Assembly (NCBI GenBank): GCA_042217695.1
Contig: JBDGSE010000014.1
Location: forward strand, 1-49,296
Reading direction: 5' to 3'
Length of the DNA stretch: 49,296 nucleotides
From: Candidatus Nanohaloarchaea archaeon
Lineage (GTDB): Archaea > Nanohalarchaeota > Nanosalinia > Nanosalinales > Nanosalinaceae
Positions 1 to 49,296 of the stretch are shown here, piece after piece. Both the position numbers and the translations under genes were made by a program. Every line of letters starts with the position of its first letter. Positions within the stretch are counted from its first letter, which is position 1. The notes under the pieces were generated by a model. That model made no database searches. It had not been told where the DNA came from and saw nothing but the letters and a program-made list of their open reading frames with translations.

Positions 1-2447
1 CTGTGGACGGCGAGAGTTTTTCCTCCGACCTGGAGTACGGCAACCTTGACTCCGATAGAGAACTCGAGGCCGCGGTGGGTCGCTACCCCGAAAACGTTTC
101 GAGGGCCTCGCTGATGTTCCACCGCTCCCTGGCCCGTGAATCAGATAAGGAAGCGCTTGTGATGGGAGAGTACCTGCACTCGAACTGGCCTGTCATCCTT
201 GGAACCCTTGGCGGCGGCATGTGGGACGCGAAGAACATCGAGTCCGTGTTGAAAAAAGAAGGTTTTGACACCACCCGTCTGGTGGAGCGGCGCTCCGACC
301 CTGTCGAATTTTTGCTCAGCCTTACACCCGCGAGCATATCGGCGTTCCTGGATGAGACGGATTCTCTGGAGGACACGCTGAAACAGTTCCTGACGGACAA
401 CGCCGCGAAAACCGTTAAAAACGCCGTTATATTTGTCAAAACGCTGCAGTACGCCGAGCACACTCTCGAGATATACCTGGAGCACGACTGGTCCACGTTC
501 CGGATAGACGTTGACAGGGGTATGGACCGTATAAGCGAGTTAAAGATCCCTGAAGGAGAAAACGCTGGCGCGGTGGTGCAGAAAACAGTGATGGAGGCGA
601 TATACGCCTTTATCTGGCCGGAACCTCACGGAGCTCTCACGGCCGGGAACATAGGGGAAAACCTGGATTCGGACATAGTATACTACAGCGGTGTCGGGAA
701 CGGAGACCGCTGGATACTGCCGAACAACGACTCTTCGCTGGTGAAGAACAGGTACAACGGCAGCAACAGCTTCGGGCCTGGAGATGTAGGCTCGGTGGAG
801 AACGCTATCGTCTGGGACTCCTCGGATCTGTCCGCCACGGGAGAGATGAGGAAAAAGTTCCTGGGTAAAGGCGCCTCGACTTTCCTCGGTTTCTCGACCG
901 TCAATTACAACCCTTACTCTTCTGTGATCGCAAGGAACTTTTTCAGAAACGGAGAAACAGTCGGTGCCTCGGCCCTGGAGGGCGTGAACTCTCTGCGCCG
1001 TACCTCCATTATATACTCTCCGAACGCGTTGAGGACTGGTGTTAGGGAGAAGATGGAGCTTTCTCTTCGACTCTACGGCAACCCCGAGATGCCGAAGGAT
1101 CCTCTACCGGAGGAAACATTCAACTATTCACGGAGCTGTGAAGATGTCTGTACACTGGAGCTGGAGATCAGGCCCGAACCCGAGGTGATCGAGAGCTCGG
1201 GGCAGAAAAACTATGTTTTTGATACACAGGACTACCTGCTGAAGGAGTCGGCGCCGATGATCCCTGTCTACGTTTTCGACCATTCGCTGCCCGCGGACTC
1301 CGAGATCCTGTCCGTGGAAGTCGAGGAGGAGTACTTCAACGTTTCAGGGGTCGAGGTACCGGAAACAATATCTCTCGGTCACGGATCCGGCGTATTCAAC
1401 TCCTCCCTCGAGTACGGGAGGTTCCCGGCCCGCAGCTCAAGGGTGAAAACCGGTGGCAGCGAGCTGGACTACGTACAGGCCGCGATGCAGAAATCGGGGG
1501 AAATATACAGGGTTCTGGAGGAGGCCAGACTCACGGTGAAGTACCGGGCGCCGGAAAGGATTGAAATGGAGCGTGACGGCCGAACTCTCCATATCAAAAC
1601 CACGTCGGACTCGGGCAGGATAGTCTACCGTATAAACGGGGAGACAGGTGTGGTGGCGGCCGGCACACTGGAAAAGACCCTGGATACAGGGAAGAACCGT
1701 GTCGAGGTGTACTGGCTCGACGACAGCGAGCGGGTTGACTCCGTGACACGCAGGTTCAGGATCCGGAGAGAACTGGAGGTCTACCTTTTCGGTGAGGACG
1801 TACCCTACCACGGCTCGAGGGAGTTCGTGGCCGTCATTGAAAACCCCAACAATTCGACTGTGGAGAAAACCCTCCGGTTAGATACCGGTCCACAGACCGT
1901 TCCAGGGCTGATGCAGTCCCGGGTTATCCGGGTGAATGTGCCTCCGCACACCGAGGTGAGGAAGAGGATACGTGTGTTCGGGGTTGAGAAGGGAGCCGGA
2001 AAAGTGGATTTAGGAGGTTCGGCTGTAACATTCAACGTCACGGCCACAGGTGAATCAACGACCCGTATCTCTGCCGATGTACTGGAACAGTTCTTCTCCA
2101 CCACCAGAACCAGTTTCTCGACATCGGTCAGATCTGGAAGGCTTGAGGCAGAGTGGAAGAACTCCGAGGCAGTGTTCCGGTATTCAAGGACGCCTGGAAG
2201 AGAGTTACTCGAGCTCTCCACTGAGGGATACAGGGTCAGGAAAGTAACCACTCCGGAGAGAAGTCTCTGGGTGGTGAAGTCGAGGAAAGGAGTCTACCGG
2301 CGTTCGGATGTCGTCCGGATAGAGGGGAGAATAGACCGGGAGACAGCCAAGAGATACATCGAAACGATGGAAAGAGAGTTCAGAAAGTTTTTACAGGTTC
2401 AGACCAGTGCTGTCAGAAACCTGAACACGAGCTGGAGAATAGAGTGA
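1..2447 (+). CDS. Large protein, 5'-truncated, with a peptidase C25 (gingipain)-like domain, a C25 propeptide-like region and C-terminal beta-rich domains; catalytic His/Cys appear substituted
   Basis: Open frame from the window edge. IVYYSGVGNG...W, GASTFLG, GETVGA and LYGNP resemble the C25 motifs Y.GHG, GA.A.IG, G.T.G and LLGDP. Confidence 0.5.
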   Translation, partial: VDGESFSSDLEYGNLDSDRELEAAVGRYPENVSRASLMFHRSLARESDKEALVMGEYLHSNWPVILGTLGGGMWDAKNIESVLKKEGFDTTRLVERRSDPVEFLLSLTPASISAFLDETDSLEDTLKQFLTDNAAKTVKNAVIFVKTLQYAEHTLEIYLEHDWSTFRIDVDRGMDRISELKIPEGENAGAVVQKTVMEAIYAFIWPEPHGALTAGNIGENLDSDIVYYSGVGNGDRWILPNNDSSLVKNRYNGSNSFGPGDVGSVENAIVWDSSDLSATGEMRKKFLGKGASTFLGFSTVNYNPYSSVIARNFFRNGETVGASALEGVNSLRRTSIIYSPNALRTGVREKMELSLRLYGNPEMPKDPLPEETFNYSRSCEDVCTLELEIRPEPEVIESSGQKNYVFDTQDYLLKESAPMIPVYVFDHSLPADSEILSVEVEEEYFNVSGVEVPETISLGHGSGVFNSSLEYGRFPARSSRVKTGGSELDYVQAAMQKSGEIYRVLEEARLTVKYRAPERIEMERDGRTLHIKTTSDSGRIVYRINGETGVVAAGTLEKTLDTGKNRVEVYWLDDSERVDSVTRRFRIRRELEVYLFGEDVPYHGSREFVAVIENPNNSTVEKTLRLDTGPQTVPGLMQSRVIRVNVPPHTEVRKRIRVFGVEKGAGKVDLGGSAVTFNVTATGESTTRISADVLEQFFSTTRTSFSTSVRSGRLEAEWKNSEAVFRYSRTPGRELLELSTEGYRVRKVTTPERSLWVVKSRKGVYRRSDVVRIEGRIDRETAKRYIETMEREFRKFLQVQTSAVRNLNTSWRIE

Positions 2448-2596
2448 ACAAGTTTCAGTCCACCCACAATGGTGCCTGCGACAAAGTTTGCAAGTGAGCG
2501 GTCGATACTTCCCGGGCCGTAACTGTTTGTGCTGGAACTATCCACTGGACCAGAAAGATATCAGGAATCTTATTAATCCAGACCATGTTCAGAGAA

Positions 2597-2618
2597 GTTC
2601 CACATGAAACCAAGGGGT
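2597..2618 (+). promoter_or_regulatory. ORB element 1
   Basis: GTTCCACATGAAACCAAGGGGT matches the archaeal ORB pattern TTCCA.N.GAAA..GGGG. Confidence 0.8.
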
Positions 2619-2853
2619 GTTTCTGGTTTTTCCGGGATTCGAAAGAGGAGCGAAGAAAGGAGAATCGTTCCCTGGATAAATAGAAAAATTGGAAACGGTT
2701 CTGGTCCCCGATCCCGGATCTGAAGTCAGGAAAATTTTCTCGAGTTTCAGTCTGCCGGTATTCGCCTGTGGCAAAATACTACCAGGATCGTATTGTCACA
2801 CCCGAAGACTAAACCAGAGTTTTTCCGGGTCCAGAGGATGTAAGAGGAAACCT

Positions 2854-2877
2854 CCCACCCCTCCATTTCGGGTGGAA
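2854..2877 (-). promoter_or_regulatory. ORB element 2
   Basis: Reverse complement reads TTCCACCCGAAATGGAGGGGTGGG, an ORB with an extended G-string. Confidence 0.88.
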
Positions 2878-2915
2878 GAGAGTTCTGGCTGAGTTCTCCT
2901 CGATTATAACAGAGG

Positions 2916-2949
2916 TATAATATAATAACACAGATATAATATAATAACA
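2916..2949 (+). repeat. Tandem AT-rich repeat in the putative DNA-unwinding element
   Basis: TATAATATAATAACA at 2916-2930 and 2935-2949 (19-bp period). Confidence 0.85.
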
Positions 2950-2981
2950 GTGTTATATCTTTGATTATCTGTAATACATAA

Positions 2982-3007
2982 TTCCACACGAAATCAGGGG
3001 GTGGGGG
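2982..3007 (+). promoter_or_regulatory. ORB element 3
   Basis: TTCCACACGAAATCAGGGGGTGGGGG. Confidence 0.88.
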
Positions 3008-3115
3008 TGAGGTGGACCTTGGCTTCGGATGGAATAGGATTATAAACCTTGGTTTCAAGTAGAATTTTACGGGGTAAAAAATGAATTTTAGAACTTCTTC
3101 GGGGGAGGGTTGGAG

Positions 3116-4321
3116 ATGACACAGAGTAACCTTCAGTCGATGTTCTCCAACTATCTTGATCAGGATTCCGTTTTCAAGAACAAGGACGCGCTTACAACAA
3201 GCTGGAAACCTGAAAACATACTGCATCGCGACCAGCAGATCAATGATCTGGCGTCGATACTTGCACCGGCCCTGAAAGGGAACGATCCCAGCAATGTTTT
3301 CCTCTACGGTTCGGTGGGTACGGGCAAGACCCTTATCGTGAAGCATGTTACGGAGGAACTCCGATCTGTCGCGAAAGATCAGGAGATAGATCTCAATGTC
3401 CTTTACATAAACTGCAAGATGAAGAAGGTGGCGGATACAGAGTACCGGTTACTGGCTAAACTGGCACGTCAGCTCGGCGAAGAAGTCCCGTCGACAGGAC
3501 TCCCGACCGACGAGATATACAACCGGTTCTTCGAGTCGCTCAAGGAGCAGAAGGGAGTCGTCATAATCGCCCTGGACGAGATAGACGCACTGGTGAAGAA
3601 GGTGGGAGACGAGTTCCTCTACAACCTTACGCGTATCAACGACGATCTGGAGGAGACCAAGGTCTCCATACTGGGGATATCCAACGACCTTAACTTCACG
3701 GAGTACATGGATTCCCGTGTGAAGTCCTCGCTTTCGGAGGAGGAGATCATCTTCCCACCCTACAACGCTCTTGAACTCAGGGAGATTCTGAAGGACAGGA
3801 CTGATAAGGCCTTTGTAGAGAGTGTTCTGGAGGACGGCGCCATTTCAAAGGCCTCTGCACTGGCGGCACAGGAACACGGGGATGCACGCCGCGCCCTCGA
3901 CCTTTTGAGGGTGGCCGGCGAGCTCGCTGAGCGTTCGGACTCCGAGAGAGTGATGAAGGATCACGTCGACATGGCGCAGAACAAGATCGAGCGCGACAGG
4001 ATGGTCGAAACTGTTCGTTCACAGCCAAAGCAGTCGAAACTGGTTTTGTACACTATACTCCAGATGACGGAGGACGAGGACAAAATCGCGACGGGCGACG
4101 TCTACTCCGAGTACAAGGAGTACTGTAAGGACGTGGATCTGTCCGAGCTGACGCAGAGAAGGGTCTCGGGACTTATTTCAGAGTTGGATATGTTAGGGGT
4201 TATCAACGCTAAAGTCATCTCCAAGGGGAGGTACGGCAGGACCCGGCAGATATCCATCGACCTGCCTGACGACATCCGTGAACAGCTAGTGGAGATGCTT
4301 GAGGACAAGTTTTACATCTAA
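3116..4321 (+). CDS. cdc6: Orc1/Cdc6 replication initiator
   Basis: Walker A GSVGTGKT, Walker B LDEID, HGDARRALDLLR and winged-helix SKGRYGRTR. ATG at 3116 preferred over TTG at 3110. Confidence 0.97.
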   Translation: MTQSNLQSMFSNYLDQDSVFKNKDALTTSWKPENILHRDQQINDLASILAPALKGNDPSNVFLYGSVGTGKTLIVKHVTEELRSVAKDQEIDLNVLYINCKMKKVADTEYRLLAKLARQLGEEVPSTGLPTDEIYNRFFESLKEQKGVVIIALDEIDALVKKVGDEFLYNLTRINDDLEETKVSILGISNDLNFTEYMDSRVKSSLSEEEIIFPPYNALELREILKDRTDKAFVESVLEDGAISKASALAAQEHGDARRALDLLRVAGELAERSDSERVMKDHVDMAQNKIERDRMVETVRSQPKQSKLVLYTILQMTEDEDKIATGDVYSEYKEYCKDVDLSELTQRRVSGLISELDMLGVINAKVISKGRYGRTRQISIDLPDDIREQLVEMLEDKFYI

Positions 4322-4336
4322 TCCGTGAGGGGGAGA

Positions 4337-5920
4337 ATGGAACAGAAAGCACTGAAAGAATTGACCAAGCAAGGTTGCATTGTAGGGAAGAACGCTGCCA
4401 GGTCTCTGGAAGAGAAAGACGTGGAGATGATAAAGCAGCTGGATACACCACCCATGTACATATCCCAGGAGATGCTGGAGCGTCTGCGGACAAACTTCTC
4501 CCCGAACGGGCACGCCGAAAGCACTGTAGAACATGAGAGCAACGGCACAAAGCTGATAGAGAAGACGGAGGGTTCCAGCGACCCCGAGGACCTCGAACTC
4601 GAGCACAGCGACGAGGAGGACCAGGAGCTACAGGAGGAGTTCGAGAAGAAGAGCTCTCACTTCGACAACGAAAAAACTGTGACCATAAAGGATACCCGGA
4701 ACCATTCCGAGCTGGACACCAAGGTCGAGATCCTCGATGAGAAGGATATCTCCACTGACGAGAAAGATGTTCCAGAGTTCCTTCAGTACTACAACGACCG
4801 TTACGACAGGATGAAGGATCTGCTGATGAGGAGGATGGAGATGAAGTCCGCCACGACCATAAACCGTCTGGAGTCCAGGAACAAGGGTGAGGAGGCCACC
4901 ACCATAGGGATGGTGAACGACAAGTACTCCACCAGCTCCGGCAAGTACATCGTGGAGATAGAGGACAAGACAGGCCAGTTCAAGGTCCTGGTTGAGGAGC
5001 GAGACGGCGAACGCATAGTACCTGACGAGGTTATCGGCGTGAGAGGCAGCATGGGAGGAGATATAATATACGCGGACTCCATAGTCCGGCCGGATCTGCC
5101 CATACCGCAGGGAGTGAAGACAACAGAGGAAAAGGTCTCCGCCGCATACATATCCGACCTCCACATCGGCTCCAAGGACACACTGAACAAGAGGATGGAC
5201 CGTTTCGCGGAGTGGCTGAACTCGTCGGAGGCCCAGAACATAGGTTACCTGGTCATAACAGGAGATGTCGTCGAGGGAGTCGGCACCTATCCCGGCCAGG
5301 AGGACGAACTCGAGATAAAGGATATCTACAGGCAGTACGCCCGGTTCGAGGAGTGGGTTGAGAAGATACCGGAGAACATCCAGATAATAGTCGGGCCCGG
5401 CAACCACGACATAACCCGGCTGGCGGAGCCACAGCCCCGTCTCTCCGAGGAAGCACTTCCGAACGTGTCTGATTTCGACAACGTCCACCTGGTCCAGAAT
5501 CCCCAGATGGTCCGTCTCCACGCCATTAACTCGGACGGCATCCGACACCTGATGTACCACGGCTACTCGTTCGACGACCAGATAGACAGGATAAAAGAGC
5601 TGAGGGAGAAGGCCTACGAGGAGCCCCATCACGTCATGATAGACCTGTTGAAGCGGAGGAACCTTGCGCCGGCCTACGGCTCCAACCTTCTGTCACCGGA
5701 AAAAGAGGATGCCATGGTGATAGAGGAGAAACCCGATGTCTTTGTATCCGGCCATCTCCACTCCCATGCCGACGAATCCTACAAGGGTGTGAACGTGATC
5801 TGTTCCTCGACATTCCAGGCCCAGACAGACTTCCAGAAACGCGTTGGTCACGAACCCGACCCAGGAAAGGTAACAGTAATGGACTTCAAAACCCGGAACA
5901 CCACGGTAAAACAGTTCTGA
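4337..5920 (+). CDS. polD1: DNA polymerase D small subunit DP1 (proofreading exonuclease)
   Basis: OB fold plus calcineurin-like motifs ISDLHIGS, GDVVEG, PGNHD, YHG and GHLH; lies between cdc6 and DP2. Confidence 0.96.
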   Translation: MEQKALKELTKQGCIVGKNAARSLEEKDVEMIKQLDTPPMYISQEMLERLRTNFSPNGHAESTVEHESNGTKLIEKTEGSSDPEDLELEHSDEEDQELQEEFEKKSSHFDNEKTVTIKDTRNHSELDTKVEILDEKDISTDEKDVPEFLQYYNDRYDRMKDLLMRRMEMKSATTINRLESRNKGEEATTIGMVNDKYSTSSGKYIVEIEDKTGQFKVLVEERDGERIVPDEVIGVRGSMGGDIIYADSIVRPDLPIPQGVKTTEEKVSAAYISDLHIGSKDTLNKRMDRFAEWLNSSEAQNIGYLVITGDVVEGVGTYPGQEDELEIKDIYRQYARFEEWVEKIPENIQIIVGPGNHDITRLAEPQPRLSEEALPNVSDFDNVHLVQNPQMVRLHAINSDGIRHLMYHGYSFDDQIDRIKELREKAYEEPHHVMIDLLKRRNLAPAYGSNLLSPEKEDAMVIEEKPDVFVSGHLHSHADESYKGVNVICSSTFQAQTDFQKRVGHEPDPGKVTVMDFKTRNTTVKQF

Positions 5921-5945
5921 GCTGGTTTACAGAGAGGAATAAACG

Positions 5946-8900
5946 ATGAGGACTGAAGAATACTTCGAGGATATAGAGAAGGAGACAGAGAAGGCCTACG
6001 AGATAGCCGAGGCCGCACGGGAACAGTCGAAGGACCCCGAGCAGCGGGTCGACATCCCGGTGGCGACAGACCTGGCGGAAAAGGCCTCCTCCCTGGTTAT
6101 AGCGGCGAAGTTCTCAGAACTCGAGGACCAGGGTGTTGCCGAGAGAATCCGCGAACTCGAGGAGGAATACGGCAAGAACGACGAAAGAGTCTCCTTCCGC
6201 ATAGCTCGTGAGATAGCCACCGGAGAGTTCTACGACTTTGATTCCAGGGAGAGAGCCTGTGACGCAGGGATCCGTGTAGGCGTCTCGTACATGACAGGAG
6301 GGATAACGACCGCTCCTCTCGAGGGTATAGGCGACGTGAAGATAAGGAGAAACAGCGACGGCTCCGAGTACCTAGCGGTATACTACTCGGGCCCCATAAG
6401 GTCCGCTGGTGGAACCGCCTCCGCGATGAGTGTTTTGCTCGCGGACTACGTTCGACTCGGCGTGGGTCTGGACAGGTTCAAACCGTCGGAAACTGTGTTG
6501 AACCGGTACGCCACCGAGGTCGAGGACTACTACACCCGTGTCACCGCGAAACAGTACGACCCCGAACGTGAGGAGACCAGCATGATAGCGGAGAACGTAC
6601 CTGTAGAGGTCACGGGCTCCCCAACGGAGAACCTGGAGGTCTCCAACTACAAGGACCTGGATAGAGTGGACACCAACAGGATAAGAGGAGGCATGTGCCT
6701 GGTGTACCTTGACGGCCTGCCGCTGAAGGCTCCGAAGATAAAGAAGAGGATCGAGAACTGGGGAGAGGAGTTCGGCCTGGAGCACTGGGACTGGGTGTCC
6801 GACTACCTTGAACTGCAGAAGGAACTTCACTCATCGGGGGAGGACAGCGACGAGGAGGAGTCCGACTACACACCGTCGGACAAGTACCTAGGTTCGCTGA
6901 CCGCCGGAAGACCTGTATTCTCCCATCCCAGCAAGAAGGGAGGGTTCCGGCTGAGGTACGGCCACTCGAGGACCAACGGGCTTGCTGCCACGTCTTTCCA
7001 CCCCGCCACGATGGAGATAACCCAGAGGTTCCTGGCGACAGGCACACAGATGAAGACCGAGTACCCGGGAAAGGCCACGGTGGGCACACCCACGGACTCC
7101 ATCCACCCGCCTGTTGTGCGGCTGGAATCCGGGCGCGTTGTAAAGGTGGAGACCAGGGAAGAGGCCCGTGAACTGGAGAACGAAATCGAGGAGATTCTTT
7201 TCCTTGGCGACATACTTGTGCCCTACGGCGAGTTCGTGGAGAACGGGAAGAAACTGGTGCCGTCACCGTACGTTGAGGAGTGGTGGGAGAAGGAGCTCGA
7301 GAAGGAGCTCGAGGCACAGGACATGGAGCTTGGTCGGGACTTCTCTGACCGCGCCCCCACACCGGAGGAGGCGTTCAGGATTTCCCGGGCGCTCGACATA
7401 CCTCTGCACCCGGACTGGACGTACCACTGGAGAGAGACCACCGTGGAACGGTTCCGGACTCTCTACCAGGAGCTGAGAGAGGGAGAGTTAAGCTCGGAGA
7501 AATCCAGGAGATGTCTGGAGGATATACTCGTTCCCCACGGCCCAGGGATGGAGCTGGATGATGAACACGAAAAAGTACTTGAAACGCTGCTGAAACCGGG
7601 AGAGGACAGCTCGGAGCTGCTGGAGGAAGTCGAGGAACCCGGGGACATCCCGTGGTTCATAGAGGAGGTGTCTGGCTTCAGGCTCCGTGAACAGGCACCT
7701 CACTACATCGGCGCCAGGATGGGCCGACCGGAAAAAGCCGAGAGAAGGACCATCGAGGGCAAGCCACAGCTCCTCTTCCCGTGTGGAAAGGAGGAAGGCG
7801 GCCGCATGAGAAACCTGGTGTCGTCCTACCAGGAGGAGACCGTCGACCAGAGCATCATCCACAACCGGTGTCCTGAATGCGGCGACTACACCCACTACGG
7901 GTACTGCAGGGACTGCGGGGTGCCGGCGGAACCAGTCTGGTTCTGTACCGAATGTGGAAAGGAACACAGGGAGAAGCCCCGGAAATGTGATTCCTGCGGT
8001 AATGAGCGTTTCAGACGTTACAGGGAGACGGACATCCCTGTGAAGGAGATGATCGACGACGCCATGGATAACCTGGATATGCGCCATCTACCCGAGCTGC
8101 TCAAATCCGTGCGAGGGATGTCCTCAAAACACAAGCACGTCGAGCCGCTGGAGAAAGGACTGCTGAGACAGAAATACGATCTGTACGTGAACAAGGACGG
8201 CACCGTGAGGTACGATGCATCGGATATACCGATGACTCATTTCAAGCCCCGGGAGATCTCTGTATCGGTCGAGAAGCTGCGGGAGATGGGTTACAGGCAG
8301 GACGCAGAGGGCGAACCACTGGAGAGAGAAGACCAGGTCGTCGAACTGAAGCCGCAGGACATCGTTATACCGGATGGAGATAACACCCTGGCGGCCTCCG
8401 ACTACATGGTACGTGTCACGAAATTCATAGACGAGCTGCTTGAAAAATTCTACGGCCTCGAACCATACTATAACGTCGAATCCAAGGAGGACCTGGTCGG
8501 CGAACTGGTCATCGGCCTGGCACCACACACCTCTGGAGGGACCGTCGGACGGATAATAGGGTTCACCGACGCGAAAGGCATCTACGCCCACCCCTACTGG
8601 CACGCAGCGAAGAGGAGGAACGCCGACGGCGACGAGGACGCCATACTCATGATGATGGACGGGCTGCTGAACTTCTCCAGGAAGTTCCTCCCTGATATGA
8701 CAGGTGCAAGAACCATGGACGCCCCGCTCATCCTCTCTACGGTTCTCAACCCTGACGAGGTCGACGACGAGGCATGGGCCATAGAGACGGTCGACGAGTA
8801 CCCGCTCCAGTTCTACGAGGAGACGCAGGAGTACAGGAAGCCCTGGAACCTCGATACAGATATACCTATAGGAGAGGACATCGTCCACTCCGACGAACCC

Positions 8901-9407
8901 TACAGGCACGGCTACACCCACGAAACTTCGGATATCGAGAACAGCCCCAACCAGAGTGAGTACGTCACGCTCGACGAGATGTCGGAGAAGACCTCTGCCC
9001 AGCTGAAACTGGGGGAGAAGATAAAGGCGGTGGACGAGAACAGGGTCGCCGAGCTTTTACTCGACAAGCACTTCATACCCGACATAAAGGGCAACCTGCG
9101 TTCGTTCTCGTCCCAGGAGATGAGGTGCGTTGACTGCAACAAGAAGTTCCGCCGCGTGCCCCTGACCAATCAGGCCGTCGAGGCCACGGGAAAGATAACC
9201 GCGAAATGCCCTGAATGCGGCGGCAAGATCCTTTTAACGATATCCGAGGGCACCATCAAGAAGTACCTGGAGCCGTCCCAGGAGATAATCGACAGCTACG
9301 AGGTATCGCCCTACATGAGGCAACAGGTTCTGATACTCAACAAGACCATCCAGAGCCTTTTCGGCAAGAGCGACCGCCAGGCAGGCCTGAAACAGTTTAC
9401 CGCCTAG
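5946..9407 (+). CDS. polD2: DNA polymerase D large subunit DP2
   Basis: GPIRSAGGTA, GGFRLRYG, catalytic RRNADGDED, zinc fingers and C-terminal PIP box QAGLKQF; no intein. Confidence 0.98.
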   Translation: MRTEEYFEDIEKETEKAYEIAEAAREQSKDPEQRVDIPVATDLAEKASSLVIAAKFSELEDQGVAERIRELEEEYGKNDERVSFRIAREIATGEFYDFDSRERACDAGIRVGVSYMTGGITTAPLEGIGDVKIRRNSDGSEYLAVYYSGPIRSAGGTASAMSVLLADYVRLGVGLDRFKPSETVLNRYATEVEDYYTRVTAKQYDPEREETSMIAENVPVEVTGSPTENLEVSNYKDLDRVDTNRIRGGMCLVYLDGLPLKAPKIKKRIENWGEEFGLEHWDWVSDYLELQKELHSSGEDSDEEESDYTPSDKYLGSLTAGRPVFSHPSKKGGFRLRYGHSRTNGLAATSFHPATMEITQRFLATGTQMKTEYPGKATVGTPTDSIHPPVVRLESGRVVKVETREEARELENEIEEILFLGDILVPYGEFVENGKKLVPSPYVEEWWEKELEKELEAQDMELGRDFSDRAPTPEEAFRISRALDIPLHPDWTYHWRETTVERFRTLYQELREGELSSEKSRRCLEDILVPHGPGMELDDEHEKVLETLLKPGEDSSELLEEVEEPGDIPWFIEEVSGFRLREQAPHYIGARMGRPEKAERRTIEGKPQLLFPCGKEEGGRMRNLVSSYQEETVDQSIIHNRCPECGDYTHYGYCRDCGVPAEPVWFCTECGKEHREKPRKCDSCGNERFRRYRETDIPVKEMIDDAMDNLDMRHLPELLKSVRGMSSKHKHVEPLEKGLLRQKYDLYVNKDGTVRYDASDIPMTHFKPREISVSVEKLREMGYRQDAEGEPLEREDQVVELKPQDIVIPDGDNTLAASDYMVRVTKFIDELLEKFYGLEPYYNVESKEDLVGELVIGLAPHTSGGTVGRIIGFTDAKGIYAHPYWHAAKRRNADGDEDAILMMMDGLLNFSRKFLPDMTGARTMDAPLILSTVLNPDEVDDEAWAIETVDEYPLQFYEETQEYRKPWNLDTDIPIGEDIVHSDEPYRHGYTHETSDIENSPNQSEYVTLDEMSEKTSAQLKLGEKIKAVDENRVAELLLDKHFIPDIKGNLRSFSSQEMRCVDCNKKFRRVPLTNQAVEATGKITAKCPECGGKILLTISEGTIKKYLEPSQEIIDSYEVSPYMRQQVLILNKTIQSLFGKSDRQAGLKQFTA

Positions 9408-9449
9408 AAAACCAAAAGGCTCTTTATGTTTTTATCATAGAGAAAGGTT

Positions 9450-9980
9450 ATGGACGAACAAGTAGAACTTAAGGAGATAATGACCGACGGGGTCATAGCA
9501 GTCGACCAGGACGCCTCTATAGTTGAGGCAGCGAGAAAACTTAGAGAAGAAGACATAAGAGGTCTGGTAGTGGTCGATGAGGGCGATGCCGTCGGAGTAC
9601 TGGTCGCACGCGACATAGTCTACAATGTTGTGGCCAGCAACAGGGATCCGGCGGAGACACAGGTAAAAGACGTGATGAGCACAGATCTTATCGTCGCCGA
9701 GGAGGACGAACTTCTGAACGACGTGGCGATGGCCATGGCGAAGAACGAGATATCTCGAGTCCCTGTTGTCCGTGGCGACATGCTTGTCGGCATAGTAACG
9801 CAGAGCGACATCCTGCGGGCCTGGCCCGGCTTCGCGGAGATAATGGAGGAAGAAGTCGAGATGGAGGCCTCCGCCGCACCCCGGAAAGAATCCAAGTCCG
9901 GCACCTGTGAGAACTGCGAGAACTACTCCGAGGACCTTCAGGAGGTAGACGGGCTCCTGCTCTGTCCCGAGTGCCGATAG
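9450..9980 (+). CDS. CBS-pair protein with C-terminal zinc ribbon
   Basis: Two CBS motifs (VKDVMS, RVPVV, VGIVTQSDIL) and CENC...CPEC. Confidence 0.9.
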   Translation: MDEQVELKEIMTDGVIAVDQDASIVEAARKLREEDIRGLVVVDEGDAVGVLVARDIVYNVVASNRDPAETQVKDVMSTDLIVAEEDELLNDVAMAMAKNEISRVPVVRGDMLVGIVTQSDILRAWPGFAEIMEEEVEMEASAAPRKESKSGTCENCENYSEDLQEVDGLLLCPECR

Positions 9981-10016
9981 CGAGAGCTTTTTTAGGCCTC
10001 GTATGAACTATTATGT

Positions 10017-10475
10017 ATGGACATCGTTGAGGAGATAGGTCGGAGAAGGTTGACCCTTGAGACAGGGGAACCGGAGAACGCCTACTCCGAGCTCAGAGAG
10101 CTACTCGAGGACAGGATGAAGTTTTCCTCCGTCCACGAGGAGAAGTACTACAACGATGTCGATGGAAGAAACCTTAGAGCGAAGATAGTCACGACGTTCG
10201 GCATGGATAAGTACACCCACGAGGAATACGAGATATACTTTCACGTGGACCGGGAAAAATCCGAGGTTGACATCCAGGTGAAGGCCAAGCTCGTGACCAA
10301 TTACCCCGAGGAGAAAGGCTACCAGCAGACGCTGTGGTACTACGCCTACCGTTCGCTGTTCGACAAGTTCCTCTACGGAGAGGTCAGGCACGGCTACGTG
10401 TCCGCAGTCGAGGAGAGACTGGACGACATGGTCGAAAACCTCAGGACAGCTCTGGAGGACGATTACAGTGGTTAA
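10017..10475 (+). CDS. Hypothetical protein, first of three tandem paralogue-like genes
   Basis: Acidic ORF with typical codon usage; overlaps the start of the next gene. Confidence 0.85.
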   Translation: MDIVEEIGRRRLTLETGEPENAYSELRELLEDRMKFSSVHEEKYYNDVDGRNLRAKIVTTFGMDKYTHEEYEIYFHVDREKSEVDIQVKAKLVTNYPEEKGYQQTLWYYAYRSLFDKFLYGEVRHGYVSAVEERLDDMVENLRTALEDDYSG

Positions 10476-11085
10476 GTTCGAGACAGACCCGTTCAACAAG
10501 GAGGACCACTTTTTCGTGGATGAGGACCCCGCGAGAATATACCGCGGGTTGAAGGACCTGCTTGTGGAGGAGTTCGACATGGACCGCATCGAGGAGGGTC
10601 ACAACGAGTTCTCCGTGCGTTCGCCCAAGGACAGGATAAGGATGCACGCCTTCAAGGAGAAAAGCCCCAACACCGTTCTCTACTTCAACCTCTCCTGGAA
10701 GGCGAAAGATCCCAAGGACATATTCAAGCAGGACCGCGGCGACGTCCTGAAGTCAGCGGTCAACACCACAGGAAAGGTAGTAACGGTCTATCCCGGTAAC
10801 AACCCTCTGGTGTTCGAGCCGACACCCATCTCCAAGTACCCGCAGGAGAGAGCAGACCACACCCATCTCCAGTCACCGGAGCCCTCTGCCTTCCAGCGCT
10901 CGAAACTCTACGAGATACTCGTCGGGATATGGTACAACAAGTTCTACAGCAAGGAGATCGAACGGTACGAGGAAGAGGTCCAGGAGACGGTCACGCGTAT
11001 AAACAACCTGATGCGGGAGAAGTTCGGAGTCGAAAAATCCATAGAGAGAACAGGGGCGTCCCACTACACCCCGCCGTGGCAGTGA
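10468..11085 (+). CDS. Hypothetical protein, second of the trio
   Basis: GTG start overlapping the upstream gene; shares the Y..L..LL.E and KF...E...Y...V.E patterns. Confidence 0.85.
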   Translation: MVKFETDPFNKEDHFFVDEDPARIYRGLKDLLVEEFDMDRIEEGHNEFSVRSPKDRIRMHAFKEKSPNTVLYFNLSWKAKDPKDIFKQDRGDVLKSAVNTTGKVVTVYPGNNPLVFEPTPISKYPQERADHTHLQSPEPSAFQRSKLYEILVGIWYNKFYSKEIERYEEEVQETVTRINNLMREKFGVEKSIERTGASHYTPPWQ

Positions 11086-11091
11086 TGCAGG

Positions 11092-11766
11092 ATGTCTGAC
11101 GTAAATTTCGTTGACAGGATAATGGCCTGGCTCCACACACCAGGAACATCGGAGCCGGAAGGACTCGACGACTACTTCTCGAAGAAGGACGACATCTGGC
11201 ATCACCACGAACTTTTCCAGGGAGAGACCGAGATAATGAACAAGGCGGAGTGGTACGACAGTCCGAACGTCATAGGGATATACAAGGACCACAAGTACGT
11301 CTTCAAGCAGAACATGGGGATCGGAGGGCCCGACGAGACCTTCTACTTCCAGAACGTGGACTCCCGCGAATTCGAGTCCGTGATGGAGGTCTCGGAGAGC
11401 CTGCCCAGCGGCCACGGCAGCCTGAGGCTTGAAACAGATATAAGCACGAAGAACCCGCCTGACCCGGACAACAACGACTTCGCGCTGATAGAGTACTGGG
11501 TCTCGGTCTACGTGGACTACAGTCTTCCCGGCGGCATAGATTTCCTGCCCAGGATCCTTGCATACCCGCTGAACCGGTTTTTCCGCGGCGCGTTCGAACG
11601 CTTCATACTGGAGGAGATAGTGCTGCGCGACACGGAGTACGCACGGGAACGGCTCTCGGAGTACTTCGATATCATCCGGAAACACCACGGAGAGGAGCCG
11701 ATCCAGACCAAGACCCGTCAGGAGGCATACACCCCTGGCCCCGAGGAACGCAGGTTCTTCCAGTAG
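11092..11766 (+). CDS. Hypothetical protein, third of the trio
   Basis: Acidic ORF; C-terminal FERFILEE...EY..E.L..Y resembles its neighbours. Confidence 0.85.
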   Translation: MSDVNFVDRIMAWLHTPGTSEPEGLDDYFSKKDDIWHHHELFQGETEIMNKAEWYDSPNVIGIYKDHKYVFKQNMGIGGPDETFYFQNVDSREFESVMEVSESLPSGHGSLRLETDISTKNPPDPDNNDFALIEYWVSVYVDYSLPGGIDFLPRILAYPLNRFFRGAFERFILEEIVLRDTEYARERLSEYFDIIRKHHGEEPIQTKTRQEAYTPGPEERRFFQ

Positions 11767-11817
11767 GATAGACAGAAAAAGTTTTCTGATTAAAGTGTAT
11801 CCAGGGATTGCATTTTT

Positions 11818-11888
11818 GGCTGTCCTCGGTCAGCAGGTACGACCTTCGAGGGACAGGAGATGACTGCCTGTGTTACAGGACAGCCAAA
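11818..11888 (+). ncRNA. Probable single-hairpin H/ACA pseudouridylation guide RNA (predicted target 23S rRNA helix 69, U1915 in E. coli numbering)
   Basis: P1 GGCTGTCCT/AGGACAGCC; pocket CGGTCA/GTTAC; P2 GCAGGTA/TGCCTGT; GA...ATGA motifs above P2; ANA box (AAA) 14 nt from the pocket apex; upstream TTAAA. Confidence 0.72.
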
Positions 11889-11904
11889 TCCTTGTTTTTC
11901 CGTG

Positions 11905-12162
11905 ATGCCAATGGGGAGTATATACGTCAAGGTGCGGCCGGGCTCGGAAGAGTTCAGGATAGAGGAGAACGATTTCCTGACCGTCTACCTCGAGGAAGAT
12001 GCAGAAAAAGGCCGGGCCAACTCGGAACTTGTTTCAAGGCTTGAAGACGTCCTGGGCGTCAAACCAGGTATAATCTCCGGCCACAGCTCCCGGAGGAAAA
12101 AACTCAGGGCAGACATGCCCGCAGACGAGATGAAGGAGAAGATGGTGAACCACGATGGCTAA
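11905..12162 (+). CDS. DUF167/UPF0235 (YggU-like) protein
   Basis: VKVRPGS, GRANSELV and IISGHSSRRK motifs; start is 11905 or 11911. Confidence 0.88.
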   Translation: MPMGSIYVKVRPGSEEFRIEENDFLTVYLEEDAEKGRANSELVSRLEDVLGVKPGIISGHSSRRKKLRADMPADEMKEKMVNHDG

Positions 12163-13288
12163 GACCGCACCCGACTCGGCAAAATACGTGATAAAGGCAG
12201 AGGCCGAGGTATCCGGCATGGTGGAGAGATCCGACGTTGTCGGAGCCGTGTTCGGTCAGACAGAAGGCCTCCTGGGAGAGGAGCTTGACCTCCGGGAACT
12301 GAGGGAGACAGGCAAGGTCGGCCGCATGGAGGTCGATATCGAACGGCAGGACGGCAAGTCCATCGCAGTACTGAAGATACCCAGCTCGATGAACGCGACG
12401 GACACGGCACTGCTCGCCGCATCCCTTGAAACCATAGAGAAGATAGGGCCTGCTCTCGCGGACGTAACGATAGACGAGATACAGGACGTTCGCAGGAGCA
12501 AGCGCGACTACATAGTGAAACGTGCAAAGCAACTTCTCGGCGAGATACAGCGGGACTCGCCATCCCGTCAACAGCTCAGCGAGGAGATAAAGCAGGAGAT
12601 CAGGAAGGAGGAAGTAGTGGAATATCGGGGATTTGATGCCGGCCCGGACCTGGAATGGTCCGACGAGGTCATCCTGGTGGAGGGAAAGGCCGACGTGCTG
12701 AACCTGCTGAAGCACGGCGTCAAGAACTCGCTGGCGATAGGCGGCACCTCTGTCCCGGACCGTATAGACGAGATTGCCGAGGACAGAGAGGTAACGGCGT
12801 TCCTGGACGGCGACCGCGGAGGAGACCTGATACTGCAGGAGCTGAAGCAGCGAGACCTGGTCGACAGAGTGGCCAGGGCACCGGACGACAGGGAAGTTGA
12901 GGAGCTATCGAAGAAGCAGGTGCACACCGCCCTCAGGGACAGCTCCCCGGTGAAATACACCGAAGACACCGAGGTAGAGGAGGACACCCCTGAAGAGGTT
13001 ATCTCCGTGGTGGAGCAGAGACTGGAAGAACTTGTGGGTACGCGCGCGGTAAATGCCCTGGACGAGGAACTTGAAATCGTGGAGAAGACGCCGCTCTCCA
13101 GCCTCGAGGAAGCACTCGCGAAAGAGCCCTACGCAGTGGTGCTGGACGGCGAGATCACTCCGGAGAGGGTGGAAAAAGCCGAGGAGGCAGGTGTCAAGTA
13201 CCTGGCAGGCAGCAAACTGGGCGAGACAGCCTCCTCATCGGAAATCCAGCTTTTCACCCGTGACAGTCTGGCGGAATCGAAAGCTTGA
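12155..13288 (+). CDS. dnaG: Archaeal DnaG (TOPRIM; exosome-associated primase homologue)
   Basis: DVVGAVFGQTEGLLG, VEGKADV and FLDGDRGG. Confidence 0.96.
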   Translation: MAKTAPDSAKYVIKAEAEVSGMVERSDVVGAVFGQTEGLLGEELDLRELRETGKVGRMEVDIERQDGKSIAVLKIPSSMNATDTALLAASLETIEKIGPALADVTIDEIQDVRRSKRDYIVKRAKQLLGEIQRDSPSRQQLSEEIKQEIRKEEVVEYRGFDAGPDLEWSDEVILVEGKADVLNLLKHGVKNSLAIGGTSVPDRIDEIAEDREVTAFLDGDRGGDLILQELKQRDLVDRVARAPDDREVEELSKKQVHTALRDSSPVKYTEDTEVEEDTPEEVISVVEQRLEELVGTRAVNALDEELEIVEKTPLSSLEEALAKEPYAVVLDGEITPERVEKAEEAGVKYLAGSKLGETASSSEIQLFTRDSLAESKA

Positions 13289-13313
13289 TGTACCTAGAGA
13301 CTGAAAGGTAACT

Positions 13314-14099
13314 ATGCTGCCTGGCCTTGAAACCTTTCTGACGTCAGAGGCTCTCTACATCAGACTCATCCGGTTCCTTTCGGCCCTGATATCCGGGATA
13401 GTGTTCACACGTCTCCTCCTGCGGCCTTTAACCCGTTTGATAATGGAGAGACGCTACACGGACAAGAAAACAGTTCATTCTGCTCTTAACCTTGTGGAGA
13501 TAGTTGCGCTCTTCGTCGTCCTCATCCTTTCCCTCCAGACAGGTTCGTTTGGTAATCTTACAACCGTTCTCGGAACTATAGCGGCTGCACTGACAGTGGC
13601 TGTAGGTTTCGGGATGAGAGACCAGGTGGCAAGTGTGGTGGCAGGCCTGTTCATCCAGATGTCCAGCCCTTTCGTCAGAGGAGACTACATCAAGGTGCAG
13701 GACTACGAGGGGGTCGTTAAGGATATAGAGCTCCACGCAACTACGCTGGACGGAGGGTCCGCGGAAAAGATGGTTGTCCCAAACAGTATAGTGGTCGGCA
13801 ACGTACTGAAAAACTTTACCAGAGGCAGAAAAACGAAGACAAGTATAGAAATTGAGGTCGCGGCAGACAGGCTTGATGAACACCGTGAGGCATTGATTGA
13901 AGCCGCCAGCGAGGAAGAAGAGGTGCTGGAATCTGGTAAAGAAGTCATTTACCTGGGTCTCAGGGAGGGCAAGATGATGGCCGAGCTACGCTACTGGATA
14001 AGAGACTCCTCCGACATAAAGAAGGTGCGCAGCAACGTGCTGCAGAACTACAGTTCAAAGGCGGAGGAAAGAGGGCTGCTAGTCGAGCCCTCAGGGTAA
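13314..14099 (+). CDS. mscS: Small-conductance mechanosensitive channel
   Basis: Three TM helices, AVGFGMRD..ASVVAG, PF..GDYI, VPNS. Confidence 0.92.
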   Translation: MLPGLETFLTSEALYIRLIRFLSALISGIVFTRLLLRPLTRLIMERRYTDKKTVHSALNLVEIVALFVVLILSLQTGSFGNLTTVLGTIAAALTVAVGFGMRDQVASVVAGLFIQMSSPFVRGDYIKVQDYEGVVKDIELHATTLDGGSAEKMVVPNSIVVGNVLKNFTRGRKTKTSIEIEVAADRLDEHREALIEAASEEEEVLESGKEVIYLGLREGKMMAELRYWIRDSSDIKKVRSNVLQNYSSKAEERGLLVEPSG

Positions 14100-14564
14100 A
14101 TTTTCTGCCTCAAGAGGCTCCAGGCTTACAGGCCGGTTCTCCGTCTCGGATTCAAGGACCACGTTCGTGTTTGTGTTCTTGACGCCGTCCATCTTGTTCA
14201 GGTCCTGGACCAGGTTCTCCTTGAGTTCTCTACGACCACGGAACCGCGCGATAACTATTATGTCCTTGTCTCCAGTCACCTGGTAGAGCGAGGTGACAAA
14301 ACCTCTCTCCGCGAGGTCTTCTGCCACGGCGTCCTGCATGCCGGCCTCGGTCCGTATCTGGGTTATGCTGGTCAGGTTGTAGCCCAGCCGGTCGTAGTCG
14401 ATCACCGGTCTGAATCCGGCGATCACTCCAGAGTTCCTGAGCTCTTTGACCCTGTTGCTGACCGTTGAGGGAGAGGCGTCTACCTCGGAGGCCACCTGGC
14501 GCATGGAGGCACGGCCGTCCTCGTTCAGTCTCTCCAGGATATCCAGGTCAAGTTGGTCAACCAT
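14091..14564 (-). CDS. Lrp/AsnC family transcriptional regulator
   Basis: LDLDILERLNEDGRAS HTH; YQVTGDKD RAM domain; ATG at 14564. Confidence 0.93.
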   Translation of the reverse strand: MVDQLDLDILERLNEDGRASMRQVASEVDASPSTVSNRVKELRNSGVIAGFRPVIDYDRLGYNLTSITQIRTEAGMQDAVAEDLAERGFVTSLYQVTGDKDIIVIARFRGRRELKENLVQDLNKMDGVKNTNTNVVLESETENRPVSLEPLEAENLP

Positions 14565-14649
14565 ACTTGACAAATGTGCGGGAATTTTTAAATAACTGGC
14601 TGTGTGTCTGGCAAAATCTATAAATATCTTGCAAACGTATAACTACCTC

Positions 14650-14775
14650 ATGGAAACAATGGAGAAAGCCGGAAGTTCCTGCGCGGTCTGCGGGGCCGAG
14701 ATCTCCGCGGACCAGGAAGCGGTCGAATCCGTGGAGGGACCGGTTCACTCGGTCTGCATGGGGAAGCTCTTCTAG
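14650..14775 (+). CDS. 41-aa zinc-finger micro-protein (CxxC...HxxC), not in the ORF track
   Basis: METMEKAGSSCAVCGAEISADQEAVESVEGPVHSVCMGKLF; TATAAATA ~30 nt upstream; divergent from lrp. Confidence 0.7.
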   Translation: METMEKAGSSCAVCGAEISADQEAVESVEGPVHSVCMGKLF

Positions 14776-15588
14776 CTACAGCCCTATCTTTGATTTGAGG
14801 CGGTCGAGCAGACCTCCCTGCAGCTCGAAAATCCGCTCCATGTCCTCCTCGTCCAGTTCAAAGTCGAATATCTCTATGTTCTCCTCTGCGTGTTTCTCCG
14901 TGGAGGCCTTCGGTATCGCTGCAACGTTCCTCTGCTGTGTGAGCCAGCGCAGCGCCACCTGGGCCGGGGTCTTGCCGTACTTCTTACCGATATCTTTTAA
15001 CGTGTCGTTGGACACTGCTTTCCCGACCGCGAGAGGGCTGTAGGCCGTTAACATAACACCGTTATCCGCACAGTACTCCAGCATATCCTCCTGGCTGTTG
15101 AACGGGTTGTACTTCACCTGGTTCGTAACTATGGGAGAATCCGAGAGCTCTCTCGCCCGTTCCAGCTGTTCGATCGAGAAATTGCTCACACCGATGTGGT
15201 TGACCTTTCCCGATTCCTGCAGCCGGTTCATCGCGTTCACGGTCTCCTCCAGCGGTACAGCGTCGGAGGGCGCATGGATAAGCAGGAGATCTATGTAATC
15301 TGTCTTCAGGCGGTCAAGACTGTCATCTACCGACTCCAGGACACGTTCCCAGGTCATGTTGGGTCTGTCAAGTTTTGTAACCAGGAAAACCTCGTCCCGG
15401 TCCACCTCCGACTCCTCTATCGCAGAGCCTACCGCGGCCTCGTTGCCGTACATCTGTGCTGTGTCAACGTGTCGGTAACCTGCTTCGAGACCCTCGATAA
15501 CAGCTTTTTTGCATTCCTCCCCCTCCATCCGGGCTGTTCCCAGTCCCAGCGAAGGTATATTTACGCCGTCCACCTCCACATACTCCAT
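14776..15588 (-). CDS. Aldo/keto reductase
   Basis: GYRHVDTAQMYGNE, DYIDLLLIH, IGVSNF, AYSPL, IPKAS. Confidence 0.96.
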   Translation of the reverse strand: MEYVEVDGVNIPSLGLGTARMEGEECKKAVIEGLEAGYRHVDTAQMYGNEAAVGSAIEESEVDRDEVFLVTKLDRPNMTWERVLESVDDSLDRLKTDYIDLLLIHAPSDAVPLEETVNAMNRLQESGKVNHIGVSNFSIEQLERARELSDSPIVTNQVKYNPFNSQEDMLEYCADNGVMLTAYSPLAVGKAVSNDTLKDIGKKYGKTPAQVALRWLTQQRNVAAIPKASTEKHAEENIEIFDFELDEEDMERIFELQGGLLDRLKSKIGL

Positions 15589-15612
15589 AGTAAAAAATTC
15601 CTCTCGATACTC

Positions 15613-15655
15613 AAGAATCTACCGGTCCTGCAAGGATTAAAGAATCTAACCGGTC
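15613..15655 (+). repeat. Short direct repeat spanning the probable tRNA promoter
   Basis: AAGAATCTACCGGTC at 15613-15627 and AAGAATCTAACCGGTC at 15640-15655, with ATTAAA between. Confidence 0.6.
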
Positions 15656-15664
15656 AAAACACTC

Positions 15665-15733
15665 ACAGGCCTCGGTGGCTCAGCCGACTGGTTACGCTCA
15701 GTCGACACGCAATACAAGCTACTGTTTGCCTGT
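15665..15733 (+). ncRNA. Structured 5' leader duplicating tRNA nt 1-17 and the first 16 nt of the intron
   Basis: GCCTCGGTGGCTCAGCC at 15669 equals 15736; ACTGGTTACGCTCAGT at 15687 equals 15775; three nested stems. Confidence 0.65.
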
Positions 15734-15735
15734 AA

Positions 15736-15935
15736 GCCTCGGTGGCTCAGCCTGGCTAGAGCGGTCCCCTCGTAACTGGTTACGCTCAGTTCCTACGAAA
15801 ACCGGAAAACGGTTTTCTAGGGCAGAAGACCTCTATGAGGTCTTCAAGACACCATGCGAACAGCATGGCCTTCAGTTAAAGATCAGGGCTTTGCGAGACA
15901 GGGACAGGTCGCGGGTTCAAATCCCGCCCGGGGCT
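15736..15935 (+). tRNA. tRNA-Thr(CGU) with a 125-nt intron at canonical position 37/38 (intron 15775-15899)
   Basis: Acceptor GCCTCGG/CCGGGGC plus U73; D arm GCTC/GAGC; anticodon stem GTCCC/GGGAC with loop CT-CGT-AA; T arm GCGGG-TTCAAAT-CCCGC; BHB central helix CTCG/CGAG with TAA and ACA bulges; followed by T6. Confidence 0.93.
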
Positions 15936-16031
15936 TTTTTGGCGCGGGATTTGAGGGGTTCGAATCTGAAGTTCTGACAGAGAATTTCTGCCCCAGAAAA
16001 TCCTGAGGATTTTCGTAACCGTCCGGGCATA

Positions 16032-16568
16032 CTATCTGGATTCTGCGACCAGTTTGAATGTTTCCTCCCTTTCCACAGCTTCCTCCACTTCAAGGTGTTC
16101 AGAGACTTTTTCCGCCGCTGTTTCCGCGTCAAAGCGTCCTTCCAGTGGAGGGCCGCGTTCCCCGCTTCCGGACCGGCTCCAGTCGAACACCACGAGTTTT
16201 CCGCCATCAAGTATCTCCGCAAAGTTCTCTAGCGCGGCGTCCACATCCAGCTCGTGGAAGGAGAATACAGAGAAGATTGCGTCCACGCGACCGGTATCCA
16301 GGTCCGAGGCTCTTGACCGGACGAGTTCGACGTTTCCCGGGAGCCCTTTCTCCCGGTAGTGGTGGTGCATCTCTTCCTGGAAATCGACGGCGTAAACCTT
16401 TTTCGCTTTCGAGGCCAGGTCATCGGTGAAGAAGCCTGTGCCGCTGCCTATCTCTGCCACGATGTCTCCGTCCACGTGCTCCAGAAGTTCCTCTCTTGAG
16501 ACGTACCGGTAGCGGGCATCATCCTCCAGTTTCTCCGCTGACGCGGCATCCATCACGTGGTCGTCCAT
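16032..16568 (-). CDS. Class I SAM-dependent methyltransferase
   Basis: VAEIGSGTGFF, VYAVD, FSFHEL, GPPLEGR. Confidence 0.92.
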   Translation of the reverse strand: MDDHVMDAASAEKLEDDARYRYVSREELLEHVDGDIVAEIGSGTGFFTDDLASKAKKVYAVDFQEEMHHHYREKGLPGNVELVRSRASDLDTGRVDAIFSVFSFHELDVDAALENFAEILDGGKLVVFDWSRSGSGERGPPLEGRFDAETAAEKVSEHLEVEEAVEREETFKLVAESR

Positions 16569-16618
16569 ACATCTTCTTGAGGCCTCACGGTTTTATTTCT
16601 CTGAGTGAAAAGCTTTCC

Positions 16619-17035
16619 GTGAGGAAGAGCTACCTGGTCCCCGGCCTGTTAATGGCTCTGAAACCCGCGACAGCGCAGTCGCTGAACTCTTCGCAGCTGC
16701 AGCAGTTCTCCCAGGTACCGGAGTTCTCGGTCTGGATGATATTCGGTGCTCTACTGTTGCAGTTCGCGCTGGAGTCCGCGCTCATCTACCTCTCGGCACG
16801 TTTCTTCCTGGGCGAGTCGAAGCCCTGGAAGGCGGCCAGCATCGCAGGAATCGGCATTCCTTTCCGCATGCTGACAGGGATGATGCCTTTCATCGGTATC
16901 TTGGTCGGGCTGTGGGGTTACTGGTATCTGGCCCGTATAGGGTTCGATGCCAGCTATTTCAACGCTTTCCTGGTCGTCGCACCGGTATACGCGTTTGAGA
17001 TAGGTCTCCGAGTTTTTATAGCGGGATTGGCCTGA
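16619..17035 (+). CDS. Membrane protein with signal peptide
   Basis: GTG start at 16619; signal-like N-terminus (ATA|QS) and about four hydrophobic segments. Confidence 0.7.
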   Translation: MRKSYLVPGLLMALKPATAQSLNSSQLQQFSQVPEFSVWMIFGALLLQFALESALIYLSARFFLGESKPWKAASIAGIGIPFRMLTGMMPFIGILVGLWGYWYLARIGFDASYFNAFLVVAPVYAFEIGLRVFIAGLA

Positions 17036-17086
17036 CGGAAAGAAGATTTAAACCAGCTTCACAATTTTTCTATAGGGTGAACTGAA

Positions 17087-17284
17087 CTGGAAGAAAGAAT
17101 CGGAGATCTGGCCGGCGAAGTATGGGACTACCTCCAGGAGGAGGATGAGAGTTCCCTGAGCGGGGTTTCACGGGCTATCGATGCACCGCAGTCGAAGGTA
17201 AACATGGCGCTGGGTTGGCTGGCCCGCGAGGGAAAACTGGATTTCGTGGACAACGGCCGCGGCACAAGCGTACGCCTGCGGTAG
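17087..17284 (+). CDS. Small winged-helix protein (DUF2582-like) with probable CTG start; not in the ORF track
   Basis: (M)EERIGDLAGEVWDYL...NMALGWLAREGKL; GGGTGA SD-like sequence 6 nt before CTG; in-frame TGA just upstream. Confidence 0.82.
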   Translation: MEERIGDLAGEVWDYLQEEDESSLSGVSRAIDAPQSKVNMALGWLAREGKLDFVDNGRGTSVRLR

Positions 17285-17320
17285 GAAAAAGTTTAATTCT
17301 CCGACCACTAATTCTGGTCC

Positions 17321-18265
17321 ATGTCTCTCAGAGCAGGAGCAGAAACTATAGTTGAACAGTGTCTCGATGTCAAACCCGGGGAAAAAGTGGTCGTGGTCAA
17401 CGACGGCAACGACCCCGAATTGATCGACGCAGTTCTTGAAGTGCTGGACGAGACCGGCTGCAAGCACGAGCTGATGGAGTACCCGGAGCCGGAGAACCAC
17501 GGCACCGAACCCCCAGAGGACGTTGCGGAAGCCATGAGAGACGCCGACGTTTTTATCGCCCCGACAAAGAAGTCGCTCAGTCACACCCAGGCGAGGGAAG
17601 AAGCCTGCGAGGCAGCTACAAGAGGGGCGACCCTTCCGGGCATCAACAGAGAGATCTGGAACTCCAGTTTGCAGGCGGACTACTCCCGGGTGGAGGAGAT
17701 AACCGAGAAGGTGTACTCGATGCTGGAGGAAACCTCTGAGGTCCGGGTGAAGACGCCCTCCGGCACGGACTTCACCTTTGAGGTGGACTTTGACTCTTTC
17801 TTCACCGACACAGGCATGATAGAGGACCCCGGAGAGTTCGGGAACCTGCCGGCGGGAGAGGCCCATGGAGGCGTCCGTAACGGTTCAGGCACCATAGTTA
17901 TCGACCATTTCCCGTTCGCACCTTCCGGCACGGAGGTGAGGGTCGAGGATTCCCGGGTCGTGGACATCGAAGAGGCCGGTTCCTCGGAACTGGGACGGAA
18001 GATAGCCGACAGCGAGTGTGTACGGAACATCGCGGAGTTCGGCTTCGGCACGAACCCGGAGGCCAAGCTCATCGGTAACACGCTGCAGGACGAGAAGGTG
18101 TTCGGAACGGTGCACATAGCATTCGGTGACAACACCCACTACTTCTCCTCCGGGGAGAGGCGGACTGAATGCGATATACACTGGGACACCGTCTGCGAGG
18201 ACCCGACGGTCTGGTTTGACGACCAGAAAGTACTTGACGAGGGCAAACCCGTTTTCATGGACTAG
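17321..18265 (+). CDS. Aminopeptidase (M29/thermophilic metalloprotease-like)
   Basis: GNLPAGE, IAEFGFGTN, DEKVFGTVHIAFG, IHWD. Confidence 0.92.
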   Translation: MSLRAGAETIVEQCLDVKPGEKVVVVNDGNDPELIDAVLEVLDETGCKHELMEYPEPENHGTEPPEDVAEAMRDADVFIAPTKKSLSHTQAREEACEAATRGATLPGINREIWNSSLQADYSRVEEITEKVYSMLEETSEVRVKTPSGTDFTFEVDFDSFFTDTGMIEDPGEFGNLPAGEAHGGVRNGSGTIVIDHFPFAPSGTEVRVEDSRVVDIEEAGSSELGRKIADSECVRNIAEFGFGTNPEAKLIGNTLQDEKVFGTVHIAFGDNTHYFSSGERRTECDIHWDTVCEDPTVWFDDQKVLDEGKPVFMD

Positions 18266-18308
18266 GGCGATTTATTTTAAGCGGGGGATTCCAATCTATG
18301 TGTAGACG

Positions 18309-20561
18309 ATGGGCCTGCTATCTTCAAACGTCAAGAACTCCCTGAACGAGTCCGTATCCGAGACCAAGGAACGGAACGAAGAGGAGGAGAGCGGAGAAGG
18401 GCCTCCTTCCATCGAGGAAGAACTGGAGCACCTGAGGAACCGTATAGAATCCCTGAGATCAACCCAGGAAGAAGTTTCTCGAAGGAACCAGGAGATAGCA
18501 GAGAGGCTTTCAGACATCAAGGACTACCTCGGCGACGAATCCGATCTACACCAGCGCATAGACCAGCTGGAGGAGGAGCTCGAGGAGGTGGAGGTTGCGG
18601 ACGAATCAAGTATATCCAAGGCGATCAAACGCCAGAAAGAGCTCCGGGACCAGGTTATGGAGCTGCAGCAGCAGGTCTCCGGCCTCGAGCACCACTTCGA
18701 GGAATTCCCCAACGACTACGAGTTCGAGGACATCGTCGACGAGTTCGACGAGAAAGTGGAGATGCTGGAGAAAACCCTTCCGGTTCTTGAGGACGCCCTG
18801 GGAGACCTCGAGGAGGCGGAAGGAGAGGAGCTTGTGACCGAGAGAGACCTGGAGGAGCTGCGGGATGGCCTGGTACACGAGGACGACCTCAACGAACTAC
18901 AGTCTGCCGTCAACAGTCTTGAAGACGCCTTCGACGGTGCAACCGAGCAGATACAGGAGTCGATGGTCGAGGAGAAGGTCGACCGCTCCGAGCTCGAAAA
19001 CGAGATAGAGAGCCTGAGAAACGATATCGGTAACGTGGCCTCCGTGGTCGACGAACTGATGGGTCTGAAGCAGCGCATCGAAGACGCAGAGATAGAGGAG
19101 AAGGTCGACCGTTCAGAGTTCGAGTCCTCACTGGAGGACATGCGTGAGGAGCTGGAGGATGTCGAATCCTCGCTGGAGGAAATTAAAGGTGTTAAACAGG
19201 AGATTGAAAACGCGGAGATAGAGGAGAAGGTCGACCGGGAAGAGTTCGAGTCGCAGATAGAACACCTCGAGGAGGATATCGGTCGCCTGAAGGCTCTGGA
19301 CGAACAGTTCTCCGAGCTGGAGGAGACGGTCAGGGAAGATATAATAGAGGAGAAGGTCGACCGGGAAGAGTTCGAGTCCTCGCTGGATGAAATTGAAGAT
19401 GTTAAACAGGAGATTGAAAACGCGGAGATAGAGGAGAAGGTCGACCGTTCCGAGCTCGAGGAGAAACTGGAGGACATAAAGGACAGGATCGTTGACCTGT
19501 CCGACTTCCAGGACAGGGTTGACAGGCTCGAGGTCGAACAGGATGTTCTTGAGGCAGAGCTCGAGGAGGAACTGGAGGAGGCGAAGGACGAGATACTGGA
19601 AGAGTCGGCCTACCACTCCATGGGCAACGCCAGCCAGTCACACCTGGAGGAGGTCGCGCTGCGGATGGGAGAGCTGCACGCCGGCCTCGAAAGAGAGATA
19701 GTTGACATAAGAGAGGAACTCGCCGAACTTGAGGGAAAGCTGGACGAACAGGAACTCCTCGACGTCCGGGAAAAACTGGGGGAACTGGAAAACCAGATCT
19801 CGAACATAGCCATCGAGGAGAAGGTCGACCGTTCAGAGTTCGAGGAACGCGTCGAGGAGGTCGAGGAAGGCCTTGACGAACGGATAGTGGGCGTTGAGAA
19901 CGAACTGGAAAAGGTCGAACTGGATGAAGCGGTGGACCGCTCCGAACTCGAGGAGGAGCTGGAGAAGGCGAAAGACGAACTCGGCGTATCCATCGTGGAG
20001 ACAGAACACGTACTGAGAGAGGATCTGGTGGAGAAATCCCAGCTACGTGGTGTATGGGACACCCTTGACCTGTTCGACGAGAGACACCAGGAGCTTCGTT
20101 CCCGTGTACAACAGGTCGACTCCGACCTGGGTTCGGTGCAGGAGGAGCTTTCCCGCGTGCATAACCGGCTTGACTACCTTGACGTTGAGGAGAAGGTAGA
20201 TACCTCTCAGCTCGAGGAGAGGCTGGAGAAGATACGGGACGAGGTCACCATATCCGTCATGGAGACCGTGGAGAACCTGCGTTCTCAGCTGGCCACCAAG
20301 TCTGATGTACGCGACATGATCCCGGACGAGGACGAGATAAGGGAAAAAGTCGGGTCTGAGATCGAGGAGCAGGTGCCGGATCAGACAGAGACAGACATCG
20401 ACACCGACGAGATAGTGTCGAGGGTGAAGGACGAGCTGGAGGACGAGATCGATACCGGTGGAGAACCCGAGGTGACCCGTGAGGAGTTCGAACAGCTGCA
20501 GCAGGATGTCCAGGAGGTCTCCGACCTCATGGTGGAGCTGGCTAGGAAGGTCCGGGAGTAG
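18309..20561 (+). CDS. 750-aa acidic coiled-coil protein with EEKVDRSE(L/F)E repeats
   Basis: Heptad-rich; about 8 strong motif copies; no ATPase, TM or signal motif. Confidence 0.88.
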   Translation: MGLLSSNVKNSLNESVSETKERNEEEESGEGPPSIEEELEHLRNRIESLRSTQEEVSRRNQEIAERLSDIKDYLGDESDLHQRIDQLEEELEEVEVADESSISKAIKRQKELRDQVMELQQQVSGLEHHFEEFPNDYEFEDIVDEFDEKVEMLEKTLPVLEDALGDLEEAEGEELVTERDLEELRDGLVHEDDLNELQSAVNSLEDAFDGATEQIQESMVEEKVDRSELENEIESLRNDIGNVASVVDELMGLKQRIEDAEIEEKVDRSEFESSLEDMREELEDVESSLEEIKGVKQEIENAEIEEKVDREEFESQIEHLEEDIGRLKALDEQFSELEETVREDIIEEKVDREEFESSLDEIEDVKQEIENAEIEEKVDRSELEEKLEDIKDRIVDLSDFQDRVDRLEVEQDVLEAELEEELEEAKDEILEESAYHSMGNASQSHLEEVALRMGELHAGLEREIVDIREELAELEGKLDEQELLDVREKLGELENQISNIAIEEKVDRSEFEERVEEVEEGLDERIVGVENELEKVELDEAVDRSELEEELEKAKDELGVSIVETEHVLREDLVEKSQLRGVWDTLDLFDERHQELRSRVQQVDSDLGSVQEELSRVHNRLDYLDVEEKVDTSQLEERLEKIRDEVTISVMETVENLRSQLATKSDVRDMIPDEDEIREKVGSEIEEQVPDQTETDIDTDEIVSRVKDELEDEIDTGGEPEVTREEFEQLQQDVQEVSDLMVELARKVRE

Positions 20562-20754
20562 ACAACTTTTTTAACTGTGTGACCCGTTTTCTTTATCGAT
20601 GGACGCGTCTGGCAGGATTCAGGCCGTGAATGATATGTCTGGCCGAGCCGTTATGCCGTCCAAGTCTTTTACAGAGAAGTTCTTCAATATCACTGGGGCT
20701 AAGTTTACAAAGTAAAACGCCCCAGGACCACGCCCGTTCCCGAGGTTTTTCAGC

Positions 20755-21420
20755 ATGGTTCTGGACTGGATGGATGAAGGCGCCCAACGGCTTGTGTTCG
20801 TTCTCTGTTTACCTCTGGTGGATGGAGTTTTCGCAACTTTACTGGTTACAGGAGCGGTTGAAACCTTTTCGGCGGCTGTAAACGTGGCTTTAACAGTTTT
20901 CACTGGTGCAGGAGCTCTTGCCATACTTTATTCCAGCTCTGATTCAGGTAGACACGCCAGGAAGATGGCTGTCCAGGCCGCACCCTTCCTGATACTCGGT
21001 TCTATGGTCGTGGCTCTGGTGGCGCCCGCGTTCGAGCAGATGTTCTACGTCCACCGTCTGAAGTACGCCGCAGGTCTGGCGCTCGTGGTGATAGCAGGCC
21101 ACCTGTCCCGGGTGGAGCTGGCCGAGAAGTTCTCGGTCCCGGCGATAATACTTACAGGGCTCCTGCTCTCGGTGAGAGATCTGTCTGCCGCGGTGTTCAG
21201 CCTGGAGTACGTTGCTCCCGCCCTTCTAACCTCGGGGATCGCGGCTGCAGGCCTGTACCTTGCCAGCTTCTTGGGGAAGGAAAGGATGGACCTCAGTTAC
21301 ATCCGTAGAGGTGGGTCGATCGTGCTCCTGGTAATCGCGCTCTCACAGTTCGGTATCGAGATGCCTGCCCGGCTCGGGCTCGCGATCTTTGCTTTTTCGG
21401 TTATAGCGTCCATGCGCTAG
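20755..21420 (+). CDS. DUF5794-like multi-pass membrane protein
   Basis: LCLPLVDGVFATL..GA motif recalled from haloarchaeal DUF5794; about 7 TM segments. Confidence 0.75.
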   Translation: MVLDWMDEGAQRLVFVLCLPLVDGVFATLLVTGAVETFSAAVNVALTVFTGAGALAILYSSSDSGRHARKMAVQAAPFLILGSMVVALVAPAFEQMFYVHRLKYAAGLALVVIAGHLSRVELAEKFSVPAIILTGLLLSVRDLSAAVFSLEYVAPALLTSGIAAAGLYLASFLGKERMDLSYIRRGGSIVLLVIALSQFGIEMPARLGLAIFAFSVIASMR

Positions 21421-21797
21421 AAGGTGTGGACCTCGAATTCCACGTTCATGGAGTCCATGGAGGATATCCTTGCCACAAGTCTCTCCCTCAGCGGCCGGAA
21501 GGTCAGGAGGAAGCCCATGGTGTCGGTCAACAGACCAGGCGTCAGCAGGAAGATCCCGGCCAGAACCAGCATGCCTCCCTCAAGCACGTTCCGGGACATC
21601 TCTCCTGCAGTCACGGAGCGCTGAAGTTTCCTGACGACATGGGTTCCCTCTCTCCTGATGATCTCGGCTCCCGCTATCCCGGTCAGGAGTACAATTCCCA
21701 GGGTCTGCCAGAAACCTATCCAGCCGACCACCTTGAAAAGCAGGTAGAGGTCGATGAAGGGCACTGCCAGCAGGAGCAACACCAGGTATCTGAGCAT
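21417..21797 (-). CDS. fxsA: FxsA family membrane protein
   Basis: VPFIDLYLL, IG.WQTL, LLTPGLLTDTMG. Confidence 0.9.
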   Translation of the reverse strand: MLRYLVLLLLAVPFIDLYLLFKVVGWIGFWQTLGIVLLTGIAGAEIIRREGTHVVRKLQRSVTAGEMSRNVLEGGMLVLAGIFLLTPGLLTDTMGFLLTFRPLRERLVARISSMDSMNVEFEVHTF

Positions 21798-21866
21798 ATA
21801 CCAGCTTTGTTCTGTATTCTTTAAAACCCGGCAGGATTCAAAACTGTCTGCACGAAAAACCTGTCC

Positions 21867-23312
21867 ATGCAGAACTACGAGGAACTCATGGATGAGATAC
21901 GTCTTGTATACACGCTCGACGATATCGGGGAGTTGCTTGAATGGGACGAGGAGGTCACCATGCCTGAAAACGGGTTAAAAGCCCGCTCCAGGCAGAAATC
22001 CGCGGTCTCGAAGCTGCGTCACAGGGTCCTGACAGGCGAGAGACTGGGCGAGATACTGGAGGCTCTGGACCGGGACGAGCTGGACAGAGAACAGGAGGCG
22101 GTAGTGCGCGAAGTGGAACGGGAGCGCGAGAAGATGATTGCGGTCCCGCCCGACCTGATGGAGCGTATCTCCTCGAAACAGACCGAGGCCGTCGAGGCGT
22201 GGCGCCAGGCCCGTGAGGAGAGCGATTTCGAGAAGTTCCGGCCCCACCTCGAGGAGATGGTTGAACTCATGAGAGAGTACGCCGCAGAGGTCGAACCCGG
22301 TGAAGAGCCTTACCGTGTTTTATTCCGGGAATACGAGCCCTACATTGGTTTCGAAAGGATGGAGAACATGCTCGAGGAACTGAGAGACGGCCTGCAGCCG
22401 ATAATCGATGGTGCCTCGGGAGGGAAGGAACTGGATATATCTGTGCCTGAAGAAGGACAGAAGGAGTTCTGCCGTGATATAGCCCGCGACCTTGGGCTGG
22501 GAGAGGAGGAGTCCCGCCTGGACACATCCACACACCCCTTCACCTACGGTAACGCTCTGGAGGGGAGGATAACGACCAGATTCAGCGGCGATCCCTCGGA
22601 AGCCGCACTTATAACCATGCATGAGGGAGGCCACGCGCTCTACAACCTTGGACTGCCGGAGGAGCATTACGGGAGCCCGCTGGGAGCTCCACGAGAGATG
22701 AGTATCCACGAGTCACAATCAAAGATATGGGAGAACCACGTCGCCCGCTCCAGGGAGTTCTGGGGATATGTCACGCCCAGGATGAAGGAGTTTTTCCCGG
22801 AGATCGAGGCCTCCGCCAGGGATTTCTACCGGGCCAGAACCCGCATCAGGGACGACAACCCGATAAGGGTTGAAGCCGACGAACTCACGTTCCACCTTCA
22901 CATAGCGCTGCGTTTCGAGCTGGAGAGGGAACTTGTTAACGGAGAACTTGCTGTGGAAGACCTTCCAGAACAGTGGGACCGGAAGATGGAGGAGTACCTC
23001 GGCCTCAGACCGGAGAACGATTCGGAGGGTGTGTTGCAGGACATCCACTGGGCTCTAGGCGCTTTCGGTTACTTCCCGACCTACTCCCTGGGAAGCGCCA
23101 TAGCCGCCCAGCTCTACAACGCGGCGCAGCAGGAAATAGATATCGAGGAGGCGGTGGCCCGGGGAGATTTCTCGCCACTCAGGGACTGGCTGCGGGAGAA
23201 CATCCACCGGCATGGCCAGCTTTACAGGACAGAGGAGCTCGTCGAGCACGCCACAGGTGAGAAGCCGTCCGCGAAGTATTTCCTGGATTACGCCCGGCAG
23301 AAGTATCAGTAG
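21867..23312 (+). CDS. Carboxypeptidase M32
   Basis: HPF, HEGGHALY, HESQS, IRVEADE, QDIHW, GYFPTYSLG. Confidence 0.96.
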   Translation: MQNYEELMDEIRLVYTLDDIGELLEWDEEVTMPENGLKARSRQKSAVSKLRHRVLTGERLGEILEALDRDELDREQEAVVREVEREREKMIAVPPDLMERISSKQTEAVEAWRQAREESDFEKFRPHLEEMVELMREYAAEVEPGEEPYRVLFREYEPYIGFERMENMLEELRDGLQPIIDGASGGKELDISVPEEGQKEFCRDIARDLGLGEEESRLDTSTHPFTYGNALEGRITTRFSGDPSEAALITMHEGGHALYNLGLPEEHYGSPLGAPREMSIHESQSKIWENHVARSREFWGYVTPRMKEFFPEIEASARDFYRARTRIRDDNPIRVEADELTFHLHIALRFELERELVNGELAVEDLPEQWDRKMEEYLGLRPENDSEGVLQDIHWALGAFGYFPTYSLGSAIAAQLYNAAQQEIDIEEAVARGDFSPLRDWLRENIHRHGQLYRTEELVEHATGEKPSAKYFLDYARQKYQ

Positions 23313-23638
23313 ACCTCTCGGACTACAAGTTCGAGTTCTCCCTGGTAGAGCGATACCTCGCCGGATACAGTTATGGGGCGGCCCAGGCCCTTCCTCCTCA
23401 CCGGGTCGAAGTTGACGACCCTGATGGAGCCCGTGGAGTCCTTCAGGGTGAAGAACTCAGTATCGTCGTTCGTGTAGTAGTCCTGGATGGTGCCGTTGAT
23501 CTTTACTATGTCGCCCACGAGAGATTCGTCTATGTCGGCCGCGTCGACCTCCACCGGGGCCAGCCGGGCCGAACCGATGTACATCAGCGCCAGACCTGTG
23601 GCGGCAAGGAGAACGGAGACGCGGTAAAGGTTTTTCAT
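23306..23638 (-). CDS. OB-fold protein with N-terminal membrane anchor
   Basis: N-terminal TM; FFTLKDSTGSIRVV; V.GEVSLYQGELEL. Confidence 0.85.
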   Translation of the reverse strand: MKNLYRVSVLLAATGLALMYIGSARLAPVEVDAADIDESLVGDIVKINGTIQDYYTNDDTEFFTLKDSTGSIRVVNFDPVRRKGLGRPITVSGEVSLYQGELELVVREVY

Positions 23639-24171
23639 AGCTCCCTCCGGTGTATGAGCCGGTATTCGGGCCCTCTGTCCGTCATCTCGCTCTCGTAGAG
23701 CTTGACCGAGTCCACAGTGAAATCCCCGAAGTAGTGGTCTTCGAACTCCTGGAATTGTTTCTGCAGCTTCCGTTTCTTCCCGGACGAGAGGTTTTTCACC
23801 CTGACCAGGGTGGCGTGTGGCTTGAACTCGTGGTCGCTGTCTTCCCGCACCTCATGTTGTGAGACTTCGCGGTAGAGGTCGAACACCTCCGGAGAATCTA
23901 TGCCCGCCCATATGACGCGTATGTAGTCGCTGGACGGAAACGCGCCGACACCTCTTGCACCGGCCTCAAAGCTCTCCGTATCGACGTCTTTCATCGCCTG
24001 TTTCACCTGTTCCAGATCTTCCCCGTCGATGTCCTGGAAGAACTGGAGGGTGACATGTATCTGCTCCCTGGGAACCGGGTTGAACCCCAGGTCGAACCTG
24101 TCGCGGACGTGCTCGAGTTCGTCCAGGACTTCTTCGTCTTCTATATCTATGGCGGAGAACACTCGAGCCAT
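23635..24171 (-). CDS. thpR: RNA 2',3'-cyclic phosphodiesterase (2H family)
   Basis: RVFSAI, HVTL and PHATL 2H motifs; ATG at 24171. Confidence 0.93.
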   Translation of the reverse strand: MARVFSAIDIEDEEVLDELEHVRDRFDLGFNPVPREQIHVTLQFFQDIDGEDLEQVKQAMKDVDTESFEAGARGVGAFPSSDYIRVIWAGIDSPEVFDLYREVSQHEVREDSDHEFKPHATLVRVKNLSSGKKRKLQKQFQEFEDHYFGDFTVDSVKLYESEMTDRGPEYRLIHRREL

Positions 24172-24220
24172 ACAAGTTTTTAATTCTCCATCCCTCATAA
24201 AGATATGTTAAGGTGTAATA

Positions 24221-24481
24221 ATGGCGGATAACCCACGTGGAACAGAGCTAGTAGGAAAGACAATCGTTTCCGAGGAACACGGCAAAAAATACGGAGAAGT
24301 CGAGGACGTCTCGTTTGTGGCGGATACAGGCGAACTGATGAACATCCTCATCACAGGCACCACCCAGCACCTCGAGGACAGCGACCTCCAGGAGGACAGG
24401 AAGGGGCGCAAGATCGTGCCTTTCTCCTCGGTCCGGTCTATCGGGGACTTCGTGATAGTCGCCGAGGACGACATCATGTAG
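24221..24481 (+). CDS. PRC-barrel protein (CdpB-like cell division candidate)
   Basis: LVGKTIV...GEVEDV...TGEL...VPFSSVRSIGDFVIV. Confidence 0.88.
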   Translation: MADNPRGTELVGKTIVSEEHGKKYGEVEDVSFVADTGELMNILITGTTQHLEDSDLQEDRKGRKIVPFSSVRSIGDFVIVAEDDIM

Positions 24482-25301
24482 AGGAATCGAGTAAATCCTC
24501 TACTCTGCTCAGGCCTTCCCAGATGCTGGAGTGGGATTTCGCCGTCCAGTAGAGCGTTTTTCCCGCCAGCCCGTGGCCCTCTATCATTTCCAACCTCTCT
24601 TCCTTCAGTTCCTCAAGTCTTTCATCCGTTAGTTCTGTGTCGCCGTCCTTCAGGTCGTCCATTATCTGGCCGGCAGCACCCAGATCGTACAGGAACTCTG
24701 TGTTCTCCGGCCCGGCCTCGTAACCTGTCCCGGCATCCCAGAGTACGCTGATGGTCTCGGCGGTGGCCTCTGCAACGTTTAACCTGGTCTGGTAGTCCTT
24801 GGTCTCTTCGGCCCGGAGATACAGGTCTTTCAGGTCGTCCAGCGCCTGTAGAACCTCGTGGTAGCTTCCCAGGGTTTCCTCAACAGTTCTCTCCTCTCCG
24901 TCTACTTCTATGGTTTTGAAGATCCTGTCTGCATCTTCTCTCAGGTAGTCGCCGAGTATCTTCGCGGTCCTGTAGACCCCTTTTTCAGCGGGCGTCCCCT
25001 CCGGTATCTCGCCCCCGGTGTAGGCCTGCCGGTAGTTCTCCAGGAGTTCCTCCGGTTCCCTGGGTTCAAAACCGTCATCGCCGTCGACAAGGTCGTCCGC
25101 CCGCAGGATACCGAGACCGAAGACCCCGGCTATCCTGGCGGCGTCACGGAGGCCGGATGGAGAATAGTTGCCGTCCCGCAGCTGGACCCCGAGAAGAGGA
25201 TAGGCCATCTCCCGGTACTTGTGCGCTGACCGCGGCTCGATGTCTTCCGGTATACCGGAGTCCACTTCCTCCAGGATCTGGTTCTTTGAGGGCAGTTCCA
25301 C
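24474..25301 (-). CDS. Hypothetical protein with class I isoprenoid-synthase-like DDxxD motifs
   Basis: RADDLVDGD and GAAGQIMDDLKD; helical and acidic; GTG start. Confidence 0.6.
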   Translation of the reverse strand: MELPSKNQILEEVDSGIPEDIEPRSAHKYREMAYPLLGVQLRDGNYSPSGLRDAARIAGVFGLGILRADDLVDGDDGFEPREPEELLENYRQAYTGGEIPEGTPAEKGVYRTAKILGDYLREDADRIFKTIEVDGEERTVEETLGSYHEVLQALDDLKDLYLRAEETKDYQTRLNVAEATAETISVLWDAGTGYEAGPENTEFLYDLGAAGQIMDDLKDGDTELTDERLEELKEERLEMIEGHGLAGKTLYWTAKSHSSIWEGLSRVEDLLDSST

Positions 25302-25348
25302 GGAAAAAAACAGTTCCGAAGTTTTTTTACTTCAGTGGAGTGACAACT

Positions 25349-26293
25349 CTATTCTCCGACTATTCCCTCATCCTTTACGCGGAACACGGCCTCACCCTCG
25401 GGCATGTAGGGCGAGTCCACGAGCCTTGCGATACGCTTGTCCTTCTTGGACTTCCGCAGGTATACGCGGACGGCAGAGTTGTGCGCCACGATGTGACCCC
25501 CGATCGCACTTGTCGGATCTCCGAACATCTGGTCCGGGTTCGACATAACCTGGTTTGTCACCAGTACAGCCATGTTGTGGGCGTTCGCAAGCCTTAGCAA
25601 GGTGTTCATGTGCTGGTTCAGTTTCTGCTGTCTCGGCGCCAGTTCTCCTCTTCCGACGTAGTCGGAACGGAACTGGGCGGTCAGAGAGTCCACGATTATG
25701 AGACCGATGTCCTGTTGCTGGGCGATGGTCTGTGCCTCCTCCGCCAGAAGTATCTGGTGGTCGGAGTTAAACGCTCTCGCCACGTGGATGTTCTCCAGGG
25801 TTTCGTCGATGTCCAGGCCCCTGGCTTCTGCCATCTGTTCTATCCTGTCCGGGATGAACGTGTCCTCCGTGTCGATGTATATTGCACCTTTTCCCAGTCC
25901 TCCCTCGCCTTCCGGCAGCTGGACGTTCACGGCGAGCTGGTGGGCAAGCTGGGTCTTGGCGGATCCGTATTCTCCGTAAACCTCGGTGATGGCCTGGGTC
26001 TCTACTCCGCCGCCCAGTATCTCGTCGAAGTCGTCGGCGCCGGTGGTTATCCGTTCCATCTCCTTTCTCTGCTCGTACTTGTCCTTCCCGGTCTCGAAGC
26101 CGATGTCGAGATGTTTCCTGGCCTCGGTGATTATGCTCTGGGCCTTGTTCTCTCCGAGGTCTGCTACCTCTCCAAGGTCGCCTGCGCTCATCGTGGCGAT
26201 CGACATCAGGTCGTCGTATCCTGCTTCTTCCAGCTTTTCCGCCGTTTTACCTCCCACTCCTTTGATATCTTCAAGTTCTGTGTCATCTGCCAT
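25349..26293 (-). CDS. radA: DNA repair/recombination protein RadA
   Basis: N-terminal Hh[22 protein letters not shown]; no intein. Confidence 0.98.
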
Positions 26294-26347
26294 TATCAGG
26301 TCACCTCTCTGCTACTGTCTTCCGGTCTCTCCGGGCGTCGCATCTTT

Positions 26348-27346
26348 CTATACCTCCATAAGTTCAAGCATGTCTTCTATCTGTTCTTCGGGCACCACTT
26401 CCTCTATCTCGTTGGCTATCATCTCTATCCTGCCGAAGTAGTCGTTGTAACGTGTCCTGCCCTCCACCGAGAGTTCGGTTCCCAGTACGTCTTCAGCGGC
26501 TTTCTCGACCTCTTCGATCTCTCCCTCCTTCTCGATGTCCTCGTCGATGTCCAGAAGTTCTCTGGCCTGGTCCCGGAAGAAAACAACGCGCAGGTTTCCG
26601 GTGCCGTCGTCAAGGACTGCTGAGACCGCTAGCGCCTTATCCGGTTCCACCTCGCCGTGCTCCTTGCACACGTATTTGCCATCGTCGTCCTCTCTTACCG
26701 AGGTCCCGCATTCGGGGCAGATGTTGTAGAACGGGTTGCTTGTGTATACCGCCATCAACATCCCCTGGACCTGGTAACTGGTGTTCTCGTTCCGGACCTC
26801 CCGGATGCTGACCTCGCTGGTCTCGGAACCGCCTCCACCGGTCTCGACCTCGGGGACTTCATCGTCGTCAGCCATCTTTACCTGGGCGCTGTCGCCCAGT
26901 CTGAGCTCTGCATTTTCCCTGTTGTCCTCAATGGTGTAGGCGCCCGCCAGTTCGATGGCGTCTCCTTCCCCGATTTTTTCGGCTATCTCTGTCTGGTCGT
27001 CCCAGAGCGTAAGCCGTATGGTGCCGGTGTCGTCTCCCAGCACCACGTTCTGTACTTTACCTTCGTCGCCGTCATCACGTTCAAAAGTATTTGGTTCCAG
27101 GACACGGACTACTCTGGCCTTCATGTGGACTTTCCGCATGTCAGGCACGATGTTCTCTATCTTGAGGTCCTGGTTGTTGTCTTCAGATACCTGGACGCCG
27201 TGTTCTTTAGCTACAAGATGTATGGCTCCTTCCTCGGATACCAGACCCTCGAACTCCTCTATTTTATTCTTTACTTTATCTTTAACTTCTTCTTCGTCGA
27301 GCTCTGTCTCGTCTACTATGGTCTGAATTATGTCTTCGGCGTCCAT
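26348..27346 (-). CDS. rpa: Replication protein A (OB folds plus zinc finger)
   Basis: DDTGTIRLTLW, CPEC...CKEH, LDDGTG; upstream of radA. Confidence 0.9.
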   Translation of the reverse strand: MDAEDIIQTIVDETELDEEEVKDKVKNKIEEFEGLVSEEGAIHLVAKEHGVQVSEDNNQDLKIENIVPDMRKVHMKARVVRVLEPNTFERDDGDEGKVQNVVLGDDTGTIRLTLWDDQTEIAEKIGEGDAIELAGAYTIEDNRENAELRLGDSAQVKMADDDEVPEVETGGGGSETSEVSIREVRNENTSYQVQGMLMAVYTSNPFYNICPECGTSVREDDDGKYVCKEHGEVEPDKALAVSAVLDDGTGNLRVVFFRDQARELLDIDEDIEKEGEIEEVEKAAEDVLGTELSVEGRTRYNDYFGRIEMIANEIEEVVPEEQIEDMLELMEV

Positions 27347-27431
27347 GATAAGAAAATAAGATGGAAAGCTTAAATCCTCTTTTATCGGGAGAGCCTGCTA
27401 AAAAATCAGAGACAGGAACACAGGTTTTTCC

Positions 27432-27629
27432 CTACCTGAGCGCCTCTTTGATGTCTTCAGCCCTGACGGTCTTGCGTCCGTTATCCTCCGCAATCGCTAT
27501 GGCCTCCTCGGCCACATCTCCTGCGAAAGTTTCGAGAACTCCGCGTAGAGATTCAGCGCTGTCTCTAGAAACTCTTTTGTCGCCTTGACTCTTGATAATC
27601 TCCTTCATTTTAGCGATTGAAAATTCCAT
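27432..27629 (-). CDS. Archaeal histone (divergent N-terminus)
   Basis: KRVS...GRKTVRAEDI histone fold, 65 aa. Confidence 0.92.
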   Translation of the reverse strand: MEFSIAKMKEIIKSQGDKRVSRDSAESLRGVLETFAGDVAEEAIAIAEDNGRKTVRAEDIKEALR

Positions 27630-27744
27630 TATTGACCACTCTATGCAATATTGAATCCTGAACCATTATAAACAAAACGGCTTTTGAGAGGCTGAGACAA
27701 TTTTATATCGCTGGAATTAATAAACGAGCAGAACTAATTGGAGC

Positions 27745-28032
27745 ATGGGGGGAGAGATGGGTCGTAGCATTGAAGAGTTCTTTTTACACCTTAAACCGTC
27801 CAAGATAATGGTGAGGCTTGCAGATCCTTCTGTGGAAAACTACGCATCGGCTCTCTCGAGCGAGGTCGACTCCACTTACTCTCACACGGTACGGATCCTG
27901 CAGCAGATGGAGGAGTTCGACCTGGTCCGTTCCGAGAAGAAGGGCCGAAAGAAGGAGATAGAACTCACATCCCGGGGCGAACGCATAGCCGAGGACCTGA
28001 ACCAGCTCATCCGCGATATTACCGAGGGATAG
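27745..28032 (+). CDS. Winged-helix (MarR-like) DNA-binding protein
   Basis: KPSKIM...YASALS.EVDSTYSHTVRIL...KKGRKKEIELT.RG. Confidence 0.88.
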   Translation: MGGEMGRSIEEFFLHLKPSKIMVRLADPSVENYASALSSEVDSTYSHTVRILQQMEEFDLVRSEKKGRKKEIELTSRGERIAEDLNQLIRDITEG

Positions 28033-28233
28033 GTGAGCCAGGACTCCAGGAAAGCTCACACGACGGAAGACTGTGTGGATACAGCGAACAACATTGTGTT
28101 TGTTAATTACGAACATTCTATGTTCTTTAAAAACTTCTGTTTTTGTTTCAAAGTGAAAACGTGTGACATGAGTGTTTGATTTGAGCGAACAACCTCTCCA
28201 AAACTATATTTTTGTGGCTGCAGAAGCCTCTGT

Positions 28234-28440
28234 GTGAAGGTAACAAAGATACAGGATGATGGAAACAAGTTCATACTTCACGGAGAGTCGGGCCTTTACG
28301 ACCGGGTAAGAGAGGTTTTCGAGAACATAGCGCCCGGCGTCAACGTCACGCCCTCGGAGGAGGCCGAGGCCCATATACTCTACAACGAGAACAACAGGGA
28401 TATCGTGCTGGGGGTCCTGGACGACCATACCCGGGGCTAG
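28234..28440 (+). CDS. Small hypothetical protein (68 aa)
   Basis: GTG start, acidic, genome-typical codons, upstream CTATATTT. Confidence 0.6.
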   Translation: MKVTKIQDDGNKFILHGESGLYDRVREVFENIAPGVNVTPSEEAEAHILYNENNRDIVLGVLDDHTRG

Positions 28441-28739
28441 TCCAGGGTAACTCTTACGTGGCCGTCCTCGGCGTATTCTCCGACTTCGTCGTCCAGTGAC
28501 GCCTCTTCTCCGTTCAACAGGACCTGGTAATCCGGATCCTCTCCGTTCGCCTGGGCCTCGATCTGTTCTCCCACTTTCTCCACCACAAACCTCTCGTCTC
28601 CCCGTACATCAGGGGTCAGTAGCTGTATCGGTATCTCCCGGACGGTGAGCTCAGAGAACACCCTGAACCGGTAATCCATGTTGAACTCCAGCACCACTGT
28701 TTCGTCATACCCGCGCGACATGTCTCGAATTTCTGCCAT
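28437..28739 (-). CDS. Hypothetical 100-aa protein, possibly beta-grasp (ubiquitin/MoaD-like) without terminal GG
   Basis: ATG at 28739; C-terminal YQVLLNGEEASLDDEV..DGHVRVTLD. Confidence 0.6.
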   Translation of the reverse strand: MAEIRDMSRGYDETVVLEFNMDYRFRVFSELTVREIPIQLLTPDVRGDERFVVEKVGEQIEAQANGEDPDYQVLLNGEEASLDDEVGEYAEDGHVRVTLD

Positions 28740-29561
28740 AACTATTATTTTCGGGCACCCAAATAATTCTTTACCCGGACCCGATGAGTGTTCGTATAGC
28801 TCCAACACTCAGGGGTTCGCCCTCCCTCAGGACACGACCTCCAGCACAAACCTCCTTTATACAGATATGGAGGGTTCGTGTTTCTGGGTACATCTCTGGC
28901 GCCTGGGCAAGGGTAATCCAGAGAGATGTGCTATAAAATAAAGAAGGTATGTTTTCACTGTCCGGAAGACGGCTGACTGATTCACTGGCTTCTGTTATAC
29001 CTTCTTTGTTCTGGAGGTTTTCCTCATTTCTCCGTTCTGTCCAGAGTGTCTGTGTTTTTTGCACACTCGTTGAGCAGGAGGTCTGCGATCGGATGTTCTG
29101 ACATATCGTGTTCTACACTCTCTGTTCGTGCCAGGTTGCGCGGCCTCAGGACAGAAGAGTGTTCGTAGAACTTGAACTCTCTTTTTCCACAGGACGTTAC
29201 TTTGTGAGAACAACATTTGTTTTTAAAGAGTATAGAGTGTTCGTTATTTTTGAACTAGTTGGTGTGTGTCTGCTGTGAACATCCTGCCGGCCAGGGAAGG
29301 TATCTTTCTGTCCGCGCGAGAGTGTGGCTTCTGTGTGTCGCCGGCCTGGTGCCTCTCTTTGAGGTGTGAGGTCTGGCGGCTTTCATCGTCGGTCCGGAGA
29401 GATCTACCTGAACGACTGTCTGCTCCGACAGAAGTGTTTGTCCGCCGGTTTCAAGGAAAACCTCCTAAACCGGGTTTTGAGCCGATGAAACCGACAAAAC
29501 CGTCAAAAGTTTGGTGTATGTATCAGAACCCTTTTTCTATGAGAAGCGTTTAATCGGTTTT

Positions 29562-30140
29562 ATGAGTATGATAGCACGACTCCGTGATTCGACGGCGGAA
29601 GCTCGCAAGAAGTACTCGCTTCTTGGAATCAGACTGATGATGGGCTGGATTTTCTTTACCGCCGGCCTGGGTAAACTCCTGGACAAGGACGGTCTCGCTT
29701 TCAAAGGCGCGGCACCGTACCTGGCGCATGCGTCTCTGCAGACGCCATCGTTCTCGGGAGGTATCCAGGGCATCCTTCAGGCTCCTGGCCTGGCCCTGGT
29801 AAAGGTCGGGGCGGTTATCATGGAACCTGTCTTCGGTTTCATGGCCAGCATCCCGTTCATAGGGCAGCTGGTGGTCCTCAGCGAATTATTCGTTGGACTG
29901 GCCCTGCTCTTCGGCGTGCTGACAAGGCTCGGTGCCTTCATCGGCGCAGTTATGGCGCTGATGTTCTACTACGGCAACACGGCCTTCAAGCACGGTCTGA
30001 TGAACTCTGACTTCGTCTACCTCTACCTGTTCGTGGTTATCGCGGTGGTAGGGGCTGGCAGGTTCTACGGTTTCGACGACCGTCTTGCCGAGTCGGAGTT
30101 CTTTGAGAGATATCCAAGGCTGAAGTACCTGCTTGGCTGA
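29562..30140 (+). CDS. DoxX/DoxD family membrane protein
   Basis: IRLMMGWIFF.AG..K, ELFVGLALLFGVLTRLGA, GAGRFYGFD. Confidence 0.92.
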   Translation: MSMIARLRDSTAEARKKYSLLGIRLMMGWIFFTAGLGKLLDKDGLAFKGAAPYLAHASLQTPSFSGGIQGILQAPGLALVKVGAVIMEPVFGFMASIPFIGQLVVLSELFVGLALLFGVLTRLGAFIGAVMALMFYYGNTAFKHGLMNSDFVYLYLFVVIAVVGAGRFYGFDDRLAESEFFERYPRLKYLLG

Positions 30141-30262
30141 CGCCGGTATGGACGGGCGACAGTGCCGGTCCTCACAACTTTCTTTTTTATTTTCCTTTGA
30201 AAGCGCCTGGAGGGGCATGATTGAAATAGGAAGCCCACAAATTATCGATATAGGCGATATTC

Positions 30263-30673
30263 ATGGAGATAATGGGCGTCAAGATCAACCTGAACAGGAG
30301 AGACTGGATCCGGGTAGGATCCCTGCTACTTGTGATGGTTGTGGTAGGAAACCTGGGAGGCCTCACCAACCATGCACTTGTAGTTCAGAGAGTGATGGTG
30401 CCGCTGACACTGCTTGCCATGGTATTCGGTATCTACTTCACCATAAAGACCAAGCAGCAGTGGGGTGGCCAGATGGGCCGTTTCTTGGATATGCAGGCGG
30501 TAGCCATGACACTCCTCACCTACATGTGGATACTTACTGTGGTGGTCAACCAGGGAATACCGCTCTTCGGCATCCCCACCAACTACTGGCTGAGCTACAT
30601 GTACTCGTCAGGCGGTGCAGGGTTTGTTACAGCAGTATACTCGTTCTACCTGCTTAACTCCGGAGGGCAATAA
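30263..30673 (+). CDS. Hypothetical 4-TM membrane protein
   Basis: Four hydrophobic segments; followed by a T-rich terminator. Confidence 0.75.
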   Translation: MEIMGVKINLNRRDWIRVGSLLLVMVVVGNLGGLTNHALVVQRVMVPLTLLAMVFGIYFTIKTKQQWGGQMGRFLDMQAVAMTLLTYMWILTVVVNQGIPLFGIPTNYWLSYMYSSGGAGFVTAVYSFYLLNSGGQ

Positions 30674-30739
30674 CCCTTTTTTCTTTGTTCTTGAGTTGCA
30701 GTCGGCCGTGAGATGGTGTAAGAAGAAAAAGGAGGGAAG

Positions 30740-31396
30740 TCAGTCGAGGTCTCTGAGGACGAACCACCAGTCTCTGATGTCGTAACCCTGATCCTCGGCC
30801 TCTCTGATACGTTCCCGCATCTCTTCATCGGTTGAGGGAGGCGGGAGGAGCGCACTGTCGCCGAAGTCTTCGTTTTCCGGCCAGTTGGCCGGGAGCGCCA
30901 CTCCTTCGCTGTCAGAGGTCTGCAGCGCTTTCAGTGAACGCAGGATCTCATCGATGTTTCTTCCTGCCTCCTCCGGGTAGTAGAGCACCTGTCTCACAAC
31001 GCCCTCGGGGTCGACGATGAAGACTGCTCGGACGGTAGAGGTGCTTCCGCCCTGGAGCATCCCCAGTTCTTCCGCCACCTCACCGCTTTCGTCCGCGATG
31101 ATGGGGAACTCGATTTCTTCGCCGAACTCGTCCTCTATCCACTCGGTCCACTTGATGTGGGAGTGTACACGGTCTACGGATAGTCCCACCAGGTTCGCGT
31201 TGAGTTCATCGAACTCCTCCTTCCTTTGCTGGAAGGCAAGGAACTCTGTCGTGCATACCGGGGTGAAATCGCCGGGATGACTGAAAAGCACGAGCCATTC
31301 CCCGCTGTAATCTTCCGGCAGTTCTATCCTGCCGTGCGTTGATTTTGCAGTTATCTCGGGAAAGTCTTCTCCTATAAGAGGGATGTTGTTTTCCAT
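30740..31396 (-). CDS. Peroxiredoxin (Prx6/1-Cys type)
   Basis: FSHPGDFTPVCTTEF, GRNIDEILR, PANWP. Confidence 0.96.
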   Translation of the reverse strand: MENNIPLIGEDFPEITAKSTHGRIELPEDYSGEWLVLFSHPGDFTPVCTTEFLAFQQRKEEFDELNANLVGLSVDRVHSHIKWTEWIEDEFGEEIEFPIIADESGEVAEELGMLQGGSTSTVRAVFIVDPEGVVRQVLYYPEEAGRNIDEILRSLKALQTSDSEGVALPANWPENEDFGDSALLPPPSTDEEMRERIREAEDQGYDIRDWWFVLRDLD

Positions 31397-31448
31397 AACT
31401 GGGTCCAGGCCGGCAAGCTTCTTTAACGGAAAGGTTACCTCCAGGTTC

Positions 31449-32510
31449 CTATATGAAGTCCTTCACCGTCTCGAAGAAGGTCTTCTCCTTTTCAGGTTCG
31501 CGGCGCATCTCCTGGATCTCTTCGCTGCCGTCCAGGTCCTCTGGAACTTTCACGTCGACTTTGACGTAGAGGTCTCCGGAACCTCTCCGGGAGGGCATAC
31601 CCTTTCCACGGGCTCGTAGTACCTCGCCCGGCTGTGTACCTGCGGGGACGTCCAGCTCGATATCGGATTCTGGATGGGGGATGTGTACCTCCGTCCCCAG
31701 GGCAGCGTCGCCCAGTCCTATCTTCGCCGAGGTGAACAGGTCGTCACCCCTGCGCTCCAGGACAGGATGCTCTTCCAGCGTGACGTAGACGTAGAGGTCG
31801 CCCGAACGGCCATCTCTGTCTTCATTACCTTTTCCGCGGACTCTCAGCTTCTGGCCGTCTTTAACTCCTGCCGGCACGTCGACGGTGATCTGGTCCTCTT
31901 CCTCCACGGTGCCGGAGCCGTTACATTCATGACAGGCCTCCTCCGGGATTTCGCCGCGGCCTCCACACTCGGGGCACTCTGTTACTGTTTGTGCCCTTCC
32001 CAGTGGAGTCTGCTGGACCTGACGGACCCGGCCCTGACCGCCGCATTCCTCGCATCGGGAAGTCTTCCCGTTCTCGGCACCGGTCCCGTTGCATTCCGGG
32101 CACTGCCTGGTCCGGGATACCTTGAAACTTTTTTCAACGCCGCTGTATGCTTCCTCAAGGGTTATGGTGGTGTGTACCTTCAGCGCGGTTCCTGTCTGCT
32201 GGGAGGAACCGAAGCCGCCTCCCCCGCCGAATATCTGCTCGAAAAGGTCCTGGAAATTGGAGGCGGCCCTTCTCTGACCTGCGGAGGCCTGGCCCTCGAC
32301 GCCGGCCTTTCCGAACTGGTCGTACTTCTGTCTTTTCTCCTCGTCAGATAGAACATCGTAGGCCTTGTTTATCTTCTTGAACTTCTCCTCGTCTCCGCCA
32401 CCCTGGGAATCAGGGTGGTGTTTCTTCGCCTTTTCTCTGTACGCCTTCTTTATCTCCTCCTGTGAGGCGTCTTCCGAAACTCCGAGAACTTCGTAGTACT
32501 CTTTGCTCAC
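31449..32510 (-). CDS. dnaJ: Chaperone DnaJ
   Basis: J domain HPD; four CxxCxGxG repeats. Confidence 0.97.
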   Translation of the reverse strand: MSKEYYEVLGVSEDASQEEIKKAYREKAKKHHPDSQGGGDEEKFKKINKAYDVLSDEEKRQKYDQFGKAGVEGQASAGQRRAASNFQDLFEQIFGGGGGFGSSQQTGTALKVHTTITLEEAYSGVEKSFKVSRTRQCPECNGTGAENGKTSRCEECGGQGRVRQVQQTPLGRAQTVTECPECGGRGEIPEEACHECNGSGTVEEEDQITVDVPAGVKDGQKLRVRGKGNEDRDGRSGDLYVYVTLEEHPVLERRGDDLFTSAKIGLGDAALGTEVHIPHPESDIELDVPAGTQPGEVLRARGKGMPSRRGSGDLYVKVDVKVPEDLDGSEEIQEMRREPEKEKTFFETVKDFI

Positions 32511-32511
32511 T

Positions 32512-32587
32512 CGAAAACACCTAGTGTTTCCTGCGACCAGAAGACTCTATGAGTCCTCGCATCAAACTTCACAAAGTTTGATCATGC
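32512..32587. repeat. Multi-hairpin palindromic element in the dnaK-dnaJ spacer, related to the tRNA intron
   Basis: Stems AAACAC/GTGTTT, GCGA..GACTC-TAT-GAGTC..TCGC and ATCAAACTT/AAGTTTGAT. Confidence 0.65.
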
Positions 32588-32646
32588 TCTGCCGCGCTTC
32601 GAAGGTTCTCTCGGTTTTTGAAAAATAATCGGGGACGGAGGACATC

Positions 32647-34542
32647 TTAGTCCTCCTTCTCCTCGTCGGTGTCAACTTCCTCGTAGTCGGCTTCGACCAC
32701 TTCGTCGTTTCCAGGGCTTCCGGCGCCACCCATGTTCTGGGCGGCCTGTTTCAGGTCTTCCTCGCTCATGTTGGAAGGGTCGACTCCTCCGGCAGCCTGG
32801 TCGCCGTAGATCTCCTTCCCGATCTCCTGGAGCTTTTCCTGGAGTTCCTCTATGGCATCTTCCAGGTGTTCTGTGCCTTCCTCGAGGTCCATCTCTTCGG
32901 CTTCTTCCTTCGCCTCTTCCAGTTCTTCGATCTCGTCCTCGATGTCTTCCAGCGTGTCGTCGTCCAGCTGTTCATCGAACTCGTCGAGCTGCTGTTCTGC
33001 CTGTGAGACGGCCTGGTCTGCCTGGTTCTTGGCCTCGATGAAATCCCGGCGTTTCTCGTCTTCCTCTGCGTGTTTCTCGGCTTCTTCCTTCATCTCTTCT
33101 ATCTCCTCGTCGTCGAGCCGGGCCTGGTCCTCGATTGTGATCGAGGCTTCTTCACCGGTCTGCTGTTCCTCCGCGCTCACCTGCAGGATGCCGTCGGCAT
33201 CGATCTCGAACGTGACTTCGATGCGGGGCTGTCCTGCGGGCGCTGGAGGTATACCCTCCAGGTTGAACTGTCCGAGAGATTTGTTGTCCTTCGCCATCTC
33301 CCGTTCTCCCTGGACCACGTGTACAGTTACCATGGACTGGCTGTCCTGCGCGGTCGTGAAGGTCTTGGTCTCTTCAGCAGGGATGGTGGTGTTTTTCTCT
33401 ATCAGTGTTTCTGTCAGGCCTCCCTTCACTTCGACACCGAGGGAGAGGGGTGCGACATCGAGGAGCAGGAGATCGTCCATCTCGCCGGAGATGCTTCCGG
33501 CCTGGATCGCTGCTCCCAGCGCCACTGCTTCGTCGGGGCTGACCGACTGGTCGGGTTCCATCCCGGTTATCTCCTGGACGTGTTCCTTTACCGCGGGGAC
33601 CCGGGTGGTTCCGCCCACCAGTATCACGTCATCGATATCTGATTTTTCGACGCCGGAGTCCTCTATGGCTGTCTCTGTTGGTTCGGTGGTTCTCTCTATC
33701 AGGTCCTCGACCAGGTCCTCGAACTTTGAGCGGGTGAGTTCGTAGTCGATGTTGTATGTGTCACCGCCCTCCTGGTGGATGAACGGGATGTTGATGTTGG
33801 CGGATTTTCTCGAGGAGAGCTCCTTCTTGGCCTCTTCCGCGTTCTCTCTTATACGCTGGAGGGCTTCATCGTTTCTGGAGAGGTCGATATCGTTTTCCTC
33901 CTCGAACTTTTCGAGCACCCAGTCCACGATCTCGGAATCAAAGTCGTCTCCACCGAGGTCGTTGTCTCCCTCCGTGGCGAGGACCTCGTAGACGCCGTCA
34001 CCTGTTTCAAGCACGGTGACATCGAAGGTTCCGCCACCGAAGTCGTAGACGAGGACTGTCTTGTCCTGGTCGTCGTCCAGCCCGTACGCGAGTGACGCCG
34101 CGGTCGGCTCGTTCAGTATCCGTTCGACTTCGAGTCCGGCGATCTCTCCCGCATCTTTAGTGGCCTGTCGCTGGGTGTCATCGAAGTGAGCCGGAACGGT
34201 TATCACGGCTTTCTCGATTTCCTCGCCGAGTTTTTCCTCCGCGTCCCGCTTCATCTTCTGGAGGATCATCGAGGATATCTCTTGAGGGGTGTAGTCTTCG
34301 TCCTCGAGTTCTACCTCGTAGTCCTCCCCCATGTGGCGTTTGATGGAGCGGACGGTGTTCTCCTGGTTGGTCAGCATCTGGTTCTTCGCAGGTTTGCCTA
34401 CTATTCTCTCACCGTCGTCAAACGCCACGATAGAGGGCGTGACGCGTTCTCCTTCGGAGTTTTCGATGATTTCGGGTTCGCCGTCCTTGATGACGGCCAT
34501 GGCGCTTCTGGTTGTTCCGAGATCGATTCCGAGTAGTGTCAT
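32647..34542 (-). CDS. dnaK: Chaperone DnaK
   Basis: [21 protein letters not shown]. Confidence 0.98.
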
Positions 34543-34546
34543 AGTA

Positions 34547-35041
34547 TCATTTTTCGTTCTTTCCGACCACTACCTCTGCTTCACGCAGGACGTGGTCTCT
34601 GTACCTGTATCCAGGTCTTTTTGTCTCGATGACGCGGTTGTGTTCCTCGTGTTCTTTCACGTCAACGGCGTTGTGGAGGTGTGGGTCGAATTCCTCTCCT
34701 TCGGCGTCTATACGTTCCAGGCCGCGTTTCTCCAGGGTGCTGTAGAGCTGGTCTGCCACCATCTTCACCCCCTGTAGGAGCCCGGAGTCCTCCTCTGCAG
34801 AGACTATGGCGCGCTCCAGGTTGTCCATCACGGAGATAAGTTCCTCGCTCAGTTCCTTCCTGGCGTCGTGCTTCCACTTCTCTTTGCGGTCTTCCTCTCT
34901 TTTCTTGTAGTTCTCGAAATCCGCCTTCACTTTCTTTGCCCGGGATTCCCACTCGTCTCGTTCCGACTGGGCCTTCGCCAGTTCTTCTTCGAGGTTGGCA
35001 AGTGCCTTTTCAAGTCTCTGCCTGGAGATATCTTCGTACAT
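34547..35041 (-). CDS. grpE: Nucleotide exchange factor GrpE
   Basis: [26 protein letters not shown]...VLR.A.V.V. Confidence 0.96.
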
Positions 35042-35082
35042 CTCTTTTTTGTTTAGATAAACAAAATTTTTTAACTCCGTTG

Positions 35083-35472
35083 CTAGCAGGTGTAATCGAC
35101 TTCCCCGTTGGTGGTGCTCAGTGTTATGGTGGTGACCGGGTATACCGGCGCCGTTATCTCCAGCCGGACTGTTTCCTGCGGGGAGACATACTGTTTCTTC
35201 CAGTCGTAGTTGTTCGTGGGGGTGCCGTTCAGGAAAACGTCTATGTATCCGGTGTTTATCGTCTCTGCGTTACCGTTACGGATCGCTGTCCATGTGTTGC
35301 CGGACTGCTTCCAGCAGCTCTCTATGTAGAGGTTGGACATCTTGACGATGTCTGTGTTCGGGTTCACGCTGGACTGGAAGCCGTCATAGAATTTCCAGAC
35401 AGTCCCTGCAGAGGCGATGGTTATCGTCACAAGCATCACCACTGCCACTACCGGGGTAACTCCCTTCTGCAT
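35083..35472 (-). CDS. Archaeal type IV pilin/archaellin-like protein
   Basis: Class III signal peptide MQKG|VTPVVAVVMLVTITIA. Confidence 0.88.
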   Translation of the reverse strand: MQKGVTPVVAVVMLVTITIASAGTVWKFYDGFQSSVNPNTDIVKMSNLYIESCWKQSGNTWTAIRNGNAETINTGYIDVFLNGTPTNNYDWKKQYVSPQETVRLEITAPVYPVTTITLSTTNGEVDYTC

Positions 35473-35543
35473 GTTTACTAATTATCGCCGGCGATTAAAT
35501 GAACTGGGCTATTTTAATAAACCTTCTTTGTTAAGAACGTGGT

Positions 35544-36020
35544 ATGTCGGAGCACCCTTTCGTGGACGAGGAGGCCAGGAAGTCGACAACGATTGTAACC
35601 AAACACTCCATCGCGATACCCGAGGACAAGCAGAAATACAAGCGGAGTGAACGCGCCTGGAACTGGGAGAAGATAGTGGATCTTTTCTTCCCTAGAGAAC
35701 AGTCTCCGAAGAGGAACAAGTACGCCAAGATATTTCTGCGCGAGCTGAAGGAGGAGGGTTCAATCGACTCCCAGAAGCTGAACCGCTTCGATGAATGGGG
35801 TCACGAGAAGGGAAAGAGCAACCTGAAGAACTTCATACTCCCAAAGTTAAGGCGGCTGGGAGTCATCAAATACGAGTACCTGGAATACAGAGACCGTAGA
35901 GAAGGCTCTCAGGGCCGCGAAAAGGTCATAAAGCCAGCGCGCTCGTTCACCTCGATACTGGATTCTATGGCGAACGGCTGGGCCACCTATGAATCGGCCG
36001 CGTTCGAAAACACCGATTAG
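35544..36020 (+). CDS. Hypothetical basic protein, probable winged-helix nucleic-acid binder
   Basis: K/R-rich in an acidic proteome; NFILPKLRRLGVI helix-wing pattern. Confidence 0.75.
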   Translation: MSEHPFVDEEARKSTTIVTKHSIAIPEDKQKYKRSERAWNWEKIVDLFFPREQSPKRNKYAKIFLRELKEEGSIDSQKLNRFDEWGHEKGKSNLKNFILPKLRRLGVIKYEYLEYRDRREGSQGREKVIKPARSFTSILDSMANGWATYESAAFENTD

Positions 36021-36032
36021 GCCTTCTTTAGC

Positions 36033-36158
36033 TTATAACGTGGTTGCTACTGTTACAGATGCGTCCGAGTGGACTTCTGTCTCCTCGCGCAGCTCCTCCT
36101 CGAACTGCGCCCGGAGTTCGGTTTCGAAGTCTCGTGTGTTCGCGTCGATTGTAGGCAC
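36033..36158 (-). CDS. 41-codon acidic micro-ORF downstream of the large ncRNA; not in the ORF track
   Basis: VPTIDANTRDFETELRAQFEEELREETEVHSDASVTVATTL, with genome-typical GAG/GAC codons. Confidence 0.55.
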   Translation of the reverse strand: MPTIDANTRDFETELRAQFEEELREETEVHSDASVTVATTL

Positions 36159-36182
36159 CTCTTTTTCGTTTTTCCAGGATTA

Positions 36183-36475
36183 AGGGAGGGCGGTAAAAGT
36201 TCCGGAGGCGACCCCCACCTTGCAAGCAGGGATCGCCCTAGAAAGCTCCATTCCTGTGTTCCACAGAGGCAGGAGAACGGAAGCTTTTCTGTTGTCGCCT
36301 TGAGTTTCGCGGTCGGCACCTGACTCCTGTCGGAGCCAAGGCTTCATCCCGCTTTACTCTGCCAGGAAGTTGATAATGGAGAACTTGGCCTTGGCCTGGG
36401 CGTGTTTATAGTGGCGTCTCACTGGGTCCACGGACACGTTCCCTGTGAGCCATCGCATTATACCCGAGGCCATCT
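36183..36475 (-). ncRNA. Unclassified ~300-nt structured RNA with a K-turn
   Basis: TATA-like TTAAAAA at 36502-36508; five stem-loop domains; GNRA loops; K-turn at 36309-36352. Confidence 0.68.
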
Positions 36476-36518
36476 TCTTAGAACCTACTTTGCATCAGTT
36501 CTTTTTAAGTCTGTTCCT

Positions 36519-37262
36519 TCACTGTCTGTACGGCTCGAACACTCTGCCTGTAAGCTGGTTATGGACGATCTCCATAAGTTCCTGGAGGTTCCGGGCGTCG
36601 TACTGGTTGTAGCGCACCAGCCTGTCCAGTGCCGATTCGTCGTTGTCCTCCTCGTACCGTTTCCATAACCGGACCGCCTCCCGGCCGTCTATGTCCTCCA
36701 GTTCTCTCTCGACGTCTAGCTGTTTTTCAATGCTCTTCAGTCCACCGGTGTATCCCAGCCTCTTGAAAAGGTACATCAGGTCGATGTGCGGGATCTCGAT
36801 GTCAATCCCCAGGTTCTTCTCCAGGAACGGCTGGTCGAAACGTTTGCCGTTGAAGGACACGAGGACGTTCGACCGGTGGAGCTCCTCCTCCAGGTTTTCC
36901 CGCGTCAGATCCTCGCCCCTCACAAGCGTCTTTGACTCTCCTTTCCTGTGGAAACTGACCGTCGTAACCCTGTTTTTCTCCGGAGAGAGTCCCGTGGTCT
37001 CTATATCGAAGAAGTTCGCCGAGTCCTCGAAGTTGCGGTAGAGCCGCCAGATCTCTTTATTCGGCAGTTTGTCGCCGAAAAACACGCTGTTGCCGACTTC
37101 GAGGTTCTTCCGGGCCTTCTCTATGAACTGGCGGATCTTCTCCTTCTTCCGTACATCTGAGCTGGAGATATGGTCCCAGTGGGTTACTCCGGACTCCCAT
37201 AGCTTCTTTTCGGTTTTCTCTCCTACTCCCGGCGCCAGAATAAAGCTGTTTTGGATACGCAT
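36519..37262 (-). CDS. YprB-like RNase H-fold (DEDD) exonuclease
   Basis: FFDIETTG, SFNGKRFD, HIDL, GGLKSIE, YNQYD. Confidence 0.92.
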   Translation of the reverse strand: MRIQNSFILAPGVGEKTEKKLWESGVTHWDHISSSDVRKKEKIRQFIEKARKNLEVGNSVFFGDKLPNKEIWRLYRNFEDSANFFDIETTGLSPEKNRVTTVSFHRKGESKTLVRGEDLTRENLEEELHRSNVLVSFNGKRFDQPFLEKNLGIDIEIPHIDLMYLFKRLGYTGGLKSIEKQLDVERELEDIDGREAVRLWKRYEEDNDESALDRLVRYNQYDARNLQELMEIVHNQLTGRVFEPYRQ

Positions 37263-37309
37263 GTATAAGGAAAAAATAGAAGGTAGAAATAATAAGTTTG
37301 TCGCTGAGC

Positions 37310-37507
37310 TTACTTGGACGTCTTGACGTCGTCAGCCTGGACGGTCTTCCGTCCTGCGTGCTCGGCGTATTTCTTGGATTCCCGAGCTCTTTCCTCAGCG
37401 TAGCCTTCCAGCTCGTCTCTGAGTTCCTCTACAGCGTCTTCAGAAACTCTGGAAGCGCCTGCCTGTTTGATAATTCTCTTGACTGGTGCGAGTGGTAGTT
37501 CTGCCAT
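37310..37507 (-). CDS. Archaeal histone (HMf-like)
   Basis: MAELPLAPVKRIIKQAGASRVS...HAGRKTV..DD. Confidence 0.96.
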   Translation of the reverse strand: MAELPLAPVKRIIKQAGASRVSEDAVEELRDELEGYAEERARESKKYAEHAGRKTVQADDVKTSK

Positions 37508-37749
37508 TGTTTGTCACCTCCTTGAAAGGGTTGTTCTTATGGGAGTATTGATACGAGGCATATAAAAACATTTTCTTCTTTTCCAGTCCGTATTCTCCTT
37601 ATAACCCGGTCAAAGAGGTGTGGAAACTTTTTCGGGTGCAGGAAATAAACTTCTCTGGAATCGGAGTCTTCCCGCCAGTTCTAACCGTTACAGAGGATTT
37701 AAAATGGTTTCTGCAGTGTAATGGCGTCTTTCAAGCTTCCGGTTCAAGA

Positions 37750-38406
37750 CTAAAGCTGTTTCAGTTCGATGTCTATCTCCTCGCCAAACTCTGCCACGGC
37801 GTAGCGTCCCTCTGCGACCGGTCCGGGGTTTATCATCGTGGTTCCCGACAGTTCATCAGTTCCATGGGATTCGTGGATGTGTCCGGTGAGCAGAAGGTCG
37901 AAATCACTTTCTTCTATCAGCTCTCGGACGGCACTGCTCCCCACATGTTCGCCGTCCGCTACATCCAGTTTGGTGTCCAGCGGAGGCTGATGGATGACCG
38001 CAACCTTTGTATCGGCCTTCATCCTGCCCTTTAATGTTTTAATCGTCTCCCGGATCTCCTCTTCATCGGGTTCGAAAGGCGTTCCGAAGGGGGTGATTCC
38101 TCCGCCAAAACCTACTGCATCGAAGCTGTCGAACGAGGCTATCTTCTTGTGGATGTTCATCCTGTGCTTTACAAGGTGCTCCATACACTGTCTTTCCGGG
38201 TCCATGTTGCCGGGCACCGCCTTCACGAGTTTGCCCTGCTGTTCAAAGGTTTCAAGTACTTCCTCCAGGTTTCTCTCGTAGTTCTCGAACTTTCCGGAGT
38301 CGCCGAGGTCTCCGGCACACAGTATAGAGTCGTAATCTTCTCTTGAGACGATTTTATCCAGTTTTTCTACCTCGCCGTGGATATCTGTTACCATTAGAAC
38401 GCGCAT
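37750..38406 (-). CDS. Icc-like metallophosphoesterase
   Basis: DIHG, GD, PGNMD, HQPP, GHIHE. Confidence 0.93.
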   Translation of the reverse strand: MRVLMVTDIHGEVEKLDKIVSREDYDSILCAGDLGDSGKFENYERNLEEVLETFEQQGKLVKAVPGNMDPERQCMEHLVKHRMNIHKKIASFDSFDAVGFGGGITPFGTPFEPDEEEIRETIKTLKGRMKADTKVAVIHQPPLDTKLDVADGEHVGSSAVRELIEESDFDLLLTGHIHESHGTDELSGTTMINPGPVAEGRYAVAEFGEEIDIELKQL

Positions 38407-38490
38407 GGATGGTTAACCGGGAGGGCAAAACTTAACGTTTTCCGCCTCCCTGTAGACACGTACTTAATTCTCGGTCCAGAATCTTGGGCC

Positions 38491-40881
38491 ATGGAGAGAA
38501 AAATCCAGGTGATCGACGCCGACTACGAGGTGAGAGATGGAGAGCCGGTAATCCGGCTTTTCGGGAGATCGGTGGACGGAGAGAACGTGCTGGTCGAGAA
38601 ACACGGTTTTCTCCCATACTTCTACGCTGTCCCCTCGGGAGAGCCTGGAGAGCTCGCGGAAGAGATAGATTCTACGGAGTTCGAGCACGAGGACGAACAG
38701 CTCGTGGTAGAGGGGGTCGAGGTGGTTGAACGCAGCGATGGAAACGAGACGGTAAAGGCGATAAAGGTGGAGAGCGATCTGCCGCCGAGCATCCCCAAGC
38801 TGAGGTCTGAGATCGACCACATGGAGGGGGTCGAGGAGTGCCGCGAGTTCGATATCCCGTTCTACAAGCGCTACCTGATAGATTCGGGTATCCGACCGAT
38901 GGAGACTGTGGCGGTTACGGGAGAGGCGTTCGAGAGCGACAGCTTTGACCTCGCGCTGGAACTTGAGGATATACATCCCGCGGAGGGCGAAGTTGATTAC
39001 ACCACGATGGCGTTCGACCTCGAGGTCTACCAGGACGAGATAATCATGGTGTCGCTGGTCGCTGAAAGCCTGGAGAAGGTCGTGACCTCTGCGGAGATAG
39101 ATGGTGTGGAAACCGTTGAGGGCGAGAAAGAGATCATACAGAGATTCATGGAGATAGTTAAGGAGCAGGATGTCGATATTCTGACAGGATACAACACGGA
39201 CGAGTTTGACTTCGATGTTCTCAGGGACAGGGCGGAGGAGCACGGGCTGGAGCTCTCCCTGGGCAGGGACGGCGAACGGATGAAGTTCAACCGGAGAGGA
39301 CGCTTCTCCTCCGCCCGTCTCAAGGGCAGGATGCATCTCGATCTTTACCCGTTTGTCACCCACATACTTTCGCCGAGCCTTGACGCGGAGATGCTGGACC
39401 TTGATTCCGTTGCGTCCGAAGTCCTTGGGGAGCACAAGGAGGATATGAGCTGGGAGGAGATGAAGGAGGCGTGGAGAGAGAAGAAGGACCTGAAGAAATT
39501 CGCGGATTACTGCCTGAAGGACTCCGAACTGGCGTTCCAGCTCGCCAGCGAACTTGTCCCCCAGGTCATAGAGCTTTCCAGGATCACGGGTTTGATACCT
39601 TTCGACGCGGCGAGACTCACCTACGGGCAGCTGACAGAGAACTACCTGCTCCGGGAGGCCCAGAGGCGGAAGATGCTGGCTCCCAACAGGCCCTCGAACT
39701 CCCAGAGGAAACGGCGGAGGAGCCAGGGAGCATACGAGGGAGGTTTTGTCTACACCCCCGAGGCCGGCCTGTATGAAGATATAGCCCTGTTCGACTTCAG
39801 GTCGCTGTATCCCACTGTGATGGTTGCGCACAATATCTCCCCGGACACGCTGGAAGTGGAGCCATGTGAAGAGGAGTTCGAGATAGGGGAGCTGGGCTAC
39901 AGTTTCTGCCAGGACGACCAGGGTTTCTTCCCGGACCTGGTGGAGGAACTTGTGAGCGAGCGCTACCAGCTGAAAAAAGAGCAGCAGAACTACGAGGAGG
40001 GCTCACAGAAGTACAAGAACCTTTACAACCGTGAACAGGCGGAAAAGATACTGGCCAACAGTTTCTACGGCTACATGGGTTATCCGGGCGCCCGGTGGTA
40101 CTCACGGGAGTCAGCTGAAGCCACCACCTATCTCGGCAGGAAGTACATAGAGGACACGATAGATACTGCCCGGGAGATGGGTTTCGAGGTCGTCTACGGC
40201 GATACAGACTCGGTTTTCCTGAAGAAAGACGATATCCGCAACGAGATCCAGGATTTCCTGGAGAGAGTCAACTCGGAGCTCCCCGAGTTCATGGAGCTGG
40301 AGTACGAGGGATTCTACTCCCGCGGATTTTTCACCTCCACGGAGTCCGGGGAGGGTGCAAAGAAGAAGTACGCTCTCCTGGATCCGGACGGGGAGATGAA
40401 GGTCACTGGTTTTGAACAGGTCCGGAGGGACTGGAGCCCCATCGCCAAGGAGACGCAGGAGAGAGTCCTGAGAAAGGTCCTGGAGGGCGAGCCGGAGAAA
40501 GCTGCAGAGCTTGTGAAGGACACTATAGACCGTCTGAAGAATGGAGGTGTTCCTGTCGAGAAGCTGAGGATATACACCACGCTGACGAAGAAGCCGGAGA
40601 ACTATGACTCGACTGCGCCGCACGTCGAGGCGGTGAAGAAGGCTGAAGAGAGAGGCGACGAGATATCCCCGGGCTCAACGGTCCAGTACGTGATCACGAA
40701 GGGAGGCGGCTCGATCTCCTCCCGTGCCGAACTCACCCGTTACGCGGAGGACTACGACGCCGGTTACTACGTCGATAACCAGGTCATCCCGGTAGCTCTC
40801 CGGGTCCTGAAGGAGTTCGGTTACACTGAGGGCCAGCTGAAGGGTAAGGGAAGGCAAAGCGGTCTCGACAGGTTCGACTAG
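38491..40881 (+). CDS. polB: Family B DNA polymerase (PolB3 type) with intact exonuclease and polymerase motifs
   Basis: FDLE, YNTDEFD, YCLKD, DFRSLYP, KILANSFYG, YGDTDS and PIP box QSGLDRF; no intein. Confidence 0.97.
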   Translation: MERKIQVIDADYEVRDGEPVIRLFGRSVDGENVLVEKHGFLPYFYAVPSGEPGELAEEIDSTEFEHEDEQLVVEGVEVVERSDGNETVKAIKVESDLPPSIPKLRSEIDHMEGVEECREFDIPFYKRYLIDSGIRPMETVAVTGEAFESDSFDLALELEDIHPAEGEVDYTTMAFDLEVYQDEIIMVSLVAESLEKVVTSAEIDGVETVEGEKEIIQRFMEIVKEQDVDILTGYNTDEFDFDVLRDRAEEHGLELSLGRDGERMKFNRRGRFSSARLKGRMHLDLYPFVTHILSPSLDAEMLDLDSVASEVLGEHKEDMSWEEMKEAWREKKDLKKFADYCLKDSELAFQLASELVPQVIELSRITGLIPFDAARLTYGQLTENYLLREAQRRKMLAPNRPSNSQRKRRRSQGAYEGGFVYTPEAGLYEDIALFDFRSLYPTVMVAHNISPDTLEVEPCEEEFEIGELGYSFCQDDQGFFPDLVEELVSERYQLKKEQQNYEEGSQKYKNLYNREQAEKILANSFYGYMGYPGARWYSRESAEATTYLGRKYIEDTIDTAREMGFEVVYGDTDSVFLKKDDIRNEIQDFLERVNSELPEFMELEYEGFYSRGFFTSTESGEGAKKKYALLDPDGEMKVTGFEQVRRDWSPIAKETQERVLRKVLEGEPEKAAELVKDTIDRLKNGGVPVEKLRIYTTLTKKPENYDSTAPHVEAVKKAEERGDEISPGSTVQYVITKGGGSISSRAELTRYAEDYDAGYYVDNQVIPVALRVLKEFGYTEGQLKGKGRQSGLDRFD

Positions 40882-40913
40882 TCTTTTTATTTGTGAACTG
40901 GTGAACCAGGTAC

Positions 40914-42185
40914 ATGGTTCTCGGTTTTTCCGGTCTCGCGGCGAACGCGTTGATAAGCGTCCTGTCTGTTTTGAGTCTTGTAGCGGGGGCCGAGCTGGTC
41001 GTATCGAGGATAGAGGGTGTGGCCAAGCATTACGGGGTCTCGGAGGTCGTGATAGCCATGACTGTTGTCTCCATCGGTACTTCCCTGCCCGAGATCTCCC
41101 TGCATCTCGTGGGCTCGATGAACATACTTTTAAGCTCCGGTGCGCCCCTGAAACTCTTCCTGACGGATCCTTTAACGGTTTTAATCGGTTCACACGCGGA
41201 GATCCTTTCGTTGCTGGCTGAGAAGGGCGTCATAACCTCAAACGTGGTGGCGGCCTCGCAGGAGACGTTCCTGAGCACCTCTGGTACGGTACTCGGCGCG
41301 AACATCGGCAGCGACGTGGTCCAGCAGACACTGGTGCTTGGGATGGTTATACTCTCCGCGGCGCTGCTGGCCAACGACCACGGCTTTCGTTTCTCCCGGA
41401 AGTTCCTGATAAGGGATTACGCACCGATGATGGGCACGACACTGATGACCCTGATACTGGCGCTTAACTGGAGAGGTGTTGTCGGCTTCCTGTCCGGTGG
41501 TGCCCTGAAAGTGGCGGGTACTTTCACCCGGCTGGACGGCATCGTGCTGTTTGGAAGCTTTCTTGCCTACATGTACTATCTTTACACCACCAGAAAGGAG
41601 GAGCTTGCTGAAGCAGGGGATGTAGAACCATCCGATCGCCCGCTGCGCGATCTGTTTACAGGGGTGGCGGCGATGGTCCTGGTGATAGTCTCCGCCGAGG
41701 TCTTCCTCAGGGTGGTGGAGGTCGCGGTGGCGCGGACCGGTCTTTCCCAGTCGATGATAGGTGTGGCGTCGGTCGGCGTTGTCTCCGCGTTCCCGGAGAT
41801 GATCACCGCGATCTCAGGGCTCCGGCACGGCAGCGAGGGCGTATCTCTTGGCACGCTTGTAGGAAGTAACATCACCAATCCACTGCTTGCCATCGGTGCG
41901 GGCTCGATTATATCGACCTACGCCGTCCCCAGACCCCTGGTCCTCTGGGACCTGCCAATGGAGACGATTACCGCAGGAGTCCTTCTGGCATACATGTTCT
42001 CAAAGGAGCGTATCGGCGACCTGCTGGCCCGTCCCGCCCGGTTCGCAGGGCTTGAATCTGTGGCCGGGAAGCTGGAATCCACGGAGAATCGCGTTCTGTC
42101 TGTTGCAGGCGCCCTCCTGCTGATCCTGGTCTACTTTGTGTACCTCTACGTCCGTTTCAACTACTTCCAGTACGACTTTGCATAA
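40914..42185 (+). CDS. Sodium/calcium exchanger family antiporter
   Basis: Alpha repeats GTSLPE...GSD and SAFPE...GSNITN. Confidence 0.92.
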   Translation: MVLGFSGLAANALISVLSVLSLVAGAELVVSRIEGVAKHYGVSEVVIAMTVVSIGTSLPEISLHLVGSMNILLSSGAPLKLFLTDPLTVLIGSHAEILSLLAEKGVITSNVVAASQETFLSTSGTVLGANIGSDVVQQTLVLGMVILSAALLANDHGFRFSRKFLIRDYAPMMGTTLMTLILALNWRGVVGFLSGGALKVAGTFTRLDGIVLFGSFLAYMYYLYTTRKEELAEAGDVEPSDRPLRDLFTGVAAMVLVIVSAEVFLRVVEVAVARTGLSQSMIGVASVGVVSAFPEMITAISGLRHGSEGVSLGTLVGSNITNPLLAIGAGSIISTYAVPRPLVLWDLPMETITAGVLLAYMFSKERIGDLLARPARFAGLESVAGKLESTENRVLSVAGALLLILVYFVYLYVRFNYFQYDFA

Positions 42186-42218
42186 CCCTTCAAAAGTGAT
42201 GGTTGACCACGGATAGAT

Positions 42219-42401
42219 ATGGGATGGGACCAGAGGCTCCGGGAGGTGCTGTTGTTCCAGGCGGGTGTAATGGTGGTAGTGGTCGCCACCATACTGTTCT
42301 CCAGTCCCTCCGATGAGAGGCTTTTCGAGGTCTTCGGGGCGTTGCTGTCCGCGTCGATAACGGTTTTCGGTATACGGGAGATGAGAAAGCTTACGGCGTG
42401 A
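42219..42401 (+). CDS. Small 2-TM membrane protein
   Basis: 60 aa with two hydrophobic helices; fills the intergenic gap. Confidence 0.65.
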   Translation: MGWDQRLREVLLFQAGVMVVVVATILFSSPSDERLFEVFGALLSASITVFGIREMRKLTA

Positions 42402-43061
42402 CTACCTGAACACCTCTCCTGTCTTCATGGACCACAGGACCAGGTCAAGGGCCTGAACCTCGATGCCTGTGTCCGCAGAGAAATCCTGTATCTTCTTCTC
42501 TAGGGTCATGTACCTCTCTCTGGCGGCGGGAGGCTGCGGTGAGTCTGTCAGACCGAGTTCGTGCATGGCCTCTGCGATATGGCCCGAGATTATGGCAAAA
42601 CTGTTGCCGTATCCAACGTTTCTCAGGAAGTGAGAGGCGCCCTTCCATCCTATCCCTTCCAGCTCATCCACCAGGTTTTCGCGTGTCCGGTCAAGCCGCT
42701 CCGGGTTCAACCGGTCTCCTATCTTGATAGATCCTCCGGGACGGGCGAGAGTGGGCTGCGAGAGCCTCTTCCGGTTTTTCACGATGTACCCCGATTTTTC
42801 GTGGGTGTACTTTACTTCGGTGTCTTCCAGGTGCTGGGCGATACTTTCTCTGTCGCCCTCGAGCAAGAGGCCGCGTTTCTCCAGCTTTTCCGCGGCCTTC
42901 CAGGCTTCTCTGGCTGGCGACTGCGAGCTCAGCAATACGAACACAAGTTCGCGGAATATCCTTTCATCGGAGGCGTCCTGCAGGTCGTGGAACTCCTGTA
43001 GACGTTTCTCTATGGTTTCTCTCCGTTGCCGGTAGGCCTCTTTCACGTCTTCGCGTTCCAT
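42402..43061 (-). CDS. ogg: 8-oxoguanine N-glycosylase/AP lyase (OGG2 family) homologue
   Basis: ELVFVLL, GIGWKGASHFLRNVG, LDLVLWSMKTGEV; the usual catalytic Asp position reads Ser. Confidence 0.85.
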   Translation of the reverse strand: MEREDVKEAYRQRRETIEKRLQEFHDLQDASDERIFRELVFVLLSSQSPAREAWKAAEKLEKRGLLLEGDRESIAQHLEDTEVKYTHEKSGYIVKNRKRLSQPTLARPGGSIKIGDRLNPERLDRTRENLVDELEGIGWKGASHFLRNVGYGNSFAIISGHIAEAMHELGLTDSPQPPAARERYMTLEKKIQDFSADTGIEVQALDLVLWSMKTGEVFR

Positions 43062-43735
43062 CAGAGAGGGGTTTTGTCGGTCACGCTTTTCTGCATTCTC
43101 CTGATCTCCTCCCGGGTGTAGTCACCGTACACCAGCAGAATCCTCTCTCCATCGGAGAAGAGATAGTCGCGGGGTTTTATCTCCTTCCAGCCGTTGCCAG
43201 CGTCCACGAACATCCGGACTTCTTTTCCTTCCTTCTCGAGATACGTCCGGTCCCGGGTACTGAGGGCCGTGGTGTTGTACTCCCATCCCAGTGTCTCGAG
43301 GAAGTAGCCGAAGGTTACCCCGCTGGCATGGGCGTGAATCACGTCGTCGGACAGGCTTTCGACGTGTACACGCCGGGAAACGACCTGGTATTTTCTGCGT
43401 GAAAAGTCGAATTTATCGCCGTTTATGTAGACTGCGAAATCGGCGTGGTAGTGTGCAGAACCGACTGGGCCTATGTCCTGTCCGGAGGAGATGTTTTCAG
43501 GCGCCAGTGTGTAGGCGCCGGCGACGAGACCGATCAGCGCCACTAAAGCAGTTGCGGTGTACGCGTATCTCTCATATTTTCGTCTCCGGTCTTTCTCCTG
43601 TTCTCTCTTGCGTCTCTCCGCCCGCTTCAGTTTTTCCTCCTGGTGGGAGTTGAGCTCGTCCTCGTGTTCCTCCCAGTGCAGGTGGAGGTTCTGCTGGGAC
43701 TCGAATTCCTCCCCGCAGAAACTGCATTCTCTCAT
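43061..43735 (-). CDS. Membrane protein: N-terminal C2H2 zinc finger, TM helix and His-rich external domain
   Basis: CSFC..F....L..H...H, one TM, HYHADF, HVE, IHAH; ATG at 43735. Confidence 0.82.
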   Translation of the reverse strand: MRECSFCGEEFESQQNLHLHWEEHEDELNSHQEEKLKRAERRKREQEKDRRRKYERYAYTATALVALIGLVAGAYTLAPENISSGQDIGPVGSAHYHADFAVYINGDKFDFSRRKYQVVSRRVHVESLSDDVIHAHASGVTFGYFLETLGWEYNTTALSTRDRTYLEKEGKEVRMFVDAGNGWKEIKPRDYLFSDGERILLVYGDYTREEIRRMQKSVTDKTPL

Positions 43736-43786
43736 GTTTGAGTAATATACTAGGGTGCTTTTATTTCTGTACCAGAAACTGGTGTT

Positions 43787-43906
43787 ATGTCGGACCACGA
43801 AGCCGCGGAGCTGCAGGATCTCTGCAATCCCTGTCCCGAAAGTGTTCGTGGTCTCTCCGGAGGTTTCGTGGCTTCAGTCTCCCGGTCAGGACTGCGGAGG
43901 TGGTAA
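43787..43906 (+). CDS. Putative 39-aa CxxC leader peptide/micro-protein; not in the ORF track
   Basis: MSDHEAAELQDLCNPCPESVRGLSGGFVASVSRSGLRRW; ATG ~25 nt after TTTTAT; stop 1 nt before the next ATG. Confidence 0.45.
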   Translation: MSDHEAAELQDLCNPCPESVRGLSGGFVASVSRSGLRRW

Positions 43907-43907
43907 G

Positions 43908-44366
43908 ATGAACAAGAAGATAAGGTCGGCGGTGGAGGAAAGCCCCGGGATACATCTCCGGAGGCTGGAGCGCGAGGTCGGCTGCACCACGTCCACACTT
44001 AACTATCATATCAGGAGAGATGGTGAGCTGAGAGGGAGGCATATAAGGAGTTACAGGAGGATATACCCGGAATCGGTCCCGGAAGAGCTGGAGAACGCCC
44101 TGGCTGCCTTGAACCATTCGAGCCGGGGCGAGATACTTTTGCTGGTTTCAAGGAGTTCTCTCACCACCTCCCGTATCGCCGAAGAGGTAGGTCTCTGTAT
44201 CTCCACAGTTTCCGACCACCTGAATGTCCTTGAAAAAGAGGGTCTGGTGTCGGTGAGGAGGCGGGGCAGGAAGAAGAGTTACTCCGCGGCTCCCGAGGTC
44301 ATGAGAGCTCTCAGGCGTTACGGTGCAAAGGTGCTGGACGGCGACCCTGCCGGGACGAGAGTTTAG
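43908..44366 (+). CDS. Double winged-HTH (ArsR-like) transcriptional regulator
   Basis: PGIHLRRLER...STLNYH; second HTH STVSDHL..LE..GLV...RRGR; GGAGGTG SD. Confidence 0.88.
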   Translation: MNKKIRSAVEESPGIHLRRLEREVGCTTSTLNYHIRRDGELRGRHIRSYRRIYPESVPEELENALAALNHSSRGEILLLVSRSSLTTSRIAEEVGLCISTVSDHLNVLEKEGLVSVRRRGRKKSYSAAPEVMRALRRYGAKVLDGDPAGTRV

Positions 44367-44465
44367 GCCTCTGAACGGCTTTTTACTTTCTCTCCACAAT
44401 CTATCTATTGGCCGGCGAGCAGCCCGACACTATTTTAACGTCGCGTCCCAAACTCTCCGTACCGT

Positions 44466-46130
44466 ATGTTGGATGTAGATACTAGATGGTTTTTCAAAAC
44501 AGGCCGGGGAGTGGCGATAGTCGTCCTGGTTGCCCTGTTCACGGCCGTTGTTTCCGCACATGCAGCCGCCGATCAGTCATCTCCGCCCTCCTACGAGGAG
44601 CCTCCGCCAACTGTCGACGTGAACTACACGCAGGACTTCCAGATGTGTCCGGCCAGCCATCCCGGGTGGAGAAAGGCGCAGGAACTCCTTGGGGTAGAGA
44701 TCGAGAAATCCCTGCAGTGCAGCCCGGATAACCCGCTGGTCGTGGCCGCAGTTACAAAGGGGACCAACAACGTCCCTGAGAGAGTTCTGATGGAGACCGG
44801 TCTCCACGAGGACGCGGTCCGGAAAGGCAGGGATCTGGACGGCGACGGCGACCCCGATGTGGTGAACATAACTCTCGAGGTCGCGGAGATAAACGGCAGA
44901 AAACCGGCTACAGGAGATCTGGCTCTTCAGCAGTCCATAGCTCCAGGGGTAAAGCCAGGTTTCTGGGTTTTCGCACCAAAAACCCGGGGGATGGCGACCG
45001 AGGGTTCTGCCGCGTCGGACATCATACGGATGCCCTCGCCGGCTATACGGGTGGAAAGAGGCGACAGGGTGAACGTTGAACTGGAGAACACCCATTACCT
45101 GCCCCATACAATCCACTTCCACGGCGTAGACCACCCCTATATCGAGAACGGGGAGGGAAACGACGGCGTGCCCCAGACCTCCGGTAAACCGGTGATGCCG
45201 GGGGAGAGCCGGACATACAGTTTTGTCCCCTCCCATCCAGGGACCATGTTCTACCACTGCCATGTACAGCCGAATACCCACGTTCTGATGGGTCTCCACG
45301 GCATGTTCATTATAGAGAAACAGAGGCCGGACAACACTTTGCAGACGTTCAACATAGGTAACGGGAAGGTACGCCACCGGTCTGTTGCGTCGAGACAGAG
45401 ATACGCCAGGGAATACGACCTGCTCTACCAGGGCGTTGACAGACAGCTCCACAGCATAATCGATGTATCAAACGATCCCCGGGTCATATCGAAGATGATG
45501 AACCGGCGTTACGACGTCACCGAGAGGGAGCCGGACTACTTCCTGCTGAACGGGAAGTCCTTCCCGTACACGGTAAGAGAGTCCCAGATAATCGTTGAGC
45601 CGGGTGAGAAGGTGAAGCTCAGGATACTGAACGCGGGAAGCGAATCGGTATCTCTACACACCCACGGCCACAAGCCCACGATAACTCATTACGACGGAGT
45701 GGCGGTGCCTCCCGGGAAGAGAATACAGCGCGATGTTTTCCACATCAGCGCGGCACAGCGAGTGGATCTCCTGCTGAACACAACTACAGACGGCCTGAAC
45801 TCCTATGGGAAGGGAGTCTGGTTCGTTCACAACCACAGGGAGGAGGCGGTTACAACCAACGGTATCGCCCCGGGCGGAGATATAACCCTGATAACCTACG
45901 AGTCGTTCCTGAAGGAGAACGGCATGCCCAGGGTCAGCGGCGTCTCCTGGAAGCCGTACTTCAGCAAGGAGTACTACAACCGGGAGGTACCGGTGTGGAG
46001 CAGTTACGACTCCGGAGGGATGTTCGGCGCCTTCAGGAAACAGCCCGTGAAGAAACCTGTTATCGCCATGATGGGGGCCATCGGGCTGCTGGCCGGGGGG
46101 CTCCTCGGTCTGGGGGTGAGAGGGCTTTGA
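44466..46130 (+). CDS. Secreted, membrane-anchored two-domain multicopper oxidase
   Basis: HTIHFHG, YHCHVQPNTHVLMGL, HTHGH, VHNH; signal peptide and C-terminal TM. Confidence 0.9.
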   Translation: MLDVDTRWFFKTGRGVAIVVLVALFTAVVSAHAAADQSSPPSYEEPPPTVDVNYTQDFQMCPASHPGWRKAQELLGVEIEKSLQCSPDNPLVVAAVTKGTNNVPERVLMETGLHEDAVRKGRDLDGDGDPDVVNITLEVAEINGRKPATGDLALQQSIAPGVKPGFWVFAPKTRGMATEGSAASDIIRMPSPAIRVERGDRVNVELENTHYLPHTIHFHGVDHPYIENGEGNDGVPQTSGKPVMPGESRTYSFVPSHPGTMFYHCHVQPNTHVLMGLHGMFIIEKQRPDNTLQTFNIGNGKVRHRSVASRQRYAREYDLLYQGVDRQLHSIIDVSNDPRVISKMMNRRYDVTEREPDYFLLNGKSFPYTVRESQIIVEPGEKVKLRILNAGSESVSLHTHGHKPTITHYDGVAVPPGKRIQRDVFHISAAQRVDLLLNTTTDGLNSYGKGVWFVHNHREEAVTTNGIAPGGDITLITYESFLKENGMPRVSGVSWKPYFSKEYYNREVPVWSSYDSGGMFGAFRKQPVKKPVIAMMGAIGLLAGGLLGLGVRGL

Positions 46131-46717
46131 GAAAGTTGCTGGCGGTCCTGGTGCTTCTGGCATTCCTTGGCCCGGCGGGCGCCACGGTTATGAACGAGAA
46201 CACTCAACGCCTGCCGCCGGGATGTGACTCCATCAGCGGATGGAAGAATATAACGGTCCACGCCGGGACGGAGTACGCCCAGAAGTTCAACGGCAAGGTC
46301 TTCACATACGACAGGAGAGAGTACCGTTTCGAGCCGTGCACAAAGCTCACCGTTACGTTCGTCAACAACGACTCGGTAAGACACCAGTGGATGGTCCACG
46401 GCCTCCCTCGTTCCACGTATCCAGGAGGCATGTTTACCATCGAAACGACGGGCGGCCGGGAAACAGGGACCTTTATACTGCCGGCATACGATGAGACTCT
46501 CCTCGTCCACTGCGGCCTACCCCAGCACATGCAGAAGGGGATGAAGGCCCAGCTCATCGTGGGAGAGGGCGACGGAGACATCGCCAACATCCCCGGGATA
46601 ACCGGCATGAGAGGAGGTTACGATTACCCGGAGAAGAACAGCTTCAGGTTCGGGTTGCCGGTGTTCCTGGCGGCGATGATTCTTGGAGCCTCCGCGGTTT
46701 TCCTTTACACCCGCTAG
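46127..46717 (+). CDS. Cupredoxin (blue copper) membrane-anchored protein
   Basis: TTG start overlapping the upstream TGA; RHQW...HCGLPQHMQKGM type-1 Cu ligands; signal peptide and C-terminal TM. Confidence 0.88.
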   Translation: MRKLLAVLVLLAFLGPAGATVMNENTQRLPPGCDSISGWKNITVHAGTEYAQKFNGKVFTYDRREYRFEPCTKLTVTFVNNDSVRHQWMVHGLPRSTYPGGMFTIETTGGRETGTFILPAYDETLLVHCGLPQHMQKGMKAQLIVGEGDGDIANIPGITGMRGGYDYPEKNSFRFGLPVFLAAMILGASAVFLYTR

Positions 46718-46755
46718 CGGCAAACCGTTCTGCGACCACCTGTCGAGGCCTTTCC

Positions 46756-48168
46756 TCAGAAGGTGTGGACGGATTCGTCCTTTGCGGCCTCGCACGCATC
46801 AGCCAGCGCCTCGGGGAAAGTCGGGTGTGCGTGTATCGTGTTCGCGACGTCGTCCAGGTATGCCTGCATCTCTAGCGCGAGCGTGGCTTCGGCTATCATG
46901 TCGGAGGCCCTCGAACCGACTATCTGCACCCCGAGGAGTTCCTCTTCTCCCGAGGCGATAACCTTCACGTAGCCCTCGGGGTGGTTGGTGGTCAGCGCCC
47001 TACCGGACGCCGTCATGGGGAATTTCCCCGTCTTGACCTCATCGTATCTTTCCCCGGCCTCTTCCTCGTTCAGACCTACTACTGCAACCTCTGGGTCGGT
47101 GTACATCACCTTTGGTATGTACTGGTTGTCGAATGCCGCGTCCTCTCCCGCTATCGAATCGGCCGCTACCTTGCCCTGTCTGTAGGCTTTGTGGGCCAGG
47201 AGCGGTTGCCCGGCGACATCACCTATCGCGTATATGTTTTCGTCGGAAGTCCTCATCTCCTGGTCGGTTTTCACGAAACCGTCCTCCCGTTCAACCCGGG
47301 TGTTTTCCAGCCCCAGTTTTTCCAGTGTTGGCTCCGGTGTCCTGCCCACAGCCACCAGCACCTTGTCGCCGGTTATCTCGATCTCCTCGCCCTCTCTTTC
47401 CGCTACAACCACGGCCTTTCCGTCCTCGTATCGGAGTTCCCTGGCCTCCGTCGAGGTGTACAGTTCTTCCTCGTAGTAGTCGGGGTTGGTCTCCTGTATC
47501 GAGTTAACTATCTCCTCGTCGAACTGTCCCAGGACACGGTCCTGAACCTCGACTATCTTCACGTTTGAGCCGAACTTTGAGAACTTGGTGACTGCCTCCA
47601 TACCTATGTATCCTCCCCCGATCACGACTATCTCCTCGGGGATCTCTTCCAGCTCCAGTAGCTCCCGGGACGATATGACCCTGTCCTTATCGAACTCGAA
47701 GCCTGGTAACTCGACTGGACGGGAACCTGTTGCTATTATCGCCTTCTCGAACTCTATCTTCTCGGTCCGGTGTTCCTGTTCTACCCGGGCCGTGTTTGAA
47801 TCTATGAACCGGGCCTCGCCGTTGATGTATTCTCCGCCGTGATGTTTCAGCACCTGGAGGATGCCATTGTCCAGTTTCTCCACGATGCCGTCCTTCCACT
47901 GCTGTATCTCCTCGAAGTTGATCTCCAGGTCGGATGTGTGGACACCGATCTCCTCCCAGTGCTGGATATCCTCCTGGAAACCCGCCGCATGTATGAGAGC
48001 TTTTGCAGGGATGCAGCCGTGGTTCAGGCACACGCCGCCCACCGAGTCTTTGTCGACCAGTATAACGTCTTTTCCCCTCTGGGCTGCTCTTATTGCGGCC
48101 GAGTAACCGCCGGGACCGGCACCGATAACCAGTACATCTGTACCAGTTGCTATGTCTCCCACTACCAC
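46756..48168 (-). CDS. lpdA: Dihydrolipoyl dehydrogenase E3
   Basis: GAGPGGY, GGVCLNHGCIP, HAHPT. Confidence 0.97.
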   Translation of the reverse strand: MVVGDIATGTDVLVIGAGPGGYSAAIRAAQRGKDVILVDKDSVGGVCLNHGCIPAKALIHAAGFQEDIQHWEEIGVHTSDLEINFEEIQQWKDGIVEKLDNGILQVLKHHGGEYINGEARFIDSNTARVEQEHRTEKIEFEKAIIATGSRPVELPGFEFDKDRVISSRELLELEEIPEEIVVIGGGYIGMEAVTKFSKFGSNVKIVEVQDRVLGQFDEEIVNSIQETNPDYYEEELYTSTEARELRYEDGKAVVVAEREGEEIEITGDKVLVAVGRTPEPTLEKLGLENTRVEREDGFVKTDQEMRTSDENIYAIGDVAGQPLLAHKAYRQGKVAADSIAGEDAAFDNQYIPKVMYTDPEVAVVGLNEEEAGERYDEVKTGKFPMTASGRALTTNHPEGYVKVIASGEEELLGVQIVGSRASDMIAEATLALEMQAYLDDVANTIHAHPTFPEALADACEAAKDESVHTF

Positions 48169-48184
48169 AAGCTTTCACCCGTCA

Positions 48185-49296
48185 TCACAGGTTCACCATC
48201 ATGTCTTCAGGGTTTTCCAGCCTTTCGATAACCGAGTTCAGGAAACGGGCGGCGGTGGCGCCGTCAACTACACGGTGGTCGTAACTTAGCGAGAGTTTCA
48301 CGGTTGTCCGGGGCACGACTTCGCCGTCCACCACCTGCGGTGTCTCCTGGATTTTCCCGACTCCGAGTATCGCGACCTGGGGATAGTTTATTATCGGGGT
48401 GAATCCTTCCCCACCGATGGCGCCTATATTGGTTATCGAGAACGTGCCGCCCTCCATATCTTGCCGGGTCAGGGAACCTTCCTGCGCTTTTTCCACTTTT
48501 TCTGATATCGAGTCCGCGAGCTCCACCATGTTCTTATCGTCCACGCCTTCCACAACAGGGACCATCAGGCCGCGCTCTGTGTCGACCGCGATGTTGAAGT
48601 CGTAGAAATTCTTGCGGAGTATCTCGTGGTTCTCCTCATCCAGCTCGGCGTTCAGGTCGGGGTATTCCTCCAGGGCCTGTACGGCAGCCTTCATTATGAA
48701 AGGCAGGTATGTCAGGTGTGCCTCGTACCGGTCCTTCACCTCCTCCCGCATATCCGATAGACGGGTGACGTCCGCGGTGTCGATATGGGTGACATGAGGC
48801 GCGGTGAATTTGGACTCTGTCATACGCTCCGCTATCGTCCTCCTGGCGGACGACATGTCGACCCTCTCTACCTTCTCTGCGGAGGATCTTTTCTCACGGG
48901 GAGTTTCCGCGGCATCAAGCACATCGTCACGGGTGATCTTTCCACCACGGCCGCCTCCCTCTACTTCTTCGAGATCCACTCCCTTTTCACGCGCCAGTTT
49001 CCTGACGGAGGGCGTGGCCTTTACCTGTTGAGGGGTGGAGACGGACTCCGTGGAGCTGTCGGTGCTTTCCGTTCCGGTGTCGCTGGATCCTCTGGCGGCG
49101 TCCCTGACCTCTTCCTCGGTGATGCGTTCTCCAGTCTTTATCGAGGCCAGGTCCACCCCCTTTTCACGCGCCAGTTTCCTGACCTTTGGAAGGGCCAGAA
49201 CATCTCCCTTGGATTCCGGCCTCTCTTCTCTTTCTCTTTCTTTCTCCACGTTTTCTGCCGGCGTTTCAGAGCCTGCATTCTCCTCTGTCTCTTCTT
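48185..49296 (-). CDS. pdhC: 2-oxoacid dehydrogenase E2 acyltransferase, 5' end beyond the window
   Basis: Two peripheral subunit-binding domains; GGTFSITNIG; DHRVVDG. Confidence 0.93.
   Translation of the reverse strand, partial: EETEENAGSETPAENVEKEREREERPESKGDVLALPKVRKLAREKGVDLASIKTGERITEEEVRDAARGSSDTGTESTDSSTESVSTPQQVKATPSVRKLAREKGVDLEEVEGGGRGGKITRDDVLDAAETPREKRSSAEKVERVDMSSARRTIAERMTESKFTAPHVTHIDTADVTRLSDMREEVKDRYEAHLTYLPFIMKAAVQALEEYPDLNAELDEENHEILRKNFYDFNIAVDTERGLMVPVVEGVDDKNMVELADSISEKVEKAQEGSLTRQDMEGGTFSITNIGAIGGEGFTPIINYPQVAILGVGKIQETPQVVDGEVVPRTTVKLSLSYDHRVVDGATAARFLNSVIERLENPEDMMVNL

Follow-up and report, generated by a model that had tools for sequence, protein, structure and literature searches.

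The hairpin at positions 11818–11888 (+) of the window, i.e., the whole analyzed stretch of 49,296 nucleotides, encodes, with high probability, a one-hairpin guide sRNA of the archaeal box H/ACA class in a Nanohaloarchaeota member. This reading is supported by the anatomy of the element, by its conservation and covariation within the phylum, by the exact complementarity of its pocket to helix 69 (H69) of the 23S rRNA of relatives, and by the presence of cbf5, nop10, and L7Ae genes in the same genome. The original prediction, made from the sequence alone, had interpreted the element as an H/ACA guide that would fall if H69 did not match the pocket, if Cbf5 were absent, or if the pocket nucleotides were unconserved; none of these tests refuted it, and the interpretation is supported. 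By analogy with known guides, we infer that the element is transcribed, assembled into an RNP, and directs the modification itself.

Pyrococcus, Archaeoglobus, and Haloferax have already provided examples of this kind of RNA, of its mechanism, and of its H69 target. What is new is an H/ACA guide family found throughout one phylum and lying below the threshold of any Rfam model. The full-text literature search, in which 'H/ACA' is not matched as a word and which misses subscription journals, returned no report of a Nanohaloarchaeota H/ACA guide.

Anatomy of the element

Two stems, a pocket, K-turn letters, and a 3′ AAA can be read directly from the sequence at 11818–11888 (+). The parts of the hairpin and the signals in its immediate flanks are the following:

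11789..11795 (+): TATA-like A/T-rich box ATTAAAG, ~23–29 nt upstream of the first base of P1; presumed promoter
11818..11826 (+): lower stem P1, 5′ strand GGCUGUCCU; from sequence and fold
11827..11832 (+): pocket, 5′ guide strand CGGUCA; pairs with 23S UGACCG, 3′ of the free UA; conserved
11833..11839 (+): upper stem P2, 5′ strand GCAGGUA; from sequence and fold
11841..11842 (+): K-turn GA, non-bulged strand; 9th–10th nt counted from the P2 base
11843..11858 (+): apical part, with a short stem CCU/AGG (or CUUC/GGAG) and a loop containing GGGAC; from fold
11859..11863 (+): K-turn, bulged strand GAUGA; bulge and the GA of the tandem sheared G-A pairs
11865..11871 (+): P2, 3′ strand UGCCUGU; from sequence, fold, and covariation
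11872..11876 (+): pocket, 3′ guide strand GUUAC; pairs with 23S GUAAC, immediately 5′ of the target U
11877..11885 (+): P1, 3′ strand AGGACAGCC; from sequence, fold, and covariation
11886..11888 (+): ANA box AAA, 14 nt from the P2 base
11892..11899 (+): T-run TTGTTTTT; possible archaeal terminator

The lower stem, formed by GGCUGUCCU with AGGACAGCC, consists of nine Watson-Crick pairs, and the upper stem of seven pairs, including two G-U. A single C precedes the GA of the K-turn, and another single C lies between AUGA and the returning strand of P2; the apical part amounts to 17 nt when the G of GAUGA is included. The distance from the P2 base to the AAA box is exactly 14 nt (11872–11885). Every item of the anatomy claimed in the original prediction (a 9-bp stem, the CGGUCA/GUUAC pocket, a 7-bp stem, the GA/AUGA motifs, and AAA at 14 nt) was confirmed. 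Its remark that the K-turn register is imperfect was likewise right: the bulge of the window copy comprises 4 nt versus the canonical 3 nt, which, by a simple pairing rule, is present in 30 of 56 homologues.

The minimum free energy fold reproduces both stems (−31.4 kcal/mol, z −2.86), and one of 200 shuffled sequences folds equally well. The element is considered more than a chance structure because of its conservation and covariation in relatives and its unique complementarity to rRNA, not because of the fold energy alone. Of the features by which H/ACA guides are recognized, the stem-pocket-stem arrangement, the K-turn letters, an ANA box ~15 ± 1 from the target U, a bipartite target, and the Cbf5, Nop10, and L7Ae proteins were all found, whereas a Gar1 gene was not.

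Probable target in helix 69 of 23S rRNA

In H/ACA guides, the 3′ strand of the pocket pairs 5′ of the target U, and the 5′ strand pairs beyond the unpaired U-N. Under this rule, GUUAC and CGGUCA specify the target 5′-GUAAC-UN-UGACCG-3′. As 23S and 16S rRNA are both absent from the 82.7%-complete assembly of the source organism, the complementarity of pocket and target rests on relatives. The pattern search for H69 covered all 70 genomes of the phylum and found the stretch in 18 of them; helix 69 reads GGCGGCGGUAACUAUGACCGUC in 17 of the 18 and contains GUAAC-U-A-UGACCG exactly. The remaining genome (G009) carries the variant CAGUAACUAUGACUGUC with UGACUG, which still pairs via G-U. Among the five relatives whose 23S genes were fetched, four read GGCGGCGGUAACUAUGACCGUCUUAAGG. 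The H69 of the source organism itself probably has the sequence of its relatives, with the expected reading GUAACUAUGACCG. The H69 complement foreseen by the original prediction stands as an exact match in 17 of 18 relatives; the reading of the organism's own 23S, which is unassembled, is replaced by that of relatives.

Against 5′-GUAAC-UA-UGACCG-3′ of the relatives' 23S rRNA, the pocket forms 5 + 6 Watson-Crick pairs and leaves UA free. Among 935 U contexts in the 16S and 23S rRNA of one relative (G017), H69 is the only such 5 + 6 site, the next best being 3 + 3. Shuffled pockets composed of the same 11 letters find a 5 + 6 site 42 times in 200000. The unpaired target U is the first U of UAUG, which we take to be the equivalent of E. 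coli position U1915. As described for Haloferax volcanii, the UAUG word holds Ψ1940 and Ψ1942 (PMC7075261).

These features suggest the following course of events. An RNA of ~75–85 nt, probably transcribed from its own TATA-like promoter, would fold into the lower stem, pocket, upper stem, and K-turn. The K-turn, whose kinking and binding are predicted from its letters, would be bound by L7Ae, while the lower stem would be bound by Cbf5-Nop10 and the AAA (ANA) box by the PUA domain of Cbf5. The H69 hairpin of the pre-23S rRNA would be opened by the pocket, whose strands would pair on either side of the loop, GUUAC with GUAAC and CGGUCA with UGACCG, so that U-A would stay free where the upper stem begins, at a distance of 15 positions from the box. 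Cbf5 would then isomerize the first U of the loop, i.e., the first U of UAUG, corresponding to the stem-loop-69 site 2016 of P. abyssi.

Conservation and covariation in the phylum

The searched collection comprises 70 genomes, the order being here equivalent to the whole phylum. When loci of the 60 nearest genomes were searched by local blastn (E ≤ 0.001), the element was present in the loci of 23 relatives besides that of the window itself (L004). In the MAFFT alignment of these 24 copies (A1), 93.7% of the cells are paired and 11 of 16 pairs have changed on both sides; the alignment was built without regard to structure and constitutes an independent check on the pair counts. None of 500 shuffles was as good, and sliding the 3′ partner by 1–3 columns left only 26–46% paired.

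A covariance model (R1) built from the 24 aligned copies has a full-length match in 58 of the 70 genomes of the phylum (26 of 28 among genomes at least 90% complete) and no match in the other 12. There is one match per genome, except for two in one genome (G064). Of the 59 matches, 56 were aligned; the match in G069, a G054 copy at a contig end, and the second of the two G064 copies were left out. In the resulting alignment (A4), which is fitted to the model so that pair counts lean toward the structure, covariation is seen at 14 of the 16 pairs, and 93.5% of the cells pair. Changes on both sides affect eight of the nine P1 pairs and six of the seven P2 pairs; the aligned copies are kin and do not represent independent observations. 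GCCCGCC/GGCGGGC takes the place of the lower stem GGCUGCCC/GGGCAGCC in those families that stand farthest from the window.

The pocket, by contrast with the stems, is almost fixed. The five positions of GGUCA are conserved in 47, 55, 55, 56, and 56 of the 56 copies, and those of GUUAC in 56, 56, 56, 55, and 54; a changed 5′ pocket was found in one copy (G011). Variation of the stems around a loop that stays fixed is the signature of a guide RNA and would not be expected of a mere hairpin. The pocket nucleotides, on whose conservation the original prediction had been staked, are near-invariant, and both stems covary.

The K-turn letters are similarly retained (5′ GA: G in 53 and A in 56 of 56 copies; AUGA: 55, 56, 55, and 53 of 56), and GGGAC is found in the apical part of 32 of the 56. 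In 52 of 56 copies, a distance of 10 nt separates the distal G-A from the P2 base, in agreement with the 9–10 nt distance rule described for the archaeal H/ACA K-turn (PMC7075261). An A-N-A box is present in 49 of 56 copies (AAA in 33, AUA in nine, ACA in five, and AGA in two), and its spacing from the upper stem equals 14 nt in 51 of 56. The AAA box had been regarded as unusual in the original prediction; this view is not upheld, as the archaeal box is described as ANA (PMC2377435) and most of the aligned copies have AAA. Seven copies lack A-N-A at the expected column. They are not disqualified by this, because, as described by Majumder et al. (PMC7075261), the box is dispensable in vivo for a guide that has one stem-loop and acts in the typical U-N mode.

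Relation to known H/ACA guides

In a permissive Rfam scan, the element aligns to positions 200–268 of the 276 positions of HgcG/Pab40 (RF00064), i.e., to its hairpin 3. The match reaches 15.9 bits (E 0.017), compared with a gathering score of 77 bits for a model that expects three hairpins. No further hairpins were found upstream of the element; that region instead holds the last part of an ORF and a TATA-like box. Muller et al. assigned motif 3 of Pab40 to position 2016 of P. abyssi 23S rRNA; stem-loop 69, to which this position belongs, has two highly conserved pseudouridines, of which this is one (PMC2377435). Hairpin 3 of HgcG (Pab40, Pf7, Pho40, and Afu4 of Thermococcales and Archaeoglobus) has the same target loop as the element. 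Both share the same order of lower stem, 6-nt 5′ guide, upper stem, GA...GAUGA, UGUUAC, and box; the GAUGA motifs align, and indels are confined to the apical loop. HgcG, however, consists of three hairpins, whereas the element comprises only one, preceded by an A/T-rich box of its own; it is the single-hairpin counterpart of a known H69 guide. The likeness, carried by 11 guide bases, may reflect either common descent or convergence on one conserved target.

A pattern combining the pocket and the K-turn was scanned against one genome per species (185,579 species), yielding 109 stretches, of which 80 were listed and scored with R1. Among the matches listed, the element occurs in records of Candidatus Nanohaloarchaea, Nanohalarchaeota, and Nanohalobium (47–82 bits), and the same design occurs in Thermococcus (39.5 bits), as well as in three Archaeoglobi and two further archaea (33–35 bits). 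Most of the listed matches are bacterial chance, each bacterial one scoring at most 15 bits. In the Archaeoglobi copies, the pocket is identical (GGUCAG/UGUUAC), the lower stem is perfect over 10 bp, and the box is AGA; the Thermococcus copy has the pocket GGUUAG/UGUUAC and an ACA box. Presumably, Thermococcus H69 carries the matching A where the nanohaloarchaeal lineage has G. The box thus differs between the groups, being mostly AAA or AUA in the family of the element and ACA or AGA in the Archaeoglobi and Thermococcus copies, and the stems are without shared sequence. The perfect lower stems and the AGA and ACA boxes of the latter copies were not demanded by the pattern. The sole haloarchaeal match among those listed (L110) was dismissed as chance, as it scores 8.5 bits and folds differently. 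In four outgroup archaea (G057–G060), R1 has no match at E ≤ 5.

The sR-h45 RNA of Haloferax volcanii was compared by its published description. Its 3′ stem-loop (SL2) guides 23S Ψ1940 and Ψ1942 and was shown genetically to work alone as a single stem-loop (PMC7075261). SL2 shares with the element the archaeal H/ACA hairpin, the K-turn, the ANA box, the H69 loop UAUG as target, and a halophilic source. In contrast, sR-h45 comprises two stem-loops with a 56-nt spacer, and SL2 leaves UNUN unpaired and makes two pseudouridines (PMC7075261), whereas the element has a single hairpin, and its pocket also pairs with the second U and the G. Thus, neither the two stem-loops, nor the long spacer, nor the unpaired UNUN of the sR-h45 type was found in the element.

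Another counterpart is the single H/ACA sRNA of Nanoarchaeum equitans, which is 159 nt long and comprises two hairpins separated by ACA; the targets given for it in that source are RNAsnoop predictions only (PMC3491384). It is likewise a guide with K-turns, its own box-A promoter, and a T-stretch in a strongly reduced DPANN-type genome; it differs from the element, to which it is likened by description, in its two hairpins and hyperthermophile host. The retention of RNA-guided modification in a reduced genome, which the original prediction had offered as the significance of the element, accordingly has a precedent in N. equitans (PMC3491384). In Nanohaloarchaeota, the conservation of the family suggests that the H69 pseudouridine is apparently worth keeping a dedicated RNA-guided machine in genomes of 0.5–1.7 Mb. 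The covariance model is ready for use by annotators of tiny host-dependent halophilic archaea.

Alternative explanations

A variant of the guide reading, to which we give a minor but appreciable share of the probability, is that the same H/ACA guide makes two H69 pseudouridines (the equivalents of E. coli 1915 and 1917), as sR-h45 SL2 does. The target loop UAUG is an instance of the UVUN word used by the Haloferax guide, and a paired U or a paired N is described as still being modified under some conditions (PMC7075261). In addition, two heuristic scans revealed no other H/ACA hairpin, so that no other guide is seen if the second U of H69 is modified; the scans were strict, however, and the genome is 82.7% complete, so another guide may exist. 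In Haloferax, all four UNUN bases are described as unpaired (PMC7075261), whereas the guide C and A opposite the G and the second U of the target are invariant in 56 of 56 copies, which argues for pairing and the typical one-site geometry. It is the invariance of these bases that disfavors the two-site mode; moreover, a single site, 2016, was attributed to this design in P. abyssi (PMC2377435).

Readings that deny any guide role have far less in their favor. The hairpin could be a structured 5′ leader or K-turn regulator of the DUF167-dnaG operon, e.g., an L7Ae-binding or attenuator hairpin, since it lies 16 nt upstream of the DUF167 start, the gene order is retained at most loci, and the DUF167 ATG follows the box by 3–10 nt in several relatives, which makes co-transcription plausible. 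Yet co-transcription with an mRNA is compatible with guide function, and a leader needs neither an internal loop of 11 invariant bases exactly complementary to H69 nor an A-N-A box at a fixed 14 nt. Nor would a leader share its pocket with the terminal hairpins of the multi-hairpin H/ACA RNAs of Archaeoglobi and Thermococcus, which occupy other genomic settings; this explanation is therefore regarded as highly improbable. The probability is close to negligible that the hairpin is a product of chance, the terminator of the upstream ORF, or coding sequence. Mechanical ORFs do cross it (11808–12044 +, 11860–12162 +, and 11790–11930 −), and its near-palindromic stems allow the minus strand to fold as well, with weak model matches (18.9 bits). 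Against this stand the 58 of 70 genomes with compensatory changes, length differences between copies that are not multiples of three, the Pfam match of DUF167, which begins downstream of the hairpin, and an R1 score of 86.4 bits for the plus strand versus less than 20 bits for the minus-strand matches. A leader, a chance hairpin, or coding sequence does not explain the invariant rRNA-complementary loop, the fixed spacing of the box, or why this architecture reappears in other orders of archaea, and the single-hairpin H/ACA guide is retained as the best reading.

Predicted protein partners and the extent of the system

The three genes whose presence the original prediction had proposed to check, cbf5, nop10, and L7Ae, are all encoded in the genome of the source organism. 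Its Cbf5 (324 bits) contains the TruB_N, TruB_C_2, PUA, and DKCLD domains. In the phylum, Cbf5 is present in 66 of 70 genomes (28 of 28 among those of high quality), and Nop10 exceeds the cut-off in 63 of 70.

The remaining protein of the archaeal RNP, Gar1, was not detected. No PF04410 match was found in the source genome or in five closed relatives, and none of the 70 genomes of the phylum has a PF04410 or NF009628 match over the curated cut-off. At E ≤ 0.1, a single match, of 15.3 bits and interrupted by an in-frame stop, comes from PF04410 (in G020), and four scattered ones come from NF009628 among the 70 genomes; the best of the weak ones, an NF009628 match in G071, was rejected as Gar1 since it is antisense to a long gene (366 aa). 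Gar1 was detected by the same searches in each of four archaeal controls and in three of the four archaeal outgroups. One of the outgroup genomes (G058) has Gar1 upstream of a tfb gene; in the source genome, there is no Gar1-like small ORF upstream of either tfb gene, and tblastn with the G058 Gar1 returned hits of E > 4 only. Gar1 is described as reinforcing activity and turnover and not as part of guide recognition (PMC2377435). Given this role, the missing Gar1 is not taken to exclude membership of the RNA in the H/ACA class.

The guide is missing from genus g23 (0 of 4 genomes), where Nop10 is over the cut-off in none of the four and Cbf5 is present in all of them; H69 is unchanged where assembled. 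R1 has no match at E ≤ 1 in the four g23 genomes and in G024. The co-absence of guide and Nop10 in g23 fits a functional link between the guide and the RNP, and constitutes a single evolutionary event.

Two strict heuristic scans of the 82.7%-complete genome revealed no convincing second H/ACA guide, and another may exist. A structure-descriptor scan gave three candidates, the element being the top one, compared with six in the reversed-sequence control, and a target-driven scan based on the rRNA gave four candidates versus one in the control. The three target-driven candidates other than the element have lower stems that are weak, G-U-rich, or mismatched.

A tentative and rather doubtful extension of these observations is that the phylum harbors the most reduced H/ACA system described: one single-hairpin guide for one universally conserved site, the H69 pseudouridine, with Cbf5, Nop10, and L7Ae, Gar1 having been lost phylum-wide, and with g23 keeping Cbf5 alone, without guide and Nop10. 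In g23, Cbf5 on its own would presumably serve guide-independent work. If true, this would provide a natural experiment on the need for Gar1 and on the stepwise loss of RNA-guided modification. The lack of a detected Gar1 in the phylum and the co-absence of guide and Nop10 in g23 are testable leads on the minimal RNP, the former being the most interesting.

Genomic context

The element is located in a 138-nt gap between an ORF of 224 aa (11092–11766, no Pfam domains) and a DUF167 gene, followed by a gene for a Toprim-domain protein of the archaeal DnaG type. The start codon of DUF167 is at 11905, 16 nt downstream of the element, and within the frame opened there the Pfam DUF167 match covers residues from 6 onward, 3′ of the hairpin. 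The order upstream ORF-element-DUF167-dnaG is retained at most loci of the family, which bears out the conservation upstream of DUF167-dnaG that the original prediction had proposed to check.

The ATTAAAG box is the presumed promoter of the small RNA, as judged by its composition and position; words resembling TTTAAA or TATAAA are seen by eye ~20–35 nt upstream of the element in many relatives. A T-run also follows the box in many relatives, whereas in several others the DUF167 ATG lies only 3–10 nt past the box, without a T-run; in these genomes, read-through into DUF167-dnaG is therefore likely.

At gathering thresholds, the only Rfam match in the window is a tRNA, and ARAGORN reports no tRNA at the site of this match. 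Sequencing runs matching the locus are DNA only and amount to three rows, all from one salt-lake metagenome study, of which two contain the stretch; one of these two may be the source sample. The third DNA row of the study has next to none of the words of the stretch. The assembly comprises 757 kb in 44 contigs, the window being contig 6, and the proteins of the source genome are acidic.

Genomic context of the predicted guide

The predicted guide lies in a run of genes on a single strand (window 11092-13288), in which a 224-aa ORF is followed by the guide, DUF167 and a dnaG-like Toprim gene. This order is retained in most of the family loci, as judged from the window and the compared loci L005-L027. 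In several relatives, 3-10 nt separate the ANA box from the downstream DUF167 start codon, and this suggests that the guide and DUF167-dnaG are transcribed together. The 224-aa ORF is the last of three consecutive reading frames.

10017-11766, + strand, three consecutive ORFs of 152, 205 and 224 aa (ORF reading, Pfam search)

None of the three matched a Pfam domain at E <= 0.01; homologues of the 224-aa ORF, detected by tblastn at 44-62% identity, occupy the equivalent place in relatives.

Conservation and variation within the predicted guide family

The word GGGAC occurs in the apical part of 32 of the 56 aligned guide copies, including that of the window (apical loop, 11848-11854), and it is more strongly conserved than a loop capping a K-turn should require. 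Other parts of the hairpin vary: the 5' pocket strand carries 10-14 extra nucleotides in three loci (L019, L084, and L085), while the apices of two others (L026 and L076) are short and K-loop-like. Seven copies (L007, L008, L012, L013, L020, L062, and L076) have no A-N-A at the expected column, and an extra outer stem can be discerned by eye in some of these (L007, L008, and L012). A single copy, from genome G011 (L080), has CUACA as its 5' pocket, as opposed to GGUCA.

Distribution of the H/ACA proteins

Profile searches with PF04410 and NF009628 detected Gar1 at the curated cut-off in none of the 70 phylum genomes, and Gar1 was not detected in the genome of the window. The Gar1 searches were positive in archaeal controls, and the same method recovered Cbf5 in 66/70 phylum genomes and Nop10 over its cut-off in 63/70. 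Gar1 has either been lost in the phylum or diverged beyond the reach of these models. In the outgroup archaeon G058, gar1 is located immediately 5' of a TFB gene and overlaps it (locus L201, 1495-2693); in the genome of the window, no small ORF was found at the corresponding position upstream of either tfb gene.

The four genomes of genus g23 (G038, G041, G049, and G053) all encode Cbf5 and contain no guide copy. Their Nop10-like matches are only partial (18-20 bits) and fall within ORFs of about 400 aa. Helix 69 is unchanged in the two of these genomes in which the stretch is assembled (G038 and G041). It looks as though the guide and Nop10 were lost together in this genus.

A tRNA-like match elsewhere in the window

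A further RNA match lies on the same contig.

15736-15935, + strand, tRNA (Rfam match, 41.8 bits)

The match stretches 71 model positions over 200 nt, and ARAGORN reports no tRNA at 15736-15935; the region may represent a tRNA gene interrupted by a long intron.

Follow-up and report, generated by a model that had tools for sequence, protein, structure and literature searches.

What is encoded by a stretch of about 300 nucleotides that folds around a kink-turn (K-turn) and resembles no classified RNA? The stretch lies at positions 36183..36475 of the window, by which we mean the whole DNA analysed, 49,296 nucleotides of contig JBDGSE010000014.1 from Candidatus Nanohaloarchaea archaeon. A preliminary description of the window had placed a structured RNA here on the minus strand, and comparison with homologues bears out an RNA at these coordinates. 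The many G·U pairs in its helices, which had been taken to favour the minus strand, are borne out by the comparative alignment and fix the strand as minus. Folded as a single sequence, the flagged RNA exceeds chance by a modest margin only (z = −2.02); the support for the structure therefore comes from comparative data, for which we used 36 aligned sequences and 16 more, in total 52 distinct sequences. These homologues belong to Nanohaloarchaea, Nanosalina and Nanohalobium, which bears out the earlier placement of the element in DPANN archaea, and their nucleotide identity across genera is 67-84% (blastn). From 5′ to 3′, the element consists of a small reading frame (ORF1) containing the helices P1 and P2, the K-turn, an A-rich linker, the hairpins P3 and P4, a spacer and a second small reading frame (ORF2). 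The TTAAAAA previously seen upstream of the RNA forms part of a TATA-like promoter box (CTTAAAAAG, 36501..36509, minus strand), directly after the stop of the exonuclease gene at 36519; a TTWWAA box is found 30-40 nt 5′ of a conserved ATG in 32 of the 36 homologues. Judged from sequence comparison, the flagged stretch would form the 5′ portion of a single conserved transcript, driven by its own promoter, that serves as mRNA and folded RNA alike.

The conserved ATG opens ORF1 (36354..36473, minus strand), which comprises 39 codons and a TAA. Given the position of the TATA box, the start codon lies at or within a few bases of the inferred transcript 5′ end, so that ORF1 is predicted to be leaderless or to have a very short leader. 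The preliminary description had read the entire ~300 nt as structured RNA; the structure stands, but its 5′ domain is not purely non-coding, as a conserved reading frame in the first ~120 nt had been missed. ORF1 is open in 36 of 36 homologues and in 16 of 16 further ones, hence in all 52 distinct sequences, against 1/36 and 0/36 for the +1 and +2 frames at the same place. Its length varies between 35 and 42 codons, with eight different lengths among the 36 homologues, all in frame, and its stop codon is TAA in 25, TAG in 6 and TGA in 5 of them. Our homologue search pattern also permitted TGG at the stop position, yet none of the 53 pattern matches examined carries it. The encoded peptide is basic, is 35-63% identical to the window's copy and contains the recurring motifs MAL, GNM, DLVR, KAKA, FSIIN and LAE, each of which coincides with a conserved RNA strand. 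Identity by codon position is 0.74/0.65/0.66, so that the third position is as conserved as the second. Searches found no family for ORF1 in Pfam or NCBIfam, and nine relatives in a large protein database, two named ‘hypothetical protein’ and seven without a name.

Two helices are written into these codons. P1 (36393..36471, minus strand; 36463-36471 paired with 36393-36401) begins at the G of the AUG and encloses the P2 hairpin (CUCACAGGG/CCCAGUGAG; 36418..36449, minus strand; 36441-36449 paired with 36418-36426). They correspond to the closing helix GGCCUCGGG/CCCAGGCC and the CUCAC/GUGAG helix previously assigned to a first domain, and both show covariation: P1 is paired in 88.3% with both sides changed in 4 of 8 pairs (for example, UUG/CAA becomes CUA/UAG in L015), and P2 is paired in 87% with both sides changed in 6 of 9. 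With 10 of 17 pairs doubly changed, the two helices lie above all 500 shuffles on all five measures, and 0/500 shuffles reach the observed values. A helix equivalent to P2 is also found in the version of the element from family f3 (see below). Several other pairings proposed for this region did not survive the comparison. An inner UGGC/GCCA helix is, by inspection of the alignment, confined to this genome; the hairpin GCCA-AGUU/AACU-UGGC is no better than shuffles (191/500 and 257/500), and AAUGGAG, the proposed partner of its loop in a pseudoknot or switch, falls into a stretch that alignment inspection shows to be non-conserved; the long-range AAGUUCU/GGAACUU pairing is paired in 60%, lower than in shuffles. 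A second register of P1 involving the repeated CCAAGG likewise scored no better than shuffles.

The K-turn hairpin (36309..36352, minus strand) begins 1 nt after the ORF1 stop codon. It has the C-stem GCGG/CCGC, the bulge GAU, G·A and A·G pairs, and a long non-canonical stem with a one-base bulge that is capped by GACA in this genome. Described before as canonical, the K-turn proved invariant at its core: 1b:1n is G:A and 2b:2n is A:G in 36 of 36 homologues, the C-stem is paired in 100%, with U·G and U-A variants, and all seven pairs of the apical stem show double changes. The bulge is GAU in 31 and AAU in 5 sequences, 4b:4n is G:C in 34 and G:U in 2, and the pair before the bulge (−1b:−1n) is G:C in all 36. 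On simple motif grounds, namely a Watson-Crick C-stem, a 3-nt bulge and tandem G·A/A·G pairs, the sequence is a K-turn. The covariance model R1 matches the locus with 82.5 bits. The GNRA loops, which had also been taken to favour this strand, are not conserved, as the 36 K-turn hairpins have 29 different loops. As reported in a study of K-turn folding, a G:C at −1b:−1n blocks ion-induced folding, and L7Ae still folds such K-turns (PMC6298567). Accordingly predicted from its sequence, the core should fold only with a protein of the L7Ae family bound, and the genome encodes an L7Ae (99.1 bits), whose gene lies at C35:12010-12285. Nucleotides that promote ion-induced folding, 3b = C or 3n = G, are present in 15 of the 36 homologues and absent in 21, so that this prediction rests on the −1b:−1n rule.

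Downstream of the K-turn follows an A-rich linker (GAAACUCAAGGCGACAAC, 36291..36308, minus strand) that is single-stranded in the minimum free energy (MFE) folds of all 35 homologues folded; the GAA after the K-turn C-stem is kept in 33 of 36. The next arm, P3 (36240..36290, minus strand), is a variable stem around a conserved C/U-rich block (CCUGCCUCUGUGGAAC in this genome). It matches the long arm with AGAAAAGCU of the preliminary description. In 35 of 35 homologues, the MFE structure has a hairpin or an arm here, variable in sequence and length, with 31 distinct 5′ strands and the C/U-rich block conserved; a crude helix-tracing detected helices of 6 bp or more around the anchor in 21 of 35 sequences. 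The last arm, P4 (36206..36238, minus strand), which had also been anticipated, is a covarying hairpin, 96.9% paired and with double changes in 11 of 15 pairs. Its G·U-rich top (UGCUU-GCA-AGGUG) is nearly invariant, including a G·U at alignment columns 367/384 in 35 of 35 sequences. Immediately after P4, the alignment shows a conserved CCGGAAC followed by YUWU (UUUU in this genome; 36195..36205, minus strand), a motif that may be a weak terminator, a BRE/TATA-like internal promoter or the 3′ strand of a junction helix. It resembles the BRE/TATA region of the ORF1 promoter. The candidate junction helix, UUCCUGG (36362-36368)/CCGGAA, is kept in 67%, and 2 of its 6 pairs are doubly changed, in one sequence each. 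The linkers of the homologues contain no conserved U-tract terminator after P4.

ORF2 (36033..36158, minus strand) encodes a small acidic protein of 37-39 residues (MDANTRDFEAEL...VVTATAL type). Its identity by codon position is 0.63/0.79/0.44, the usual coding pattern, and we conclude from this conservation that ORF2 is a true protein gene. It had already been noticed as a micro-ORF. ORF1 departs from this pattern, its third position at 0.66 against 0.65 for the second, compared with 0.44 against 0.79 in ORF2, a difference that fits a translated leader. The aligned core of ORF2 (36036-36149) starts with ATC in this genome, with an in-frame GTG at 36156-36158; the start codons of 33 sequences are ATG in 18, ATC in 7, ATT in 5 and ATA in 3. 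A Shine-Dalgarno-like GAGGUG precedes it (36156..36161, minus strand), and the homologues have GGUG or GAGG 8-13 nt before the aligned start. Neither Pfam nor NCBIfam has a family for ORF2. The large protein database contains three relatives including the window's own copy, and four of the 12 relatives of ORF1 and ORF2 taken together are called ‘hypothetical protein’, the rest being without a name.

Between CCGGAA and the ORF2 start lie 44-87 nt of A+C-rich, unstructured-looking spacer. A strong TATA box is rare there, as TTWWAW occurs in 1 of 35 spacers; however, because CCGGAAC-YUWU resembles the BRE/TATA region of the ORF1 promoter, ORF2 could have a weak promoter of its own. Thirteen sequences have an in-frame GTG, and in 12 of them, L008 being the exception, it lies 34-42 nt after CCGGAAC-YUWU, as derived from spacer lengths and GTG offsets. 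Duplex energies compared with shuffled targets revealed no pairing of the P3 C/U-rich region with the ORF2 Shine-Dalgarno sequence (mean z = −0.54, 15% of sequences below −1.64) and no support for its pairing with the GGCAGAGUAAAG stretch (mean z = −0.22). The K-turn (36309-36352) lies 147 nt upstream of the Shine-Dalgarno sequence (36156-36161). Leaders that occlude a ribosome-binding site do not usually have a variable, unstructured-looking spacer like the one from P4 to the Shine-Dalgarno sequence, and together with the missing P3/Shine-Dalgarno pairing this spacer is a difficulty for a leader model.

The element and ORF2 travel together. R1 and ORF2, the latter found by HMM, are both present in 45 of the 49 genomes of family f1, and the remaining four have neither; the window's own genome, G000, likewise contains the two. 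Each genome has a single R1 match, and the R1 search over the phylum returned the same 70 genomes as that over the order. Retention as a single copy in 45 of 49 genomes of a family of genome-reduced symbionts argues for an important function. Two genomes of a second family, f3, repeat this layout although little of the sequence is shared: a TATA box is followed by a 29-codon ORF with its UAA, a single A, a K-turn (CAGGG-GAU-GA...GA-CCCUG), hairpins, GAGGUG and finally a relative of ORF2 (MCFECHTFEKEL...). In both genomes, nothing TATA-like is seen ahead of ORF2, whose Shine-Dalgarno sequence borders directly on a hairpin. In genome G029, from a third genus, a relative of ORF2 follows a short ORF but no K-turn is recognisable, a further difficulty for a leader model.

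Of the two roles first envisaged for the RNA, a new RNP RNA or a large cis-regulatory leader, we favour the leader. Our main reading, tentative and with a probability of roughly 45%, is a translated cis leader in which the ribosome competes with L7Ae and which controls ORF2, a function read from sequence. The element would act in cis as a translational switch. To reach the stop codon of ORF1, a ribosome would have to melt P1 and P2 as well as the 5′ strand of the K-turn, and L7Ae on the K-turn would oppose its progress to this stop. The balance between translation of ORF1 and protein binding might then set the fold, lifetime or read-through of the leader, and this state in turn the amount of ORF2 protein.

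Somewhat unlikely, though a rival we retain, is the RNP RNA of the preliminary description, that is, a stand-alone stable RNA of ~280-300 nt extending from ORF1 to P4, which would bind L7Ae and act in trans or titrate L7Ae, with translation of the 5′ frame as a second function or folding aid and ORF2 as a separate gene. The nucleotide conservation of 67-84% across genera is like that of structural RNAs, the third codon positions of ORF1 are constrained, and ORF2 is preceded by an unstructured spacer whose length varies, with no sequestration of the Shine-Dalgarno sequence found. In addition, CCGGAAC-YUWU is BRE/TATA-like, and its distance of 34-42 nt to the GTG in 12 of 13 sequences is close to the TATA-ATG spacing of 30-40 nt at ORF1. 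Yet ORF2 always follows in the same orientation, and 45 of 49 f1 genomes have both and 4 have neither. The TATA-like element is lacking before ORF2 in the two f3 genomes, where the hairpin abuts the Shine-Dalgarno sequence, and such an RNA would have neither a conserved U-tract terminator after P4 nor a known trans target.

Less probable still is a plain bicistronic mRNA that codes for two small proteins, with a functional ORF1 peptide and a structure that merely stabilises the message or sets the product ratio. It would account for the conservation of both frames as open and for an ORF1 peptide that has recurring motifs and nine database relatives and is basic amid an otherwise acidic gene neighbourhood. 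However, every conserved motif of the peptide overlies a conserved RNA strand, the codon pattern of 0.74/0.65/0.66 is unlike that of a protein under purifying selection, and the peptide is only 35-63% identical, against an invariant K-turn core and P4 top. Nor would stabilisation explain why, in two families, the K-turn follows the stop codon at a distance of exactly 1 nt.

That the element is a diverged member of a known K-turn class (RNase P, SRP, C/D or H/ACA guide RNA, or a K-turn riboswitch) is highly improbable in spite of its K-turn and of an RNase P search that finds nothing significant in this 82.7%-complete genome, as Rfam matches do not exceed chance level, SRP RNA is found elsewhere in the genome and RNase P RNA at other loci in relatives, the GGGAUGA and CCGA sequences differ from the C/D boxes, guide regions, a conserved lower stem and an ACA box are missing, and the 5′ third is coding. 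The element was rightly called unclassified: Rfam gave no relevant match, either for the whole window at gathering thresholds or for the region at E ≤ 10, where four chance-level matches were obtained (E 3.4-7.8). The region has no match at E ≤ 10 to the covariance model of archaeal RNase P RNA (RF00373), which describes a P1-P4 core with the conserved regions CR-I to CR-V, and a search of the whole genome with RNaseP_arch gave a best E of 3.48, on another contig. In five complete relatives (G001, G009, G016, G017, G019), RNase P RNA and the homologue of the element occupy separate loci, for instance at 914713 and 35044 in G017 and at 267694 and 434575 in G016. For SRP RNA (RF01857), whose model includes the helix 8 and helix 6 motifs, the region has no match either, and the genome's own copy lies at C3:10610-10882 (136.8 bits); the exclusion of these two classes in the preliminary description thus holds. 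Box C/D sRNAs are defined by a C box (RUGAUGA), a D box (CUGA), C′/D′ boxes and guide regions. The element has GGGAUGA and CCGA, no second box pair and no guide regions, and the Rfam C/D matches (E = 6.2 and 7.8) lie outside the K-turn. In H/ACA sRNAs, the K-turn stands above a pseudouridylation pocket and a lower stem, and an ACA box follows 3′ of the hairpin; by alignment inspection, many homologues lack the GAGU/ACUC lower stem of this genome and there is no conserved ACA, and Rfam gives no H/ACA match. As to a riboswitch, which would have a conserved ligand pocket and an expression platform beside the gene it regulates, there is no Rfam match, no ligand candidate and no metabolic hint from the downstream gene.

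The known repertoire of cis-regulatory RNAs in Archaea is small and comprises a few riboswitches as well as the L7Ae-bound K-turn in the l7ae and nop5 leaders. L7Ae-binding K-turns of archaeal mRNAs have been described for the 5′ UTR of l7ae and for the transcript of nop5-fibrillarin (Daume et al. 2017, PMC5539422; Huang, Ashraf and Lilley 2019, PMC6298567). Our element resembles these leaders in having a K-turn within an mRNA, not in a stable RNP RNA, with predicted protein-dependent folding and L7Ae encoded in the genome. In contrast to a leader of the type in Daume et al., its K-turn lies clear of both the ribosome-binding site and the start codon of the regulated gene; it abuts the stop codon of an upstream ORF, with the ORF2 start ~150 nt (f3) to >300 nt (f1) further downstream. 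The element also differs in the ~300-nt conserved fold around the K-turn, in a downstream gene that is neither l7ae nor that of an sRNP protein, and in that L7Ae binding is predicted here. A second precedent is that of leaderless short ORFs in mycobacteria which are reported to attenuate downstream genes (bioRxiv 10.1101/834739). There too a short ORF forms the 5′ end of a polycistronic transcript and its translation would remodel downstream RNA; however, our element is archaeal, has no evident run of regulatory codons, forms covarying helices from its codons, has a K-turn abutting the stop and contains no identified terminator/antiterminator pair.

Other bacterial systems offer further comparisons. 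The leader peptides of ermC and trp are switches, and SgrS/SgrT, RNAIII/hld and SR1/SR1P are dual-function RNAs that combine a peptide with a functional RNA structure on one transcript. Like the dual-function RNAs, the element joins coding for a small peptide with conserved RNA structure, but in it coding and structure overlap base for base, there is no known pairing target, and lineage and motifs are different. With archaeal RNase P RNA (RF00373) and SRP RNA (RF01857) it shares a length of ~300 nt, an archaeal host and a K-turn, but it matches neither covariance model, both RNAs are placed elsewhere in this genome or its relatives, and its 5′ third is an open reading frame.

Two features make the design unusual: the codons of a mini-ORF that is open throughout also spell out covarying helices, and a predicted protein-dependent K-turn lies exactly one base after the stop codon, a spacing that a second family retains despite little shared sequence. 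They provide a testable model of competition between ribosome and L7Ae, and a natural K-turn switch for synthetic biology. It is doubtful, but conceivable from the sequences, that they exemplify a class of translated K-turn RNAs common to DPANN archaea, in which the terminating ribosome and L7Ae compete for the same dozen nucleotides as a ribosome-coupled protein/RNA switch. If so, expression of ORF2, as a small regulator, could be coupled to the pool of free L7Ae and hence to the status of ribosome and sRNP assembly. We know of no leader-peptide-type control element described in Archaea, so this would be the first. Literature searches returned no paper with both ‘Nanohaloarchaea’ and ‘kink-turn’; among the matches listed on non-coding RNA and RNase P, none mentions ‘Nanohaloarchaeota’, and among those listed on archaeal K-turns, leaderless small ORFs and stop codons, no such element is described.

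The preliminary description had also suggested that the RNA forms one system with its neighbours. This holds for the micro-ORF, ORF2, by its joint presence or absence with the element (45/49 and 4). The YprB-like RNase H-fold exonuclease gene upstream (36519..37262, minus strand; PF13482, E 1.2e-42) is a conserved neighbour, kept in f1 and f3, with nothing that links its function to the element; other genes follow it in two readable loci of family f4 (G027, G040) and in the f3 genomes G041 and G042. On the other side lies a convergent gene for a basic protein of 158 residues with a predicted winged helix-turn-helix (wHTH; 35544..36020, plus strand). It is adjacent in the 24 loci that we examined, of which a single one comes from outside family f1; searches of 5 genomes from f3, f4 and f5 found no copy, and the convergent protein of f3, itself without a Pfam match, has no detectable similarity to it (E = 8.6). 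The 158-residue protein has no match in Pfam or NCBIfam and is 78-88% identical across genera; its first 38 residues are predicted to be disordered although they are conserved. Together with the ORF1 peptide and the ORF2 protein, it is one of three unannotated or unnamed products brought out at this locus. Its AlphaFold2 model has a mean pLDDT of 69.5, and the best matches in the PDB are winged helices of the LmrR/PadR, RTP and TFIIE type (E 0.02-0.2).

The element is a conserved single-copy transcription unit. On the minus strand, the stop of a YprB-like exonuclease gene (RNase H-fold, PF13482) at 36519 is followed by a stretch that starts with a TATA-like box (CTTAAAAAG, 36501-36509). Folded alone, 311 nt of this stretch had only a modest advantage over shuffled sequences (z = −2.02, 2 of 100 shuffles being equally good), so chance and real structure had to be told apart using relatives. 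In a blastn search with a 321-nt query, 22 of the 24 other genomes in family f1, to which this genome belongs, and one of seven f3 genomes each gave a single main match, at 67-84% identity across genera; f2, f4 and f5 gave none. Scanning 185,579 species genomes for an exact pattern turned up 29 loci (23 titled Nanohaloarchaea, Nanohalarchaeota, Nanohalobium or Nanosalina, five 'uncultured archaeon' and one Asbonarchaeaceae), and the same pattern occurs at 24 metagenomic loci. R1, a covariance model covering the K-turn module (72 positions, 15 pairs), was searched against 70 genomes, order and phylum giving the same set. It matched exactly once in the window's own genome (G000) and in 45 of the 49 other f1 genomes, the four without a match being 72-85% complete. 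All ten f2, f4 and f5 genomes lacked a match, and among ten f3 genomes the sole one (G039) was to a copy resembling those of f1, on a contig of 2.5 kb that may be mis-binned. Two short stretches of the element, of 23 nt (96% identity, G000:C12:17286-17308, L029) and 27 nt (93%, G003:C14:8957-8983, L027), were matched elsewhere by blastn; these may be due to chance or to a shared motif.

In the first alignment, a conserved ATGGCC lies a few bases past the expected transcription start, and the frame opening there (ORF1; 36354..36473, minus strand) ran on to the aligned stop in all 24 sequences. Removing 17 duplicates from 53 pattern sequences left 36 distinct ones (alignment A1). Frame 0 is open in all 36, frame +1 in one and frame +2 in none; ORF1 is 35-42 codons long, with eight length values, every one in frame, and stops at TAA (25), TAG (6) or TGA (5). 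TGG, which the search pattern permitted at the stop position, was carried by none of the 53 matches examined. The frame is likewise open in 16 of 16 further distinct sequences from covariance model matches and metagenomes, a check from which two model loci (L089, L098) with unmatched anchor pattern were left out. A TTWWAA box lies 30-40 nt 5' of the ATG in 32 of the 36 sequences, and because of this spacing we infer that the mRNA is leaderless or nearly so.

The codons of this always-open mini-ORF double as covarying helices. We tested the structure on A1 (n = 36) with 500 shuffles and five measures. The whole model was 89.0% paired, compared to 80.3 ± 0.4% in shuffles and 35-49% with slid partners, and no shuffle reached the observed value on any measure; since this control ignores phylogeny, covariation counts are supportive and not proof. 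Within ORF1, P1 (88.3% of cells paired, both sides changed in 4 of 8 pairs) and P2 (87.0%, 6 of 9) exceeded all 500 shuffles when tested alone; in L015, one of the homologous loci, a leucine codon UUG has become CUA and its pairing partner CAA has become UAG. The hairpin P4 (36206..36238, minus) also covaries (96.9%, 11 of 15 pairs). G·U or U·G predominates at several positions in its top, with G·U in 35 of 35 sequences at columns 367/384, which fixes the transcribed strand as the minus strand named in the preliminary description. P3 forms a hairpin in 35 of 35 MFE folds, with differing stem sequences flanking a conserved C/U-rich block where the alignment is poor. A putative junction helix, UUCCUGG/CCGGAA, is 67% paired, with double changes in two of six pairs, in one sequence each. 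Three features proposed from the single sequence did not survive the comparison: the GCCA-AGUU/AACU-UGGC hairpin and the long-range AAGUUCU/GGAACUU pairing fail on the homologue alignment, and the GNRA caps are not conserved, with 29 different loops among 36 sequences.

An invariant K-turn (36309..36352, minus) starts one base past the ORF1 stop, this base being A in 35 of 36 sequences. It is canonical, as first described: G:A at 1b:1n, A:G at 2b:2n and G:C at -1b:-1n each occur in 36 of 36 sequences. The C-stem is 100% paired, with both sides changed in one of four pairs (C-G to U·G to U-A), and the apical stem 92%, with both sides changed in seven of seven. The bulge is GAU (31) or AAU (5), and 3b:3n is A:C (19), C:C (10) or another combination (7). 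According to sections of Huang, Ashraf and Lilley (2019, PMC6298567), G:C at -1b:-1n is rare and blocks ion-induced folding, which 3b = C or 3n = G favours, and all K-turns analysed there still fold when L7Ae binds. By this rule, the G:C pair predicts that the K-turn should depend on protein for folding. The putative ligand is L7Ae, which is encoded in G000 (99.1 bits).

P4 is followed by a conserved CCGGAAC-YUWU (36195-36205, minus) and an A+C-rich spacer. The distance from CCGGAA to the start of ORF2 (36033..36158, minus) is 44-87 nt (median 53), and only one of 35 spacers contains TTWWAW. ORF2 is a real small protein gene of 37-39 aa (MDANTRDFEAEL...VVTATAL), preceded by GGUG or GAGG. Its aligned start is ATG (18), ATC (7), ATT (5) or ATA (3), and of the 15 sequences without ATG there, 13 carry a GTG in frame 9 nt upstream and two carry none; this suggests either non-canonical initiation at AUH or a GUG start within the GGUG motif. 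The start region corresponds to 36147-36158 (minus) and to homologous positions in loci L004-L070, of which L023 and L045 lack any upstream ATG, GTG or TTG in the reading frame. CCGGAAC-YUWU is similar to the BRE/TATA-like region (GGAAnnC-TTWWAA) of the ORF1 promoter, and where a sequence has a GTG in frame, this GTG mostly lies 34-42 nt past CCGGAAC-YUWU; the motif may serve a leaderless ORF2 as a weak internal promoter. Neither Pfam nor NCBIfam holds a family for ORF1 or ORF2, and the few relatives in the database carry the name 'hypothetical protein' or none. Weak second matches of the ORF2 profile (E 2.6e-6 to 0.013), mostly to its N-terminal part, lie within further small frames in several genomes (for example G007:C3:16116-16178, G068:C3:4309-4395, G003:C14:20865-20945 and G000:C14:5191-5223) and may be paralogous small proteins.

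ORF2 appears to be co-transcribed with the element, for which a cis-acting leader of ORF2 is our tentative reading, at a probability of about 45%. Its principle would be that a ribosome on ORF1 competes with folded, protein-bound RNA. Given the size of the ribosomal mRNA channel, a stop codon in the A site implies that downstream nucleotides are already unwound; with a gap of one nucleotide, a ribosome can sit at the ORF1 stop only once it has unwound the K-turn's 5' strand. It is possible, if rather doubtful, that the element is instead a stand-alone or dual-function RNP RNA, for which speak the unstructured spacer before ORF2, the lack of support for sequestration of the ORF2 Shine-Dalgarno when tested, and the BRE/TATA-like character of CCGGAAC-YUWU. 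We consider a plain two-peptide mRNA improbable. Mean pairwise identity at codon positions 1, 2 and 3 is 0.63, 0.79 and 0.44 in ORF2, the usual coding pattern, and 0.74, 0.65 and 0.66 in ORF1, where all conserved peptide motifs (MAL, WLTGNM, DLVR, KAKA, FSIIN, LAE) coincide with conserved RNA strands. ORF1 is predicted to be translated, yet it is no ordinary protein gene, since its third positions are not relaxed.

Membership in a known RNA class is scarcely credible, as no Rfam family matches: Rfam 15 gave nothing in the region at gathering thresholds and only four chance-level matches (E 3.4-7.8) at E ≤ 10 with permissive filters, which leaves the element unclassified. The earlier view that it is neither RNase P nor SRP RNA holds: SRP RNA maps elsewhere in G000, and RNase P RNA maps elsewhere in relatives. 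The SRP RNA of G000 (757 kb, 44 contigs, 82.7% complete) is on a different contig (C3:10610-10882, 136.8 bits). RNaseP_arch had no significant match in G000 (best E = 3.48), where the gene is probably unassembled or too diverged; in relatives, its matches and the element homologues are at separate loci (914713 and 35044 in G017, 267694 and 434575 in G016, 127157 and 961333 in G001, 3405 and 91303 in G009, 814096 and 42304 in G019). RNaseP_arch reached E ≤ 1 in 26 of 41 sampled genomes (G000 was in the sample, itself without match) and the Rfam cut-off in only seven, so the RNase P RNAs of the family are diverged. A tRNA gene at 15736-15935 (+; 41.8 bits) carries a ~127-nt insertion after the anticodon-loop position, presumably a long archaeal intron.

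The element probably belongs with K-turn-bearing regulatory mRNAs or dual-function RNAs, in no Rfam family. Among the nearest described systems are L7Ae K-turn leaders (PMC5539422, PMC6298567), which are K-turn-bearing regulatory mRNAs, and mycobacterial leaderless short-ORF attenuators (10.1101/834739). In the library searched, no paper joins Nanohaloarchaea with kink-turns, and none among those listed describes such an element.

Two f3 genomes (G031, G035) repeat the arrangement, part for part and in identical order, next to the orthologous exonuclease gene. After that gene come a TATA box, a 29-codon ORF holding a 9-bp equivalent of P2, UAA and one A, a short K-turn (CAGGG-GAU-GA...GA-CCCUG), two hairpins, one of which has a C-rich loop and abuts GAGGUG, and an ORF2 relative (MCFECHTFEKEL...). 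These copies escape both R1 and the ORF2 profile, whose counts therefore understate the true distribution. In a third f3 genome (G029), an ORF2 relative lies behind an 18-codon ORF, in a leader with no recognisable K-turn; in G027, G040, G041 and G042, the place after the exonuclease gene is taken by other genes. In genera g27 and g23, the f3 leaders (L103, L104, L119) have UUAGCGC in common, within a hairpin located after the upstream ORF and before ORF2. The f3 ORF2 relatives start with MCxxC, and the f1 proteins have no cysteine there.

The neighbouring genes were proposed as possible parts of one system with the element. The ORF2 profile has matches in 45 of 49 f1 genomes, the same four lacking both ORF2 and R1, and a convergent, basic 158-aa protein (35544..36020, +; 78-88% identity across genera) adjoins the element in all 24 loci examined; five genomes from other families yielded no match to this protein. 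It is predicted to form a winged helix with a C-terminal helix (mean pLDDT 69.5), its best PDB matches being LmrR/PadR, RTP and TFIIE-type domains (E 0.02-0.2), and its residues 1-38 to be disordered. This segment (HPFVDEEARKSSTIVTKHSIAIPED.QKYK; 35544-35660, +) is almost invariant across genera at a pLDDT of 36-43 and, going by the model, looks like a partner-binding segment.
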